The notes under the pieces are model-generated. The model ran no database searches. It saw only the letters and a program-made list of their open reading frames with translations, and was not told where the DNA came from. 21,220 nt of DNA from Candidatus Baldrarchaeum yapensis (GTDB taxonomy: Archaea > Asgardarchaeota > Baldrarchaeia > Baldrarchaeales > Baldrarchaeaceae). The stretch lies in NCBI GenBank assembly GCA_016840465.1, contig JAEOSH010000040.1, forward strand, positions 1-21,220, read 5' to 3'. The translations under genes were made by a program, and so were the position numbers. Below, piece by piece: positions 1 to 21,220 of this stretch (position 1 is the stretch's first letter; every line of letters starts with the position of its first letter).

Positions 1-2
1 AG

Positions 3-161
3 ATTACGGGGATCGATTTATCTGAGTATACCGATCGGCCACGGGACCCCGATTCCCCCCTCCCCTGGGACCACATAGACGTAGGGATTCCCAAGACTTT
101 GCTTTTGCGCGAGTTCGAGAGGGCTTGTGAGTTCTTGAAGGAATCTTCCCCTGAGAAATAA
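3..161 (+). CDS. 3' end (partial) of a radical SAM protein, TIGR03960-like / B12-binding radical SAM family
   Basis: Frame 3 is open from the window edge to TAA at 159-161 and reads ITGIDLSEYTDRPRDPDSPLPWDHIDVGIPKTLLLREFERACEFLKESSPEK*. The LPWDHID-G---K--L-RE-E-A pattern is the C-terminal signature I recall for this family. Not in the ORF track. Confidence 0.65.
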   Translation: MTGIDLSEYTDRPRDPDSPLPWDHIDVGIPKTLLLREFERACEFLKESSPEK

Positions 162-241
162 CCTTACATCCGATCCATCGTTGTTCCATGACCGGAAGTA
201 CATTTAAAAGTTTTAGAAACTCAGAACTCCTAGGTGATGCT

Positions 242-496
242 ATGCCCACGATTGAGGTTTCCGAGGAGGTCATGGCGGCAATTCAAAAGATCTTAGAGGA
301 TCAGAGGTACAATTCCCTCGAGGAGGTTTTGATGGATGCAATCGCGCTCCTGATAGAGGATCTGTATTCGGAGGTTAAGCGCAAGGAGGACATCCCGAAG
401 GAGGTCCTGGATTTTCTGACAACGGTTGTCGCCAGACACTATGGGGGGACCGGCAACTGCCCATGTAGGGTCTGTAAGTTTTACCGGCGACTTTGA
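242..496 (+). CDS. Small ribbon-helix-helix (CopG/Arc/MetJ-like) protein with a C-terminal H-x6-C-x-C-x2-C motif
   Basis: ATG at 242 follows AGGTGATG (SD-like), with TTTAAAAG at ~203-210. MPTIEVSEEVMAAIQKILEDQRYNSLEEVLMDAIALLIE has the beta-alpha-alpha RHH pattern, and the tail is RHYGGTGNCPCRVC. The track start at 188 is probably too early. Confidence 0.65.
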   Translation: MPTIEVSEEVMAAIQKILEDQRYNSLEEVLMDAIALLIEDLYSEVKRKEDIPKEVLDFLTTVVARHYGGTGNCPCRVCKFYRRL

Positions 497-1644
497 TGAT
501 CCCTCCTCCTGTGGGCGCTTAGTATTTCCATCAGCCAGTTGACAAGCGAAATTAGTGGGGGGCATCCCGGAAGAAATCTTCCTAGGTGACTGTACTCCTG
601 AGCACAATCCCCCACCACGAGCACATTTCCCTCAACACTTTCCGGCACGTAGGGAGATCTTCCGACAATCACAGACAGTTTCCCGATCCTTTCGAGCAAG
701 TTACGGACCCTCAGCTCCTCAAGGATCACTCCCACCGGATCCAGGCACCCTATGCATGCCCCTCCCGCGTATATTTCCACGCCCTCGAATCTCCCGTAAA
801 GCCCCATAATTGGGCGCTTTATGTGCCTACGGACGGATGCGATGCTTTCGCCTACGATTTCTATCTTTTCGAGATCTCCCACACCTATACCCTCCCTCCA
901 CGCGACCCTGATCATCTCCACCTCCTCGGGATCGACCCCAACAACACTTGCGGATACTGCGTCTACCGCCACCACGTCTTCACCACCTATTACGATGTTA
1001 AGCGGGATTGGTGTACCGAGTACGGGACCCTGACCTTCCATTGCAATTATTCCGTCCATTATCGTCAAATCCGGCCTTATTACCCTCATTAGGTCGGCAA
1101 GCGCGATATTGAGGTCGCACCTATGGATCTTCACCCTATCCTCTCTCCTCAGTAGGCCCATCAGGTTCTTCATTCCCAGTGACAGGAGAGTGAATGTGTT
1201 TGTTTTCAGTTTCGGGATATTCACGAAGAAGTCGCATTCTAGGAGAATTCTTGGAAGTTTTACCTCTTTAAGTCTCTTTCCACCGGGTATTGGGACGACC
1301 ACGTGCTCCATCTTGTCGAGTCTCACTAGGTCCACGCCCGTCTCTCTTGCCACTGCGGCTATTCCGCTTCTTTCGAGGGTCAGATCGGAGGGTGCTACAA
1401 GCCCCTCGCCCTCCCCCAGTATTATTTTCTCGGCACCCATTTCTCTCAGCGCGCCAATTACGGCACGCACAATGAGAGGATGTGTTGTTGCAGCACGATT
1501 GGGAGAAAGCGCGGCGCATACATTTGGTTTGAGAAAGATAGTACCTTCCAGCTTTCTGTTAAACTTCAATAACTCTAGGACCTTTCGGATCGCTTGTTCA
1601 GAGTCTTCGTATCGCTCGCACCTCACGAGCGCGACTTTCGGCAT
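481..1644 (-). CDS. DUF362-family iron-sulfur protein (long form with C-terminal Cys motifs)
   Basis: 387 aa with IFLKPN, TTHP, VNIPKLKT...LSLGMKNLMG, IMDGIIAMEGQGP and DVVAVD motifs, plus C-terminal CIGC, GDC and GCPP. Confidence 0.9.
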   Translation of the reverse strand: MPKVALVRCERYEDSEQAIRKVLELLKFNRKLEGTIFLKPNVCAALSPNRAATTHPLIVRAVIGALREMGAEKIILGEGEGLVAPSDLTLERSGIAAVARETGVDLVRLDKMEHVVVPIPGGKRLKEVKLPRILLECDFFVNIPKLKTNTFTLLSLGMKNLMGLLRREDRVKIHRCDLNIALADLMRVIRPDLTIMDGIIAMEGQGPVLGTPIPLNIVIGGEDVVAVDAVSASVVGVDPEEVEMIRVAWREGIGVGDLEKIEIVGESIASVRRHIKRPIMGLYGRFEGVEIYAGGACIGCLDPVGVILEELRVRNLLERIGKLSVIVGRSPYVPESVEGNVLVVGDCAQEYSHLGRFLPGCPPLISLVNWLMEILSAHRRRDHQSRR

Positions 1645-1651
1645 TTCGACC

Positions 1652-2029
1652 TCACATCACGACTTTTATGCTTTTCACGAGCAGTTCCTTACCCCCGATG
1701 ATTTCTGTATCCTCGGAATCGCATTTAGGACAACGTAAGGATAACATGAAGTATGGTGTGTGGTACTCCGGTCCGCGATATTCCACTACGCCCTCGAAGC
1801 CGCAGTTATTGCATCTTATTTTAGGAGGTGATGTTTCTATTTTTATTTTCGCGCCGTCCGCTATTGTTTTTTCGAAGAGGAGTTCAAGGCAGAACTTCAG
1901 CTGGTCGAGATTAAGGAAAGTGAGCGAGCCAATCAGCAACTCCACTTCTACTACTTTCTTCGCCCTCCTCTCGCTGGCGACGCTTAACACAACCCCGCAG
2001 ATTTTCTGGGCTGTGGAGAATTCGTGCAT
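1652..2029 (-). CDS. hypA: Hydrogenase maturation nickel metallochaperone HypA
   Basis: N-terminal MHE Ni-binding motif (ATG at 2029, preceded by GGTG), two CxxC pairs (CNNC, CPKC) and C-terminal IIGGKELLVKSI. Confidence 0.93.
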   Translation of the reverse strand: MHEFSTAQKICGVVLSVASERRAKKVVEVELLIGSLTFLNLDQLKFCLELLFEKTIADGAKIKIETSPPKIRCNNCGFEGVVEYRGPEYHTPYFMLSLRCPKCDSEDTEIIGGKELLVKSIKVVM

Positions 2030-2130
2030 TGGATACACCGCCGCGCTACTGGTTTAAAGATACCCACATGCCACTTCCTAAACTTTTCTGTTATGTAGCA
2101 TTTTGCGAACTTTGGGATCCGACCGTAGAG

Positions 2131-2190
2131 GATACCTCAGACCGCTAAACGTTCATCACCGGTCAGGTGGTAACCAACTCATCATCGGCA
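2131..2190 (-). ncRNA. Box C/D 2'-O-methylation guide sRNA (double guide)
   Basis: Minus strand reads ATGATGA (C, 2185-2179), GTTGGTTACCAC (12-nt guide), CTGA (D', 2166-2163), CCG, GTGATGA (C', 2159-2153), ACGTTTAGCGGT (12-nt guide), CTGA (D, 2140-2137). All four boxes are perfect, spacing is canonical, and the locus is intergenic. The exact 5' and 3' ends are estimated. Confidence 0.92.
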
Positions 2191-2343
2191 GTCAGTTATT
2201 GTTGTTAACGCAATATTACCTTATTGCCTTCTGCCTACCAGATATTCCAGCAACGCCCTTCCATTCACCCCAACTTCAGTTATGGGAAGAGATTTATCAG
2301 AACCGCGCAAGTTTACTATAAAAGGGCGGCATGGTGGTTGATA

Positions 2344-2850
2344 ATGCCAAGCTGGGGAAGGGCCTTTGTGGTGGCGATAAAGGTCTTCTTGGTGGGACTC
2401 ATCTGGGCAATAATCGGGCAAATCATCATATGGATCGGTAGTTCGATGCTAATCGCCGCGCTCATTCCCGAACTCCAGCATGCTCAGAGACCTGAAGAGG
2501 TGTTACCATACGTCGGCCAGATGGTCGCAATAATGCTCCCCCTGCTAGTAGTTGGAGCGATAATAACCACGATCGGCGTCTACGCGACCCTCATAAAGTA
2601 CACGGTAGATGAGGCCGTTAAGGAGTGCAGGTCCATTCAGTCCCAGTACCCCGCATATCAGCCGTACCAGTACACGTATCCCGGTCCCCCGGCTCAGGTT
2701 ACGGAGGCAAAACCAATAAGGGTATGCCCAGTTTGCAAATCGGCTGTTCCGGAAGATGCCGTGTTTTGTCCAAATTGCGGGGCCAAATTGACGGGCGGTG
2801 CAGAAGAAACTACGGGTACGGGAACTCATGGCCACAGTAAGGGCATTTGA
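2344..2850 (+). CDS. Membrane protein (2-3 hydrophobic segments) with a Pro/Gln/Tyr-rich linker and C-terminal zinc ribbon
   Basis: ATG at 2344 follows GGTGG, with TATAAAAG at ~2317-2324. Hydrophobic N-terminal half, a YPAYQPYQYTYPGPP linker, then CPVC-x10-CPNCG. The track start at 2224 is probably too early. Confidence 0.8.
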   Translation: MPSWGRAFVVAIKVFLVGLIWAIIGQIIIWIGSSMLIAALIPELQHAQRPEEVLPYVGQMVAIMLPLLVVGAIITTIGVYATLIKYTVDEAVKECRSIQSQYPAYQPYQYTYPGPPAQVTEAKPIRVCPVCKSAVPEDAVFCPNCGAKLTGGAEETTGTGTHGHSKGI

Positions 2851-2977
2851 TGTATCCACAGCTTCCCAGTGCAGATGATGGGCAACCCTGGCAACTTATT
2901 GCTCTGGCATATGAGATGTCGAAGCGCGCGCCACATCTTGGGCACGTTATCAAGTTTCTCCCTCTTGCCACGTTCAT
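2810..2977 (-). CDS. Small Cys-rich (7 Cys) metal-binding protein
   Basis: ATG at 2977 follows GGAGG, with TTTAAA at ~3028-3033. MNVARGRNLITCPRCGARFDISYARAISCQGCPSSALGSCGYIKCPYCGHEFPYP contains CxxC, CxxCP, C and CPxC. Confidence 0.8.
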   Translation of the reverse strand: MNVARGRNLITCPRCGARFDISYARAISCQGCPSSALGSCGYIKCPYCGHEFPYP

Positions 2978-3199
2978 TCCTCCTTTTATGTCCTTAGCAT
3001 GCATTAGGATATTACGCTCTTAAGAGATTTAAAAATTCTCAAAGGAAGATCGATATTGACGTAGCAAGTGGGAGCATTATGCCATTAATCGCCACTCCGT
3101 ACTGTTACTTGACACCATTATTCACAACTCTCACATTAGCAAGTGGCGCGACTCACACACTTACCTACACCGTTCTGATTCTCCGCTACTTTTGTTGCA

Positions 3200-3353
3200 A
3201 TTGACGCGTGTGCGGCGGAAAGCCTTCCCGTCTCGGGGTCCATCGACGGGCTTTCGCGGGGAGCGGTACTCCGCACATCCATCTGACCCTCGCTCCGCCC
3301 TTTCGGGCTTCCCTTCCTCTCACCGTCCCTCCCACATCCCGGGCGGAGCCCGC
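3200..3353 (-). ncRNA. Unidentified GC-rich structured non-coding RNA
   Basis: About 68% GC by hand count over 3201-3350, between AT-richer flanks. Stems: GCTCCGCCC/GGGCGGAGC (3292-3300 with 3341-3349), TGTGCGG/CCGCACA (3209-3215 with 3271-3277), AAAGCC/GGCTTT and CCCGTC/GACGGG, plus a GCCC-GAAA-GGGC GNRA hairpin in the minus sense. A TATA-like element lies about 25 nt upstream. Confidence 0.6.
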
Positions 3354-3370
3354 TTAACACAACAGAAGTC

Positions 3371-3386
3371 CTTTATAAGGGTTTTG
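3371..3386 (-). promoter_or_regulatory. Probable BRE/TATA promoter for the 3200-3353 RNA
   Basis: Minus strand CAAAACC-CTTATAAAG, a purine-rich BRE-like run followed by TTATAAA. It predicts a start near 3350-3353, exactly where the GC-rich stems begin. Confidence 0.55.
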
Positions 3387-3500
3387 AGGTTGCAAAGGTG
3401 CGTGAAGGCAGCAAATGCAACACTATACGTTTCTGCCCCTCTCACCTCTCGTCGAGCATACCACTTTCATCGTACTTTGACGGTCATGGAAAATAAATTG

Positions 3501-3524
3501 GAAATTTTGAATAATCAAAATTTC
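3501..3524. repeat. Perfect 10-bp inverted repeat with 4-bp spacer (possible operator)
   Basis: GAAATTTTGA-ATAA-TCAAAATTTC. The repeat is seen directly; the function is inferred. Confidence 0.5.
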
Positions 3525-3704
3525 ACACAACTAATGTCTAATCCTATCATTCGTACCGGATCGTATACATTGATGAAGGATACTATTTGTGATACGAAGA
3601 TCACTATGGTAATGGTATGAGAATTTGCGTAGCAATTGATGATATGCTGTTGCTTCTCCGGTAATCGTTAGCACATGCGTCAGGTGGGGCGATAAAATAG
3701 GAAA

Positions 3705-4001
3705 TTACGTGATGTAGGAGAGAGATCTTGTGGATGCCCTCGTGGAGGGGGTGGGTTCTCCCTCCCTCTCGTCAGCAAGGGTGTGGAGGAGTTTACATAT
3801 CATTTCGAGGGACTTGCTTACCTCCATCAGGGAACTATCAACCTTGTCTTCGAATCTGTCCATAACTTCTATTACCAAGCGGAGGACGCTCTTTAGTGAT
3901 TCAACTTCTTTGCTAAGCCTCTCCAAGGCCTTCTCGAGTTTCTCTATTTTGGTCGCCATTTCCATTGTGGGTACCCTAGTGATCGAATGCATACCCTCCA
4001 T
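3705..4001 (-). CDS. Small hypothetical coiled-coil protein
   Basis: 98-aa ORF with heptad-like KIEKLEKALERLSKEVESLKSVL and GTGAT upstream of the ATG at 4001. The start could be at a later Met. Confidence 0.65.
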   Translation of the reverse strand: MEGMHSITRVPTMEMATKIEKLEKALERLSKEVESLKSVLRLVIEVMDRFEDKVDSSLMEVSKSLEMICKLLHTLADEREGEPTPSTRASTRSLSYIT

Positions 4002-4289
4002 ATATCACTTTTGTTAGGTATGATATCAAAATAGTTTTCTGGACAAAAACAATAATATGCCGGAAACATGTGGACATTACTGCAATCTTTTTGCACATCC
4101 CAAAAAGATCCTTTGAAGTTGCTCAAATCGCCAATTCCTTAAGGATCCACTCGATTGGTAAATCTCTTCCTCTCGACAAAATGGCATGCAAACATTTAGT
4201 TTTATGCTCGCCGCCGCGTGGTGCCTTAGTGGTAGAAATTTAAACTGATGGGAAGTAAGATATGCCAAACCTCTCGCGGGTAGGTTTAC

Positions 4290-4946
4290 ATGTTGCCGAC
4301 GGACGGAAGAATCCGTGGACTTGTGCTTAAAGAGCCGGACTTTCTGGCGGGACTGTGGTTCAACACCTTGCTTGAGCACTACGTTACCAAGAGCGTGGGA
4401 GTCATCGACAACTACTACATTACGGAACTTGTCAACTCCGAAAATCTTGGACTCTACTTTGAATTGTCACGGGCCTTTTCGAAGGATTTCCATATACTTA
4501 AGCTCTTCCCCAAAAATAGCGGAATAGGTGTCGAAAGGCTCGCATCTCTCAGGCCTCCGGACGCGCGCGAAGTTCTCATAGTTGCAACTCCGATAAGCGG
4601 GCTCTTCCCGAGGTATATTCCCGCAAGAGTTGTCATTCGCAGGATGAGAATTTCCCCGGAGTGTGCGGCGTTGGAGTTCCCGATAATTTACGAGTACGAG
4701 GGCACCTTCTTCACAATATTGTGCACATCTGAGTCCTTCGAGGAGGGAGGGCCGGAGCAGGAGATAAGGATATGGCACCTGGAGTTTGAGGGTTGGGAGC
4801 CGAGGACCGGCACCTTCTACGAACTTGAGAAGGAAGGAGGGCTCAGGCCAGTGAACCCCTCGGAGATGAATATCTACGGGAACTCGCGGATCATGCTTGT
4901 GAAGAGGGTAGTTGATTTTGTCGACCCGTTAGAGAGGTGGACCTGA
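4290..4946 (+). CDS. Hypothetical protein
   Basis: 218-aa ORF with protein-like composition and AGGT upstream of the ATG. I recognise no family. Confidence 0.72.
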   Translation: MLPTDGRIRGLVLKEPDFLAGLWFNTLLEHYVTKSVGVIDNYYITELVNSENLGLYFELSRAFSKDFHILKLFPKNSGIGVERLASLRPPDAREVLIVATPISGLFPRYIPARVVIRRMRISPECAALEFPIIYEYEGTFFTILCTSESFEEGGPEQEIRIWHLEFEGWEPRTGTFYELEKEGGLRPVNPSEMNIYGNSRIMLVKRVVDFVDPLERWT

Positions 4947-5335
4947 CCCTTTCTGCGCGTTGCGATATTTGTCTGATGATTTCATTTTGACAAAGTGAGC
5001 GCCTAATTTTTACTGAGAGAGCACCACTCTTTTTTAAGCGTCAGTTGCAAGAGGAATTAACGAAGTTTCGATGAAATATTATAATGGCTATTACAATCTC
5101 GTGAAATTTTTATATGTACCTTTGCAATTGTAGTGGAGGCGTGGTGCTGGTGTTTAAGCGTTCAAAGAGGCGATATCCGATTGAGGAGAGTTCGTGTAAG
5201 TATGAAGGAGAGAAGGTGAGTGACCCTAACAATAATTATTATTTAATGATAAGTGCAATCTCTAACTTAAAAGGAAAAATTAAGCGAAAATGTTGGAGAA
5301 ACGAATTTCTGCCGTGATAAGAGGTGAAATGAGGT

Positions 5336-6154
5336 TTGAAAAGCGTGAGAGATTTTCTATTTAGGTTGAGAGCAATATCGGTGTTGCAGTTGCTAAAGAG
5401 GTACTACACGTACCGGGTGCTATCAGAGATAACAAATGTCGATGCACCGACGCTCAACAGGTATGTCAAACGTGTACTCATGCCGACACTTAAGCGAGCG
5501 AGAAACATGGTCGATATTCTCGAAAAGAAAAGAGATCCCACGAGGGAGATCGTAAAGTGCATCCTGAAGTACAAGGGAAGAGATGCAATAAAGATGTTAT
5601 TCGCTAATAGGCCCGAACTTGTCGGGTGGATGCTGGATAGAATTTGTGAGGAGATAAGCAGAAAGGATATTGATATATTCCTATGTACGAGTGATGGTGG
5701 CTTTGCACTATCGTCGGTGCTTGCGGCAATTTTAGGAAAGAAGGTGATAGTTGCCGAGAGAGGAGCACCTAAGACGCCGGAGGTTGTAAGAGAGCGCACG
5801 CGAGTGCCATATAAGGACCTCATTGAGAGGATTTCGTACCTTCACATGCTTCCGCTCGAGCCCGAGGAGGAGCTCTATATTCCGAATGAGTACATAAGAG
5901 AGGTCGGCAAAAACGTCCGCACGGTGATAATTACGGACATGATGTGGACGGGAAGTACGTTTTACACGCTGGTGTCTCTAGCTAAGAAGATAGGAATGGA
6001 GATAAGGCATGGGGTTGTTGCGATAGTTGCGATCGAAAAAATTATCGAGAGGATGCGCAGGGACGTGGAGTTTCCAATAAGTTATCTGATAGCGCTGGAC
6101 AGGTATGAGGAGTTTCGAGAGTACGTTGAGGATCTTCAGAAGGGGGTCTTATGA
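5336..6154 (+). CDS. HTH-containing phosphoribosyltransferase-fold protein (archaeal APRT/PurR-like regulator)
   Basis: TTG start 8 nt after GAGGTGA. The N-terminal HTH RLRAISVLQLLKRYYTYRVLSEITNVDAPTLNRYV is followed by a type I PRTase domain with the PRPP loop VIITDMMWTGST. Confidence 0.85.
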   Translation: MKSVRDFLFRLRAISVLQLLKRYYTYRVLSEITNVDAPTLNRYVKRVLMPTLKRARNMVDILEKKRDPTREIVKCILKYKGRDAIKMLFANRPELVGWMLDRICEEISRKDIDIFLCTSDGGFALSSVLAAILGKKVIVAERGAPKTPEVVRERTRVPYKDLIERISYLHMLPLEPEEELYIPNEYIREVGKNVRTVIITDMMWTGSTFYTLVSLAKKIGMEIRHGVVAIVAIEKIIERMRRDVEFPISYLIALDRYEEFREYVEDLQKGVL

Positions 6155-6177
6155 CCGCAATTTTTGCCAATTTTCGA

Positions 6178-6963
6178 TCACTCGCCTTTTATGTCCCTTA
6201 GTACTTGTTCAGCAACCTTCTTTCCCGAAAGCAACATTCCCCCAAAGATGGGGCCCATTCTGGGACAGCCATGCAATGCAGCGGCGGCCATGCCCGCGAC
6301 GTACAATCCGTCACATACCTTTCCGGACATCTCCACAACCAGTTGTTCTCCCTTAGCTGCGAACATTGCTCCCTCTCCCTTAACCGAAATATCGAGTTGA
6401 GGTATTTTTTTAGCGGCTATAGAAACAACCTCCGCGTTGTGTCCGGTGCAGTCAATCACCGCCTTCGCCCTCACCGCAAGCGGATCAACATGCAGGTTGG
6501 AAAGTGACACCGCCGTCCACTGAATCACCACACCAGTTATTCTGAGAGGAACCTCACGGTAAATCACGTCCTCAACCGTGACGCCTAAGATTATTTTGAC
6601 GCCAGAATCTATCGCCGCGCTTGCGAGTTTTGCTATCATCTCCGCAGAGTCGGCGACGAAAACGTTCTCGCTGACCTTCTCGACCTTGCAGCCAACTTCC
6701 CTTAATATTTCATCTGCTGGGCTTTCAACTACCACCTTGTGGAAGAGCATTCCTCCCCCGCCTATTCCTCCTCCGAATGACAGCATTTTCTCGAAAAGTA
6801 CTGTTTTCAGCCCCGATTTGCTGAGGTATCTTGCGGCGGTCAGTCCCGAGGGCCCCGCTCCCACGACCACTACGTCGACATCAGCTATATCGACCCAGTC
6901 CATTGCGGCCTGATCGATGATCGCCCTTGTTATGACGCGCTCGTCAACAGCGGTTAGAGACAT
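6178..6963 (-). CDS. thi4: Sulfide-dependent adenosine diphosphate thiazole synthase (Thi4, His-type)
   Basis: [19 protein letters not shown] (His rather than the suicide Cys of yeast THI4), DCTGH and [13 protein letters not shown] motifs; GGTGA SD. Confidence 0.95.
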
Positions 6964-7052
6964 CTTCTATCACCATGGATTTTATAGGACACACTGGGAA
7001 GTTAAGTTATTAAGTGAGAATATGAAGATTGTGCAGAGCACTGTACCGTGTA

Positions 7053-8429
7053 TCACACTATTTCGAGAAGTCCTAAATCTAGGATGTCAAATTGCTCATC
7101 AGAGTACACATTGTATATGGGAGTTTTCGGCTTTGTGCCGTACAGAAAAACATAGCCGTGCTTCCCAAATAACGTTATCACTCTATCGGCCATGTCCCTG
7201 AATATTTCGCGGGTCATGGAACTCTCATGAGAAAATGCTATTATGAGGTCACCGTGCCTTCTACCCTCAACTATTATTTGCGAGCCTATGAGCGGTCCTC
7301 CATCCTTTCCAAACGTACTCTCCAGCGCGTCCGTTGCAAATATTATTCCGATTCTTCTGTTATAACGCCTGAGGTTTGATGTTATGTTAAGAAACTCCTG
7401 TATGAACTTGTTGCGATCAAATGTGCGCGGTACGAGGAGTTTTATTCTATCAAGCGCATTCTTCCCGAGATAGGTCACTATCATGTTGACTATGACCTCC
7501 TCGCTTCCATATCTAGCGGGTATGAGCAGTACAGGGACATTTTTTGCCAGTAGTCCCAGAACCTGCAAGCTGATAAGCCCCATTAGGACACCCGCAGGTA
7601 CATACCTCAACACCTCATAAAATACGAAGTTGCTACTGTAGAACTTCCCGATTGCGCCGTCCAACGACATTGAGCCTGTACTGAAAGTTCGATCGTTTCG
7701 CTGAGTGGATGAGAGCATCCTCATCGTCCTATTTATCTTGCTCATGATAGTTTCGGGACTTGGAAATTTAAACCGTTTCGGGAGTGTGAACCTTCCATCC
7801 TTCAGACTAAATGGAATCACGGGATTCCTTATCTTAACCGCCCTAAGTTTTTCTATGTACATCTCCCTATAGAGACGGCCGTCTATCAACTCATAGTCCA
7901 GCCTGACAACCCCATCGGTGAGATAGTCCAGTTTTGTCACCGTCTCATGCTCCGTCACGATTATCGATTTTATCCCCATTTTCCTGACGAAGTCCGAGAA
8001 AGTGTGCATGAACTTCTGCATAGGATAATCGAGAACCTCGCACACGGCATCGAGGGAGTCCACGACGACCACTATGTTTCTCTCGGACCCCAGCTTGCTA
8101 ACGTGGTCATAGAGTCCACGAAGAAAATCTGGAATGCTGGCGTAATTCAGTATCTCGTGGAGACCAGCCGTGTGGGGAATGGGAGTGCGGACTGCATCTA
8201 TTATGTTCTGATGGGGTAGGTACTCCTTAACATGTGGATATTGCTTCAGGAGGGCATCGGGATCGACTCGGGTGGAGAAGTAAAAACCACATCCCTCATC
8301 CGCAAACTCCTTCAGACATTCGAGAGAGAATATGGTCTTGCCTGTACCTGGCTTCCCTTTCACCAAGAGAGCATAATTTCCGGGTGTTGTGAAGAATTCG
8401 ACGATCTCATCAGGCACGCCTCTCTCCAT
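7053..8429 (-). CDS. GvpD-like / RAD55-KaiC family ATPase with a degenerate second RecA-like domain
   Basis: Walker A GKPGTGKT, FSTRV, Walker B VVVDS, DYLTDGVVRL and KLRAV. The second domain starts FSTGSMSLDGAIG and has no recognisable Walker A. Confidence 0.85.
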   Translation of the reverse strand: MERGVPDEIVEFFTTPGNYALLVKGKPGTGKTIFSLECLKEFADEGCGFYFSTRVDPDALLKQYPHVKEYLPHQNIIDAVRTPIPHTAGLHEILNYASIPDFLRGLYDHVSKLGSERNIVVVVDSLDAVCEVLDYPMQKFMHTFSDFVRKMGIKSIIVTEHETVTKLDYLTDGVVRLDYELIDGRLYREMYIEKLRAVKIRNPVIPFSLKDGRFTLPKRFKFPSPETIMSKINRTMRMLSSTQRNDRTFSTGSMSLDGAIGKFYSSNFVFYEVLRYVPAGVLMGLISLQVLGLLAKNVPVLLIPARYGSEEVIVNMIVTYLGKNALDRIKLLVPRTFDRNKFIQEFLNITSNLRRYNRRIGIIFATDALESTFGKDGGPLIGSQIIVEGRRHGDLIIAFSHESSMTREIFRDMADRVITLFGKHGYVFLYGTKPKTPIYNVYSDEQFDILDLGLLEIV

Positions 8430-8809
8430 AGGATATGCCTCGCATAGTTGTTATATTTACTACTTCTTAAGGTAGTATTTTCCATAAAATATATAGGTAA
8501 TGTTAACTGCAAAATAGGGCAGTAGTAAGTATCACTCGAGTTTTAAGGCTCTGGTTATTGCGGTCGGCAACGTACGCCCAGATGATTAGTCATAAGTTCC
8601 GAAGGAAGAGCCCATTCTTCGGGGTGGTATGGAATGAAGATATGTGTCAGCAAGGGAGTATATGTGCAGCCTGCGATGAAAATTGTCGCAGGGTGTAGGC
8701 ATGCTGTTGGAAGACAATATTTTTATCTTCGAGTTCCATAACATTGATGACCGTCGACGCCTATGTAAACACGTAACTCCTCCTCCTAGAACTTCGTTAG
8801 GGGAGCGAC

Positions 8810-11800
8810 ATGTCCTCACGATCGAGCGATTCGAACTCTGGGTCGGAAAATTCCAACCCAAATTGGTCATGGAAGTTGGAGATAACGCGGGACAGTTCTA
8901 GGGGCAGTCTCCTGCTTGTGGAGAGAATTCCACTACACGTGGTCGACAGGGAGTGCAGAGATGCACTTGCTGACACATTAAGAAAGTGGAAAGGACTACA
9001 AGTGAGAGGAGTTGCTGTCTTGACGGATTATAAAATTTCAAACGATGCAGTGGTGATACGGGCAACAGCGCCTGCAGGAAGACTCTTATCGGAGATAATA
9101 AAGTCAAAGGGGCTGGGAATCCTAGATTCCATAAGAATAGCTTCTGCGATTGGAAACATCCTCAGCAATGCTGCAAGATCCCGGGTTCATCATGGGGACC
9201 TCCGGCCAGAGAACATTGTGGTGGGGGATGACGGCTCTGTTACTTTAATAAACTGGGGAGTGAAGGCATCACTGTTAAAGTGTCTGCTGAAGCACAGTTG
9301 CGGTTTGAACTCACGCATGTTTGCGTATCTCGCTCCAGAGCAAATTTTGGACAACACAAGAGGTGAAGTCGACGAAAAGGTGGATGTTTTCCAGCTTGCA
9401 TGCCTTCTATATGAGATGATTACCGGGATGCCTCCGTTTCTCAGAGATAGCATCAAAGATACCATCGAGTTCGTCAAAAACGCGAAGTACACTCCGATCG
9501 AGAGCAGAAGTCTGGGAGTTCCGCCGATGCTGTCCATATTAATAAGATCTGCCTTAAAGAGAAACCCGGACGAGAGGATTCCGATAAGTGAGTTCGTTAG
9601 GAGGTTAGAGAGACTATGCGTCAAGCTGGAGGCTGTGGAGAAGAGAAGCAGTGAGTTCGAGGAGATCTACCAGAAAATACTGATGGGATTCTATACGGAG
9701 GCCAAGAAGTCACTTGCACTGCAGTACCAAGAGAACCTTAAGGGAGAGGAGGTCGTGCCCATACTCCTGCTGATGGGAATCGTGGAGTCCCTCAGAGGTG
9801 CACACGGGAGCGCCCAGCGGTATTTCAGGGAGGCTATGTCAGAGGATGCAGATGCATTCTTCTATTTGCTTAACAGGTTTCTCGTCAAAAACAGAGACGT
9901 ACTCATGAATCTCGCACTCTCGATGGTCAAGAAGCGGAGGTTTGGTCCCGCGCTCATCTGCTTTGAGGAGGTTTTGAGGGAGAACCCCAGTGATGCGACC
10001 GCTCTCCGGTACACCGCCAACATCTATAAGGAAATGGGGAGGATAAGCGATGCGATCAAGACTCTGGAAAAGCTCACTTCGGAGCGCCCCCGCTACGCGA
10101 TAGCATTTGTTGACCTCGGGGACCTTTATCTCAAAGTTGGAAAAGTAGAGAAGGCGAAAGAGGTCTTAAAGAAGGCGATTGAGGTAGACGAGGAGTTAGA
10201 GCGTGGCTGGGAGATTTTGGGCAAGGTCTACATGGAGGAGAAAAACTACAAGGAGGCAATGGAGTGCTTTCGGAGGGCGCTTGCGATAGACCCGAACATG
10301 GCAGAGTGCTGGAGGGATCTAGGGCTTGCTCACTACTACTTAGGGGATTTCAGGGGCGCAATAGAGTGCTTCCAGAAGGCCGTGGAGGTAGATGAGAGTT
10401 ACGTTTCCGCGTGGGTGAGCCTTGGTCGGACGTACTTGGAGATAAGGAGGTACAGGGACGCGGTGGAGAGTCTGGAGAGAGCAGTAATGCTGGGTGCGGA
10501 CTCCTTCTTCGTGTGGCAGATGCTGGGGATTGCGTACTACTATCTTAGAAAGTACGAAAAGGCGATACAATCGTTTGAGGAGGCGCTCAAGAAGAAGGAG
10601 AGTGCTGATGTGTACATAAGTATGGCAAGGACGTACAAGGCAATGAAGAGATTTAAGGAGGCACTCAACTGCATAAGCAGAGCGCTCACGCTATCCCCAA
10701 ACAACGTAGTGGCCCTAAAGGTCAAGGGGGAGTTGATGCACCAGCTTAAGCGGCATGATGAGGCAATAAAGTTGCTTAAGAGGGCCGTGGAAATCTCCCC
10801 CACGTTTGAAGAGGGATGGCAAGCCCTTGCTCGTGTATATCTCGATCTTAACCGCTACAATGAGGCAAAGACATGCCTTAACACTATTAGGAAGTTAAAT
10901 CCTCAAAGCGTTGCTCCCGCAATAGAGACGGCACGCGCATTCTATGCTAAAGGCAAGTATGATGAGGCGCTCAAGATACTGGAGGAGATAACCAAGCAGA
11001 CTCCAGAGAACTCCGAAGTGTACAGATTGATGGGGCTGATATATTACAGGTTGCATGATTACACTAAGGCAATGGCTGCCCTGAAGAAGGCCATCAGTTT
11101 ACGCCCTGGAGATGCAAAACTTCTCTACAGCTTAGCATTAACGTACTTCTCAGCCGGGTGGTATGAGGAAGCCCTGAAAACTGTAGACAAAGCAATTGAG
11201 AGCGTGCCGAACAGAGTGAACTTCTGGCTCCTCAGGGGCATAATTCTGAAAAAGCTAGGTAAGATAGATGAGGCAATTGAGAGTCTCAACAGGGCCATTG
11301 TTGCCCACAGGCGGCATAAGAGCGTGCTTTATAATCTAGGCACTCTGTATCTCGAGGCCGGGCGTTACCATGAAGCGGTGAAGGTTTTGGAGAAGTTGTT
11401 CTCGATAGACCCCAACTTCTCTCCAGATCTTTACACCAACCTAGCGATAGCATACGAGAAAGTGAAGAATTACGAGAAAGCCAGTCAGATGTACAGGAAG
11501 TACCTCAGCATGCACCCGGAGGACACAGACATGACGATGAGGTACGTCAATCTGCTGATGGACATCAAGCAGTACGAGGAGGCACTGAAGTATCTGTGGA
11601 GGATCTGCAAGAGGGATGTGAATAACCCCGAGGTGTGGCTCAAGATCGCTAGATGTTACCGCATGCTGGGCGAGTGGGATATCGCCCGGAAATATTACGA
11701 GAAGGTACTGGAGCTCTCCCCTGACAGATACACCGCGCTGTTTGAGCTAGGAATGGTGCTCGAGCAGATGGGCGAGAAGAACGATGCGCTGAAGTGCTAC

Positions 11801-11911
11801 CAAAAAGTTCTCGATATGGCTCCGGAGGACAGAAGGGAGTTCAGAGAGCAGGTCATGGAGAGAATAAGGAAGTTACATGGCACAGGGGGAGACTTCAAGC
11901 ACGACGACTAA
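8810..11911 (+). CDS. Ser/Thr kinase-like (probable pseudokinase) domain fused to ~19-20 TPR repeats
   Basis: HGDLRPEN, INWG (DFG position), YLAPEQ and DVFQLACLLYEMITGMPPF, then about 650 aa of 34-residue TPR units (W/Y-x2-LG-x2-Y-x7-A-x3-F/Y-x2-A-x4-P). GGGGAG SD, with an in-frame stop just upstream of the start. Confidence 0.9.
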   Translation: MSSRSSDSNSGSENSNPNWSWKLEITRDSSRGSLLLVERIPLHVVDRECRDALADTLRKWKGLQVRGVAVLTDYKISNDAVVIRATAPAGRLLSEIIKSKGLGILDSIRIASAIGNILSNAARSRVHHGDLRPENIVVGDDGSVTLINWGVKASLLKCLLKHSCGLNSRMFAYLAPEQILDNTRGEVDEKVDVFQLACLLYEMITGMPPFLRDSIKDTIEFVKNAKYTPIESRSLGVPPMLSILIRSALKRNPDERIPISEFVRRLERLCVKLEAVEKRSSEFEEIYQKILMGFYTEAKKSLALQYQENLKGEEVVPILLLMGIVESLRGAHGSAQRYFREAMSEDADAFFYLLNRFLVKNRDVLMNLALSMVKKRRFGPALICFEEVLRENPSDATALRYTANIYKEMGRISDAIKTLEKLTSERPRYAIAFVDLGDLYLKVGKVEKAKEVLKKAIEVDEELERGWEILGKVYMEEKNYKEAMECFRRALAIDPNMAECWRDLGLAHYYLGDFRGAIECFQKAVEVDESYVSAWVSLGRTYLEIRRYRDAVESLERAVMLGADSFFVWQMLGIAYYYLRKYEKAIQSFEEALKKKESADVYISMARTYKAMKRFKEALNCISRALTLSPNNVVALKVKGELMHQLKRHDEAIKLLKRAVEISPTFEEGWQALARVYLDLNRYNEAKTCLNTIRKLNPQSVAPAIETARAFYAKGKYDEALKILEEITKQTPENSEVYRLMGLIYYRLHDYTKAMAALKKAISLRPGDAKLLYSLALTYFSAGWYEEALKTVDKAIESVPNRVNFWLLRGIILKKLGKIDEAIESLNRAIVAHRRHKSVLYNLGTLYLEAGRYHEAVKVLEKLFSIDPNFSPDLYTNLAIAYEKVKNYEKASQMYRKYLSMHPEDTDMTMRYVNLLMDIKQYEEALKYLWRICKRDVNNPEVWLKIARCYRMLGEWDIARKYYEKVLELSPDRYTALFELGMVLEQMGEKNDALKCYQKVLDMAPEDRREFREQVMERIRKLHGTGGDFKHDD

Positions 11912-12073
11912 GTGAACGGAACACCACCGAAAATCGACGTGAGAGGCGGGGCTCTGCAGGGGTAAAATACATCATTACGGTGAACCGCTCAGCAGGGGAC
12001 GCTCTTCACAGCCCCAAAATTTCATTCCACTTTCTCTTTTTGAAAATTTCTAATGTTATAGATCGCTCAGCGC

Positions 12074-12697
12074 TCATATTATCTTTCTGCGGATATGTGC
12101 CAGCCTGAGTGCGAGCAGTGCGTCCGTCACGTCCCTCCATAGGTTTATTGCTCGTTCCTTGTCATCACCCCCCCTCTCAGCCAGGTACTGTAATGCGACA
12201 CTGAGCATCGCCAAATAGTCCGTGAACTCGTATGGCATGTTCTTCAGCGTTCCCATGAGGTCCCGACTTCTGACCTCGTTTACTATCTCACGCGCGGGTT
12301 CTTCCAGATCCTCGTACTTGAACGTGCCAGACGCGACCTTCTCCCTGACATCGCCCCTGAAGTTAATCCCCCTCACCCAGCAGAAAATATCAAACTTGAG
12401 GTTGTACAGCCTAGCTTGTAGCAGTAATCTCTCGGCGAGGGGGGCGTCCTCCTTAAGCCACCCCTTATCTATGGACTCTATCACCCCATCTAATATCTCG
12501 TGAATTCCGTGCATTATTTTTTCCGCGCTCTCCCTTACCTCCTCGGTCACCGGAACCCTCTCTCGAAGTTCATTTATCGCCTCCCTCAGTTCCTCGTATA
12601 GCCTTTCGATTTCCCGAAGCGTGAATACCTCGAATTTTGCCTTTTTCATCTCACGCAAAATGGAAGTAATTCGGTTCTGCAACGCGTCCACGCTCAT
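12074..12697 (-). CDS. Hypothetical all-alpha protein
   Basis: Long ORF rich in E/R/L with amphipathic helices. The start is either ATG 12697 or GTG 12712. Confidence 0.72.
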   Translation of the reverse strand: MSVDALQNRITSILREMKKAKFEVFTLREIERLYEELREAINELRERVPVTEEVRESAEKIMHGIHEILDGVIESIDKGWLKEDAPLAERLLLQARLYNLKFDIFCWVRGINFRGDVREKVASGTFKYEDLEEPAREIVNEVRSRDLMGTLKNMPYEFTDYLAMLSVALQYLAERGGDDKERAINLWRDVTDALLALRLAHIRRKII

Positions 12698-12774
12698 AGC
12701 GCATCCCTTCACCTGTTAAGCGTCAACTACCGGACACGCGGATAAACATTTCGAATGCCGTATATACGGTTGCG

Positions 12775-13245
12775 TCATTTCCGCTTGCGCTGGGTTTCTT
12801 TAAGCCTGCGTAGGCTGAGCCAGCCTATTTTCGTTCTTTGAAGTTCCCATTCCTTTACGACCTCCTCGTAGACCCGACGTGCTCGCTCGTAGAAGCCCTC
12901 GTCCAGGATTATCAATCCGTGGTGCATGGCTTCGAGCGCGCTAAGATCCAAGTTTCGTAACGCTTCTAGGAACTCTTCTTCCCCGTACACTCTAGGTTCA
13001 ACGGTGAGGCATCCATCCACTCTGAAGTCGTGCCACCTCGCCCTGCTATCCTTCGGAAGATTTTCAACGACAACCACGAGATCTACATCACTCCACGGTT
13101 TGGCACGACCTTCAACCCGCGGACCTATGGCGATGACCATCTTGAGCCTGTAGCGCTTGGAGACCTCACTTATCCACCGCCTTACTATTTCCCCTACGTC
13201 CTCACCCCTCCAGGTTTTCCCGAGATTTAGATCACACCTTGCCAT
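12775..13245 (-). CDS. Minimal nucleotidyltransferase (MNT) of a HEPN-MNT pair
   Basis: AIGPRVEGRAKPWSDVDLVVV corresponds to the G-S-x-A-R-G...S-D-x-D motif. It overlaps the 3' end of the HEPN pseudogene by 14 nt. Confidence 0.85.
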   Translation of the reverse strand: MARCDLNLGKTWRGEDVGEIVRRWISEVSKRYRLKMVIAIGPRVEGRAKPWSDVDLVVVVENLPKDSRARWHDFRVDGCLTVEPRVYGEEEFLEALRNLDLSALEAMHHGLIILDEGFYERARRVYEEVVKEWELQRTKIGWLSLRRLKETQRKRK

Positions 13246-13644
13246 GTATCTCCATCTCCACCGAGATCAGTATTTGGTAGGCTAGATTTAGGAATTTTAG
13301 GGCAACGGATCTCGTATAGTAGTCCTTAGGAATGTTAAGACGACGACGGGCGTCTGGATACCTCGTGGCAAGGTATTGTTTTGTCAAATCGTCCAGATCA
13401 TTGAAATTTACCTCAGATCAAAGATAATTTTTAGGCCTCCTCGGCTAGTAGCCTCAGATCGTGTGTCCTGAGAACGCTGTGACCCTTGTACGCAAGAAAC
13501 GCCTTCAGCGCAGTCTCCGTAGTTTGATGAGAGTAAAATACCGCCTGCATGTAATCTTCTGCTGATCGCTTTACATGCACGCTCGAAGTTGCTTCATGCC
13601 GTTTCGAGCCACTCATTGCTCAGATTCGAGAAAGGGTCCTCCAT
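13232..13644 (-). pseudogene. HEPN-domain gene (COG2250-type, THDL/RYP) disrupted by two nonsense codons and two frameshifts
   Basis: Reconstruction: MEDPFSNLSNEWLETA*SNFERACKAIS / EDYMQAVFYSHQTTETALKAFLAYKGHSVLRTHDLRLLAEEA*KLSLI / EVNFNDLDDLTKQYLATRYPDARRRLNIPKDYYTRSVALKFLNLAYQILISVEMEIHGKV*. Length 413 nt minus 2 extra bases gives exactly 137 codons. Confidence 0.85.
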
Positions 13645-13707
13645 CGGAATCACACATTCGTGTATGGTGTATAAGCAGAGCGATGGATAAACCATGCGAT
13701 GGACGCA

Positions 13708-14676
13708 TTACAGATGGATGAGACCCTCGCGCTTACACCACTCTATCACCTTAACGAAGCCCTCATCTGTCGAGTATTTCGGCTCGTAGCCGAAGCTTTT
13801 GGCCTTTGATATGTCGTAGTGCCTGTACGCAAGCATCACCTTCAGGAAGTCTAGCGTTATCTTGGGCTCTTGTCCCCTTATTTTCGCCGATACCTGGGAT
13901 AACCACACTACAAGTTTCGCCAGCCACACCGGAATTCTCTTTATCTTCCTCTCTATCCCTAGCGTGTCAAGTATCAGTTTGTAGAGGTGGAGGAGTGTGA
14001 TGGGCTCCTCGTCCGCAACTATGAACACCTGGCTGTTTGCATCCTCGTGGAAGGGTATCGTGAGGAGGGCATCAGTCAGGTTCTCAACGTAAACCAGGTG
14101 GGTGGGTGTGGTTCCAGGGCCTATCATGGGGAGTTTCCCTGATGCTATCATCGGGATTATCACCCTCCACTGGGGGCCTCCCTCTCCGTAGGCCGGGGCG
14201 CCCCTTATTATGGTCGCCCATAATCCCCGCTCACATGCCTCGAGGACCACCTTTTCCGCCGCGAGTTTGGACTTTCCGTATGCAGAGAAGGGCTTGCACG
14301 GTGTTTCCTCATTTGTAATTCCCTTATGTTCGCCTATTGCCGCAACCGAACTCATGAACACCAATTTCGCGTCGTTTTTGAGGCATGCCTCAGCAACGTT
14401 TTTCGTTCCTCCGACGTTCACCTCGAATAGCAGCTTCTTTGAGGCGGAGTAACTCACAAGCGCCGCGAGGTGATACACAATCTCCGGTTTGTATATCTCG
14501 ATCACTTCATTTACCCTTGCCCCATCCCTGATGTCCCCGGTGAAGAACGTGACGCCTGGGATGTCAGCGGGGTTTCTTGCGAACACTGCAACCTCATGAC
14601 CCCTTTCGAGCAGTTTCCTTACCAGGTGCCTCCCTATGAAGCCTGTGCCTCCCGTTACTAGGACGCGCAACTCCAT
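13708..14676 (-). CDS. NAD-dependent epimerase/dehydratase (extended SDR, 3-beta-HSD-like)
   Basis: VLVTGGTGFIG, HLAA, NVGGT, SSVAA and YGKSK (YxxxK). The likely start is ATG 14676, not the track's 14739. Confidence 0.92.
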   Translation of the reverse strand: MELRVLVTGGTGFIGRHLVRKLLERGHEVAVFARNPADIPGVTFFTGDIRDGARVNEVIEIYKPEIVYHLAALVSYSASKKLLFEVNVGGTKNVAEACLKNDAKLVFMSSVAAIGEHKGITNEETPCKPFSAYGKSKLAAEKVVLEACERGLWATIIRGAPAYGEGGPQWRVIIPMIASGKLPMIGPGTTPTHLVYVENLTDALLTIPFHEDANSQVFIVADEEPITLLHLYKLILDTLGIERKIKRIPVWLAKLVVWLSQVSAKIRGQEPKITLDFLKVMLAYRHYDISKAKSFGYEPKYSTDEGFVKVIEWCKREGLIHL

Positions 14677-14927
14677 CACGCACGCGAAAATTGTGAGAAT
14701 AGTTATGCTGAGGCGCAATTTAGCTTTATGGGGTTCCACGGGTTAGTGGTGCCGCGACCGCCCATCCGTTGAAAGTGCGATACGCGACTGCCGAGTTACG
14801 ATAGTAACTTTCCAGTCCCCAAAATGTCACCTCGTTAAGCTTTTAAGGATTGGCACGGAGTAAGTAGGCGGTGCTTGGAGTACACACCATAAGGGGGTTA
14901 TAACAATCGGATGTAGTTCTCTCTCCT

Positions 14928-16193
14928 GTAGATAGCGCGGAAGCGATACGGCGAGTTTTCGACATTGTTAGCGCGCAGAACGAGTGGCGCGGGAGGTCCT
15001 GCATAAATCTCGTTGCTTCTGAAAATGTCATGTCGCCGCTCGCAGAGTACTTCTATGTTTCTGATTTTATGGGGCGATACAACGAGCACGACAGAAGATC
15101 CCATTATGCGGGCACAAAGTACGCCATGGAGATAGAAAACCTCTGCGTGAGCATAATAGGCGCGAGGTTCAATACGAGGTTCGTCGATGTCCGCCCAATA
15201 AGCGGCGCAATTGCAAATCTCTGCGCGTTCAGGGCATTATTAAAACCGGGAGATATTATAATTTCCGCTGGTATACGCGGTGGAGGGCACATGTCCGCGA
15301 CTAGATACGGCATTGCTGGCGTCATTGGCGTCAAGGAGATACCCATGGTTCTGATGGAGGATTCTCTCGAGTGCGACGTCGATGCAACGGTAAAGCTCAT
15401 AGAAAGGGTCCGACCAAAGGCCGTGATTTTGGGGAGATCCGTATTCTTGTTCCCGGAGCCCGTCAAGGAGTTAAGGGATCAGATCGACGATAGGATCAGA
15501 ATAGTATATGATGCCGCGCACGTTTTTGGGTTGATATGGGCAGGGGAGTTCCAGAATCCCCTCGAGGAAGGGGCGGACCTGATGACGGCATCCACCCATA
15601 AGACCTTCCCCGGGCCACAGGGTGGTGTCATAGTGGGTGCATCCGGCATCTCTGAGGATCTATGGGAGCGCGTTGAGCGGATGGTCTTCCCAGGGGTTAT
15701 AAGCAACCACCATTTGCACAGGCTTCCGTCTCTTGCGATAACTGCGATTGAGATGAACGTCTTTGGGAAAGCATATGCACGTCAGATACGTAAGAACGCA
15801 AAAGCCCTTGCAGAGAGCCTATATTCGTTGGGATTCAACGTCCTGTGCAAGGACAAGGGATTTACCGAAACTCACCAGGTGCTAGTTGATGTTAGGAAAA
15901 TCGGTGGTGGAAAGGTCGTTTCCGAGATCCTAGAACGCAACAACATAATCGTCACGAAAATAGCGCTACCATGGGACAGGGATGAGGACGCGACCAAAAA
16001 TCCGAGCGGCATAAGGCTCGGGGTGCAGGAAATGACAAGAATCGGCATGACAACAAGCGACATGGAGTATATAGCGGAATTGATGTACAGAGCAGTGATT
16101 AGGAAGGAAAACGTGGTAAATGAGGTGAAGGAGTTCCGTTCTGCATTTCAAGAAGTGAAATACGGCTTTTCCGTGGATAAGATACCGCTTTAG
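14928..16193 (+). CDS. glyA: Serine hydroxymethyltransferase-like fold-type I PLP enzyme (start codon unresolved)
   Basis: INLVASENVMSP, SGAIAN, YDAAHVFG, STHKTFPGPQGG (PLP Lys), SNHHLHR, THQVLVD and PSGIRLG motifs. Homology extends about 35 codons upstream of the track start at 15030; the 14928 start is inferred. Confidence 0.85.
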   Translation, partial: VDSAEAIRRVFDIVSAQNEWRGRSCINLVASENVMSPLAEYFYVSDFMGRYNEHDRRSHYAGTKYAMEIENLCVSIIGARFNTRFVDVRPISGAIANLCAFRALLKPGDIIISAGIRGGGHMSATRYGIAGVIGVKEIPMVLMEDSLECDVDATVKLIERVRPKAVILGRSVFLFPEPVKELRDQIDDRIRIVYDAAHVFGLIWAGEFQNPLEEGADLMTASTHKTFPGPQGGVIVGASGISEDLWERVERMVFPGVISNHHLHRLPSLAITAIEMNVFGKAYARQIRKNAKALAESLYSLGFNVLCKDKGFTETHQVLVDVRKIGGGKVVSEILERNNIIVTKIALPWDRDEDATKNPSGIRLGVQEMTRIGMTTSDMEYIAELMYRAVIRKENVVNEVKEFRSAFQEVKYGFSVDKIPL

Positions 16194-16219
16194 ATTTATT
16201 TCTCATTATCCATCTTCCA

Positions 16220-17524
16220 TTATATTTTGAACCACATGTTGCGTATTTCGAAGTCGTGATGGCCTAGTTTTTCTGCTTTGCAGGGTCGTCCGGAGAGTAC
16301 ATCAATAAGGTAAGGCCATATGTGCTCGAGTGTCACCTGCCTGAGCGACTTCCCGTCCGAGAATATTTCCTCGACGGGTATGTATACATCTATGAAATCC
16401 CTAAGGTTTTCATAGGTCTCCCTGTTCGCCGTGACCTTTATCACTGGCGCAACGGGGGATCCCGTCGGTGTTCCCAGCCCGGTTGTAAAGATGACCGCGT
16501 GCGCTCCTCCCGCAACCATTCCGGTGATGCAACAGATGTCATGACCCGGGGTGTCCATAAAGTAGAGTCCGCCATTTCTCGGGATCTTTTTTGCATACCG
16601 CAGGACGTCTTTCAGTTCGATCTTTTTGTTGTGCCCTATCTTCAGGATTGTCCCTATGGACTTTTCCGCGAGCGTCGATATTCCACTTCGAATGTTTCCG
16701 GGAGTGGGATCCGCAATACCGAGGTATTCCTGAACGCCTTCCTTAAGCACCACGGTGGTTTCTATGAGCCTTTTCAGTTTATAGCGCACGTAATCTCTCT
16801 TCGCCCTCTCGAAGAGATAATCCTCGGCGCCTATCACCTCTATCGACTGACCAAACACGACGGTTCCTCCCCTGCTGATGAACTCGTCCACCACGTGCCC
16901 CACTCCCGGATTTGCAAATAATCCCGACGTCGGGTCGGATGCGCCGTTCCCCACACCTATCACGATCCTATCGAGGGAGCATTCGACTCTCTTCATTCGC
17001 CGGGCCTCATCGACAAGTTTCTCGACGACCCTTATTCCTATCCTCACCGCTCTCTCCTCTCCGGTCAACTCCCCGTCCTCCTTTCTTGCCAGAGGATGAT
17101 GCCTTTCCTGCACGTTGACCCAGTAGACCTTTACGCTTCTCTTTAACAGCCTATCATAGAGCCGGAACTTCTCCAAGTTCTCAGTCGGATCCTCGCCTCT
17201 TCGCAAAACTCCCTTACACATCTGTCCGCAGCCAAGACTTACAAGGAGGACCGCGTAGACGTTCGGGTGTGATGCCGTTCCTAACAGTGCATCAAATACT
17301 ATTTCCTGGTCGAACCCCACATGGCAACAACCAGAGTTGTGTAGTACCGGAACTACTCGATTTTCCTCGTATTCTCCCCATCTGACATCCTTGAATTCCT
17401 CGGCGATCCTCTCGACAACCCTGTTGACGCAGGAGGTAGTGGGCAGAATCAGTACGTGGTTGCGGATGCCGTAAACCCGCCTTTCGGGTCTTTTATATGC
17501 AAGGCACCTGTCCCTCAAACTCAT
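16220..17524 (-). CDS. UxaA/GarD/SuyB-family hydro-lyase, large (catalytic) subunit
   Basis: GIRNHVLILPT, HNSGC, HPNV, SDPTSGLFANP, PTPGN...LAEKSIG, FMDTPG and FTTGLGTPTG motifs. ATG 17524 overlaps the upstream stop (ATGA). Confidence 0.9.
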   Translation of the reverse strand: MSLRDRCLAYKRPERRVYGIRNHVLILPTTSCVNRVVERIAEEFKDVRWGEYEENRVVPVLHNSGCCHVGFDQEIVFDALLGTASHPNVYAVLLVSLGCGQMCKGVLRRGEDPTENLEKFRLYDRLLKRSVKVYWVNVQERHHPLARKEDGELTGEERAVRIGIRVVEKLVDEARRMKRVECSLDRIVIGVGNGASDPTSGLFANPGVGHVVDEFISRGGTVVFGQSIEVIGAEDYLFERAKRDYVRYKLKRLIETTVVLKEGVQEYLGIADPTPGNIRSGISTLAEKSIGTILKIGHNKKIELKDVLRYAKKIPRNGGLYFMDTPGHDICCITGMVAGGAHAVIFTTGLGTPTGSPVAPVIKVTANRETYENLRDFIDVYIPVEEIFSDGKSLRQVTLEHIWPYLIDVLSGRPCKAEKLGHHDFEIRNMWFKI

Positions 17525-18102
17525 CCCCTCGTGAAGCTTATCAGCCCGCATCTTATCATCTTATAGAACTCTTTTACGAGTTCCCTGTACTTGGGGTTCC
17601 ATCCGTACTTTGTTGGCATTTCTATGAGGTTTCCGAGCCATATTTCCTCTCCCTCCCTGATGGTGGATGACGCCCACCCTATACGCGTGCCCTTGGGAAC
17701 CTCCTTGAGCAACTCGTGCTCTATAATCACATTCTTTCCAGCGCGAATCGCATCTCCCCTCTTTATGTTCATGGAGGCGATGCCTATCGTGAAGTTCGTG
17801 TTGACGAGTGAGAAGAAGTCGAATTTTGTGTCTAGGATAACTCTGGTTATGTGAACCACAGTACCCCTCGGTATGTCGATCGCCGCGATCCCTATCGGGA
17901 ACCCGAACTTCAGAACCTGCTCCTCCTCGCCTATGTCCGTGAGCGCAACCTTATGCCAGCGCGGCACTCTCGTTTTTAGGGTCAATTTCCCGATCACGCC
18001 TGTTCCTTCTTCCAGAACGTCACAGGTATCGCCCGGTTTGAGGTCCACAAGCGCAGTGCCAACGTTGTCCTCAGGGTGTACCTTGTAGATCACCTTAAAC
18101 AT
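17521..18102 (-). CDS. SAF (beta-clip) domain small subunit of a UxaA/SuyA-like enzyme, with an extended C-terminus
   Basis: HPEDNVGTAL, HKVAL-DI and VLKFGFPIGIA--DIPRG-VVH match the UxaA N-terminal SAF pattern. GGGGAT precedes ATG 18102, and the gene is translationally coupled to the large subunit. Confidence 0.87.
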   Translation of the reverse strand: MFKVIYKVHPEDNVGTALVDLKPGDTCDVLEEGTGVIGKLTLKTRVPRWHKVALTDIGEEEQVLKFGFPIGIAAIDIPRGTVVHITRVILDTKFDFFSLVNTNFTIGIASMNIKRGDAIRAGKNVIIEHELLKEVPKGTRIGWASSTIREGEEIWLGNLIEMPTKYGWNPKYRELVKEFYKMIRCGLISFTRG

Positions 18103-18217
18103 TTTTATCCCCAATGCAAAAATTTACGTCGTGAAATGACCGTAGGGTTATCGGGCTAGAGATAGTTCCTCGAGAGTATTAATTACCGTTTTTATCGCAG
18201 GCGCGCGGATCCCGGGA

Positions 18218-18625
18218 GTGATCATGATGGTACTGGTTAGAGCGTCGGTCGAATTTGAAGGGTTTAAGGGGAAAATTTCGGGTGTCGCCCTCGTCGATAC
18301 CGGGTCTGCGTTGACACTACTTGACAGGAGCATTGCCGATCGAATAGGAACTAGGACCATCGGGAGGAGAGTTAAGATCATAGTTGCGGATGGACATGAA
18401 ATTTTCGCGGACCTCGCGATCGTCAATAAGGTAGTCGTGGAAGGGGAGGAGTTGCCCGGCGCTCACGTTGGGCTGATGGACTTTCCCGAAAAACTTGCAA
18501 AGAGACTCAGAGAGTTGAATTTGTCCGAGTGGTGCGTTATCGGGATGTCGACCCTTGAGATATTGGGGCTATTTCCCAATACGCTGACCGGAAAGGTAGA
18601 GAAGGGGAGTGCACTCCTGATATGA
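18218..18625 (+). CDS. Retropepsin-like (clan AA) aspartyl protease
   Basis: ALVDTGSALTLL catalytic motif, ADG flap and C-terminal IGMSTLE. The start may be ATG 18224 or 18227 after GGAGTGA. Confidence 0.85.
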   Translation: MIMMVLVRASVEFEGFKGKISGVALVDTGSALTLLDRSIADRIGTRTIGRRVKIIVADGHEIFADLAIVNKVVVEGEELPGAHVGLMDFPEKLAKRLRELNLSEWCVIGMSTLEILGLFPNTLTGKVEKGSALLI

Positions 18626-18675
18626 CACGTAAGGTAGTAACGATTTATAACAAGTAAATGCATGTTATTAGGGAT

Positions 18676-19037
18676 GTGATCATCGTAGACGGGGTGACAA
18701 GCATAAAAGTCGACTCGAAGATCTGGAAAAAGGTGAAGATTTTGGGCAATAGAGGAAGGAGTAACCGTGCGGGGATCTGAAATTGTGATAAGGATTAGAG
18801 ATGGAAGTACAGGAGGAGGTTTTGAAGGTTTTAAGAGCCGAGCGCGCCTCGGGAAGAGTGTCGTTTACGATAAAAATCGATAAATCGGTGATTGAGATCG
18901 TCAGAGAGGGAGATCTTGTTGAAGCGCTTTACGTAGTGAGGGCAATTCTTCACACCTCGAGGGAACAATTCCGAGTTTGGTCTTATATATATATATCTCA
19001 ATTGGTTTTTGGCAGTATTGAACTAGAAGAAGCTTAA
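18676..19037 (+). pseudogene. Decayed RHH (VapB-like) antitoxin gene, possibly running into a toxin remnant
   Basis: VTSIKVDSKIWKKVKIL / AIEEGVTV / GDLKL**GLEMEVQEEVLKVLRAERASGRVSFTIKIDKSVIEIVREG. Extra bases at ~18745 and ~18770, stops at 18786-18791, and TTTATAA at 18644-18650. Confidence 0.6.
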
Positions 19038-19105
19038 AATGCGAAATTTGGATTAAAAATCGTATTACGTAATGATCGTTTTACGATGCACGGCGAGGTG
19101 TAAAG

Positions 19106-20143
19106 GTGGTGGGAGTGCGCATAGGTGGAAAGCTTTACGTTTCGAGGCCCATATCTGCGGGTATTTTCCTATCTTATAAGTGCTCTGGCGAGTGTAGGCA
19201 CTGCATGTACGCTTGTTCTTCCCGCTGGAGTGACGATTGGATCTCTGAGAAGGACTTGGAGGAAGTCCTCTCCCAGCTTTCGGCTTTCATTCAGCCCAGT
19301 CCTCTCGGTCCGGATAAGGTTGGGATAAACTATGGTCTCCACATTACCGGTGGAGAACCATTTCTCAAATTCAAACTTCTCTTGAAAGCCGTTAGGATCG
19401 CGCATGAACTCGGGATCCCCTCAATATTTGTTGAGACGAACTGCTTTTGGTGCACCACCGATGATATTACGAGGAAGAGGTTTTTGGAGTTGAAGGATGC
19501 GGGTTTAAACGGAGTTCTGATCAGTGTCAATCCCTTTGTGGTTGAGCACGTGCCATTTGAGAGGATCGATAGGGCAATCAGAATAGGAAGGGATATTTTC
19601 GGGGCAAACGTTCTCGTGTATCAGGAGATCTTTTATGAGCAGTTTAAGAGTCTTGGTGTTCGCGGAACCCTCTCTTTTGAGGAGTACCTACGCATGGCGG
19701 GGTTCAGAGGCTTAATGTTTGCCGAACTACTTCCCATGGGGAGAGCGTGTTACAGACTTGGCCATTTGTTTGAAAAGTTTCCAGCCAGGTATTTCTTCGG
19801 AGAGTCATGCGTTGCGGATTTGACACGTGGCTGGCATGTCCATGTCGACAATTATTGCAATTTTATGCCCGGCTACTGTGGAGGAATTTCCTTAGGTGAT
19901 GCTAGGGACCTTAACTCTATATGCGGAGGGATAGATTTGGAGGAACGCCCAATTCTCAAATTCCTCGCGAGAGATCTGAAGGAGTTATTTGAGTTTGCGG
20001 TCAAGAAGTTCGGGTACGAGGAGAGGAGGGACGGCTATGTCTCCAAGTGTCATCTCTGCCTCGATATAAGGAGACACATAGTGATGCGGACCGAAGGATT
20101 TGAGGAACTTGGTCCGAGGGAGTTTTACTTCCACTTGGAATAA
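19106..20143 (+). CDS. Radical SAM protein with C-terminal SPASM/Twitch-like Cys residues
   Basis: CSGECRHC (CxxxCxxC), ITGGEPF and VETN motifs; C-terminal SC...YC...YC...KCHLC; GAGGTG SD. Confidence 0.92.
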   Translation: MVGVRIGGKLYVSRPISAGIFLSYKCSGECRHCMYACSSRWSDDWISEKDLEEVLSQLSAFIQPSPLGPDKVGINYGLHITGGEPFLKFKLLLKAVRIAHELGIPSIFVETNCFWCTTDDITRKRFLELKDAGLNGVLISVNPFVVEHVPFERIDRAIRIGRDIFGANVLVYQEIFYEQFKSLGVRGTLSFEEYLRMAGFRGLMFAELLPMGRACYRLGHLFEKFPARYFFGESCVADLTRGWHVHVDNYCNFMPGYCGGISLGDARDLNSICGGIDLEERPILKFLARDLKELFEFAVKKFGYEERRDGYVSKCHLCLDIRRHIVMRTEGFEELGPREFYFHLE

Positions 20144-20453
20144 TGGTGAATGGTTAAGTACCTTTTCTGAGAGGTTTGAAGATCGTTTCCCAGAACTACT
20201 AATTTGTTGGAATGAGGTTATGGTGCCGTTCGGTGTTTATTCGGGGTTAGGAGGTCGACGTACCAATTTAATGCAATTATGAGGTGTATGAACGGGTTTT
20301 GAGGCCAAAAAAATGTTGTCTGAAAGTGCTTATAAGGATGGATTGCGAACACGGAGTCTGATGGATTTCCATGGGTCGATTCCTTGGCGTGCTCCATACG
20401 GCAAAAAGAGTTTAAGATCCACGTGCATATTGGCATTAGGCAGGTGAAGTGCG

Positions 20454-21220
20454 GTGCGCATGGTCCTACTTCATAGCGACTGGATAGAATTTGAACCACG
20501 TGAGAAGGCGGTTAGAGTTGCGGAGGAAACTGAGAAGAGAAGGATCAGGGTCGAAGAAGCGCTTGTCGTCATGGTCAGCGTAGAGAGGGGTGATGACGAA
20601 AAGGTTGTGGAGCGGGCTACTGACGAGATCATGGATGTCTATGAGCGGGTCAGGGCTGAGCGCATCTTGCTCTACCCATGGGCGCATCTCAGTAGCAACC
20701 TGGCGCCGCCCGATCAGGCGTTAGACATTATGAGGGCGCTGGAGCAAAAGATAAGGGAGCGGGGTGTGGAGGTTCACAGGGCTCCCTTCGGATGGTACAA
20801 GGCGTTCACCATATCCGTGAAGGGGCATCCGCTCTCCGAGTTGTCAAGGGAGGTGAGGGCGGAGGAGGTCAAGGAGGAAAAGAGGCCGGCGGTCGCGGAG
20901 CGGAAGTACGTTATAGTGACCCCGGATGGGGAGGAATTGGACCCGGAATCCGTGGATTTGTCGCAGTATAATGAGGACTTCCGCATACTCGTGAAGAAGG
21001 AGGCGCTGAAGGAGCCGTTGCCCGGAGGAGAAGCGAAGCTTGTCGAGTACCTTAGAAGGTTTGGTTTCGAGTGGGAGTCGTTTTCCGATTACGGGCATAT
21101 GAGGATGGGGCCCTATGCGGCTTTGATTTTCGATCTGGCGGCGGATTATTCGAGAATGGTTGTCCGAAAGTTGGGCATACCCATTTTTGAAGTTAAGGGA
21201 ACTGCATTTTTCAACCTTAG
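20454..21220 (+). CDS. thrS: Threonyl-tRNA synthetase, archaeal type with N-terminal editing domain (5' partial, runs off the window)
   Basis: GTG start after AGGTGA: MRMVLLHSDWIEF...YPWAHLSS...RAPFGWYKAF...KGHPLSELSR...WESFSDYGHMR. The frame is open to the window end. Not in the ORF track. Confidence 0.95.
   Translation, partial: MRMVLLHSDWIEFEPREKAVRVAEETEKRRIRVEEALVVMVSVERGDDEKVVERATDEIMDVYERVRAERILLYPWAHLSSNLAPPDQALDIMRALEQKIRERGVEVHRAPFGWYKAFTISVKGHPLSELSREVRAEEVKEEKRPAVAERKYVIVTPDGEELDPESVDLSQYNEDFRILVKKEALKEPLPGGEAKLVEYLRRFGFEWESFSDYGHMRMGPYAALIFDLAADYSRMVVRKLGIPIFEVKGTAFFNL

Follow-up and report, generated by a model that had tools for sequence, protein, structure and literature searches.

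What is encoded by a GC-rich intergenic island of an Asgard archaeon that is preceded by its own promoter-like motif? The island lies at positions 3200–3386 of a 21,220-nt stretch of Candidatus Baldrarchaeum yapensis DNA (hereafter the window; coordinates without a contig name refer to it). Its GC content is 67.5% at 3200–3350 and 62% over 3200–3386, compared with 49% for the whole window and 38–41% for the flanking intergenic DNA, and the 3200–3350 region is the top 150-nt bin by GC in the window. In a previous sequence-only reading, the island was described as a structured RNA expressed from the minus strand by an archaeal promoter, and two identities were considered: an undescribed non-coding RNA, or a leader of the Cys-rich gene lying downstream. 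The elements on which this description was built (the ~68% GC island, the perfect stems and, on the minus strand, a GAAA hairpin together with a BRE/TATA-like motif ~22 nt 5' of the first stem) are all present in the sequence (Table 1). No oligo-T run was seen 3' of the stems.

The statement that the island matches none of the known RNA classes was borne out as well. Rfam covariance models gave no match when the whole window was scanned at the gathering score, nor when the interval 3000–3600 was scanned at E<=10; the families without a match include RAGATH-18, SRP RNA, RNase P, H/ACA and C/D RNAs and riboswitches. ARAGORN revealed neither tRNA nor tmRNA. Since the single-sequence fold energy of the island is about that of shuffled sequence (z = -0.05 on the minus strand and -0.39 on the plus strand), the case for a structure has to be made from comparison with relatives. 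From the analysis described below, we conclude, with a probability of roughly 0.85, that the island is the omega-RNA (guide-RNA) scaffold of a TnpB nuclease, carried by a gene-less mini-transposon derived from an IS607 element.

Table 1. Location of the mini-element and its predicted functional parts in the window
Feature	Position	Strand	Remarks
Whole gene-less IS607-derived mini-element (MITE-like, no terminal inverted repeats)	3170–3439 (270 bp)	-	Borders from blastn and multiple alignment
GGGG at the junction with the left end, a TAM-like target motif including the GG core dinucleotide	3436–3439	-	17 left ends compared
Left end (LE), common to the IS607 element of contig C96	3390–3435	-	Conserved in all copies; match to C96
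BRE/TATA-like promoter; motif AAAACCCTTATAAAG at 3386–3372, TATA box TTATAAAG at 3378–3371	3371–3386	-	Conserved in 14 of 14 aligned copies, including the ~74% identical ones on C75 and C76
Predicted omega RNA 5' domain: 9-bp stem 1, GCUCCGCCC (3349–3341) / GGGCGGAGC (3300–3292); purine-rich loop; alternative GCCC-GAAA-GGGC hairpin (3308–3297)	3292–3349	-	Remnant of TnpB zinc-ribbon codons
Predicted hairpin H1: UGCGG (3275–3271) / CCGCG (3259–3255)	3255–3275	-	3 of 5 pairs with compensatory changes, 28 sequences
Predicted hairpin H3: 6-bp stem CCCGUC (3250–3245) / GACGGG (3232–3227), conserved loop AUGRA...GAG	3227–3250	-	4 of 6 pairs with compensatory changes
Predicted long terminal hairpin H4: 3224–3212 / 3189–3177	3177–3224	-	9 of 11 pairs with compensatory changes
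GAACGG, scaffold end and right end (RE), finishing in the GG core; proposed pseudoknot 3' strand	3170–3175	-	Alignment of copies
Predicted guide segment, flank directly 3' of the right end	3150–3169	-	Flank differs in every copy

The Island Is Part of a Dispersed 270-bp Element

A DNA search of the genome from which the window comes (a 2.27-Mb assembly of 100 contigs) gave 17 matches to the interval 3190–3390. When window positions 2500–4200 were compared with this genome by blastn, at least 12 copies were nearly full and 87–98% identical over ~270 bp (most of them 94–98%), two more, on contigs C75 and C76, are ~74% identical, and several lie at contig ends. In at least 12 copies the similarity breaks off sharply at 3169/3170 and 3439/3440, and in the multiple alignment the flanks of the copies are unrelated on both sides. 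Therefore, the unit is a 270-bp mobile element and not a locus-specific RNA or the leader of a neighboring gene. A covariance model of the RNA (R1) recovered 21 copies in the same genome; the mini-element occurs about 14–20 times in this Asgard archaeal genome.

The only open reading frame across the island encodes 74 aa. Its product has no match in Pfam, and the copies differ from each other by frame-breaking indels of 1–3 nt; we read it as a non-coding ghost of the TnpB C-terminus. The element is thus short, non-coding and multi-copy, and it shares its ends with an autonomous element of the same genome. The terminal inverted repeats and target-site duplication of the strict MITE definition were not found in the alignment of copies, as expected for IS607.

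Several irregular copies should be mentioned. Contig C39 (1–297, aligned to window 3169–3464) opens with 25 nt identical to the left flank of the window copy; next comes a separate copy of the element, 97.6% identical, and beyond it a right flank unlike that in the window. Either the assembly was joined here because of the repeat, or strains differ at the window locus. Contig C76 carries a shorter complete variant at 24190–24416, with a left end of 16 nt and a shortened stem-1 loop, and a solo left end at 22491–22537, 1.7 kb upstream, with a V4R-domain gene between the two. An element with ends 1.9 kb apart bracketing the V4R gene as cargo was considered and dropped, and two separate remnants are the more likely explanation. 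Weaker matches to the omega model, of 37–63 bits, were found at C23 23391–23516, C1 27147–27295 and C89 81–228, where the right ends deviate (CAGAACGA, CAGACAGT and GAGAACGG, respectively).

The Parent Is an IS607 Element of the Same Genome

Both ends of the repeat were found 1.85 kb apart on contig C96 (26176–28026), where they bracket tnpA and tnpB genes. The TnpA protein (204 aa) matches the Pfam families Resolvase (6.4e-26) and HTH_17 (3.9e-14), and also MerR, at 4.3e-05 and 23.7 bits, which is below the Pfam cutoff of 28.2. The tnpB gene lies directly downstream of tnpA and overlaps it; its product (436 aa) matches Cas12f1-like_TNB (1.4e-21), and the closest solved structures in the PDB are Fanzor2, Cas12f and TnpB, at 2e-11 and weaker. 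By inspection, this TnpB keeps the RuvC-like D/E/D motifs and the zinc ribbon. With a serine-recombinase TnpA bearing an N-terminal MerR-like HTH and with tnpB adjoining it, the C96 element is assigned to the IS607 family on its gene content. In a tblastn search of the genome, no tnpB other than that of C96 matched the repeat; two further IS607 copies are distant.

Nucleotide alignment with the C96 element gave three matches. Window positions 3393–3438 correspond to C96 26221–26176, the left end just upstream of tnpA; positions 3292–3350 correspond to the zinc-ribbon codons of tnpB; and positions 3170–3287 correspond to the last ~115 nt of the element. The RNA region as a whole aligns to the last ~60 tnpB codons and the right end, and remnants of the zinc-ribbon and C-terminal peptides can still be read in it. 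Compared with C96, the mini-element is devoid of tnpA, of most of tnpB and of ~85–95 nt of intervening coding spacer. That the segment 3170–3439 is an IS607 mini-element with an omega scaffold is, in our estimation, very probable indeed.

Structure and Covariation of the Omega RNA

The sequence encoding a TnpB guide RNA lies at the 3' end of tnpB; the scaffold stops at the transposon right end, and the flank serves as the guide (PMC8612924, PMC10055086). A protein search with the C96 TnpB yielded 47 related loci in Bathyarchaeia, other Thermoproteota, Archaeoglobi, Thermococcus and Asgard MAGs. In ~30 of the 47, an nhmmer profile of the window RNA region matches the 3' end of tnpB through a 3' domain of ~120 nt. 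The window RNA region is homologous to the 3' end of the C96 tnpB and to the right end of that element, the place expected of a TnpB omega RNA. As no Rfam family matches it, it is placed among the omega RNAs by its position, its architecture and the link with tnpB.

The architecture was studied in an alignment of 28 sequences, for which 500 shuffles and helices with their partners slid by 1–3 columns served as controls. RNAalifold predicted three helices with 23 pairs, 16 of them showing compensatory changes (H1, H3 and H4 in Table 1). Paired cells make up 95% of the alignment at these positions, compared with 82% in the shuffles and 37–50% in the slid controls; the covariation score is 0.374, compared with 0.14 in the shuffles, none of the 500 reaching 0.374. 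G-U pairs are frequent (for instance, one pair is UG in 23 of the 28 sequences, and another is GU in 11), and since these would be A·C mismatches on the plus strand, the minus strand is the functional one. Covariation in relatives, which had been proposed as a check of the earlier description, is strong.

The codons of the C96 tnpB with which the 5' domain aligns spell CPICG...NGRR. Stem 1 of this domain covaries (GC/CG, CG/GC/AU) within the zinc-ribbon coding region of 23 full-length tnpB loci and is paired in 12–14 of 14 copies from the own genome. By comparison with C96, precisely the two domains with structure were retained in the mini-element, while the spacer between them, which is unstructured, is gone.

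It had also been suggested that GGGUC (3289–3285) pairs with GACCC (3240–3236) in a pseudoknot. Both strings are there, and as letters the suggestion stands; as a family feature the pairing was rejected, for its fourth and fifth pairs are kept in only 9 of 13 and 8 of 14 copies, respectively, and its 5' strand is absent from the full-length relatives. A different pseudoknot is probable from the alignment and is preferred here: in the family the H1 loop CCGUUC is complementary to the terminal GAACGG, with 97.6% of cells paired and no double changes, both strands being invariant. In the window copy this loop reads CCGCUC (3266–3261), which leaves one C·A mismatch with the terminal GAACGG; two further C·A mismatches are found in the terminal hairpin. 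The R1 score of the window copy, 116 bits, is the lowest of the 12 close copies (145 for the C96 parent), and this copy may be slightly decayed.

Promoter and Neighboring Gene

At the place where the mini-element has its TATA box the C96 element has tnpA codons, and the promoter is therefore a feature of the mini-element. The earlier description of a structured RNA on the minus strand, preceded ~22 nt upstream by a TATA box that is conserved among the copies, is supported; the suggestion of a possibly undescribed RNA is not, in favor of an omega RNA of an IS607-family TnpB. From the TATA spacing, transcription is predicted to start at ~3351–3346, at the foot of stem 1. In unrelated gene-less families (C82 5700–5959 and loci of genomes G004 and G001), a TATA box is likewise located 22–27 nt before the structured start. 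In full-length elements, the omega RNA is probably processed from the tnpB mRNA (PMC10278001).

The Cys-rich gene is a 64-aa zinc-ribbon ORF on the minus strand (2810–3004), in the same orientation as the element, which lies ~165 nt upstream of it. It has a TATA-like run of its own, TTTTTAAA, 26–33 nt 5' of the ATG. The promoter of the mini-element faces this ORF with no terminator in between, and read-through could affect its expression.

Element Ends and the Guide Segment

The ends of the element are alike as direct, not inverted, sequences, CAGAAACG on the left and CAGAACGG on the right. Among 17 left ends compared, the four nucleotides upstream of CAGAAACG are GGGG in 10, TGGG in two, AAGG in two and GAGG in one, so that GG precedes 15 of the 17 left ends in the genome. 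On the right, 20 model matches from the own genome were tabulated: 15 finish in the full CAGAACGG and 17 in GG, and the sequences diverge afterwards. A GG core is thus found at both junctions of an element that has no terminal inverted repeats, as in the IS607 family. In the characterised IS607 element CboIStron, a GG core is required by the transposase TnpA(S), TGGG serves as the TAM, the scaffold ends in ...UCGG, and the C at position -3 guards the occupied site against self-cleavage (10.1101/2023.11.20.567912). The same protection logic would apply to the mini-element, where ACGG at the right end stands against GGGG or TGGG at the left.

Similarity among the copies stops after GAACGG (3170), at the very border of the element, and the 20 nt that follow the right end are unlike in every one of the 20 tabulated copies. 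Guides of published TnpB systems have ~16–20 nt, and the length of the predicted guide was taken from them. A search of the own genome for second targets of the 20 guides gave no second full match, and the partial matches were at chance level. The missing oligo-T terminator is expected for such an RNA because an omega RNA crosses the end of the transposon into the flank, which supplies the guide.

Distribution and Sister Families

Of 121 genomes sampled from the phylum, 20 contain matches to R1, and in five of these the RNA has expanded to 10–25 copies; several matches in other genomes have no adjoining tnpB. The omega-RNA family as a whole is spread over the Asgard phylum, Thermococcus, Archaeoglobi and Thermoproteota MAGs.

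Other gene-less elements of similar design were also revealed. A second family in the own genome (C82 5700–5959; about 2401–2660 of locus L018) agrees with the window element in left end, terminal hairpin and GAACGG right end and has a TATA box of its own, CTTTATAT; the GC-rich RNA core inside it is different, and its R1 score is only 32.6 bits. Two genomes from the same order contain gene-less elements that form a sister family (loci L074, on G004:C291, and L075, on G001:C110), with zinc-ribbon codon remnants, the left end GGGCAATAACATAGAGTG, the TATA box ATTTATAT and an omega 3' domain ending in CAGAACGG; in these, the architecture looks to have originated independently. At locus L080 (G033:C27), two omega 3' domains (313–417 and 519–620) are arranged in tandem ~200 nt apart; the second is preceded by tnpB-like zinc-ribbon codons, and a run of N lies between the two.

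Proposed Mechanism

According to the proposed model, the minus strand of 3170–3439 is a 270-bp non-autonomous IS607 derivative that keeps the left end, a TATA promoter and an omega scaffold (stem 1, three covarying hairpins and the probable loop-to-3'-end pseudoknot), the scaffold ending exactly at the right end ...GAACGG at 3170. Transcription from near 3350 would proceed through the scaffold and across the right end, the flank from 3169 to about 3150 providing a guide of 16–20 nt. We infer that this RNA would be bound in trans by the single cognate TnpB of C96 and that the element would be mobilised by the C96 TnpA. The serine recombinase would excise the element at the GG core; the resealed (G/T)GGG, followed by the guide match, would then be cut by TnpB, and the element would be restored by recombination from a sister copy. 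An occupied site, which presents ACGG and not GGGG or TGGG, would be spared self-cleavage. Such homing, comprising excision, cutting by TnpB and restoration, is established for TnpB of both IS605 and IS607. Active expression of the mini-element RNA and its loading in trans by TnpB have, in our judgment, a little better than an even chance of taking place.

Alternative Explanations

Among the other explanations, the best supported is that the element is inert: an IS607 deletion derivative, mobilisable now or in the past, whose RNA part is leftover tnpB 3' sequence that is neither transcribed into a working guide nor employed by TnpB. The structure could persist without selection in copies that are mostly so close to each other, the window copy has three helix mismatches, and the right-end sequence is needed for recognition by TnpA in any case. 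However, the deletion took out the unstructured spacer precisely and left both covarying domains; the spacing between TATA box and stem 1 is that of a promoter in every copy, the ~74% identical ones included, and in independent gene-less families elsewhere; and the diverged copies still score 83–114 bits with the structural model R1. Longer-term retention is argued for only by the C75 and C76 copies and by the independent families of other genomes. On balance, we consider an inert relic improbable, though it deserves to be kept in mind.

Much less probable is a domesticated use, in which the omega RNAs serve regulation or defence by guiding TnpB, or a relative without nuclease activity, to targets of host or foreign origin. 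TldR transcription factors provide a precedent for such use of guides, and many guides per one nuclease, each with its own promoter, would fit it. At the same time, each guide matches its own flank only, no second genomic target being present; the cognate TnpB retains the RuvC-like motifs and the zinc ribbon; and the elements keep their transposon ends.

The leader (or riboswitch) of the Cys-rich gene, which was the second identity considered before, is just as hard to uphold. Its attraction lies in the common orientation, the ~165-nt distance, the absence of a terminator before the TATA-like T-run of the gene and the read-through from the element promoter, which could incidentally alter expression of the gene. 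However, at least 13 other copies have unrelated flanks and adjoin no homologous genes, the gene has its own TATA-like run, and no riboswitch matched. Finally, a novel cellular RNA with a host function, to which a GC island with a promoter and without Rfam, tRNA or tmRNA matches would point, is barely credible, for the island is multi-copy, has sharp transposon-type borders and unrelated flanks, is homologous to the tnpB 3' end and the IS607 right end, and in other genomes is attached to tnpB.

Implications

The preferred reading, an omega-RNA scaffold on an IS607-derived mini-transposon, explains what appeared to be a new class of non-coding RNA: behind a GC-rich, promoter-driven and terminator-less island of an archaeon there can be a mini-transposon with an orphan gene for a TnpB guide RNA. 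Such islands would be annotated better with a model of the archaeal IS607 omega-RNA family, comprising four covarying helices and the probable pseudoknot.

A broader proposal is more tentative, and we rate it at somewhat less than an even chance: one tnpB may serve about 14–20 dispersed guide-RNA genes, each equipped with a promoter and its own guide, the scaffold may be naturally minimised, and this route may have been taken recurrently in Asgard archaea. If true, a single nuclease would here be supplied naturally with many guides in trans. The scaffold would be minimised to stem 1 and the 3' domain, the spacer of ~85–95 nt being dispensable, and the independent TATA-bearing gene-less derivatives in other Asgard genomes would represent a recurrent evolutionary route for IS607 guide RNAs. 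Conceptually, these elements would be intermediate between guides tied to a transposon and guide genes that stand alone. That non-autonomous elements home and are retained is already established for relatives. The shortened scaffold and the compact TnpB from hydrothermal archaea would be a reasonable start for tests of trans-acting guides.

Comparison With Known Systems

The mini-element resembles classical prokaryotic MITEs in that it is short (270 bp), non-coding, multi-copy, mostly intergenic and an internal-deletion product of an IS from the same genome; unlike them, it has neither terminal inverted repeats nor a target-site duplication, and it is a MITE in the loose sense only. Stand-alone omega RNA loci of OMEGA systems have reportedly been described by Altae-Tran et al. 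in 2021, and the mini-element is similar to these in being a protein-less, multi-copy scaffold served in trans. The omega RNA of ISDra2 TnpB, an IS605 element studied by cryo-EM, overlaps the tnpB 3' end, contains multiple stems and a pseudoknot and has its guide directly 3' of the right end. All three properties have counterparts here; unlike in ISDra2, the transposase belongs to another family, the TAM is different, and no sequence similarity between the RNAs was detectable.

The closest parallels are the IS607 systems CboIStron (10.1101/2023.11.20.567912) and ISFba1 (PMC11061315), with which the parent element shares a Resolvase/HTH TnpA together with TnpB. As in IS607 systems, a GG core is found at both junctions, a G-rich TAM-like motif stands on the left ((G/T)GGG here, TGGG in Cbo), and ...CGG closes the scaffold at the right end, the guide coming from the flank beyond. 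The scaffold, of ~180 nt here and 187 nt in ISFba1 (PMC11061315), has several stem-loops and a pseudoknot, the latter a probable one here. Unlike CboIStron and ISFba1, the window copy has neither tnpA nor tnpB, and its RNA has its own archaeal TATA promoter. RAGATH-18 is an Rfam motif from which bacterial IS607 TnpB guide RNAs derive (PMC11061315); unlike that of ISFba1, the archaeal RNA matches neither this nor any other Rfam family in sequence or structure. Scaffold and tnpB coding region overlap in the archaeal relatives of full length, whereas the guide RNA of ISFba1 is separate from coding sequence (PMC11061315).

Gene-less IS200/IS605 elements (PATE-like) often encode omega RNAs for use in trans (Meers et al., PMC10055086). 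Like these, the mini-element is protein-less and multi-copy, keeps the transposon ends and the scaffold, and would need both TnpB and TnpA in trans. However, PATE-like elements are bacterial IS605 elements with a Y1 transposase, ssDNA hairpin ends and a TTGAT-type TAM, while a serine recombinase of the IS607 type, a GG core, a TATA box and an Asgard archaeon are involved here. In the limited literature that was searched, no report of gene-less IS607 omega-RNA elements in archaea was found. Gene-less IS605 omega elements and bacterial IS607 guide RNAs are thus the known part of the picture, and the new part is an archaeal, IS607-derived example whose RNA family is not in Rfam.
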